DNA of 64,000 nt. Source: Albugo candida (lineage: Eukaryota). A program made the translations under genes and the position numbers. Under the pieces are notes generated by a model. That model saw only the letters and a program-made list of their open reading frames with translations, made no database searches and was not told the DNA's origin. The stretch is from contig JBDOQK010000018.1 of the NCBI GenBank assembly GCA_040437565.1, positions 310,001-374,000 of the forward strand, given 5' to 3'. The stretch's first letter is position 1. Every line of letters starts with the position of its first letter. Below, piece by piece: positions 1 to 64,000 of this stretch.

Positions 1-77
1 CTACGTAGCGTTTTCGGATTGTTCCAGCCCTCTGATGAAGGAAGGGCCTCGAGTAGTCTAATTCGGAGATCACCACA
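1..77 (+). repeat. 3' end of the 5' LTR
   Basis: Ends in CACCACA. Aligns to 7241-7313 with about 9 substitutions and one 4-bp indel. Confidence 0.88.
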
Positions 78-3000
78 AAGATCTTTGGTATACAACTACG
101 AAAATGTACCAGGAAAACAAGGAGAGAGAGGACCCTCGCGTCAGGAACGCCACGACCAAGGAGATGTCTCCAATAACCATTTTTCAGGCGGTATAAGCTC
201 CGAGAATGACGAGCACTGACCGCAACTTCCTGGTGGAATGGAAAAGAGTGAGAATTGAGCACGAAAGACTGGTGAAAAGAAACGATGGCGTCAATGTCGC
301 TTTAATAAGAAAACCTGTTGATCCCAGTGTGTTGGAATCGATGGTGGACTGGGTTTTTAATGTGGCTTCATAGGAGGATATCACGAAGGAGATGCTAATG
401 ACGTTTGTCAACAAACAGTGCGAGGATGGTGCTATGGATGGAAACGCTGGAGCAATACCTCAAGTATTTGCAAATTTGAAGATGGATTTGGACTTTCCGA
501 TACCTATTCTCGATGCTTGAAGATGTTTCAAAAATTTAAGCGAATGTCTAAACGAGCCGGTCTGTTGAGATATTTTGAAAAGAACCCTAAAGAATAGTGT
601 AAATTGCTCGTCAATGCGGTTATACCTATGGATCTTCAGTTTGAAATCCGTCAAATGATCAAGTTTGAAGTCGACGGCATGAGGTCAGATCCGAAGATGC
701 TATTTAAACAATTGACGAAAAAGGCAGCACAGTTCGATCATTCTTACTTGGCAAGAAACTTTCTCATCGCTGCAACTGGAGACCTCAAACCGATAGGTTG
801 TGATGCTGAGAAAGTGAAACGACCAGTAGAGAAGTCGGCAAACCAGAAAAGCAAAGATCACACACATGCAAAAAATGCCTTGGGTAAAAATAGCGGTGCA
901 ACTGTGCGACAAACAAGCCTAGATGAAAACCGAAGCAGGGATGCTGGAATTGTGGTCAAGATCACTGGCTAAGTGAATGTCCAAGCTTAAGTGGAGCTAA
1001 GAAGAAAGAAGTGGCTGCAAAAAAGCGGACCGAATATTCTGCGAAATGTTACCGCGTTTGAGTGACGCTGATGCAAAAAGTGGATGGCGTCGTTTGAAGT
1101 GGACAGTGGAAAAGTTACCACTATTCCTGCTTGACCAGATAACGGAGAAGATGATACCAAGAAATTACCGTATGGGAAATGTGGAAGTTTCCAAAGAGTG
1201 CTGCCAAAAGGTAAACATGCAGTTGTGTCTGCAGACTACAGTTGTCCGGTAAAGTTTTCGGATACGGATTGTTACATTGCTCAAGAGGCGTCGTGGGAAA
1301 TCCTTCTGGAAAACTTTTGTTAAATGCGGTTGGTATAGACGTCGAAGAGCAGCTGATTTCTCTAGCTGAGAGCCAGAGTCAATGTGACAGGGATGGTGGA
1401 CTTATGGAAGTTGAGGAGTGCTTGGCGGAGGACCGTAATACTGTAGAGGAACAAATAGCACAGGTGGTGACTGCCTATATTAAGACTGTCTGAGGGAAGA
1501 AAATTCGTGAGCCGTTGGTTGGTTTACTTTCGAATTATCAATGTTATTTTGCGTCGGAATTGTTTGGCTCTACACCTGCGAAGATTGAGCCGCTGTCGTT
1601 ACAGGTCGTGAAAGATGTACAAGTGGTTCGTGGATGATTTAGAACGTATGCTTCCTTGAAGGTTCAAGTGATCAGGAACATGTGGGCAAGCTTCTTTCAG
1701 CAGATTTCATTTATAAAAACACCAGTTCGAGGTGGAATTCTCCCTTTTTTCCCGTAAAAAAACCTGGAAAAACGCAATAAAGAATGACCATAGACTATCG
1801 TGAGGTGAACAGGATGATTCAACCGAAGTGTGGTTCAATGTTTTATTGGCGACAAAAACCGTTGTCTTGAAGAAAATGACCACGTTTGGAATTATGGACA
1901 TGTTCTATGGTTTCTGGAAAATCCGTTACACGTGGACAGTTAAGAGATACTTTCTTTTGCTACCGATTGCAAAGTCTACACNNNNNNNNNNNNNNNNNNN
2001 NNNNNNNNNNNNNNNNNNNNNNNNNNNNNNNNNNNNNNNNNNNNNNNNNNNNNNNNNNNNNNNNNNNNNNNNNNNNNNNNNGGAAAATCCGTTACACGTG
2101 GACAGTTAAGAGATACTTTCTTTTGCTACCGATTGCAAAGTCTACACACCTAATCGTGTACCTCAAGGCGCAGTTGATTCTGCTTTGCATTTTCAAGCAG
2201 TTATGATCAAGTGCTTTGATGTATTTTTGGATAAACCAGTTCTCATTTGGATGAACGACCTGTTGTTGTTTGCACGAGATGAGGTCAGTTCTCTCAGGTA
2301 TTAGAGGATGTTTTGAATATTGTTAAAAAAAAATACAAAGTGAAGATAAACCCGGGTAAAACCAGTCTGTTCTTGAAAGAAGCTCGTTTGTGTGGGAAGA
2401 TTTATGATGGAGATGGAGTAAAGCAAGAACCTGAGAAGTTACAAGGTCTGTGGTACTTGAGAAGTCCGAATACAGTCGATGAAATGCAACAGTTTCTTTG
2501 TGGAATGAACTGGTTGCGAGGGTGGTAACCAGCAGAATTTATTTACAAGAATCTCATTCGCATTTTTGCTCCGGACCGAAACACAAAGAAGAACTCAGTT
2601 GGAAGACTCCATCGGTGGAGCATGAAACTGGTGTCATTTGAATATGAGTCTTATCATATAGCACGAATTTTGAATGTATGGGCGGATACCCTTTCTCGCT
2701 GGCTAGAGGCACCATATGAGCTCAAGTCGATAAGAAGGTTGATCAAAAATCCAACTTCCGTCTCCGAACAGTACTCTACTTTGTCAAGGATTTCATTACA
2801 CTGTTTATCTGGTTCTTTAACTACCTTACTTATCCTATCATGAGCCCCTGACCGTGTGAATATCACTTAAGTCTGACTTCAAACCTAGGGAGGCAGATAT
2901 ATTCCAAACTTATTGCTTGGGTGGGCTCAAACCGCTGCCCACACTGCCGGGGACAGAACTAACGACCTCCGACAGGGGGTCCGTGCGCTCAAGTGCTTAA

Positions 3001-4518
3001 CCGATTGAGCTGGGGCTGACCCCTTTGAACAGTACTCTACTATTTAACCATTGGGAGCAGACAATATGCCCCTGCCAACGTATGAAAATATAGGGGAAAT
3101 GCAGATGACACATTATGCCGGTGGAGTTGCCGGTTTGAAATTCTTCAAGTTGAAACAAGTTTGGGAGATAGAGGGGCTTATTTGGATCCACAATCAAGAT
3201 GTAGAAGTCATTATTCGACTACTGATTATGGACACCATGGTATTGCAGGACATCGTGGTTCAAAGGCTCTTTCATCCATGCTGGGAAGGATATTCTGGAT
3301 ACATCAGCTTCAAGCCAAGTGCGACGAATTTTTTAGGAAATGTACAATCGAGGAAGGAAAAATTATACCGTGGAGCACTGTACGTGGACACCACAAACGA
3401 AACGAACGATTACATTTGGGATTACTGTTTTGTTGGTCCATCGTACAATGGTGAGCAATGGGTGCTGGGATTGAAAGACGCTTCCAGTCATTATTGTTTA
3501 TTGCGTACTTGTGACAACCCGACTGCTGAACATGCTGCTTTGTACATGCTGGAATGGAATCGTTGTTTGGGATGCCAGAAATTTGGGTCAGCGATAGTGG
3601 AATTCAATTCAAAAACAAAGTGATCACTGAGCTCTCTCGTCTTACCGGATCTTCATGCGTATTGTCATTGGAAGAACGGAAGTGTAGAGCGCGTCAATAG
3701 AGATTTACTCCAGGTGCTGAGGGCTATGGTGACAGAAATGAAACTGGATATAAAGAAATGGCCGGATATTATCTCGAGTGCTATGGTAATATTGAACCAT
3801 ACTCCTTGTCAATCGCTCGGTGGAAGAAGTGCTATCAAATGTTTTACAGTATTAAAGCCAGACACTCCAATTAATCGTGTTTTTTATTGATGATATGGCT
3901 ACCCCGAGAGCAGTGGGAATACGTACATGTGATGAAGAGATGCAGATTTTGCACCAGTCACTTGTGAATATTCATCTGGAGATTGTTGATGAATTGGAGA
4001 GAAGACAACTCAAAAGTCAACTGGCTCAGAGAGGCGTGCAACCTGCGTTATTTACTGTTGGTGATATGGTTCTTTGGGCAGGAGTCGATATGAAACTGCA
4101 TCCGAACAAACTGAGGGTCAATTGGCTCGGCCCCTATCGAGTTGCAGAATGCAAGGAATATTCATGTGTGATCAAACACTTGTTCTAAGGTCGTGCAAAT
4201 TAAGTCCATCACAGTCGGTTGAAATTCTATCGCGACTCGGAGCTAGAGGCAACTGAAGACATCATGGCGCACGTATCGAACCAAGATTTGATGCTAAATG
4301 TGGAGTCGATCCGAGGTCATCACAAAGTGCACGGGAAATGGGAGTTACTGATCAAATGGCAGGGTCTCGAAGAGGTGGAGGCATCATGGGAGCCTTATGT
4401 ATCTTTGAAGCGAGATGTACCTACTCTGATCACGAGATATTGTCAGAGTTGTGACTCAAAAGAGTTGAAGATACTGGATTCCCATTTTGGGAGCAGTGTG
4501 GTGGATAATGGCGGTTAA
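78..4518 (+). pseudogene. gag-pol pseudogene with C-terminal chromodomain
   Basis: Fragmented ORFs 604-972, 1828-2206, 2313-2528, 2622-2760, 3051-4188 and 4219-4518 carry the motifs listed for the element. Confidence 0.88.
2781..3026 (-). mobile_element. tRNA-derived SINE-like retroposon inserted in the Gypsy pol
   Basis: Exact 15-bp direct repeat GAACAGTACTCTACT at 2766-2780 and 3027-3041 (TSD). The minus-strand head GGGGTCAGCCCCAGCTCAATCGG is A-box-like, followed by a B-box-like AGTTCTGTCCC. Confidence 0.8.
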
Positions 4519-7313
4519 ATGGCCAGGCAATCCTCCGTTGTATTATGGACAGTATGGTACACGTGGATGTGTGGTATACATCAGTCTAGTTCATACGGTG
4601 CATGGCACTTAAAACCAGCAAACCCTGATTTGAATGGCCAATTTTTGGATCATAATACCCTATAATGTTGCCGCTGTTGATTGGCTAAAAGTACATCATG
4701 AGGCACGGATATAATGTTGCCACTGCTGATTGGCTGAAAGTACATCATAAACAATCGTCCTTGCCCTGACCTAGCCTCAGTCGTCGCCACTAAGTACTTA
4801 CTCACTTGAAAACTCAACCATCAACCTGCATTCCGACAATATCGTACAAGTATGCCTCGCCTAACAAAGTTAATAAGGCAGATGCGGGAAATGAGAGAGG
4901 TCGAGCGCGCCAAAACCGATAACAGCTCAGGCATTCATATGTCTACTGATAGCAGTTCTGTAGAAGACCTGGATGTTTCGGAGGGCAATGATGACGAAAA
5001 TCTCGACTTCGCATCTGTTTAAGAAAATATTGGAAGAGCCTATCAAGCAGCTGTTATAGTTCTACCGTTACCAGGATTAAACCATAACATATCAATCCAA
5101 TATACAGGTGGCGCACCTCGAACTCAAAGACGGAAAAGAGCCGAGCTGAAGAAGGCTGCTGTTGGCTGTAATCTTTTGACCAAATACTTTGCTGTTGCAG
5201 GACTAATTTTGCAAGAAGCTGAGGTCACGGATGAGGGTGACAAAGATGATGACGACGAGGATGGTGCAGTCTGGACCAGGGAGAGGCTGACAAGCACCAT
5301 TAACACATTTGCCACCTGAGCAAAGACTGGTAAAGCCGAGCAAAACCGGCGACTTGCAGTCTTTTCTTATCTTCAGCTGGTAAAATCTGGATATGCGCGA
5401 ATAGCAGCTAGCACACTGATAGCGGAAGGTGCTGGGAGGGGTGTGTATTTTTGCGCTCTCTGCGTGCTTGGGCAACACTCTGTCTAGACGGCAAAGAATT
5501 GCCTTTGTCGCAGACGGGAAAACATGCAAAACGGCGAAGCTACCTACAGGATGAGGACTGCATTCTACCGTTTCAGGAGTATCTTCCAGCGAACAAGTTC
5601 AAGGTGGAAGTATCAGCTCTGACAGAAAATGTCAACACAAACAACCTTCCGCAACTTGGATACGCCCCATCTCCCACAATCTCTGAAAGGACTGTGACAC
5701 GCTGGCTCCATTCACTGGACATCAAATACCGCACAGTGACTAAAGGAATACACATTGACGGCCATGAGCGGGAGGATGTCATTGCTTTCCGGCAACACTT
5801 CCTGGAGCGAATGGCCGACCTTGAGGCGCGGATGCCGACTGTTGTTGGGAAGGAGGAAGTCGATGGTAACAATGATTCAAATTCAATCTCCTGGACCCCT
5901 GATGGCATTCGTCCACTCATCTTGGTAACTCATGATGAGAGAACTTTTGCCGCTCATGATGAACTCAAGCATCTTTGGTCGCCAGAAGGTGAACAACCAT
6001 TACGAAAAAAGACAGGGCAGGTCCATTCACGTCAGCGACTTCCTTTGCAACATCGTAGGCCGGATAGCACTTGATTAAGAAAAGGCTGCTCAGCATCCTG
6101 ACCTACAAGCAGCATGACGGATGGTGGACATCGGAAAACCTGTGCAAACAAGTCTGTAACTTTGCTTTCCCAATCTTCGAAGCTCAATTTCCCGTCTGTC
6201 AAGCTCTTTTTGCCTTCGACAATGCAACTGGACACAGTGCATTCGCCCCTGATGCCCTTCGCGCCGGCGCAATGAACTTGTCAAGTGTAGTCAATCAGCC
6301 AAAGATGCCTGCAACAACGTAGGGACACGGAGTCTCTCAGGATTTGATTCTTCTTATGACCATCCTGATGAAACGCTCCGTGGTCAGGAAAAGGGACTGA
6401 GTTGTGCTGGAGGAACGTGGGTTGTAGGATGCTGGTCTGAAGGCGCGATGCAAAATATGTCCTGTGGATGGCGCAACCTGCTGCGCCAGAAAAATTATGG
6501 CCAATCAATCAGACTTCAAAGCACAAGTAGGAATGATGGAGGAGCTAATTGTTGCCGCTGGTCATCAAGTGATATTTTACCCAAAATTTCACTGCGAGAT
6601 CAACTAAATCGAAAAGTTTTGGGCAGCCGCTAAGCTATACGCCAGAAAACACTGCGATTACACTTGGAAAAATTTACTGGTAACAGTTCTAGCTGCCTTG
6701 GCATCTGGTCCACTGGACGAGATACGTCGACACTCACGAAAAGCTTTGCGATACATGGACGTTTATCAAAAAGGTCTCACCGGAAAAGAAGCAGAGTATG
6801 CGGTGAACAAGTACAAATCCCACCGACTTGTACCCAATTCTGTTTCGATGGATGTGGGTGTTATGACAAGATAAGTAGCACCTTTATTGACAGTNNNNNN
6901 NNNNNNNNNNNNNNNNNNNNNNNNNNNNNNNNNNNNNNNNNNNNNNNNNNNNNNNNNNNNNNNNNNNNNNNNNNNNNNNNNNNNNNNNNNNNNNCTTGTG
7001 AAGGGAAGCTTAGAGCATGCTCTTTGTTGCCAAAGGCTTCTTTTCTGTGTAATTTGTATTCTGGCCAAGCCTTAGCGATTCTTGCAGGGCCACTAAAGCT
7101 GCTGGCTTTAAGTGACATGCACTATATCTATTGGAGATTAAACCAGTGGCTGCGGGTGAACCCTCCTTTAGGCTTAGACTAACTAGTATAGTGAACTAAG
7201 ACCTTGGAAAAATAATATACATACTTTTTGCTTTATATTGTTACGTAGTGTTTCCGGATTATTTCAACCCTCTGATCAAGGGCCTCGAGTAGTCTAATTC
7301 GGAGACCACGACA
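4497..7313 (+). repeat. 3' LTR (about 286 bp: 4497-4595 plus 7127-7313), split by a DNA transposon
   Basis: Starts TGTGGTG (reverse complement of CACCACA, the 5' LTR end) after the short purine-rich tract GGGAGCAG. Its end matches the 5' LTR. Confidence 0.85.
4596..7124 (+). mobile_element. IS630/Tc1/mariner-type DNA transposon with long-spacer DDE transposase pseudogene
   Basis: 25-bp TIRs CGGTGCATGGCACTTAAAACCAGCA / TGCTGGCTTTAAGTGACATGCACTA (4 mismatches), flanked by TA at 4594-4595 and 7125-7126. Transposase motifs DGHEREDV, VTHDE, DGWW, FDNATGH, FYPKFHCEIN*IE, YKSHR over about 4850-6840. Confidence 0.9.
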
Positions 7314-7419
7314 CGTGTACGTCTATCTATTAGGAGCATGTTCTTAGTATGTTCATTATGACTCTAACTGAAATGGTACCCGTACGATGCATTTTGTGGA
7401 CATTTTTTTCTGACCATAC

Positions 7420-8620
7420 CAAGCACTCGATATCCTCAAGATATCACAAAGTCGTCATTCCACTATGGTTTATATGATTTCAGGATCGCAATGTGGAAGC
7501 AGACGTGTGTTTGGTGACACCAAAAATAGTGGGATCTTTAAAACGAGGACTTATCACAGCAGGAACGATTCACCAACATGTTGGATATTCTTATATGGTT
7601 TGATATCGACCTCCGTATTTATTTTGAGCAGAGACAACAATCGAAGGTGTCTTTTCTTATAGTCGATTTTTGGGAATGGTATCCAAACCAGTTCGGCCGC
7701 GATTCGCTCAGGCGTTTCGGTTTCGGTCATCAAGTGACTTCTTTGGTGAACGTTGGCTATACTTCGCATCAGATCTTGATTTCATAGTGGGCTTCTAGTA
7801 GAAGTGAAGTAAAAAAAGTGTTAAATCAATCTACATCGAGCTTTGCGCCGCTTGTACGCCGAAAGAGCGCAATTTCTTCGATAAGATTAATTGGATGGAG
7901 CATTATTGAGTCCCGACAGGAGACTGGAACAAGGTTATCTGGTTCAGTTTGGCATTCAATTCACAGACAGGGCGTATCTTCTCCACCTAGTTTTAAGAAT
8001 CAGCTCTTTGAAAATGTAGGAAAGGCTTCACCACCGGATAAGCCGTACCCAGTATTGTTACACGTACCAGAAACTGATGCAACTGGTGCTGTGTCCGGGT
8101 GACGAAATTTTACCAGCTCTTTAAACGTCTTGGCAGACGTTTGCAAAGAATACACTCGGATCTCCAGTTCCGATTCTCGTGCTGCATCTTATTAGTTCGT
8201 GAAAGTTTCTGTTTTTTACAGCACACACATCCGGATATCACCCAAGAACTATGAAGCATCGTGCTGGCGTAAATCACCGGCATTTGTTTATCGACTAGAG
8301 CAGAACAATTGCTCCAAATTTGTCGCGGTGGCGTTCCATTTTATTCTAACGGATCTGAGCCGCAGATTTTTCGACCAAAGCACTCTTATAGCTAACCCCC
8401 TGCTGTATTTAAAGCCCACTCAGCGCCCGTAACCGATATATTCAATGACAATGCTATAGTACTTTGCAGCTTGGGCAATAGGTAAAAGTATTAGAGTCAA
8501 TTCAATATACTGGTACAGCACGGATTTATTTCTCTTCTCGCTCAGTCTTCTTATTTTTCGAGAACCTTGAACAATTTAAGTCGGTTTTGGGTGGTGATTC
8601 TACCCAGTACCACTTCTCTG
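7420..8620 (+). pseudogene. Highly decayed 3' part of a LINE (L1/Tx1-like) ORF2
   Basis: PPDKPYPVLLHVPETD (about 8030) parallels PPDKTHPMLLHLPERD (about 35258). Further nucleotide similarity to 34600-35900. Confidence 0.7.
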
Positions 8621-8749
8621 TCCGCTGAATACTTCGTTGGGGATTTTCTGCATCAACGTTGCATGTATTTTTGTTTATTTATTATAGTCTCGGCAAATAA
8701 AGAAGTCATCTACGTCTAACTCTAGTTCTGCTAGCAACAACAATTTGGG

Positions 8750-11700
8750 ATCCATTTTAATCTAGGGCGGTCACTTCTAGATGTACTGGCTACTACGTAA
8801 CAAGTAACAATGATTAGAGTCGCTCTTTCGACACAATCAAGTGTATTGGCGACATTGGCGCTGACTTGGCAACCTTGCAAAATCCTCCGGTGTTGATTGC
8901 TTGCAGATTGTTCACGAGTCATCACCCCTGTATGATTAATCAAAAGATACCTCCACCCCGTGTGATCCGAAACAAGAAAGCAAATGTAATACTCCCATTA
9001 CCTCGTCAAATGGTAGTAAAAAGGCAGCTGCAAGCGTGGATGAACCCACACGTCCCACTTTGGTTAGTATCATCAAGTTCGAAGAATTCTTGCGTGATGA
9101 TAAGGCTAAAGTGAAAACGCGGTAACGCAGGGAGCTTTATAAGCATCGTATATTGATGCAATATTAAAAAATCTATGCTGGATAGTATCCAGAATGGTCA
9201 GTTGTTGCTGCAATAAGCGAAGCAGGACGGCCTTACAAAATTTCACAACAAATATTTCCTATAATTTTGAAAACGGGTCAAGCATTGAAGCGCGTTCCAG
9301 ATGGAAAATTGTTACCTATACTCCACCGGGATATTACGACCCGGTGTTCGAATATCTACTGGATAGTTACCAGATTGCTCAGGTGTTCCATGAGATGATG
9401 TGAAACGGTCAAGTAGTATTATACGCTTGAACTCTAGTACTACAAGAATGCATTCGGAGTGAATCTTGAGAACGAAAAGGAAGGTATTTGAAATCACTCC
9501 ACGAAAATAAATGTGGAGTACTCATCAAAACCTCCTGAGGAGAAATGCATCAAGAAGAGTGGTCATGGCGATGTAAAGAATTCACTTTTGTGTGTCCTCT
9601 ACGCGTCCATAGGCATTGATGCATGTTGGGAAAGTAATCAAGAAAAAGCGTTAGGCAGACAGGTCTCCCCTGCACGGGTTAAGAATGCTCATATTTGGAC
9701 AAAGCGAGCACGTTTCGGTCAACGTGGGCACTGCTTACCAGCGGCGGAGACAAAACGCCAAAAAAGAACAGAGCCCATCACCACAAAACATACATCCGTG
9801 GTCGCCACAAAAGAGATAGAATCACCTGTCCTATTCAAAAGAGGGAAAAGCAAGAGAAACGGAAAGCCTAGGACGAAATATCGTTGGAGTCTAATTTTTC
9901 TCGAGGAATCAAGACACCAGGTACCTCAACCCCGCCCCCCCCGCAAGCAACCCTCCTCTTCTTGTACTTGAGGACAACCAGATCAACCAGTGTTCTTGTA
10001 ACCGGTGACGTGGGATGAGATATAGCAATGCTGGTGGTTCGTTCATGAAAGAAAAGTCCCCGCGTGGATCCATTTCGTCACATGGTTTCAAAGGGAAGCC
10101 CTCATGATCTACCTGGTTTGGTAACCAAGAATCATTTATCCACTCCGGTGATAATTGAGGTGGAGATGAAGGAATTCGGAGCGGTTGGCAACGCGGAGAA
10201 TGATACACGGTTTCAAATTATCGTGAATACACGGATGCAAGAATAATTAATTAGTCATTTTAAAAGAGGCTGCCCATTTTTTTCGCAAACGCCCCACCAA
10301 GATCGAAAAAACGGAGCGACCAACTCGGTTTGGCGAACTGGGAGAGATGATGGAAATTGATTTCAGAAATGCAATCTACACATTCCGACCAGACGAGCTG
10401 GTCCAAGATGCTGCAGGAATCTCTCATATGCGAAGGCTCATACAGTTCTACACATATCCGGCAAAAATTATACGAGCAGCACTTGATCATCCTATCATAA
10501 TGAATGGCGGGCTTCTCGCGTGTATGGAGTCGAATGGTAGGGCCTTGAAGGACGTGGCATATCTTCTAATGATTAATAGAGTCTTCGCTGCTCATGACTT
10601 GAATGAAGATGTCACGTTTTCGACACGATATTGTCTACATGTTGGTGGAAATGTTCCATCGATACTTGATCTGATGGTCAAGCGAGCCGCCACACGGTAG
10701 ACGGCAATGCAGAAAATGTCTCTCGTTTTGTCAAGGGCAACAAAAGTTTTCGCTATGTTGGAACTACTACTCATGTGTACTACCCCACTTTTTGCTGGGT
10801 ACAATATCTCACTGATTGGCCAGTGATTTGGATTCCTGGACATCATTGTCGATTGTTTCCCACCAATGTGCTACTCTCATTGTCACGCTCAGGAGTAGGC
10901 ATGAAGTGCTGGTACCAGTGGTATCGACGTAAATGGCGAGGTGTTTTCTGTATTGATATCGACGAGCTCTCCCTTAGAACTTAATTTTCCCCGGAAGAAT
11001 CAACAACACTAAACCTATCACAACCAGATGGTGAAAACGAAGTTGACCGATGGCCCACTTAAGCGTGAATGCTGAAGGCTCCTCAATTATAACAACGTGT
11101 GACAACATTTCAGCACTCATGGTGAATAGTAATGGAATTTATAAAAATGGCCATCTTTTTTATTGACCACGTACTATCACAACACTCTATTTGTTGTGTT
11201 CAAGAAACGAAGTTCCACGACCACAACCAACTGGAATCAATTTTTAGTTTTTATTACATTCAAAAATGAAGCAGATAATGTTGGTCAATGGTCCAAAACA
11301 GTGCTTTTCTCCATCTTATTTTTATTCATTTATTTAGATATCTCAAAATCGCAGTGACGGCGTCAATACATACTTCGTATTGAAAAGCTGAAGAGCTCAC
11401 CAACGAAGTATTCGCATTCGCTAGTCGGTTTTACGTCTCTCATTCACGAGGCACCAGTGTATATTCATAAGTATATGCACTGGTCGAGGCCGAGGAAAGG
11501 ATGATATTCTATGAGGTATTATTCTCCAAATCTTTCGAAGCGATGACAACATACGTCGCATTTGATGATTTCAACAGACCAATCGATCCAGCTATCGATT
11601 CTTCGAGCGGAACAATTCGACACGAACCAAGTCGATTAGCGTGTGTGGAATGGCTTTCACAGTTGGGTGTGGTAGACGCTTGGTGAATTCAACATCCAAC

Positions 11701-11825
11701 TGAGAAAGTAGTTACAGGACCATTACCGCGCAAGAATCGACTTGATTATATCTGCATGTCGGAAGAGCTATTCAATATGGTATACAAAACCTCTGAGTAT
11801 TTTCGTCCACGACATGCCGGAGATC
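8750..11825 (+). mobile_element. Decayed LINE 5' portion: possible ORF1 remnants plus APE endonuclease
   Basis: 11380-11825 reads VYIH.VYA...ER..F, DDFN, VDAW*IQHP..T, RLDYI, AGD(H), which are L1-type APE motifs. The ORF1 assignment of 8750-10750 is positional inference only. Confidence 0.65.
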
Positions 11826-12790
11826 NNNNNNNNNNNNNNNNNNNNNNNNNNNNNNNNNNNNNNNNNNNNNNNNNNNNNNNNNNNNNNNNNNNNNNNNNNN
11901 NNNNNNNNNNNNNNNNNNNNNNNNNATATTCTGCCCAACATTATATTGTGCACGCAGCCTTCGTGTGGGGCAGTGGAATTCAATCAACATCACTTTCTAA
12001 AGTGCTATCACTCGGGGAAATTATGGATGGAGTTACTCCCTTGTTGAGATCAGTTTTTCTCCTCCCGACCACGTTGGACGCATATTGGATGTGCAATCGT
12101 ACCAACACTACGGTCGGATTGGAAAGAATATTTACAAAGTATATCACATTTATGGCTTGCGTTGCAATCGGTGACGCTGCACGTCTTCTGGACGGATCGG
12201 AACCGTCACTTACGCGATCAGCAATAATAAACTCCGACAGTTCCAGCACGTTTCAGGACCGACAACACGTTTAATACGCACGTTCGCTACTTTCGAAGGA
12301 AGTGTTACGATCAAGACAAACGCATTCTGATTTCAAGGGTGCTGGATCAACTCGCTACAGAAGGAGCATTCGGTTGGTTTTTCAGAACTCAAAGATCATT
12401 GCCCCGGGTATCACACAGGCAAGTAGCAATGCAAGGGCAAAACGGATACTAGTCCTAGTTCTAGTTGGATGGCTCTGTACATCCTAGTATGGCGCACAGC
12501 AATTCGCAAAACTCGTTATTGCGTTCTTTTCTCGAAATCGAAATCTGCGTCCAATAAAAAATGCCGCTGCGTTTTTTTGCCAACGCCCCACCCCAAACCT
12601 CACAGACCGCAACCCACCCAGCATGCCTTCCACGCCGCAACATCTTTTGTCTGGTGTCCCTCTGCCACCCTACGCCCGTACATAGCAATAGCGTAACCTT
12701 CAAACATCCGACCAACACCAAAACAACTCTCCTTCTTCTCACCCATCCAGATCTGTGTCGCATTCATTGTCAGCATCCTCGTCGCCCCAC

Positions 12791-13740
12791 ATGTCAACAA
12801 TTACGGCCGAGGAAAGTACATTTACTGCATTGCAACAAGTAGTTGACGAATTCGAAGAAAGCAATGTACTCTTCCGCGTGAAGTTTTACGTCAGTCTCAA
12901 GTCTTACAGAGCTGCACACACGCGTTCGGCCGAAGAGCTTGGCATATAGACAATCAATACTTCCATATTGAAGAGATTTTTAAACAACTTTGAGGAAAGG
13001 AACAGGAACTTAGCGGTAATGAACAGCAAGTCGAGTTCGACAATGCGTGAAGAGGCGCTCGAGCAAGCAGACATGGGACGGTGTGCATATTAGACATAAC
13101 AACAGGACCTATCAAGTTGAACGCCAGTGAAACAGACTTGTTTTGTGCTTAAATGCTTGCTTTCCATAAATATGACAATCGCATCGCTCCAGGCTTGGTC
13201 GTGCCCCAACGCCAACCCTCAACTTCACATGTTCAAGTATGGATTGAATTTTGCAAAAGCTGCACAGTTTTCTACATTCCGCGCCGCTGCGTTAGCCCCA
13301 CAGCAGACAGTGCTAGAGCAGATGCACAATCAATTGTGACCGATGTTACGCAGTAGCTCTTGTCAAGGTGGGGTACAATATATGCGTCGTAGCACATTAA
13401 TTGGCAAATTTGGGCGTCGCAGATTGTCTGTAAACCCATGCCGTTACAGGCAGCAGCGATTGAGCGGCCCCGGCCAATCCAAATCTTCCATCTGTTTCGG
13501 CATTTACCAAGGGTGGAGATGCTTTTGTACAATCTGCACAGCAGAACAACTCGGTTGCTATAGCCATTCTTGATGACTTTGGTGAGCAAGTTGATGTGAT
13601 CAAGCCCGAGATTACGAATTCTTTGTTGCGAAATGAGGATTTAGAGCAGAGTATGGCCCGTCACCGTCGATGATTGTGGTATTCAACAATGCATTAATAC
13701 CCGTTGAAACTCCTGACAGTCAAGAAATTCTTCAAGATAC
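12791..13740 (+). pseudogene. Decayed ORF of unknown function, convergent with the IS630-like transposase
   Basis: Coding-like start MSTITAEESTFTALQQVVDEF..., later HINWQIWASQIV. Interrupted by stops and frameshifts. Confidence 0.4.
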
Positions 13741-13797
13741 CCCTGATCAGGTAGATATAGATAATGCAGAATAAAAACAATTGAGAACTGCGGTTTC

Positions 13798-14690
13798 TTA
13801 TGCAAAGCCCAGTTCAAAAAGATCAATTGAATTATTGTATCGTACACAAGGTTTAAATCGTCCTGAAAGTGAATATCTGCATTTATGGAAGAGATTGTGC
13901 ATGTTATAGTTTATATACGTTTCAAACTTAGAGGAGATTGCCGTCGGCATATCTCGTGCCTTGACTGAGCCTTCTGTGTAATTGCGCTGCGTGCTTTCCC
14001 TGGTCAATCCAAACATCACCTCAATGAGATTGTAAAAAGGACAATACGAAAGCAAAAATATGGGTATAATCTCACGCGACCGCATGTAATTAGTGAAATT
14101 TGGGTGGCAATGAATCCTCGCGCCGTCAGCAACCCACACAGAGTGCATTCCTGGGTGCTTTTGTACCTTGCCTGACTTAAGGGAAAACTTACGGCAGCAT
14201 TCCATGAACTTGCTCCGATCAAATGTTCCCTCAGTCATGTAGGCACCCAAAAGACCTTCACACCGGATGAAGCAGAGCAAGGATGTNNNNNNNNNNNNNN
14301 NNNNNNNNNNNNNNNNNNNNNNNNNNNNNNNNNNNNNNNNNNNNNNNNNNNNNNNNNNNNNNNNNNNNNNNNNNNNNNNNNNNNNNGCAGCTGATGTCCG
14401 TGTTCCACTTCACTTCGAATGCGTGATTGGTCTCGTCCAGGTATGAAAGTGGGTTGCTGATTGTATAACAGCGCAACCATTCGCGGTTCTCCGCGTTATA
14501 CTTTTGGTTTGGAAATTCTGTGAATTGACGTGCAACAGAGCCAGTCTTCTCGTATGCCTTGATCCAGGCGCTGACGGTAGACGGTAGCAACCCTCCTATA
14601 TACAAATCTCAGGAAGTAATAGGCATACAGAGCGTGTAACTTCATGTTTTCCGAAGCGTGCTGACGTTCTATGGTGGAAAGAAGCATATA
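13798..14690 (-). pseudogene. IS630/Tc1 DD34E transposase pseudogene
   Basis: HTH region STVSAWIKAYEKTGSV and PLSYLDE. Catalytic DGARIH...SYCPFYNLIE with 34 residues between D and E. Frameshift and N gap present. Confidence 0.88.
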
Positions 14691-14994
14691 GAATAAGCGG
14701 GTTCTGTTAATCTCTGGTAGAGATACTGAGATTTGTCGTGGTGTGTAATAGAAAGCAAAGAAGGGGGTTAGGGTTGGCAGGTAGAATGGGTGACAGCTGC
14801 CAAAAAAAACGCAAAATTTGGATTTTCCTTGAAATCGACAGTACTTATGAACGATTTTGAACAACTTTCTTTCATTTATAGGATGGACGCAGTCTCGTAC
14901 TCTGGTGGTTGAGGCTAACGCAATACAGGACTACCAAGGAGAAGACATGATTATCATCTCTCACAGGTATTTTCACGAAACGTTTATTGTAGGT

Positions 14995-15085
14995 ATATGT
15001 GTTATTGAAGATAGCTTAGGCAACTAGAGAAGTCAGTTAGTCTAGTCTGAATCTAGTAATATAGACACCTTCAACTAAGCTAGAC
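14995..15085 (+). repeat. Dispersed repeat (possible LTR fragment)
   Basis: TGTTATT(G/T)AAGATAGC(T/C)TAGGCAACTAGAGAAGTCAGTTAGTCTA...TAATATAGACACCTTCAACT recurs at 30726-30810 and partly at 20640-20675. Confidence 0.7.
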
Positions 15086-15575
15086 AGGCACTTCTCAATT
15101 TGCCGTCTACTGCGTAATCCGCCATTTTAGCAGAAACAACTCGAAAAACAACTTTTTTGAACCCCCAAGTCGACATATCGACACAACCCAGGGTGCTGCG
15201 TCCACTTGTAGTGAAGTGGCAACCGTCGTGAATCACCTGGGTTTGGGTGACTGCATGATTGTTGATGAGTCATCATCCCTGTGTGATGACGTAGTGAGTG
15301 CCCCCACCCCATTGTGACGGTTCAGGGTGGGTCAGTGCTGTATATATTCAATGACTGACCCGAGCAACCAAAGCTTTTGCATTGAAGGAATTATATCTTA
15401 CGTGTAGTGCCCTACGCAGTGCACAAACGATGATGCGTTGGTCCACTGACGAACTAGAACTTTGATCCTAGTCTATCCTTATCATTTGATGTACAGTGCC
15501 CTTACAAAAAGATTGTCGATTTTTTAGGGTATTGATATCCCGACAACTTTTTTTAGTTGCATTTTTATTTTTATA

Positions 15576-16340
15576 GGGAGCCGCTAACCAGCCCGCAGGT
15601 TACGCTAAACAGCCCCCAGCCTCCATGTATTAATAGATGGGTGGCCTCTGGTTAGTTTAAAAAAATATAATAGAGTAAGTAAAATAAAATTAGGAGAATC
15701 GTTATCCAGCCCCACCCATCATAAATTTATGGAAATCGGGGCCTCTGATTGGTCTGAATAGATGCAACGGAATCAAATACAATAAAATCACACTTCAACC
15801 CATCAGACCCAACTTTCAGCAATGCATGCCACCTTCGCTGCTTCGATGAGCTACCTTGAGACAGCTTGGCTGGTTTACAAGGAGCGTTTTTTTGCTATAC
15901 TACACAATAGGCGCCATATGGGCTTGTACTAACACTTTGGGTGGAGAGCGTCCATGCTGCTCTCAAAAAATAGATCTCTGTGTCAGCAGGTAATTTGTAT
16001 TGTATGCTACTTGTGCTGGCAAAAGTTACATTTATCTGACAATTCATTTATTGCAGGTGATCTACTCTCAGTGGATTCAGCAGTTCGCCTTCCTTGCGAA
16101 GGACAGCTTGCTGCCATTGTGCAGCAAATGCAAAACAGCATCAACAGCACCAGCAAAACCTGCAGCAGTAGATTTAGATATAGGCCTAGCCAATCTTAAT
16201 ATTGTAAAACCGCTATCTAGAGCATATATTCAAATAAGGGTACTCTTTTTAGCCAATCGTGACTCGTAATCATATCTTAGAGTGCTATATTCAAGGGTGA
16301 GGGCTGGTTAGCGAAAACTGCGGGCTGGTTAGCGGCGCCC
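15576..16340 (+). mobile_element. Internally deleted Mutator-like element (765 bp)
   Basis: 40-bp TIRs GGG(A/C)GCCGCTAACCAGCCCGCAG..., 8-bp TSD TTTTTATA/TTTCTATA, internal MULE fragment YLETAWLVYKERF...VESVHAALK. Confidence 0.85.
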
Positions 16341-16529
16341 TTTCTATATGTTAATTACATCATGCCTACTTAGATTATTTCTCCCACAACTTTTTAGAAC
16401 AATAAATAATGGGAGCCTTTAGTATTCACTCACCCTCTTCATAGTATTCACTCATCCCCCTAATCATTGGCCAAAAATTCACTCAAATTGACTTGAGACC
16501 GAAATCAATATTCAATTACTTGTAACAAC

Positions 16530-19500
16530 TACTATGGTGCGACTCCCCTAGAAGCAACATTTTTTTTGTTCAATTTCGGGCAAATTTTTTTTTAACAGAT
16601 CCAAGGAGTTTTGTTATATTACCAAAGCTATTTTTCGAATATACTCATTCAAATTTGAATTATTTCAAGTACTCTTTAAACTTAATTTTTAAAAATAAGA
16701 ATATGGATTTGAATAAAGTTGGTAAGGTTCTGCGCGTATTATCGAATCAAAAAATTGAAAAAGAAATTTCAAAAAAATGTTTTAATTTTTTTTATAATGG
16801 CTCCTCCCAAAAAAAAGAAGGCTGGCCCTATTATCCAACTTGCACCTAGCCAACAACAAGAATAGACAGCTTCAGGCACATAAACTACAGCTGAAAGAGG
16901 TGGTGGCAGCAGAGGATCTCGACTGTCAGAGCCTGATGTCAGACTGGAGTGGAGAGGAGCAGGAGGAAGGAAGGGGGAAGGTGAAGGTGAAGGTGAAGGT
17001 GAAGGTGAAGGTNNNNNNNNNNNNNNNNNNNNNNNNNNNNNNNNNNNNNNNNNNNNNNNNNNNNNNNNNNNNNNNNNNNNNNNNNNNNNNNNNNNNNNNN
17101 NNNNNNNNNNNNATATTACCAAAGCTATTTTTCGAATATACTCATTCAAATTTGAATTATTTCAAGTACTCTTTAAACTTAATTTTTAAAAATAAGAATA
17201 TGGATTTGAATAAAGTTGGTAAGGTTCTGCGCGTATTATCGAATCAAAAAATTGAAAAAGAAATTTCAAAAAAATGTTTTAATTTTTTTTATAATGGCTC
17301 CTCCCAAAAAAAAGAAGGCTGGCCCTATTATCCAACTTGCACCTAGCCAACAACAAGAATAGACAGCTTCAGGCACATAAACTACAGCTGAAAGAGGTGG
17401 TGGCAGCAGAGGATCTCGACTGTCAGAGCCTGATGTCAGACTGGAGTGGAGAGGAGCAGGAGGAAGGAAGGGGGAAGGTGAAGGTGAAGGTGAAGGTGAA
17501 GGTGAAGGTTAAGAAGACTGGCTGGAAACAGACACAGCTACAAAAGTTAATTGCTACTGTCCAGGCTCAGCTGGAGAAGGAAAAGAAGGGGAAGAAGAGA
17601 TCTTCTACCTTTAAAAGTGAGCCGGCTTCTTTTGCCAAAAACGTTCTTTACCCTTTATCTCCTTACATACCTTGGCAGAGAACTCAAGAACTACCATGTG
17701 GAGGAGGGAGAAGTATCTAAAGGAGAATAACCTGCAGAGGCTGAACATCTACTTCAAACCAGCAGGTCAACAGACATCAGCAACTAAAAGAAAGGAGCTG
17801 TTCATTGCATCAGAACATGATAGTAGTGAGCAGCAGGGAGAAGAGGGAGAAGAAGAAGACAGGACGCAAGAGGCGATTAACGGTTTGAAGGAAGGGCTGT
17901 AAGGCATACAGAATCAGAAAAGCAGCTGGGGAAAATTCACCCTTTACTTGTTTTAAGACTTATGGCCATCCTCCATTTTCTGGAAGGACAGCTTTACTAG
18001 GGCATGAGGAAGTAGGAATTGTCAGCTACTGCAGCCAACGACAAACTGCAAAAGACGTCAGAATGGGCCTGCAGGAACGTTGGGCTTTGGGCAGATCGGT
18101 ACTTGATCAGCAAAGCCCTTCCAACACATCAGGAAGGCCGACATTCAAAAAGGGGAGAGATCCTGGCAGATCTTGATATCAAGAGGGGGTGCCTGTCATG
18201 GATGAGGGGGAGGAAGCTCAATGAAAGATCGCTCAAAGAGCTCCAGATGGTCCTTCAAAACAGCATTTTCCCAAAGGTCCTGGGAGAGAAGAAGCAGAAG
18301 ATCAGCTACTTGACAGTGGTCAAGTACCTTAAGATCTGGGGATTCAAAATAAAGAAAATGGGAAAGCAGCTGCATATGAATGGTCATGAAAGTGAGTATG
18401 TGGTGAAGTATAGAGAGGTTTGGTCAAAGAGAATGCTGGAGTACAAAAAGAAGATGGATGAGCGGACTGGAGAGGTGCTGGCAGAGGGCAAGGTGGAAGT
18501 GTGGGACAACAAGTATGTGCATGTGACGCATGATGAGTCTACCTTCTACAGCAACGATGGAAGAGAGGAGTTCTGGGTAGAAGAAGGCGATAGTTGGATT
18601 AGAAAGAAAGGACCAGGGTGGTCAATCATGATCGATGACTTTCTGTGCCCGTGCCATGGGCCCATAAAAGTCACTGATCAGCAAGAGAGGGAGAATGGGC
18701 TCACTTCACCATCAGCCAGAGAGATCATCAAGTCCGGCAAGAACAGAGATGGTTGGTGGAAAAGTGAAGACATGGTAAGGCAACTCAATGAGAAGGCCAT
18801 CCCCATTTTCAAAATTCTTCATCCAGGATGTATTGGTGAGTTTTTCAAAATTCTTGTTTCACATTTCTAGTTGAAGCTGAAAATTGATTTTTTCTTTCAG
18901 CAAAAAAAATCAGGACTTTTTTCTTTCGACCAATCCTCCAGTCATCAGGCGTTTGCTCTCAACGCTCTGGTGGCTGGCAGGATGACTGTCAAGCCTAAGA
19001 AGGAGAAAACATACCAATACAAAGATGGATGGTACATCATTGATTACCAAAAAATCTGGTAATCCATGTGATCTACCCACATGGGAGAGATTTACTTTAA
19101 GGGCATCGAGATGGTAAGCTTTCTTCTCTGTGCTTTCAAGATCTCACTGATGCGCTCTCACCACTGACGTTGCTATCTCACAGGTGCTAAAAGAAAGAGG
19201 ATTAGGTCCTCCTCCCAACGTAAATTGAAATCTGGATTGCCATTCCAAGGCATTGCCTCCAACAAATGACTGCTTCTGGAGGCATGCCTTGATGGCCCAG
19301 TCCGATTTTGCTGAACAGGAGTCAGCCCTGGAGATGGAGGTGAAGCAGACAGGGCATATTACTGAATATTACCCCGAATTCCACTGTGAGTGCAACTTCA
19401 TCGAGAGGTACTGGGAGCTGCCAAGAGAGCAGCGCGAACCAATGTAATATAATTTCACCTCGCTTTGGGAGAGGCTCCCTGGTATCCTCGATGGAGTGAT

Positions 19501-20110
19501 CATGAAAGAAATTCGGAAGCACTATCGAGCATCCTGGCGATACATCAAAATGTATAGAAAAGGCAAGGATGCCATCGAGGCGGAGAAGGTTGAGCGAGGC
19601 TGACGGAAGCTGAAATCGCACCGACGTCTGCGCGTCAACGATCGATTTCTGCAGGCATATCGATGTGTTGACAGGTTTTTGAGCTTTTTTTGGATTTTCT
19701 TATGACTCCGCCATATATACATCACCATTACTCGTTTTTGTATACCTCTCATGCCCTATTTACTCTCATCCCAGGCCAAAAACTGTGCATAGACATTCCT
19801 ATTTTAATACCTTGCCTGCCTTATGTCTTTCTATACCAGCCACGAAAAAAAACTTTCACAGCGTACGACCTTTCACACGGGATGTTTTAGATCCTGCCGA
19901 TCTTAGGAAAACGTGCAAAAAGGTCAAACTTTCAGGCGTATCAGCACCATGAAAAAAAAGATATGCACAATCTGCTTGCAACAAAATGTTCAGCACTGCA
20001 AAAGCTATCGTTTGGTGCAAGAAAAATTGACAAAACTTTCCAATCCAGGTGTCTGATAGACTTTAAACTTGATCAAAAAATGTTGGTTCTAGAGGAGTTG
20101 CACCACTCTG
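16530..20110 (+). mobile_element. Long-spacer DDE (ITm-type) transposon with intron-containing transposase pseudogene
   Basis: TIRs TGGTGCGACTCCCCTAGAAGCAACATTTTTT against the reverse complement of 20075-20105. Transposase motifs GHES..VV, HVTHDESTFYSNDG, DGWW, FDQSSSH, YYPEFHCECNFIERYW, KSHR over about 17295-19630. GT-AG introns near 18836-18913 and 19114-19183. Confidence 0.85.
17474..17509 (+). repeat. (GAAGGT)n microsatellite in the transposase N-terminal region (also 16976-17012)
   Basis: Direct hexamer repeats seen in the sequence. Confidence 0.9.
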
Positions 20111-22920
20111 CTCACTACCATTCAATTCACTAGAAAGGAAAAAAGTCAGCTTTCTAGATCAATCAGCCAATCTCTTATATCGCGAATACTGACCGAGAAG
20201 AGCTAAAGTTGTTATTTTTTGTTTTTAAAAATAGCTTTTTCATTATTTCTAAACAAAGTGTGTTTATAATTGCAGAATTTTTACGTGTATGTGCTGAATG
20301 TATAAGGTTAATAAGTTGAGTTCAATCCATACTCTGTTTGTGCCGAGGAGTGCTTGAAAGTGAGTCACTGCGCGTGATGGGTGAGTGATGATTATTGATA
20401 AATTTTAGCCAATGGAGTGGGGGTGGGGGGTGATTGAATATACTATCAAGAGGGTGCGTAAATACTAAAGGCTCCCTAAATAATGGATACTCGATATGCC
20501 GGCAACTTTTTTTTCTTAAATCTCATTTCGTTTCAATTTAAATTGCGTCATGCATACTTAAATTATCACTTCCACAACTCTTTTGGAAAAAAAATTAGTC
20601 TACATTTCTAACTAATAGAAGTCATTTACGTGTTAGGCTACTTCTAGTAATATAGATACCTTCAACTGAGCTAAACGCTCACCAATATAGACGATTCATT
20701 GCCAGTTTGTCGTTGTTGAGCTATAATGCGTCGTAAGGACGCAACAATTATCTGTACCAACGCCGAAAATAAAATGTGCTAAGAAAATCATTTAGTTACT
20801 AGAGCTTGTCCCTGGATCTGAGCTAGGCAAAGTTGCGTTTCTCACAGGTGGCGCGGTATTGCTAATCTGCATCTATCTGAAGTTATTTGCATCTGAACAG
20901 CTTGCCAATGATTAATTTTACATGCAAAGGTGTTATCTCTTTTAAATTTGCTACTATAAAAAGTAAGAGTAGGATGTGTCAAATGGAAATGTCATATGTA
21001 TTAGCCGAGCACACTTGAAACTTTCTGTGCATTAGCCAATCACAAATATTTCTCGATTAAAGTTGTTGGAGCAACAATTAGGGTGTGTATGGATGTATTT
21101 AGTTAATTAAAGTAAAATTATTTATGTACTTTTCAAAATGGAATTGCTGCGGACACACCCCTAAAAAAAGAAATTACAAACATATTCCTTACTCTCGCAC
21201 CGTCAATTAAGTAAATTAAGGAGTCTATCCATGCCTTCCCTGAAAATAAAATTTACAAACATACCCCCTACTTTCGTACCGCCATGTCCGCTGCTCTCAA
21301 GTCCAACTCTTGATGGTGGCAGTAACACCATCAGAAAAGCTGACATTATTTCAATCAAAGTAAAAGTAGCCTAGTGGGCAGGCATTACAGTGAAGAGAAA
21401 AATCCAGCCACGATTGCCTTCTATCATATTGCGCTCTTTGCTGATTCTGATTAAGCTTTCTGTAAAGCCTGCCGTTTACGCAGCATAGTGGCTCGAAAGC
21501 ACATGAGCTGGTGGTGCACCTCCACCAATATCCCTACCTTGCGCAGCTTCACAAACGTAGTAGGATGTAGATTTGCCACAGGAATTACCATCGTCGAGTT
21601 GGCCATTCGCGACGGAGCAAGACGACACTGCTCAGTGCTGTTGGTTCAGCGTGTAGGTACGCAACAATGACACCATTGTCCGATTATTTAGCCACATGTT
21701 GTCGTCAGGAAATGGAGTATAGCTTCGCGTAGGTCTCAATTCCCCTCAACAACATCNNNNNNNNNNNNNNNNNNNNNNNNNNNNNNNNNNNNNNNNNNNN
21801 NNNNNNNNNNNNNNNNNNNNNNNNNNNNNNNNNNNNNNNNNNNNNNNNNNNNNNNNAAAAATGTTGGTTCTAGAGGAGTTGCACCACTCTGCTCACTACC
21901 ATTCAATTCACTAGAAAGGAAAAAAGTCAGCTTTCTAGATCAATCAGCCAATCTCTTATATCGCGAATACTGACCGAGAAGAGCTAAAGTTGTTATTTTT
22001 TGTTTTTAAAAATAGCTTTTTCATTATTTCTAAACAAAGTGTGTTTATAATTGCAGAATTTTTACGTGTATGTGCTGAATGTATAAGGTTAATAAGTTGA
22101 GTTCAATCCATACTCTGTTTGTGCCGAGGAGTGCTTGAAAGTGAGTCACTGCGCGTGATGGGTGAGTGATGATTATTGATAAATTTTAGCCAATGGAGTG
22201 GGGGTGGGGGGTGATTGAATATACTATCAAGAGGGTGCGTAAATACTAAAGGCTCCCTAAATAATGGATACTCGATATGCCGGCAACTTTTTTTTCTTAA
22301 ATCTCATTTCGTTTCAATTTAAATTGCGTCATGCATACTTAAATTATCACTTCCACAACTCTTTTGGAAAAAAAATTAGTCTACATTTCTAACTAATAGA
22401 AGTCATTTACGTGTTAGGCTACTTCTAGTAATATAGATACCTTCAACTGAGCTAAACGCTCACCAATATAGACGATTCATTGCCAGTTTGTCGTTGTTGA
22501 GCTATAATGCGTCGTAAGGACGCAACAATTATCTGTACCAACGCCGAAAATAAAATGTGCTAAGAAAATCATTTAGTTACTAGAGCTTGTCCCTGGATCT
22601 GAGCTAGGCAAAGTTGCGTTTCTCACAGGTGGCGCGGTATTGCTAATCTGCATCTATCTGAAGTTATTTGCATCTGAACAGCTTGCCAATGATTAATTTT
22701 ACATGCAAAGGTGTTATCTCTTTTAAATTTGCTACTATAAAAAGTAAGAGTAGGATGTGTCAAATGGAAATGTCATATGTATTAGCCGAGCACACTTGAA
22801 ACTTTCTGTGCATTAGCCAATCACAAATATTTCTCGATTAAAGTTGTTGGAGCAACAATTAGGGTGTGTATGGATGTATTTAGTTAATTAAAGTAAAATT
22901 ATTTATGTACTTTTCAAAAT

Positions 22921-25900
22921 GGAATTGCTGCGGACACACCCCTAAAAAAAGAAATTACAAACATATTCCTTACTCTCGCACCGTCAATTAAGTAAATTAA
23001 GGAGTCTATCCATGCCTTCCCTGAAAATAAAATTTACAAACATACCCCCTACTTTCGTACCGCCATGTCCGCTGCTCTCAAGTCCAACTCTTGATGGTGG
23101 CAGTAACACCATCAGAAAAGCTGACATTATTTCAATCAAAGTAAAAGTAGCCTAGTGGGCAGGCATTACAGTGAAGAGAAAAATCCAGCCACGATTGCCT
23201 TCTATCATATTGCGCTCTTTGCTGATTCTGATTAAGCTTTCTGTAAAGCCTGCCGTTTACGCAGCATAGTGGCTCGAAAGCACATGAGCTGGTGGTGCAC
23301 CTCCACCAATATCCCTACCTTGCGCAGCTTCACAAACGTAGTAGGATGTAGATTTGCCACAGGAATTACCATCGTCGAGTTGGCCATTCGCGACGGAGCA
23401 AGACGACACTGCTCAGTGCTGTTGGTTCAGCGTGTAGGTACGCAACAATGACACCATTGTCCGATTATTTAGCCACATGTTGTCGTCAGGAAATGGAGTA
23501 TAGCTTCGCGTAGGTCTCAATTCCCCTCAACAACATCGTTCCTTTTGGAATGAAAGAACACAACAGGAAATTATCAACATATAGTGAAACAATTATTCTT
23601 GATTAAGGTACCGGCTTTGACAACTAAACTTCTTTGATGGAAATGACTCACCTCTTCAGCCAAGTCCCTGTTCTTTGCTTCAACATTTTGTCTTTAGCTG
23701 GATTGCTAAATGATGCGAGCGAGTTAGCTACAATTATTTCTTCCGTCAAAGATATGCATCGGGTGTTTCCACGTTGTCGACGACACTAATCTCGGGCTCC
23801 TCAACAGTTTTTAAAAGAGTTTGTGGAACTCTGGATAGTACTTATTCATATATATCAGAGAAGTGAGACCTCACTAATTTGTGTTGTTGTATTATGGAAT
23901 GACAACAGAGAAAGTAAGTAGACCAGTCAAACAATACCATACCAAACTGATGACCTGCATACCTGTCTCAATTTTTACACGTTATTCTATTATGCTCCCA
24001 CTTGCCACAAGCTAGGCATTTGTTTCTCTTTTTTCCAGGTTGATGGTATTCAAAGGCTGATGGGTCACGCTTGTTTGATTTTTAGGCTACTTTTGCGCAG
24101 GTCGCCCACGCGTTTTGACGGAATGTGGTGGAAGAATGTCCCGCTCAGTCAAAATATCTCTAACTGCTGAGTGCAAACGAGCATGAGGAGCAGCACTATT
24201 ATGCACCTCATAGAGCTCGGAGTGTGTGTCCTCCCAACTATTTATATCTCTTTGCATGGAATTCTACGGACCCCCTTTCAATCAGATTTAAAATGAATGC
24301 AGGTTAGCTATGGTCAGAGAATCGTTGGACTGTAGTTTTGCTTACAGAGTATCCTGGCAGGGCAAGCCAAATGCGACATGTTGTGCACAGAGGAAAAGTT
24401 TGGGGAGTGATTTCCCAGCTTTCTGTAATGCTTTTATCGCCTCCAACTGGGCGAAAATCTAGAAAAATGGTTGAAGGGCACAGATGTGAGACTTTATCAT
24501 TTCTATGACCCAAAGCAAAGAAAAGTATCATACGTTTTCGATGGCGAAGCTGAACACCACACACCACCCAGGAAGCTGAAGAAGGGCGTCCTGGTATTTG
24601 TGAATTGTTCTAGCTGGTCTGCTGCCTCACCAGCTCGGATTGCATCAACTGGTGCTGGATAGCAATGTAAATTTGGCCTACCACCTGTTGAAGGTCACCT
24701 ATCGACGTATGGACATATTTGTTGAGGAATGAATCTGAACCCTCCATTCGAGAGGAGATGGTCCGTCCGAGATGAAAACGATTTCGAGTCCATGCCTGCA
24801 TGAAATGTTTCTTTCCAAGGTAGCCAAGTTTCGCGCAGACACGTGATGCACTTTGCATAGAATTCATCATATTGGGTTCTAACAGGATCCCACATATCCT
24901 TGTACTTGTTGTCTGTAGAAAAGTGAACAATAGTTTACAATTGGCAATTAATTCATTCCAATCATGCGCGGACGGAAATTCGCTTTTGAAGTTTCCCAGG
25001 ATATTCTTATTGGTATGCCAGACACGAAAGTGAGGAACCCCTGGGAAAAAAATTCATGGCATTGATCAATGCCACTTCTCTGTCAATTACTAGGCAGGCA
25101 GGCAGTTTTCCTGGTAGCAACGTAATATTCTTAAATTTATTAAGCGCCCATATGTCACCAACCTTTTCTTCTGTGACAAAGATCACGGAAGCGGAATAGG
25201 ACTGATTCAGCGGGGTCATCTCAACAATATGAAGAAGTGGCACACCATACCGGTTCGTTTTATGTGTGCAGTCAGTCACAAACACAGGATGGTATTTATC
25301 AACCAGATTCCTTGATGCAACGTACTGACATAGAGATGACTTTTTTATGACCTGCTTGGTCTGATTAGAGCTGTGGTGCCATTTCTCCCCAGGACAGAGC
25401 TCATCCATCAAGGCCTTTGAAGATATGCGGCGTGCAAGGTACTGCTTGGAATAAAAGCTTTTTGCTTGCTGATTTACTTTATTACGAACGCAACTTGAGG
25501 GCCCTCAGCCGGTATCTGCCTTAAATCAGTTGCAATTTTCTTTGGTGGGAAATTGCCTATTGACATTACAGCTATTTGTGAAGATGCAGTGATGAAACTT
25601 TTCTGGCACCTGGATGGCCACTGAGGTCAACATCAATCTCATGCTTGTGCTCCGAGCGAACGTCATCAAGCAACCAAACTCTTTGTTTTAGCCAACCAAC
25701 CCAGCGGAAGGGGCAACCATGTTGACGGCTAGAAGATATCCGCTGGCGGGTATTTTCTGTTAATCTCCAATTATTTCTGTAAACACCACCCAGGTCGCAT
25801 CCATAATAAACAGCAGTGGCTTTCGAACGGACTATAGTTAGAAAGAAATCATTGTATAGTGCATATCGTTTTGCTGCCTCATCAATAGCGATTCGAGAAT

Positions 25901-38729: not shown

Positions 38730-41700
38730 ATGATGCTGACAGATGCAATTGATGCTTTGCTTACAAAGTTGAGATGTACCTCGTTCCGAGTGAGTCCGGA
38801 TGACAGGAAATGGGCGGAATTGGTCCATAAATCCTTACAATCGCTACAAAATCCGATTGAAACTGAGATGCTACAGTTTTACATGGACACAAATTGCACA
38901 AGAAAGCGAAAATCAGACGAGCTGAAGGACTGGGAGGAATGGGATCGTGATGAATCGCATCATCTTACAATGGAAACCGTTCTAGATCCAGCCAAATGGA
39001 AAGACGTCGAAGCCATTGCGTTGGCACTATCGACAGGATTGACATCGTCTGAACGATTTCTTGAGGTCTTCAAAGTGCTTTGCTTACATTACTCAATGAA
39101 TAGCATCTCTATCTCTCGTCTGTACCGTTCTATGGTTCACACATTGAAAATTGCGAAGCGATGGTCTTGGCTACAAGAGCTCTCGCCATCTTTATTAGAT
39201 ATCACTTATCGTAAAATTCAACTTTTATATGCAGAAGCAAAGTTTGCAGAAGAAGAAGATGAAGTAATGTTCAATCTCATGGAAACAGTACTATTGTGGT
39301 GTGAACTACTGCTTGGATATCAGCACTCGTCTTCATTATTTTCAAGCCGAAAATATCAAGTTGTTGGACTTTTGACCCATCTGGAAAGCGTAAACGATAG
39401 CGTGCAGCTCATTAGTGTCAGAATGAAAGGTTTAGTGGACATAAAAGATTCGAATGCAATTGCTTGTCAGATTATAACAACGGTTATGGCACTTCTTATG
39501 TATCATCAGAGTTGTCCTCACGAGAATAAAAATATTTATGGGCTGATCATTGCACTTGGGTTTAGTGTGAATAGTGGAGCGATGAAACAGCCCAGAAGAG
39601 ACTTGATCAATGTGCCATCGGAAAAATTGACCAACCTTCTACGTCAAGCTGCGTGGATATTACAACCAGAGAAGCTAACGTATATTTTACCTTTTTTTGA
39701 AGGGAAGTGGGAAGCTGATTGGATTGGTGACAAAGGCTTTGGAACGATAACGAATTCCTCTTATCAAAAGCACTTTGGCACTCTCTACATGCGCTCAGTG
39801 GAGCGTTATCTCACATATCATGTAAACGCCACAATTCATGAAGCAAGCAATTTTACCGCTGGAAAGAGACCATTACAATTTCGTGGATATATCTTCCGAG
39901 GAAATGATTGTTTGGATGAAAACTCAAATGCCTCTTGGACTTTTGAAAGTCATTTTGGTTACGAAAAGGGTGATGCATCACTCAACCAGTGGAAGTGCTT
40001 GTCCTGTGCATTTGTCAATAAAGCCTCGGCTTTATTTTGCATAACTTGTGGAAAGCCGGCTCCAAGTAAAAGTGGTTCCATGACAAAAAGTAGTGCGCAA
40101 GATCCACTCTCCAATGCTGGTTTCTCGCGTGGAATTTTCTTTGGAAAGGACAAAGCTTTCCTACGAGTGCACTGGTCACGAGGTGAAGAAACCGGCGTTT
40201 GGTTAGCCCGCAAATGTGAGACAAAAAAGAACTTCAGTCTCGGTCAATTATATAATAGTTTGGCTGAGGTCTCCTACAGCGCTAATGTTTTTGCAAATGA
40301 ATGGAATCCAGACCATGTCGTCATGATCGAGAACTGCTCTCTATCATCAACACCCGACATGACAATCGAATTTTGGATGCTTCCCAAACAGGCTGATGGC
40401 TTCCAGGTCATATTGTCAAGTAGAGATAACGTTGTGTATCTCACACCCAGAAACAATCTCATTTGGCAGGTAAAAAAAATGCACACAATAGCCGCCAACT
40501 CGAATGAAACACAGCAAAATGGAATGTTTTTAGACGGAGGTACAATGAATGTCAAAAAATTCACTCATGTGTCTCTGACGATGGAGAAAAACGGTCATCG
40601 GCTGATAAGAATTGACAATACAATTGTAGCCGACTCACAAAATTCACATTCTTGTGATCTGAAGGTCGAGGATTCTCTCGAAGAAAAAGCATCAGATCAA
40701 AGGTCAGAAGCTTTGGAGAACTTGCTATTCCTAGGTGGAAAAGGTCATTTACACGGTGATTTCGCGTGGAAAATATCTGATTGTTTCGGTGGTGCAATAA
40801 GTGATCTCCGAATATGGTCGCTTTTTGCACCATTTACGGAACAGCTTCCTTCCTCCAAACTTTCATTGTATGGAAATGAACTCAATCTTTTGGGCTATTA
40901 CCCGCTGGTAGGAAACTTGTGTCGGGTCCTCATGGACAAATCGAACGCACAGAATCACGCTAGTTTGGCCTCATGGTGTAGAGAAAATCTGTCGCTAGAG
41001 ACAACGCGAGAAGTGGAAGGTAGTCCTCTGTGTCAGGTGCATCAGTATCCAGTGCAAGATGGTTTCGTGAAAGAAATTGGGTCCTTGCTGATTGCAGGAC
41101 ACTGTGAGCTGTGTGATGATGCAACCTTACAGATTCAGCGTGCAGGATTGGGCTCTTCCGTGTGGCTCAACGATCCCATCAATATAAGAGAAGGTTTTCA
41201 TGTTTCCTTAACAATTAGAGAGGAGTCTGGCAACACTACTTCACCTTCTCCGCTACTACTTGGAATATGTAACAATACAACCTGGGAATTGAGCTCATGC
41301 TTACGTGAAGCAAAAGTAATTTGTGACAATCTAGGTGATACATGCACGTTTGTGGAATCAAGCAACGCATTGATGACAACCACGTCTTTTTTCGTCGTCA
41401 TTCGACGTTCATCAACCTCAACTTCTGACAAATGTATTTGCGATATCGCCATTTTCGTATGGCGTGCTCAGAAGGCATTTCAGATTTGCCGGGCTTCTCA
41501 TATCTCCATCAATGCTTTTACGACCATGTCGATCGATTATAGTGCACCTGAACACGTGTTTAAAGTGAGCATCGAAGGAACAGGGACGATCATAGAGTCT
41601 GTAATTGATCTCGAGTCAGCACTCGTCATGACCCCGAAAGTCAATGATACCGACTCGGGAAGTGCGAGATTCGGGATTATATTCCCAAATTTGGAAAATA

Positions 41701-44700
41701 CGATCCTGCCGTCTGTGTATTTGACCGAATGGCTTGTGAATGCGTCAGTCCGTGACACGAACGACGCCATCCACAAAGATATCCCAATGGATGGACTCGC
41801 AGCAATCTATCCACACTTGGCTCGACAAAATAGCTCTACGCATGCGGGAAAAGAAGATCGAGATAACACTATACCGCCCCTGACACTATGCTCCCGTATC
41901 CGATTCGATGACCAAGCAATTCAACAAGAAACATATGGCTGTCAGACCTGTAGTCTCGATCATGGAACGCTTTGCCGCACCTGTGCGGTTATATGTCATA
42001 GTGGTCACGATCTGATCGCAACTGGTGCAAAGTCGATTTCATGTGCTTGTCAGTCACGGGGATCGGATCTTTGCCAATGCACAACGCAGACTCCCAAATT
42101 CACTGTTGATTTATTTCCAGCGCTTGAAAGCGGAACGGTAGCACATTTCTGGCGTTGCGATCAGTGCACTATCGTTAATGAGGCTAACGCGGTAGCATGC
42201 AAAGTTTGCGGAAGGAATACAACAATTTCGCCAGCTCGAGACACGGCAGACACTCCAATGCTAAACACCTCATCAGATGGAACATTGTGTGAGTCGGCAA
42301 AACATGCTTTCTCGGAATGGTCTTGCGTAGCGTGCACAATGCTTAACGAACCAAATGCGAAAAAATGTGCTGTTTGTGAGACAGTAAGACTCGGACACTC
42401 GCCCCACACAGGTGGCAAAGAGACGCAGTCACGAGGACAGCTGACTCCATTTCATACAGATAGCGCTGGTATAACGACGGAATCACCAAATGATCCTTCT
42501 GAGTCTCATTGGGATTGCCAGGCTTGCACGATGCAAAATCCGGCAAGTAATGTCTGTTGTTATATGTGTACAACTGCTCGCGAGAATTCCCAAACAGAAG
42601 CGAATCCTCCAAATTCCCCTGACACATCAACGTGTGAAGCGCTTCAGACTCCTTCAACACCTTCTCAAAACATTACGATCGAACGAAATACGATCATGGA
42701 GAGGAACGTTTCAGTCCTATCGACGCTGTACGCTGACATATTGCCAGATGAAGCACGAAAGAACGGCAATGACTGTGATTTTGTAGGCGAAAGCTTTTGG
42801 GAGACAACAATCGGCAACATGCTTCTCAACACAAGCGACCATCCATTTACGTCTCATTATGTCAACAGTAAATGTGAAGGAGATGGCTCTATCCACGGAA
42901 TCGCATACTGGGCACATTCGAGTGGGAGTTGGAGACTCCGAGGAGCGTATAGAAAAAAATCACAATCTCTCGGAAGCGCCATTGATATTCAGTGGAATTC
43001 AGAAGGGTCTCGATTTGAAGGGAAATTACATTGTGGGAATGCAGGCGAGACACTGAATTGCACAAAGTCTCCATACACTTGCGAATTCCGTGGGCTCAAA
43101 AAGGTGCTTTATGAATGCAAGGGCGAGAAGTCCGTGGATTCTGCCACAAAGTTTCAACCATTTTACTGTGGGCTTCTGAACATGCAAGACAGCTTGACAA
43201 ATATATGCTATCAAAACAGCTATTTACAGGCATTGTTCATGACAAAAGCATTTCGCCATTTGATCCTCGAGTACACAACAAACGACCGTGAACAAGCCAA
43301 CAAAGAAAGTGTTGAAAGTGTCAACAAATCGATCACAAGCATTCTGCAGGACATATTTGTAAAGCTCCTCTGCTCTCAGCGTCCGTTTATTGCAACACGA
43401 GAATTACAAAAGTGCATACCGTCAGAATTTAATAGCGGCCAGCAACAGGACACTTCAGATTTTGCTCATTATCTAATGGATGCAGTAAGCTCAGAGGTAG
43501 CTCATGACCACATATTCGCATCCAAACTAGCTCAGATATTCGGTGGATTACAAGCAACCATTGTCACATGCAAAAAGTGTGAGAAACATTCGATGCATGA
43601 AGAGTACTTCTGGGAACTCTTATTGAACATGGTGGATTTGAAGTATACTCCGATTGTGGATATTTGTGCTGTGAGTGGTGACGCATCCCATATCGAAACT
43701 CCTGAGGGCTATGAACGACTTAATTTTGATCTCAACCAAGGTCGGACAGGATCACCTCCTCATGTGTTTTTATGTGTCAAAAGAGCTCCCGAGAAGAAGC
43801 AGATCGAAAATGATGACTCTGTAGCAAATCTCCCAGTGACCGAGATTGTGCTCAGAACTTCCCTTACTATCGATGCTGCTCCATGCATGCCATCAGAATA
43901 TGAACGTGTGGGCGTCAATCTGAATGTTGGAGGATCCAGTTTGAACGATAACAAGCGCCAAATTTACATGTTTTTCAGAAGAGATCCTAATGGGTCCCCG
44001 ATCACTGACCTCCACGTACTGTATAGAAATGAGCCATTACCTGACGGATACAATCTTTTGGATACTGATCTCAATATGGGAGATGGCGATAATGTGTTTC
44101 TGTGCTACCGTTGTGACATGCCCATTACTGATATCAAACTGGTTGATTCGAACGTCTCTGGCTATAGTCTTAGTCCCGAATCGCTTGTACTGAAAGGACC
44201 AACGACCAATTCTCAGCATGCTGGTGAGCAGTACCTTGCTTACAAAGTAGGTGGCGGGACGGATGTCTGCGTGACAGATTTGACCGTTGTATCTGAATCA
44301 CGATCCAAGGAGCTCAAACAGCGTGGATGGGAGTGTATTGGTGTGCTTGGAAATACGCGGGGAGCTGTAACTCGAAATGATGCGATGGAGGACAATGACA
44401 CTGGATTGGATACAAGAGCTGATGATAGTTCTGAAGAATACAACTCGGCAGCCATAGATCATGTGATGGTGCTAAGAGGCCATGGGAATCCAATCGTTGC
44501 AATTGATGTCTATCGAGCACCTCGACAAGTACCAAAGTTCAGTGACTATGAGATCCAATCTTTATATACGCATTTGGATGCAACGAAGAACGCCAGTAAC
44601 GATACGAGCTCGAGAGTGGAGAGAATTCTGGCCACTTTGGAAGGAAACTGGAAAGCCACAGAGAAATCCGATCAGTCACATCGTTTCATGGTAATCGATC

Positions 44701-47063
44701 CATTTTCTACAGTCGACATCAATTTGGATGAAGCGTATCTTGTTCAGGGTCACTGGAACGATAAAGACGAGATTTTCGCTGTTGCAATACCAATCAGAAA
44801 GCCGATGGTCACGTGGGGTCCGACGAAGGAGAAACTGAACAACGCACACGAGCCAGATTCTGGGGATATCGGTCCTGCCCAAGCAGAAGACACAATCACT
44901 TCTTTCCGACTGACAGGTTATGTGCGAGATGCATCGAGATCAAGCGAGCCACACGTGATGCAGTTTGATTTGACCACACCGCAGCATGAAGACCTCGATT
45001 CTTTTTGTACAGTGCTGGGGAATATGGGCGATGGTCGTGGAATGCTGCTACCTTTTTCAGCCATACAACGATCGAAAAAACCATTGCTGAAGCGAGTTGC
45101 AACAAGCCTCGTGCTCTTACGAGGGGATGAAAGTATCCCAGAGAACGTCGACGTCGTTCGGACCACTGTGTCTGGAAATACTGGGAATTTACTTGCACAA
45201 TCCAAGTCTCCTCACAGTCTCTACGTTGGCGTCACTCGTGATCCATCGAGCAAGCATTATGTCGACGACGTGTGTGTGATATATGGGGAAGTTGATGCGG
45301 TCCCTGAAAGGTGTATATGCGTAGAGACAACACCTGCTGGACACTCGGCAAACCTCAACGACGGAACGTCTGGAGTCACCATGTTTATATGTTATCGACT
45401 AGCTTCGATCGACGAACAGACAGAAGAAAGTCAGACCGTGATGGATGTGGCTCTCGTCTGCTCTTCTCAGGGTCATAGCGATGCCATTCCGCCAAATTTC
45501 TACAAGGTGACACAAACCCCGTTAGGCCTTAGTGCGAATCTGAATGAGGGAACCCAAGGTGCCATGATGTTTTTGTGCGTTCAGAAGCGACTTCTGCATG
45601 AGGTTCCGAGGATTATACATCATCCGATGAATGGAAGATACGAGATCTTATCATTTGGAAATGGACCGCCTTTGAAAAAGTATCTCAATCTCTGCGTCAC
45701 ACGAATGTACACGCGAGCGTATCCGATAAAAGGCGGAGTTGGACCAACTTTTCACGGAAGAGCATCTATGCATACGGTCCGTGGGATTCTCTGTGTTGAT
45801 GATGCAAAGGGAGCATCTAACGAAAAGATTATTGGCTTATGGACACCAAACTGCCAAGGACAATTCATGGCCTCTCTTCCGGTATTTCCATTCGAGTTGA
45901 CGCTGAAAGGAAGTGATGCAGAGATGGAGGGATGGTACAGCTCACCAGATGGATCCATAAAACCTAATGTGCTCACCATCAAGACCCCTGGTAGCAAAAC
46001 AAGCAATGCAATTGGAAGCGGACGTGCCTGGTGTCTTCGAAAGGATTCTTATGTACAGATAGCCTTCAAGAAGGACTATGGTAGTGAATGGAAAGACGGC
46101 AAGTTGATCTCATCTGAACGTGTCTGGCGACACGACATTCCATCGATGCTGAAACGATTCACCGCGACCCGCACCATGGGAGGCCTCGACGCCTTATCAT
46201 GCTCCAGATGCCAGGAGAAAACGGAATCTCGCACGCACACAGTGATCGTGTCTCCCCCCGACCATCTCGTACTGACTCTCAAACGCATGTATTATGACGT
46301 CAAGCAACAAAAGACCCAAAAATGTCTTCGTGATGTTGCATTCCCGGCATTCCTGACACTTCCAGATGTATCTTTTAACGATGAGGAAATCATCCACGCA
46401 AGCAAGGAGAGGAACCAAATTCATAAGTCTCATGATCGGGACTATGGGCTTTACGCTGTGTTGATTCATAGCGGCCTGACTGCTAATTCTGGTCATTACT
46501 ATAGCTTCTGTCGGGTGAGCGACGGGAATGAGCTTCATCTTGACGACTCAGAAGCGAATCCTTGGATCAAATTCAATGACACAAATGTGGAGTTTTCGAG
46601 TATGAAGGAGATCCATCGAACGACCAGATCGGTGTCGGACTCTGTGTATTTACTGTTGTACAAGAAGCTCAATTACAAAGTGGAATTTGAAATTGAAGGC
46701 GCTGAAGGAGATGAGACACTTTTATTAGCTAAAGCGATGGCGCTTTCTATGTCTGCTGCAACTGATTCTGTCGAAATCGTCTGCTCTGGAGGTGTAGATG
46801 TGGATGCGCGCGGTTTGGATAGGAATTTAGTCGCTAAGGTACGCATTGTTGCCGCTTTCATCGCGCAAAAAACTGAATTTTGTGCACAGGTTGAGCAAGA
46901 GAATACGAGATTTTTACACCATCTGGAGAAATTCGCGTGTAGCGAGGAGTATGTAAAGGATTTGCACGCAATGAGCCTTGCTACATGCGGATTGCCCCAC
47001 AATATCTCGTGGCTGCAAGACAAGCTAAAGTTCGATCGACAAAGTTCGGACGAAAAGCTCTAA
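38730..47063 (+). CDS. Giant ubiquitin-specific protease (peptidase C19) with RanBP2 zinc fingers, LamG/ConA-like region, UBR-type zinc finger, MABP repeats and UIM
   Basis: 2777-aa ORF. Cys box GLLN...NICYQNSYLQAL; GQQQDTSDF; His box YAVLIHSG...SGHYYSF; WIKFND. Four W-x-C-x2-C-x3-N-x6-C-x2-C fingers. Possible in-frame 51-bp intron 46839-46889. Confidence 0.93.
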   Translation: MMLTDAIDALLTKLRCTSFRVSPDDRKWAELVHKSLQSLQNPIETEMLQFYMDTNCTRKRKSDELKDWEEWDRDESHHLTMETVLDPAKWKDVEAIALALSTGLTSSERFLEVFKVLCLHYSMNSISISRLYRSMVHTLKIAKRWSWLQELSPSLLDITYRKIQLLYAEAKFAEEEDEVMFNLMETVLLWCELLLGYQHSSSLFSSRKYQVVGLLTHLESVNDSVQLISVRMKGLVDIKDSNAIACQIITTVMALLMYHQSCPHENKNIYGLIIALGFSVNSGAMKQPRRDLINVPSEKLTNLLRQAAWILQPEKLTYILPFFEGKWEADWIGDKGFGTITNSSYQKHFGTLYMRSVERYLTYHVNATIHEASNFTAGKRPLQFRGYIFRGNDCLDENSNASWTFESHFGYEKGDASLNQWKCLSCAFVNKASALFCITCGKPAPSKSGSMTKSSAQDPLSNAGFSRGIFFGKDKAFLRVHWSRGEETGVWLARKCETKKNFSLGQLYNSLAEVSYSANVFANEWNPDHVVMIENCSLSSTPDMTIEFWMLPKQADGFQVILSSRDNVVYLTPRNNLIWQVKKMHTIAANSNETQQNGMFLDGGTMNVKKFTHVSLTMEKNGHRLIRIDNTIVADSQNSHSCDLKVEDSLEEKASDQRSEALENLLFLGGKGHLHGDFAWKISDCFGGAISDLRIWSLFAPFTEQLPSSKLSLYGNELNLLGYYPLVGNLCRVLMDKSNAQNHASLASWCRENLSLETTREVEGSPLCQVHQYPVQDGFVKEIGSLLIAGHCELCDDATLQIQRAGLGSSVWLNDPINIREGFHVSLTIREESGNTTSPSPLLLGICNNTTWELSSCLREAKVICDNLGDTCTFVESSNALMTTTSFFVVIRRSSTSTSDKCICDIAIFVWRAQKAFQICRASHISINAFTTMSIDYSAPEHVFKVSIEGTGTIIESVIDLESALVMTPKVNDTDSGSARFGIIFPNLENTILPSVYLTEWLVNASVRDTNDAIHKDIPMDGLAAIYPHLARQNSSTHAGKEDRDNTIPPLTLCSRIRFDDQAIQQETYGCQTCSLDHGTLCRTCAVICHSGHDLIATGAKSISCACQSRGSDLCQCTTQTPKFTVDLFPALESGTVAHFWRCDQCTIVNEANAVACKVCGRNTTISPARDTADTPMLNTSSDGTLCESAKHAFSEWSCVACTMLNEPNAKKCAVCETVRLGHSPHTGGKETQSRGQLTPFHTDSAGITTESPNDPSESHWDCQACTMQNPASNVCCYMCTTARENSQTEANPPNSPDTSTCEALQTPSTPSQNITIERNTIMERNVSVLSTLYADILPDEARKNGNDCDFVGESFWETTIGNMLLNTSDHPFTSHYVNSKCEGDGSIHGIAYWAHSSGSWRLRGAYRKKSQSLGSAIDIQWNSEGSRFEGKLHCGNAGETLNCTKSPYTCEFRGLKKVLYECKGEKSVDSATKFQPFYCGLLNMQDSLTNICYQNSYLQALFMTKAFRHLILEYTTNDREQANKESVESVNKSITSILQDIFVKLLCSQRPFIATRELQKCIPSEFNSGQQQDTSDFAHYLMDAVSSEVAHDHIFASKLAQIFGGLQATIVTCKKCEKHSMHEEYFWELLLNMVDLKYTPIVDICAVSGDASHIETPEGYERLNFDLNQGRTGSPPHVFLCVKRAPEKKQIENDDSVANLPVTEIVLRTSLTIDAAPCMPSEYERVGVNLNVGGSSLNDNKRQIYMFFRRDPNGSPITDLHVLYRNEPLPDGYNLLDTDLNMGDGDNVFLCYRCDMPITDIKLVDSNVSGYSLSPESLVLKGPTTNSQHAGEQYLAYKVGGGTDVCVTDLTVVSESRSKELKQRGWECIGVLGNTRGAVTRNDAMEDNDTGLDTRADDSSEEYNSAAIDHVMVLRGHGNPIVAIDVYRAPRQVPKFSDYEIQSLYTHLDATKNASNDTSSRVERILATLEGNWKATEKSDQSHRFMVIDPFSTVDINLDEAYLVQGHWNDKDEIFAVAIPIRKPMVTWGPTKEKLNNAHEPDSGDIGPAQAEDTITSFRLTGYVRDASRSSEPHVMQFDLTTPQHEDLDSFCTVLGNMGDGRGMLLPFSAIQRSKKPLLKRVATSLVLLRGDESIPENVDVVRTTVSGNTGNLLAQSKSPHSLYVGVTRDPSSKHYVDDVCVIYGEVDAVPERCICVETTPAGHSANLNDGTSGVTMFICYRLASIDEQTEESQTVMDVALVCSSQGHSDAIPPNFYKVTQTPLGLSANLNEGTQGAMMFLCVQKRLLHEVPRIIHHPMNGRYEILSFGNGPPLKKYLNLCVTRMYTRAYPIKGGVGPTFHGRASMHTVRGILCVDDAKGASNEKIIGLWTPNCQGQFMASLPVFPFELTLKGSDAEMEGWYSSPDGSIKPNVLTIKTPGSKTSNAIGSGRAWCLRKDSYVQIAFKKDYGSEWKDGKLISSERVWRHDIPSMLKRFTATRTMGGLDALSCSRCQEKTESRTHTVIVSPPDHLVLTLKRMYYDVKQQKTQKCLRDVAFPAFLTLPDVSFNDEEIIHASKERNQIHKSHDRDYGLYAVLIHSGLTANSGHYYSFCRVSDGNELHLDDSEANPWIKFNDTNVEFSSMKEIHRTTRSVSDSVYLLLYKKLNYKVEFEIEGAEGDETLLLAKAMALSMSAATDSVEIVCSGGVDVDARGLDRNLVAKVRIVAAFIAQKTEFCAQVEQENTRFLHHLEKFACSEEYVKDLHAMSLATCGLPHNISWLQDKLKFDRQSSDEKL

Positions 47064-49307
47064 TGGCTGGACAAGATCGATCATACCAAAAAGATGCGCC
47101 ATCTAAATCATGGAAGAAGTCGCAGTCGCGGTCGAAAGGCAAGCATAAACGTGTAGATGCGCACAGCGATATAGTCGATAGAAGAAAACGTGCTCGAGAG
47201 CACATGAAAGCGAGACAACAGGCAAATGCCAATAGGTTGCATGGAGAAGAAGTAAAAGCAAGAAAGCAGAAACTATGTCGTGAAGTAGCTGCGAAAATTG
47301 TATGGCGCAAGTTTGAGCGGAAAAATGAAGCGTTTGAAACGTTTTATAAGCAGTTGATGCAGAAAATGTATTTTAAATGTGACAATTTTGATGCAATATG
47401 GACGAGTTTCATTGACTGCATGAAGAAATCTCTCTGCGTCCATTTTCGCTTCAATCTCAATCAACCTGACCTCGCACATCAAACTCTCCACGTATTCCAA
47501 CATGAAATTATTCCAAAATACGTCGCTGAGTCACATCGACAGAGAGTTTCGGAGGATGTCAGTGGAGAGGAACGAACGATTCAGATCGCTCCTTTGGCTT
47601 GGGCTTCTTTTGCCAATGAAAATCTATGGAAAGTGTCAGTCGATGCGAAACAATTCCGCAAAGAGGAAAGCCTTATGGAAATTTGCGCTTTTGTACATGA
47701 AAACACAAAATTCGGTTTGCTTATTCGCCATGATCCGACAATAAGCCTTCTTCCCGAATTGCTTTCTATACGACCATCGGATCGAGTCTTGGATCTATGT
47801 GGTGGGGCAGGAGAGCATGGTATTCGAGCGCCTGTGCTCGCAGAGTGCTTAAGAGCTCCTGGTTCTCAAGGAGTACTTGTTGTGAACGAAACAAGTGTTG
47901 CGTCTGGTGCGATTGCACTCAGGAATCTAAGCCGCACGTTGACTTGTAGCGCCAATGTGATTGTCACTACCCATCGAATCCTCGACTATCCTCAAATGGA
48001 AAACACGCATGATGGATTTGATCGTGTCTTATGTATGGTGCCCTGTTCCGGCGACGGAATGATTCGGAGTTGTCCGGAGAAATGGCGTACATGGACCGTA
48101 TCAAAGGGAAATGAGAATCATCAGAACCAAATCAATCAACTTACCAAGGCAATTTCATTGCTAAAGGTGTGTGTTTGGTGCTTGACGCAATCGAAAAGCA
48201 TCACCATCTTTCTCTGTTCTTCAGGTTGGAGGAACTGTATTATATTGCACCCGCTCTATGAACCCAATCGAAAACGAAGCTGTTGTTACTGCAGTATTAG
48301 ACAATGGTTTATGCAAAGTTGAGGTCAGCTCACATTCTTCAAAAAGTCTCAATCATTATACCTTACTCACTGCTTCTTGTCTGTAGCTTATCGATATTCA
48401 CCGCAATATGGACGAGAAATTCCCGGCCTTCTTAAAGCATCCTGGTGTAGAATCTTGGGCAGTGTTTGGCGAGGACATGCAGATCTTGCCTTCTTGGAAA
48501 GATTTGAATGACAAAGACAAAAGCAGACTCAACCTCACCATGTGGCCTAAAGCAAATATGAAATTGGATCGATGCGTTCGAGTACTTCCGCACGAAAACG
48601 ACACTCACGCTTTTTTTTTTGCGGCTTTAAGGAAATGCACAGCGGAAGCCATTCCCACTGTCTCTGCAGCTCCAAAAGCTGACAAGCCCCAATATTCCGA
48701 TCGACGAAAACATATATCTTCCAGCAAGCACTTTGCACCATTAAAGCGTCTGAATTGGGAAAAAATGATCGAGTTTTACGGACTGGAATTACCACCACAT
48801 TGGAATCAAGATAGCTTCCTACAGAAACGACAATCCATTCAGAACGGGCAGTGCTCTGTTCATCTGGTATCGCATCAAGCAGTCAGCATACTAACCTCGA
48901 GGCATATTGGTAAATTAGCGGTTCAACGAGCTGGCGTCGAGGCTTTCCATTTGAGTGTGTCAACGAGCCGAGCCGAGATAACGGATGCAGGCGCTCAAAC
49001 GCTCACATCAGCTCTCACAAAGCAGATTCTTGGATTACAACTCGGTACATTTGAGAAATTACTGGAGGGAAAAGAATTGTGGAATCATCAGCTTCCAGCC
49101 CTCACACTCGAACACGCGGAGGCACTTGAAGATGGACCATTTGTGGCCGCCATTGAAACACCACGCGATCCAAACGAGAACATAATTGGTCTCATCACTT
49201 GTGTCAAGCATCAGAATGGGATCTCACTGGCAGCATCACCGGATCTCAATTATAATCGATCGCGTCTTCTATTTCTACTTTCTCGATTCAACAAAGCCAA
49301 AAAATAG
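47063..49307 (+). CDS. NOL1/NOP2/Sun (NSUN2/Trm4-like) RNA m5C methyltransferase-fold protein, catalytically deviant (3 exons)
   Basis: RVLDLC, FDRVLCMVPCSGDG, LLKVGGTVLYCTRSMNPIENEAVV, RVLPHENDTHAFFFAALRK. Introns near 48167-48224 and 48324-48386. Confidence 0.88.
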
Positions 49308-49382
49308 CAAAAATTTGGTCTCATTATTTGCACAATTTTGTATAAAGAGTGTTTTACACTTTTCTTTTGCTCAAGAAATAGC

Positions 49383-51843
49383 TCAAGGTTTTGTGCTTTG
49401 CGGCGGTGGACTCAGCAAACAACTCAAAACACTGCGAGTAAATCGTGTTGGCCGATGATAGCGGAGCGTGTAATACAAATCTTCAAACAACGCCACCACA
49501 CGCGGAAAAGCAAAACTACTAGAGCCCACATTGCTATCAGGATGAATCGGGTCTTCAATAACCAATGCTGGTTGTGATCCAGCAACTTTAAATTCGGCCA
49601 GACGATAAATGTATCCTCCATCTCGAATGGAGAGTCCGTTTTGGCGGTAATCAAACGTTAGCCCAAAGAATTCGAGGAATTCATAAATGTATTGGCCAAG
49701 CTCATTTGCATCTTCTTTTCCGGCTTGCTTTCGCTCCAACGATACGGATGCCTCGGCCTGCTTCTCACTCGATTGACTTCGACAACTGCAGGATGAATCC
49801 TCTGTATCGGCACTACTGCTTGTGACACTGATTGCGTCAGTGCTGACGTCAATATCACGTAAAGCTCGTCGAAAATCAGCGGGTGAGATGGAGACGTGAG
49901 GGTCAGACTTGGGCTTTGCTGGAGCAGATACGATCGAAGCATAGCTCAAATTTTTCTGATTCTTGCAATTGTGATCAGCAGCTGAACTCTTGGCTATCGT
50001 TGCTTTACCAGCGGCGACAGCGGCATAGCTGAATGGCGTAGATGCAGTCTTCTCCTTGCATTTCAACCCGGATTCGTCATTTCTTTCATTGGGCGTACTA
50101 TTGACAGACACTTTTTCTTTCTTTGGAGCGGCGAGGACGACACTTGCGTATGATTTGTCATCAGTGATTCCACTTGCATTCTGTTCGATCCGAAAAGAGC
50201 TTTTCCTTGAGCTTTTTTGAGTGCGTTTGGGAATGTCGGAGAGATTTCGTCGTGACCCACGCTCAGTATCTTGCGAATGTGCTGATTGATCGATGTTCGT
50301 ATCCCTTACGTGCTGTGTTCGGTGGTCTGTGAACAGTTCTTTCCAACTAGAGCGTGTCGACACTTTGGTTTTTATGTCGTCAACTGCAGTGTGCACGGAA
50401 GGGATCCCACCTGAAGCGTAGACCGCTGCAGCCTCGAAGCAAGCTCGACCGTGTCGTCGAAGTAAGGAGAAGTGGATCAGCATCAAGACGATCGAATATG
50501 AACTCAATCCACCAGTATACGCATCATTCAGGTCCCGTTCACGCAGCAGCTGCTTCATGATGATCGCCGCTGGGTAAAGCTCTGGTAGTTCATTGACATA
50601 CCGACTCACCAGATCACTACAGAATCAGAAAAAAATGAAAAGTTCGCAATCGATTCACAGCCCAAGTAGCACGAACCGTGCAAGTAAGCCGCTGTGAGTG
50701 GATGATGTCTCAAAGGAGATGTCAATGGGAATAGAAACATCTTTACTGACGAGTTTGATGACTGGCACCTTGGCCGTCTCAAGCACCACGATAGAGGCGA
50801 CCCAGTCTTGTTGACTCAATACATCTGCCAATTTCCCGAGATTTGCCGCTGTTGTTCTCAAGTCACAATTCTCCAAAACATTCTAAACCAAAATGTCAGA
50901 TACTAAAACACACATATATAGCCGCATCCACGTACGAGAATAACCAAATCGACATCGCTTGTTGGCAGCCAAAGTCCCGTAGAGTACGAGCCGAATGTTT
51001 CAATAGTCGAATCAGACCATAAATCCTGCACACTTGTAGTGACATTTTCAATAATTTTCGCGATGTGAATTTTCATAGAATCGACAGTTTTTTTGGTCTG
51101 TGACGCAATTTGTACAATTTCCGAATGCAAACGTTTGACCATCGTATTGTATCTCGGGCTTTTGCTGGATGAACAGGTCGCTTCTTTGTACTTGAAGGGT
51201 TTTAAGGACGTACACTCACTTGGAGATGTATTTGCTTTTCGTGAGAGTTTGACTTTGTGAAGAGAAGATAATCCTAAAGAGCGCTCGAGATGCCGACTTA
51301 CGAGTCGATTCAGCTTTTCAGTTCGTTTCTCTGTGATCAATCGAGTCTGTGATTTTGATAGCGTTTTTCGTTCTTTCGAGTCGAATTTCGCATTCAAAAG
51401 CACTAGAGACATACATAAGCGAAATGGAGTCTGATGAATAAATTCTTACCAGCCTCTTGTCTGCCGAGTACGCTGTCTGCGGTCGCTTTGTCCCTTCGAT
51501 TCAAATGCATTTCTAACGACTCACAGGTACCCGATGACGTCATCCTTTGGGTTTCAACGGTATTATCGTTCTGTGTGGCTTTGTTGCTCATATGTGCTGA
51601 GAGGCTTTTTGTGAACAACTTTTGCATTTGACCACAATGCGTTCTTTTTTTATTTTCCTTTGGTGTGATTGGTATACGCTTTGATAGCTCTCTGCGCGGT
51701 GAATGAGCAGGGAATAACGGAGCATTTGACGCAATTACGGACATTATATTCTCAAAGTCTGCAGAAAATAGCTTTTTATACGTTGTGGTGGGTACTTGAG
51801 ACTTGAAAACATTTATGGGTGGACGATAGGCGCATACATACAC
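49383..51843 (-). CDS. Non-canonical poly(A) polymerase, Trf4/PAPD5 (TENT4)-like; start uncertain; multi-exon
   Basis: FGSYSTGLWLPTSDVDLVI, AKVPVIKL, IDISF, LNDAYTGGLSSY, and PAP-associated LVIEDP...NVGSSSF. Confidence 0.9.
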
Positions 51844-52396
51844 GTGTGTCGTTAAACGTATTATCTGTCACAGTATATGAAAGTATACAGATAGTGGAAT
51901 GTTATCATTTAAAGCTCTGTTTTGGTGGTCTCCTACACTTTCATTCTAAAACTGCCAAGTATCTGGGTGTAGAAGCTGCTGATGGTGGTACGTTGCAATC
52001 ATACGATAGCGTTTTCCATTCTGACAAATACATTAACCATTGATTCCACGATTCAATTCGAATCAGAACGCATGTAAAGTGACCTCGCGTTGCGATTTAG
52101 CGAGCTATAAACCCAGTAGAGTTAACGTATCATATTTATGATTATATAAGATCTCCGATTCGATCCGTTCTTGGTCTATAACAAAGGTTTTCAATGCAAA
52201 CTCTCAAGAAAGGGAATACAGGAAGAATGGCCAAAAGTGTCTACGCCACAATCACACACAAACAATCCAATTCCGGCATTCGGATATTGGCCGCCGAATC
52301 ACGAAAATTAAGACTATGAAACGAACGTCTCCATTGCGTAAATCTTTATATCCTATCAAATAGCTGCAAGGCGACGGACGCGTTTATTGTGAGCGG

Positions 52397-55300
52397 ATGG
52401 TATCTTCATCTTCATCAGCGGCTCTAAGCGTACGATCGCGAGGAATACGTGCTAGCTCCTGTACGCATCGTTCTCACGACGCACCTGTAATAACATCACA
52501 AAAAATGTATGACCTCCTTCAGGACGTCGCGTTTCTATCTTCCTGCGTTGCTTTATTGCATTATTACGTCGGGTTCACGGGACTATTTGTATTTATTTTG
52601 TACGGAACCGCTGTCGAATTCGGATTTTCTATCACACAATCACTAAAATTCATTCAAAAGCGATTTGCATTTGTGTCGGAAATTCACAGTTCTATAAAGC
52701 GTTTTAGTCCCTCTTTCTTACAGATACTTTGCGCCGCGTTGAGAATAAAAACATCGCCAAATAATGCGTCAGGCAATTTGGAGTCTGAAGTATCTGATTC
52801 CGAGTCGTTTACTCCTTCCGATTGTGCCTCGTCAATCGCTGAAACCGATGGGGAAGCTGAGGTCCATCAATTTGATGCATTGGAAGCCGTCAAGTCTTCC
52901 AGGAGTAAAAGTGCACCGGCAGTCTGCTCGAATTCGGCTACTTCTCCGCTTACGGTTCACAATATCTCTCATTTGAAGGAGCATCTCGATCAGTCAATGG
53001 CTCCGGGCCACGCGATTTTGGATAGTGCAAAATGCTCTCATTGTGCATGCAGTGACACCTTTGTTCGAATCAATTCACGGGAGCCGGTACACTTTGAAAA
53101 TGAATTCTTTGACGGGAACGCATACCTTTTTGTGCGTACAAAGCCTGAGAGTCCATTATGGGCTCATCTTTTCCAAGGAAGACGACGAATGTTTTGGATT
53201 CAGGTGCAAGGAAGATTCAAACAAGAGCCTCGAGGTGTTGTGTATCTGGGTGGAGAGCTTCCATGGCGGATCTCATTGGGCATTTTCACAAAGAGTGTCG
53301 CTCTTATGGTGCTCGGTATCATTAAGAAGCTCGTAGGGAAGATCCATTACAGCTTTGGAGACTCCAAGAACCACGAACTGCCTCATATCGCATTTCCATT
53401 GTTCCAAACCGTCGATCAGTTTACATGCACGCCAAAAGGTCAACTAGCACCTCAACTCGGCGTCCAAGTCATTCAGGAGACCGAGCAGGCTCAAAAGCAT
53501 CGAAAAAGCGTTCCAGTTGGGCAGGAAACATTCAAAGTGGGACCGACCTACACTTTTCACTTTCATACGATGTACGTCGATTTACATCATTGGAAGACAG
53601 TCAACATTCCTGGAATCAATGATATGAAGCTGTCAACCTTTTTCAATTCTTCGCCGTTGCGTTTGGTCGCGTACGATGTGGAATTTGGCTCGAATGGAAT
53701 TCAAAGTGGAGGAGGAAAGCATCTCAAATGCAATAAGCGATACTTATTCTGCTTTGAAATGCACTTTGATAGCTCCAAAAACACGGATGTTGCCCGGGCG
53801 TATAGTGATGAGGAAGAAAGCGATTCGGACTCTGTTGTATCAGGCAAGATTGCAAGTGAGTCCTCGAGCAAGAGTCATCTAGATCCACAGGATGCAGCAT
53901 CCATACGGCATGTAATTAGCGCTGAATCAGCACAAGCGACGATCAGCTGCTCTTCGGATTCGTCGATGCTGACATCATCTCCCAAAGCGATTGCACCAAA
54001 ACACCGCATCGAGAAGACGACAAGCTCTCAGACACAGCAAGATCACGCGATCCAACACGGTGCTGCGGTTTGGAGGCGACGTGAGCTCGCACTGAAATGG
54101 AGATCGACCTCGGTCGCATACTTATTTTGGATGGAGGAAGTCGACTTATCGTGCAAAGTCCGGAGGGTGTACTATGTATTTTCGATCAAAGAAAAAGGCG
54201 GGCGCGAGAACTGCTTTTGTATTATGAGTGTCGACACTTTGCGTCTTTTGTTATTCCGAAATCAAAATCAGCGGTATTGGTCACTTACCCCTCCGACAAC
54301 TCGTCTCCACAGTCGTTCTCACTCAATAAGTTATGGCACAATCACAGAGGAAGCCAAGCAAGTTGGACAATACTTGGAGTTGGTCTCTACATCATCTCAT
54401 GACGCAGTCATTGGGCTATCTGATGACGAGAAAGAAGCAGACGATCGAGACACTACGGATCAGCCGAGAACACAAGCGCTTGTACTTGCAGAATTGGCAC
54501 TTGAGGCTTCTTTGTATGAGCTTTCCATCCAGCGACCGCGATTACAAGACACTCAATGGAAAGAAAACATGTCCCCTGCTTCGATAGGGGTCGATTTTGA
54601 AAAACGTGATCGAGCTACGATGAATATTGCGCATGAGGGAATTGTGTATCGTTTCTACGCCGACGAATTTCTTCGACAAGAGGTTTTAGTGGTGACACGT
54701 AAGCGGCTTTTATTCTTTCGAGCTTTCTCTCATATTGCGGACAGCATCGTACGATGTCGCGATGTCATCGCTGTAGAAGGCTGCTTATTTCCATTCATGA
54801 AGGAATCGGCCGCTCAACTCAAACAATCTCTTGCCGATACAGAGAAGTGTGAGCTGCAGGAGTGCGAATCAGCTGGCACGAGTGATACTTTGGATCAGCC
54901 ATTTGGCTATTGCTTCAAAATTGGCACTTTGGCTGAAGAACATCTCATTTGTGTTGGTACAATTGATGCTAGAGATCACTGGATTCGGGTCTTATTGCAA
55001 TACTGCACTCCAGAGGCTTTTTCTCGACAGGATGCATGCACAATTGTGCCAATTTGCTTTGCATCACGAGCTCCGTTGAAACCACAAAGTCGAATTATTC
55101 TCAACTCACGATCACTGTACCCCAGTGGTGCTACTGTGAGCTTTCCCAAAGACGTCACAGCTCACATAGCGTCCGCTCTACGTGCAGCATTAGAGATCCA
55201 TCAATGTGCATTTGAGACCGCAAGGACCTCACCATCATCCACGTGCCTCCTATACGTGTCAAAACCGTTAGAGTTCCTCAAAGCTGCGAGCTCTCTTCGA

Positions 55301-56322
55301 CAGATCGATTTGGTCGCTTTCCATAAAAGCTCAAATCATGAAGAGAAGCTGTCATTTTATCTCAATTTGTATCATTTGATACTAGCTCATGGAATGTTAT
55401 CTCATGGATTCCCGCAAGACAAACAGCAGTGGAATCGATTTTTCTCTGAGATGGGTTATATGGTCGGCATCCAGCGCGTGAGCCTGTCATTAGCGGAAAT
55501 CGAGCATGTGATTCTCCGTGCCCGCATGAAAATGGCTAGCATNNNNNNNNNNNNNNNNNNNNNNNNNNNNNNNNNNNNNNNNNNNNNNNNNNNNNNNNNN
55601 NNNNNNNNNNNNNNNNNNNNNNNNNNNNNNNNNNNNNNNNNNCATTTTATCTCAATTTGTATCATTTGATACTAGCTCATGGAATGTTATCTCATGGATT
55701 CCCGCAAGACAAACAGCAGTGGAATCGATTTTTCTCTGAGATGGGTTATATGGTCGGCATCCAGCGCGTGAGCCTGTCATTAGCGGAAATCGAGCATGTG
55801 ATTCTCCGTGCCCGCATGAAAATGGCTAGCATCCCCTATGTGAACGTGGAAGATGTGGTCTGCCTCGCATCGGATCGACTCAAGCCATTCGCTCTTGTAC
55901 ATCCAGACTTTCGTATCAGCTTTGCACTCGTCATGAACCGATCCGACTCGAGCAATCTTTGCATCTTTGAAGCTGAGAAAATCCACGAACAACTCAATCA
56001 AGTTGCAAAAGAATATCTTCAACGTCATGTCGTCGTGGAATCGGTAAAGAAGCTCATCATATTGCCTCGGGTGTGTGAGTGGTACGCCGTCGATTACACA
56101 AGTCAAAGTATCAACGATATGGCTGGGAATGGAAAGAGTGCACGAAGAGAGCAGAAGAGGGAAATAAGTCTGTATTGCGCCCGCAAATTGATGGGATTTC
56201 TCCATCCCGCTACCTTGCAAGAACTACAAGATCTTTTGAAGGACGATAGTTGCATTCACACGAGATATGGACATTTCAAATACAAACCCAAGTCAATGCT
56301 GAAGGAGGAAGTAGAATTCTGA
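52397..56322 (+). CDS. DUF1769 plus PH-like plus DUF547 protein (N gap with overlap duplication near 55353-55832)
   Basis: DUF1769-like FENEFFDG...FQGRRRMFWIQVQGRFK...YTFHFHTMYVD; DUF547-like EKLSFYLNLYH...SLAEIEHVILR...DFRISFAL. Confidence 0.8.
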
Positions 56323-56544
56323 TGCTTACCTTTTATAGAGAGCCAAAGTCTGGGGATAATAAGGAGACTCGTATAACGTCCTCTGCCACCTTCTGTGTCG
56401 TAAAGCAATAATGGCGATAAAATGGACGTAGTGTATGGAGTCTCGACCGATTTGAAATCGATATCCATTCATATAAAGTAATTTAATCCTTTCTGAGCAT
56501 CAATTGATGTCTCATAATGTCTCTCTGTGTTGCTTCGCATTAAT

Positions 56545-57749
56545 TCATTGCATAGCTGACACTTGCGCTCGAAACTCTTCGAATTCGCTTTGAAACTTTG
56601 CTCTCTTTTTCTGCCAAATTCGGAGAGTACTGTCGGATATATCGGGCTGAGATGAAAATGTTGTAAACAGATTGTCGACTTGAGCAGCAAAGTGTTGCAT
56701 ATTCCCATAGAGCTCATCGGCTTCAACGGGCGGATATAACGCCGCACTAACGTCTATCACTGTGTTACTACATCGCGTATACTGCCGATCGAGTAGTGAG
56801 GTCCATGCAATCAGCTCTGAATTATCGCCATCAGCTTCCGAATTCAAGGCCGCTGAAACCTTTGTGAGTGCTAATGCGCCACCCTTTAAGATATTTCCAA
56901 ACATCTCGAGAATGCGTACACCCAAAAGCACTACCGGCCGATCCTCTGGCGAGACAGTTGTATCAAAATCAAAGTCGTCGTCCAGTTCCACCGAGTCAAA
57001 AGGAGTATAAAATGTCTGTTGCAGGCATTCATTCAACTCCTTTATTGAATCTCCGAGCATCGTTAAAGTCTGAAGAACATAGAACGAGCCAAAATTTGAT
57101 CTCATGCGATTCTATCGCTCGTACCTGAAGCGTATTTCGTTGAAAGGATATCAGATTGGATGTCGGAATGTCTTGTGCTGATTTGCAAGATTCCCAAATG
57201 CGTCCGGTGAGTTCTGGAATGCGTCGGATTTCTTCGTTTTGTAGCGCCAATGTTAAGTCCCGCAGACTGTGAAGGATTCGACTACAAAGTTGATTGACTG
57301 TTTGACTCACTGTAAGCTGATCAATAGTTTTTGTAAGCGTACATTGATGTTTGAAGGATATTTGTTGCAAGAGAGGGACCGATACCACAAAACAGAGCTG
57401 TTTTCGCGGCTGAGAGAAGCTGTTTGCATGGAGTGTGAAGGCGTTTGCAAATACTTTGGGCTTCCTCGACGGACGGATTCTTTGTGTGGACCAGAGAGAA
57501 CTTTGTAATCTCATGGGAAATGGATCCTGCGGCCTGAAAACAACGCACTGATAGCAGTGGGAGCGCTAAGTGGCATGCACTTACCGCAATCCACACTTGC
57601 CTTGAGACGGTGAAATTTTCAGAAGTAGTCCAGAATGTAGCATTGAATTGGTAACCATCGCTATAGACTTTTAGTTGCTCTAGGTATAGCGCTATATCGG
57701 TGTCAAATGTAGCTATAACTTGCTTCCATGAATCATTACTTCCAGTCAT
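56545..57749 (-). CDS. GCIP/CCNDBP1-family (Grap2 and cyclin D-interacting) protein, multi-exon
   Basis: HEITKFSLV, LTGRIWESC, LGDSIKELNE, acidic DDDFDF, DVSAALYPP. Short introns separate the ORF pieces. Confidence 0.75.
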
Positions 57750-57824
57750 AATTATAATGTGTACACATAAATTGAGATGTGATACATAAATGGTACTCTA
57801 AAGTCGTACAGGAGATTGTCTGGG

Positions 57825-59160
57825 ATGGAAGATGAAGGAGAGTGGCAATGGCCGCAACGATTACACGAGCTACAAGCCATGGAAAGAACAGTACGATGCG
57901 CCATTTGTGGGGATTACTTGCATGGTCCTGTATTACTTCCTTGCAGGTAGAGGAATAACTCTTGGCGCGCTGAAGAAGTCTGACAAGCTGCATCATTTAT
58001 GTGGTCCAGCCATTTGTTTTGTTCTGAATGCGTTCGTAGGTATCTACAAGTAAAAGGATCGAATGGCTGTTGCCCTCAATGTAAAGTAAGCTGTGAAGTT
58101 ATCGATTTCCGTCCTATTCCGTTGTTGGAACGACTCGCGATGGAATTCGCGAGCATGAAACCGAAATTGTTGAATCTTTTGGCACCTCTAAATATCCATG
58201 ATCATGAAACGGTATCTCCAGATCGTATCAATCACGATGTCAGCGTCAAAGACGATAAAATGCCTGCACAACAGCGATTCCCATTGGTCTCCTATTCTGT
58301 CATGAAGGACAAAGAGGTTTTCCTAATTTTGCGTACCACGTTATCTTTATGACATCTTTTCCAGGTCAAAAAGCTCTTAGAAACCATCGGAATCGTTGAA
58401 AATGTCAAAGATCGCGAGGAAATCATCCAAATTCATAAAGAAGTATGCATCTATCTCAAATTCTTTGTGGCTTATTTCACTCACTTTCCGTTAGTTTGTC
58501 CTTTTGTCCAATGCACAAGCCGATTCAATCAAACCGAAAAGCACCGATGCGATACGAAGCCAAGTGTTGCAGCGATTTCGATTACGGCAGCAGGAGAAGC
58601 GAAAAGCCGATGGGAAACGACAGTTTCCCGCCGTGTGCGAAGAAACGCTGAAAAATAATTTCAAAAAATTGAAGCAGCAGATCGAAAAGTATCGAAAGCG
58701 GAAAGCTCCCACCACATTGGTGAAGGAAAGTAGCGATACGTTGGAAGCTGAATGGCGACATATTTGTCCGGTTGGATCGGTCAGAGACTTTTATATCCAT
58801 TCGAGAACGTGTGAAATTCGCCTGGAGCCTCCAGGACGTGACGCTGTTCCTTCGTCGAAAAGTGTACTGGATACAAACGATTCTTGTGATGAAGAAAGAC
58901 CATTTGAGCTAGAAGAGAAGTGTGCTGAGAGTCATACACAGGAGGACAAGCAGAAAAACAGCAGAGAAGAATTGATAGATACCAAAGAAGGCGATGAGGT
59001 TGTATGCTTAGAAGGAGATAGCTCGTGGAATTGTCAGCGTTGTACACTTTTGAATGAGGCTGTGCGGACTGTTTGTGGAGTTTGTGGTGTAGAAAGAATC
59101 CCTCGAAATGGCAACTCCTCCGCCAAGAAAAAACGGTACCAGTCCAAGCTCTTGATGTAG
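57825..59160 (+). CDS. RAD18: RAD18-like RING E3 ubiquitin ligase (4 exons)
   Basis: RING RCAICGDYLHGPVLLPC|SHLFCSECVRRYL...CPQCK; SAP-like PLVSYSVMKDKEVKKLL...IHKEFVLLSNAQADS; C-terminal WW-like segment and RanBP2/NZF finger. Confidence 0.82.
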
Positions 59161-59199
59161 ACTCTGACTTTATCTCTGGCAACGTTCATGACATATAAT

Positions 59200-61754
59200 C
59201 TACTGAAAGGTTGCATTGCGTGGAGCTTGAGATAGCTTTTTCAGTGGAAAATGTTTCATTTGTCGACTCGAATCTTTTGGAGTCTGTGCGGATTGTGCAG
59301 CTAAGAAGGGATTGTATCCGCTGGCAATAAGCGCCTTCTTGCTCGCCATTTTTCTTTGGGGTGGATTTTGATCCTGAGTTGTTAAATGATTCGTGCTGAG
59401 CTTGGAGCTTGCCGCGTTGTAGTCAAATGGTTTGTACGGTGCTTGGGCATGATCTGTGGCATTTGTGGCTGTATCAACAGTGTCTATCAATGCGGTGTCT
59501 CGCTCTTTTTCGGGTGCATTCTTTTTCATGCATTGTTTCCTTGAAGTCTTATAATGCTTTCGAGGAAGTTTATACATCTCAGAGATGGATTCTGGAAATG
59601 GTTCGTCTTGGTCAGGTACATCTGGCTCCTTGACGGCCGAGTTGGATACTTTCTCTGGAACGCCAAATTGCATGGAATCCTTATCGCAACGTTCGACTGT
59701 GAATACAATCGACCCGACAGTATCGCGAACTTGCTTTAGAATCTTTGAGCTGTTATCGTTTACTTGATCATTTGACGGAAAACGAAGTCTTTTGTGGAGC
59801 AACTTGTCGTCTTTTACTATGGTGATTTTTCGTTTCATAGACCTCCAAGGCTTGTGAGCTTGACTCGGCTCATAATTCACAGTTGGAGACTCCATTGCGA
59901 CTTTTCGCGTGGTCTGTGCCGTCGAGGATATCATTGGAACAGCTTTTGTGTCATCGGACCTCAACATTTCTCTCTCAGCCGAAATCATTCCAACGATCTC
60001 TGAAGCATATTTTTGTATCAGAGGTGGCATCACATTTCGAAGCCGTAGGAGCTGATCCGAATTCGCCGGCAAATGTCCTGTGATTTGCACAAGTAGTTGA
60101 TTTGGAAGCACATACATTGATGACTCATCTTCTTCGCGAGCAACAGCATCTCTCCAAAAGTAGAGACGTCGGAATACCCGCTGTTGTAATTCTGAGAACG
60201 CTGCCACACCGGCGGAAGCTGTCAATTTGGTCAGAAGAGCTCGACAATCATCTTCCGAGACTTGTGGCTTGGAGTACACTTGGAGACACAACTGCGTTGA
60301 TTGCTTGTGCACCTCACGAACCAAATTGGATGCATTTGGGTCACTTTTCAATAACAAGTCCTCCTTCATTCTCTTGTAAATGAACAGTAGATATCGCGTA
60401 TCTTCACGAGCATATCGAGTCATCTCTACGCTTAGAGGCCGTTGACGCCAATCGGCCAGTTGGTATTGCTTATCAGCGTCAATGTCACAGTATCGTTTCA
60501 GCAAATACGCCAGCGAAAAGCGTGGAAGCTGGAGTAAGCGAGCAGCCCGACCAGTATCAAACATGTTGACAACATACAGTCCGAGATCTCGCTGAAGCCA
60601 AAGAATGTCCATATCTGCTCCATGGAGCACTTTGAGTTTTTTCGGGTCACAGAAGACTTGATTCAATTGCTGCAAAGAGGACCGTAATGCGAGAGTATCG
60701 ACCAGGAAATCATGATTGTTTGTGGAGATTTGCATCAGACACGTGAGCCCGAGGTATGATCGATAATTGTGATGCTCTAAATCGATCGCTAGTGCGTGAG
60801 CTTGCTGCAGAATTTGCAGCATTTGTTGGAATGTATCAGTAGAATCGACCCATAGAAACAAAGCCTTTTGTATCGAAATCTTGTCAAACGAAGTATCCAT
60901 TTCAGAAATATAAAGCTGACAATCGGGTATTTTGAGCCCCACGAGCTCATTATAGTATGGATGGAATGAANNNNNNNNNNNNNNNNNNNNNNNNNNNNNN
61001 NNNNNNNNNNNNNNNNNNNNNNNNNNNNNNNNNNNNNNNNNNNNNNNNNNNNNNNNNNNNNNNNNNNNNNAGTAGAATCGACCCATAGAAACAAAGCCTT
61101 TTGTATCGAAATCTTGTCAAACGAAGTATCCATTTCAGAAATATAAAGCTGACAATCGGGTATTTTGAGCCCCACGAGCTCATTATAGTATGGATGGAAT
61201 GAAGCATCGTCTTCGTGTATTGGGAATTCATTTGTAATGGCATGAGGTTTGCTGGAGAGTTTCGACACAAAAGGAGCAGTGGAATTATCAATTGTTTCGT
61301 GAAATAAGTGCTGCGGTTTCGCCATTTCCACTTTTTCGAACTTTTTGACCGAATTTGACGTCGCGCTTCGTTTTGTAAATTCCGCAGAATAGTTTTCCAA
61401 TTGCGAATTTGAGTTTATATTCTCATTGTGTTGCGTTTGGCCCTCCAAAAGTCTGAATGTCTCATCTAAAAAGTGATCGGTGGTGTCTGTGATCCATTCT
61501 TTCGGATCGGAATGCTGAAACAATTGTGTGGCATCAGAGTCTTCCTGCTCATTTGGCTCATGGGAGGTACTTTTAGCGAGATTCACAACAAGTCGGTGAA
61601 TGGAGGATTTACAGGATTCTATAGAGGAAGAGAAAGAGGTGTTGTGCTTGAGATAGTAGTGATATTCGTCTTCTTCGCTCGGGATACTGTTGGAAGCTTT
61701 CACAGCGACAATTATTTTCTGATACAATTCATTTACAAATGCATTGGTATCCAT
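59200..61754 (-). CDS. RRP6: Exosome 3'-5' exonuclease RRP6/EXOSC10 (spans an N gap; 5' part duplicated at 62067-62370)
   Basis: PMC2NT-like N-terminus; KPQ..F...IDNS..PF; HPYYNE; AIDLEHHNYRSYLGLTCLMQIST; HGADMDILWLQRD; ADWRQRPL; YAREDT; HRDC WRDAVAREEDES..YVLPN. Confidence 0.96.
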
Positions 61755-62455
61755 TGATCGATAACACCTAATACCTTTATATTTTAATGCGTCTGGTGAA
61801 ACTTTTATTGGATCTTGAAAGGACACAAGATACCTGAGCATGGCTGAAGAGGAAGGTTCTGAGAAGGAATCAAATGATACGAATGAACAGGATCCTACTT
61901 TGATACATTACATAAAAGGTCTCTCGCGTCTTCAGCAAGCACCTGGGAAGGATGGGTACGCGTATANNNNNNNNNNNNNNNNNNNNNNNNNNNNNNNNNN
62001 NNNNNNNNNNNNNNNNNNNNNNNNNNNNNNNNNNNNNNNNNNNNNNNNNNNNNNNNNNNNNNNNNNGTCTGAATGTCTCATCTAAAAAGTGATCGGTGGT
62101 GTCTGTGATCCATTCTTTCGGATCGGAATGCTGAAACAATTGTGTGGCATCAGAGTCTTCCTGCTCATTTGGCTCATGGGAGGTACTTTTAGCGAGATTC
62201 ACAACAAGTCGGTGAATGGAGGATTTACAGGATTCTATAGAGGAAGAGAAAGAGGTGTTGTGCTTGAGATAGTAGTGATATTCGTCTTCTTCGCTCGGGA
62301 TACTGTTGGAAGCTTTCACAGCGACAATTATTTTCTGATACAATTCATTTACAAATGCATTGGTATCCATTGATCGATAACACCTAATACCTTTATATTT
62401 TAATGCGTCTGGTGAAACTTTTATTGGATCTTGAAAGGACACAAGATACCTGAGC

Positions 62456-63550
62456 ATGGCTGAAGAGGAAGGTTCTGAGAAGGAATCAAATGATACGAAT
62501 CAACAGGATCCTACGCTGATACATTACATAAAAGGTCTCTCGCGTCTTCAGCAAGCACCTGGGAAGGATGGGTACGCGTATACAGCTCTTGATCTCACGG
62601 TATGTATCCGTATGTATGGAGCTCTGCAGTCGTGAGACATATGAAGCATACGCTGTAGAATAAGAGCTTGGAACGTATCGATCTCATCAAACAATATTGC
62701 TATATTCAGATACTAAATCTATCACAAAACAAAATTGAGGATTTCTCACCGCTTTCCGAGCTCAAGTACTTAGTAAGCGTAAATATCGCCGAAAACGCGA
62801 TTGAAACGATACCTACCCTTTGTAATGTGCATTTGAAGGTTAGTTGCATATTCGCATTATGATGAAGAAGTCGGAACCATTGTGATACTGTAAGGCGATT
62901 GATCTCACAAGGAATCAGATTACATCGCTCAAAGACTTTCAGAGCGACACAGTAGCAAATCTCATCGTGACTGAGAATTCTTTACAGTCTATCGACGGCA
63001 TTGAGCAGCTTCCTCAACTCACCACGTTGATTGCCTCAATAAATCAAATATCCGTCTTGTGGTCGCGAGATATGGATCAACTGCCTGACTTACCTCTGGA
63101 ACATTTAGAGTTGGTGAGCAGCTATACATCTACTGCCTCGCGTCTTCTATTGATCATTGACCTTGGTTTTGAAGAACGCTAATGCTCTGAAAAGCCTACA
63201 TGGCATTGAGCGCTTCAAACATTTAAAATGCCTCCATCTTCGAGATAATCAAGTAGGTAGATTTTTGAGGCGTTAAATTGTTCGGCATTACATTGACTTC
63301 AAATGATCAGATTCAGGATGTTCAGGATGTGAGCATGCTCAGGCCATTGAAGTTTTTGAAAGTACTTGATCTAACAGGGAATCCTGTCAGCGAGGCAGAG
63401 GCTTACCGGCAAAATATCATTATCCTACTATCGGATCTTTCCATCTTGGACACCATCCCAATTGAGAAGGAAGAGGTTTTGACAGCCGCAATCTTGAAAC
63501 AGGAACGTGAAGCGGCTGAAGTCAATTCAGTCACAAATGATGCAGAGTGA
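62456..63550 (+). CDS. Leucine-rich repeat protein, LRRC23/LRGUK-like (probably flagellar), multi-exon; first exon also at 61840
   Basis: GLSRLQQAPGKDGYAYTALDL, repeated LxLxxNxI units, LRR cap LDLTGNPVSEAEAYRQNIIILLSDLSILD. Confidence 0.75.
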
Positions 63551-64000
63551 AGTGATTTTGCTGCTCCAAGTATCTATGTAGCACTTTTCTAATAAGAAAT
63601 ATTGCCGAATATATCGATGGAAAGTATCGAATAGTCTCTGCTAGTATGTCCACATACATAGTGTAATGCCACAAACGCTTATCATAAAAATCCAAATTCA
63701 AATACCAGAGCCATACGCTGCATATCTCTCTACTACTAAGAAGGAGTTCCACGCGTGCCAAACACCTACAATTCGCAAGATACACGATCGCTGCTAGGTG
63801 TGTCAGCCAAAAGAAATTAACGATCTTCTCCCGCAAAGTAAATGATTCAATCAGAGCGATGCAAAGCCTGGAATAGTGTGTCAACGTTATTGCATCGCAA
63901 TTCCTAGCATCCATACATTTGCCAAGTGTTTAGATGACAACGCGATCGAATGATTCTGAGCTCAAAACGAGCAATGATATCGATAATTCGCATACACCTC

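Follow-up and report, generated by a model that had tools for sequence, protein, structure and literature searches.

What can a deubiquitinase (DUB) do whose catalytic domain is interrupted by 833 residues of other folds? The question is raised by a gene on the forward strand of the window, i.e., the 64,000-nucleotide stretch of an Albugo candida contig analyzed here (GCA_040437565.1, JBDOQK010000018.1, positions 310,001 to 374,000). The split-DUB/MABP architecture itself is not new, as it was published in 2010, in one sentence, for the Phytophthora infestans protein PITG_02561, which has two MABP domains inside a DUB domain and ubiquitin-binding zinc ribbons at the N-terminus (de Souza and Aravind, 2010, PMC2881412). 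A membrane-adaptor role was proposed for it, the same functional inference as the one discussed below (PMC2881412). From P. infestans T30-4, a sole protein of such a layout was retrieved, EEY64041.1/XP_002907477.1, which is 34% identical to the Albugo protein over nearly the whole length. It is very probably PITG_02561, judging by the matching layout and not by the locus tag, which within the literature searched occurs in the 2010 paper only. That paper counts six ribbons where we find four NZF fingers and one UBR finger, and its main text is without USP35/38, a third prism, barrels, lectin folds or a UIM (PMC2881412). No experimental study or follow-up since 2010 was found in the open-access literature searched, and the accessible part of PMC3670738 has no passage on the USP-MABP protein. 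The details given here are apparently unpublished as far as the literature was searched, and some may appear in the 2010 supplement.

Gene structure and transcripts

The USP gene at 38730..47063 (+) is a single open frame of 2777 codons without N, with eIF3g as its upstream and a methyltransferase as its downstream neighbor. It is the single match in its own genome, and the closest database protein is an A. candida model with 99% identity across 2739 aa. The first-pass annotation assigned the whole frame to the deubiquitinase, and each motif it quoted lies at its stated position or nearby; the frame is open, but it reads through an in-frame GT..AG intron of 51 nt at 46839..46889 (+), which lies 3' of the UIM and close to the gene end. 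When the contigs of four public runs were placed on 37000-49600, this intron was skipped in three runs and kept in the unspliced one, and the same positions form a gap in 34-35 of the 38 aligned homologs. None of the runs is recorded as RNA, and three of them are taken as RNA-derived because their contigs carry GT..AG joints. With the intron removed from the 2777-codon frame, the protein is therefore ~2760 aa long. The spliced contigs span 38692-46836 with no joint within, and the insert is thus exonic.

Three public A. candida gene models (P0002, P0076 and P0077), flagged here as fused, are annotated as eIF3g-USP-methyltransferase, and by these models the true product would be a 3730-aa fusion. 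This is extremely unlikely. In spliced contigs from two studies, the eIF3g piece ends at 38671-38677 and the USP piece begins at 38679-38692, whereas the unspliced run extends past this point; this is a weak hint against a fusion. The 46958-to-47000 junction required by the models is absent from the contig joints seen, and the orthologs in A. laibachii and other species are stand-alone.

Catalytic domain and family placement

A search with residues 1470-2660 gave 60 proteins, i.e., 54 with the insert region and six remote USPs. After exclusion of 16 fused, partial or near-duplicate rows, the query and the other 38 of the 54 were aligned, and counts out of 39 refer to this alignment. The USP core is split as the first-pass annotation had noticed, with FWELLLNMV (43608-43634) on one side and IPSMLKRF (46137-46160) and CSRC (46200-46211) on the other, 833 aa between the halves, and Pfam UCH matching in two separate stretches (E 1.4e-39, 136.7 bits). 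The N-half (43161..43634, +) contains the catalytic Cys1493 (43206-43208) in a Cys box extended by four residues, as well as the first CxxC of the zinc site in the fingers. The C-half (46134..46679, +) contains the second CxxC, His2589 (46494-46496) and Asn2616/Asp2617 (46575-46580). These four catalytic residues are kept in 39/39 sequences, and the finger cysteines, two on either side of the insert, in 39, 39, 38 and 39 of 39. Intact catalytic residues imply that the enzyme would have USP ubiquitin-removing activity. In an AlphaFold2 model of residues 1471-2657 (pLDDT 75.8, pTM 0.58), both halves superpose on USP35 (5TXK, Z 22.8, rmsd 2.5, 291/317 residues), and the next-best fold match is USP34 (Z 21.6). 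As modeled, the catalytic halves fold as one USP domain with thumb, palm and fingers.

The enzyme is a member of the USP35/38 family, which is new relative to the text of the 2010 paper. By profile, the best solved relative is again USP35 (5TXK, E 1e-42), followed by the next USP at E 1e-29. The insert begins ~five residues past the F/W-x-L-x-L strand, where USP35's own insertion at 603-760 also starts (PMC13193824, accessible part). A probable N-terminal helical domain of the USP35/38 type lies at residues 86-310 (38985..39659, +), where the model matches the N-terminal domain of USP38 (4RXX, Z 13.2, rmsd 3.8, 178 aligned), a match which is borderline for a helical domain. Pfam Usp38-like_N gives weak matches below cut-off in 9/28 homologs and none in the Albugo protein. 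An HMM of the N-terminal region matches USP38-like proteins without the insert, and all 14 scanned insert-less neighbors (14 out of 28 with an N-domain match) carry Pfam Usp38-like_N, 13 of them above cut-off. These lines of evidence agree in direction, each of them being weak. Human USP35 and USP38 resemble the Albugo protein in profile and fold, in the start of the insertion and probably in a helical N-terminal domain; they differ in being ~1000 aa long, with an insertion of ~160 aa and without the added domains of the Albugo protein.

A FastTree analysis of 309 columns and 72 proteins, with rows picked by similarity and a small outgroup (6), sets 27 MABP-USPs and 39 insert-less matches apart from the six outgroups with support 1.0. 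The inner order, with support of 0.74 for the MABP-USPs and 0.168 for the insert-less group, does not separate a sister from a nested position. The Cys box is extended by four residues in 19 of the 27 MABP-USPs, while seven have the usual spacing and one was not parsed. The C-terminal tail is poorly conserved (0.12 in the 39-sequence alignment), and USP35 is reported to require a C-terminal dimerization domain (PMC13193824, accessible part).

The insert

The length of the insert is 833 aa in Albugo and 699-860 aa in 39/39 sequences. Two clusters of MABP repeats had been described in it, and both were placed correctly, but the insert consists of approximately nine repeats plus two beta-barrels and not of two clusters alone. 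The reading of the repeats as MABP beta-prisms holds, with Z ~17 for prisms A and C against MABP folds of solved structure. Prism A (residues 1637-1796; 43638..44117, +) has three repeats and matches the prism of Mpf2Ba1 both by sequence (E 1e-10) and by fold (8B6V, Z 16.9, rmsd 2.1, 139 aligned). Prism C (residues 2120-2290; 45087..45599, +), also of three repeats, matches MVB12B (3TOW, Z 17.1, rmsd 2.2, 143/152 aligned), and Pfam PF10240 is above cut-off on it in 14/18 orthologs and below cut-off in Albugo. Prism B (residues 1797-1950; 44118..44564, +) is a probable, degenerate third unit, supported by hhalign to prism A (96%) and by its repeat pattern, with a third repeat that appears to be without the last strand. 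In prism A, the second strand shows the MABP signature P-x-G-Y as TPEGY, LPDGY and variants; the signature is weaker in B and C. Conservation is 0.50 in prism A vs. 0.46 in the USP N-half.

Prism B is probably finished only after an excursion of ~490 aa, which holds two avidin-like barrels and prism C. The missing strand is placed at the start of the return segment (46044..46133, +; mean identity 0.70), the first strand of which probably completes prism B, because a profile built on the last strand of the repeats picks residue 2441 as the best non-training window (11.7 vs. 3.6 for the next, 2117 windows). When true repeats were left out one at a time, one of eight (r5) ranked 275th, and the first strand of the third repeat of prism B scores 1.7 only. 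Against single repeats, hhalign gave the return strand <4%, and the pooled profile alone recovered it.

The two eight-stranded barrels flank prism C. Barrel 3 (44607..45065, +) is identified by model, fold search and hhalign, and barrel 4 (45603..46043, +) matches streptavidin (6QSY, Z 9.8, rmsd 3.0, 105 aligned) and Cap15 (7N34, Z 11.2, rmsd 3.3, 99 aligned). Their match ranges in the model, 488-969 and 531-856, suggest that barrels 3 and 4 exchange strands. Directly before the USP domain lies the avidin-like barrel 2 (42783..43115, +), for which hhalign gives 92% and 95% to barrels 3 and 4; the values among barrels 2-4 are 77-95%, with controls <1%. A probable barrel 1 (residues 321-500; 39690..40229, +), into which NZF1 is inserted, is of low confidence (hhalign to barrel 2 78%, pLDDT mostly 30-70). 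The nearest Atlas neighbors of barrels 2 and 4 are unnamed bacterial clusters at 0.89 and 0.92, which are a lead only, and the matches for barrel 2 are all <0.9. Foldseek rows are USPs and lectins, with prisms and barrels unrepresented, and among the fold-search rows none spans prism B, the UBR finger or barrel 1. The third prism and the nested layout are an addition to the 2010 description.

Compared to the MABP of MVB12A/B (ESCRT-I), Mpf2Ba1 and Plu-MACPF, the three-repeat beta-prism is alike (rmsd 2.1-2.8). However, in the Albugo protein three copies lie inside an enzyme, they are mostly net acidic, and Pfam finds no UMA or MACPF domain in the protein. Prisms B and C are acidic in 39/39 sequences, and prism A, which keeps several invariant Arg, is basic in only 5/39. 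The prisms are therefore unlike a simple acidic-lipid binder, with net charge being a crude measure. This charge is consistent with an active USP35/38-like DUB in which prisms and barrels bind protein or act as a scaffold, so as to choose substrates or regulate the fingers, with no lipid binding. The position of the insert points in the same direction, as USP4, USP11 and USP15 contain a UBL domain between their CxxC motifs, at the ubiquitin-holding fingers (PMC5372499, accessible part). They are alike in having a folded domain between the CxxC pairs, and differ in that their UBL insert is far shorter and their family another. Prism B, moreover, is degenerate yet retains invariant surface residues. 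On the other hand, the MABP of MVB12B binds phosphatidic acid and targets late endosomes (accessible part of bioRxiv 10.1101/2020.11.25.398396), and prisms A and C are close structural matches to MVB12B and the MACPF-linked prisms. A pure scaffold role is possible but doubtful.

UBR finger and N-degrons

The UBR-like finger of the first-pass annotation is found at 41889..42080 (+), where the sequence matches the UBR box of UBR4 (E 3.5e-5) and keeps the zinc-ligand pattern of the UBR4-7 subfamily. Pfam zf-UBR has no match in the Albugo protein and matches 2/18 orthologs below cut-off, and this part of the model has low confidence. The finger had given rise to the idea of an N-degron editor, i.e., that substrates with destabilizing N-termini are bound by the UBR box and rescued by the USP. 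The UBR4-like finger and the UBR subfamily-2 cysteine, kept in 35/35 oomycete-type sequences, agree with this. However, the equivalents of UBR4 F1671, F1713 and D1715 are Ala/Pro, Ala/Ser/Val/Thr and Ala/Gly/Ser, i.e., small residues, in all 35. In UBR4, F1671A and F1713A abolish degron binding and D1715 contacts the amino group (PMC10687169, accessible part), and UBR3, UBR6 and UBR7 possess the box and do not bind N-degrons (PMC5606531, accessible part). The more distant MABP-USPs are also without the UBR box, which is seen in the oomycete-type group only; two distant members have Kelch repeats instead. N-degron editing is therefore very unlikely, because the three degron-binding residues are absent in 35/35 sequences, and there are signs in the sequence that the finger does not read N-degrons, a point newly added here. 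Compared to the UBR boxes of UBR4 and FBXO11, the zinc-ligand pattern is alike, whereas the present finger lies within a DUB and has its pocket residues substituted. UBR matches for P0054 and P0055 were rejected as training artefacts, as the motif is absent in both.

Lectin-like folds, NZF fingers and UIM

A second model, of residues 1-1127 (pLDDT 65.8), contains a legume-lectin-like beta-sandwich (residues 497-1007; 40218..41750, +), which matches 5ZBT (Z 17.3, rmsd 3.2, 194 aligned). A LamG/pentraxin-like domain (residues 517-775; 40278..41054, +) is inserted into it and matches 4DQA (Z 18.2, rmsd 3.1, 191 aligned). The latter is the LamG-like region already seen in the first reading, and Pfam Laminin_G_3 supports it, weakly in the scan of the whole frame and with E 8e-7 when the piece is scanned by itself. 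The two lectin-fold domains have no sequence relation to each other (0.5%, hhalign).

These folds, with Z 17-18, might indicate a cytosolic glycan-sensing DUB, in which the lectin folds, perhaps together with the barrels, detect sugars exposed on dislocated glycoproteins or damaged endomembranes, with MABP anchoring the enzyme to the membrane. In another protein of P. infestans, MABP occurs in fusion with a peptide-N-glycanase-type domain (PMC2881412), and an OAA-lectin cluster is among the Atlas neighbors of the barrels (0.86), which is a weak lead. Such sensing is nevertheless unlikely. Legume lectins carry a conserved Asp-Gly for sugar binding, and in the present alignment the Asp-Gly before the sugar-binding strand is not conserved, with columns 832-845 variable. 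Identity to lectins is 7-16%, and lectin-type folds often bind protein.

All four RanBP2/NZF fingers first noticed are matched by Pfam zf-RanBP and motif, one far upstream (NZF1, 39990..40049, +) and three past the UBR finger (NZF2-4, 42150..42569, +, at 42150-42209, 42318-42377 and 42510-42569). The rule for ubiquitin-binding NZF fingers is T-F/hydrophobic. In the aligned sequences, NZF1, NZF3 and NZF4 mostly have T-M and NZF2 has T-V, while Albugo has A-F in NZF1 and T-I/T-V in NZF2. In NZF3 and NZF4, the T-M mostly follows the second Cys and a hydrophobic residue lies in the second CxxC. A UIM is a helix of the pattern acidic-hydrophobic-x-x-Ala-hydrophobic-x-x-Ser. The UIM-like helix that had been located near 46710 is found at 46704..46754 (+), where Glu and Ala are each conserved in 39/39 sequences and Ser in 38/39. 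Pfam UIM, with no match in Albugo, is above cut-off in P0054 and P0055, and in the distant homolog P0054 it lies at this motif. By their residues, NZF3, NZF4 and the putative UIM are the best fit to ubiquitin-binding patterns.

Distribution and the question of secretion

The named members among the 54 insert-bearing proteins come from 15 oomycete genera. A full HMMER scan listed 150 matches, of which 136 were new, and in 19 of these MABP lies between both USP halves. Ten were looked up, and two carriers of the cassette could be named, Mucochytrium quahogii (a thraustochytrid) and Paulinella micropora (a rhizarian). The cassette is therefore wider than the oomycetes, a further addition to the 2010 description, and the earlier description as lineage-specific was too narrow. 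A search among shorter proteins gave 13 matches, the named ones being oomycete pieces. One NCBI record for an ortholog already lists RanBP2, UBR, USP and MABP.

Since LamG folds are frequently extracellular and the source of the ortholog P0030 labels it ‘RxLR effector candidate’, the protein could be seen as a secreted, host-directed effector DUB. This is extremely unlikely given its spread to a thraustochytrid and Paulinella and its single-copy gene. P0030 is without RxLR within its first 100 residues, and RxLR occurs in 4/39 sequences, which is chance level. By a hydropathy scan, which is not a signal-peptide predictor, 5/39 sequences have a hydrophobic N-terminal stretch and the Albugo protein is not among them, with neither a signal-peptide-like nor a membrane-spanning stretch. 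Even taken jointly, secretion or gene fusion is very improbable.

Proposed role and significance

The endosomal or membrane DUB that had been proposed together with N-degron editing remains plausible in its membrane part, which was put forward already in 2010 for the P. infestans protein, while the N-degron part does not stand. We give about an even chance to a DUB of the cytosol that attaches to endomembranes and trims cargo carrying ubiquitin there. Membrane docking of the prisms is inferred because the MABP of MVB12B binds lipid. Family membership gives no support for endosomes, since the reported substrates of human USP35 are mitotic and mitochondrial (PMC13193824, accessible part). The insert would exit the fingers between the two CxxC pairs, bearing three MABP prisms and two barrels, and the prisms would most likely dock the enzyme on endomembranes in the manner of MVB12B. 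Going by their motifs, NZF3, NZF4 and the UIM might then grip ubiquitinated cargo or chains via avidity, and the USP could strip ubiquitin from membrane cargo or trafficking machinery, leading to cargo rescue or ubiquitin recycling. The UBR finger, the lectin-like sandwiches and the barrels would serve as protein-interaction or structural modules.

A more far-reaching reading is that an old branch of USP35/38, spread across SAR, works on its own as a membrane-surveillance DUB. Its nested prism-barrel-prism arm would read a lipid, its cytosolic pair of lectin folds would read exposed glycans, and its UBR box, put to a new use, would bind some ligand that is not an N-degron. Improbable as this is, if true, a single polypeptide would both sense damage and remove ubiquitin, and the unnamed family of avidin-like barrels would for the first time have a function.

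For the USP35/38 family, the findings mean that the fingers of a relative can accommodate a nested insert of 700-860 aa, and they place a UBR box outside an E3 ligase, with the degron pocket lost. The enzyme is conserved and single-copy, and the organisms that have it include pathogens of plants and fish; its Cys box differs from that of the aligned human USP35, which could matter for selective inhibitors.

In the public A. candida models (P0002, P0076 and P0077), eIF3g, the giant USP35/38-family deubiquitinase (USP) and an RsmB/NSUN-type methyltransferase form a single protein of about 3730 aa. The fusion partners flank the USP gene at window 37350-38677 (eIF3g) and 46985-49307 (methyltransferase); the latter ORF shares positions 46985-47063 with that of the USP. 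The junction required by this fusion was not found in the spliced contigs mapped on window 37000-49600. Similarly, the Thraustotheca model P0044 has GNAT and PhzF domains attached to the N-terminus of the ortholog, which is probably another gene-model fusion.

Upstream of the USP, an N-run occupies window 38486-38585. This looks like a false gap: in contigs from each of the four public sequencing runs, position 38445 is followed directly by 38586, and a stretch of about 40 bases occurs twice, once on each side of the N-run.

The USP has as neighbours an IQ plus C2 protein (36051-37217, minus strand), a Cid1-type poly(A) polymerase piece (49383-50624, minus) and an RRP6-like exonuclease with HRDC (59200-61086, minus). 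The window also holds a 1090-aa ORF with Duc1, PH and DUF547 domains (52397-55669, plus). Outside the USP locus, an MABP/MVB12-like stretch (PF10240, 25 bits) is located at G000:C3:470423-470656 (minus), on a contig of the same genome.

The Cys box of the USP domain (window 43179-43208) contains four additional residues, which are common to oomycete and thraustochytrid MABP-USPs, i.e., homologs with MABP between both USP halves, and absent from seven more distant members. The distant MABP-USPs P0141 and P0143 carry an upstream Kelch propeller and have neither NZF nor UBR finger. P0052, P0053 and P0055, also distant members, have UBA-like domains in place of the oomycete UBR finger and NZF2-4. 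The UBA-like domains at this position hint that the region serves ubiquitin binding.
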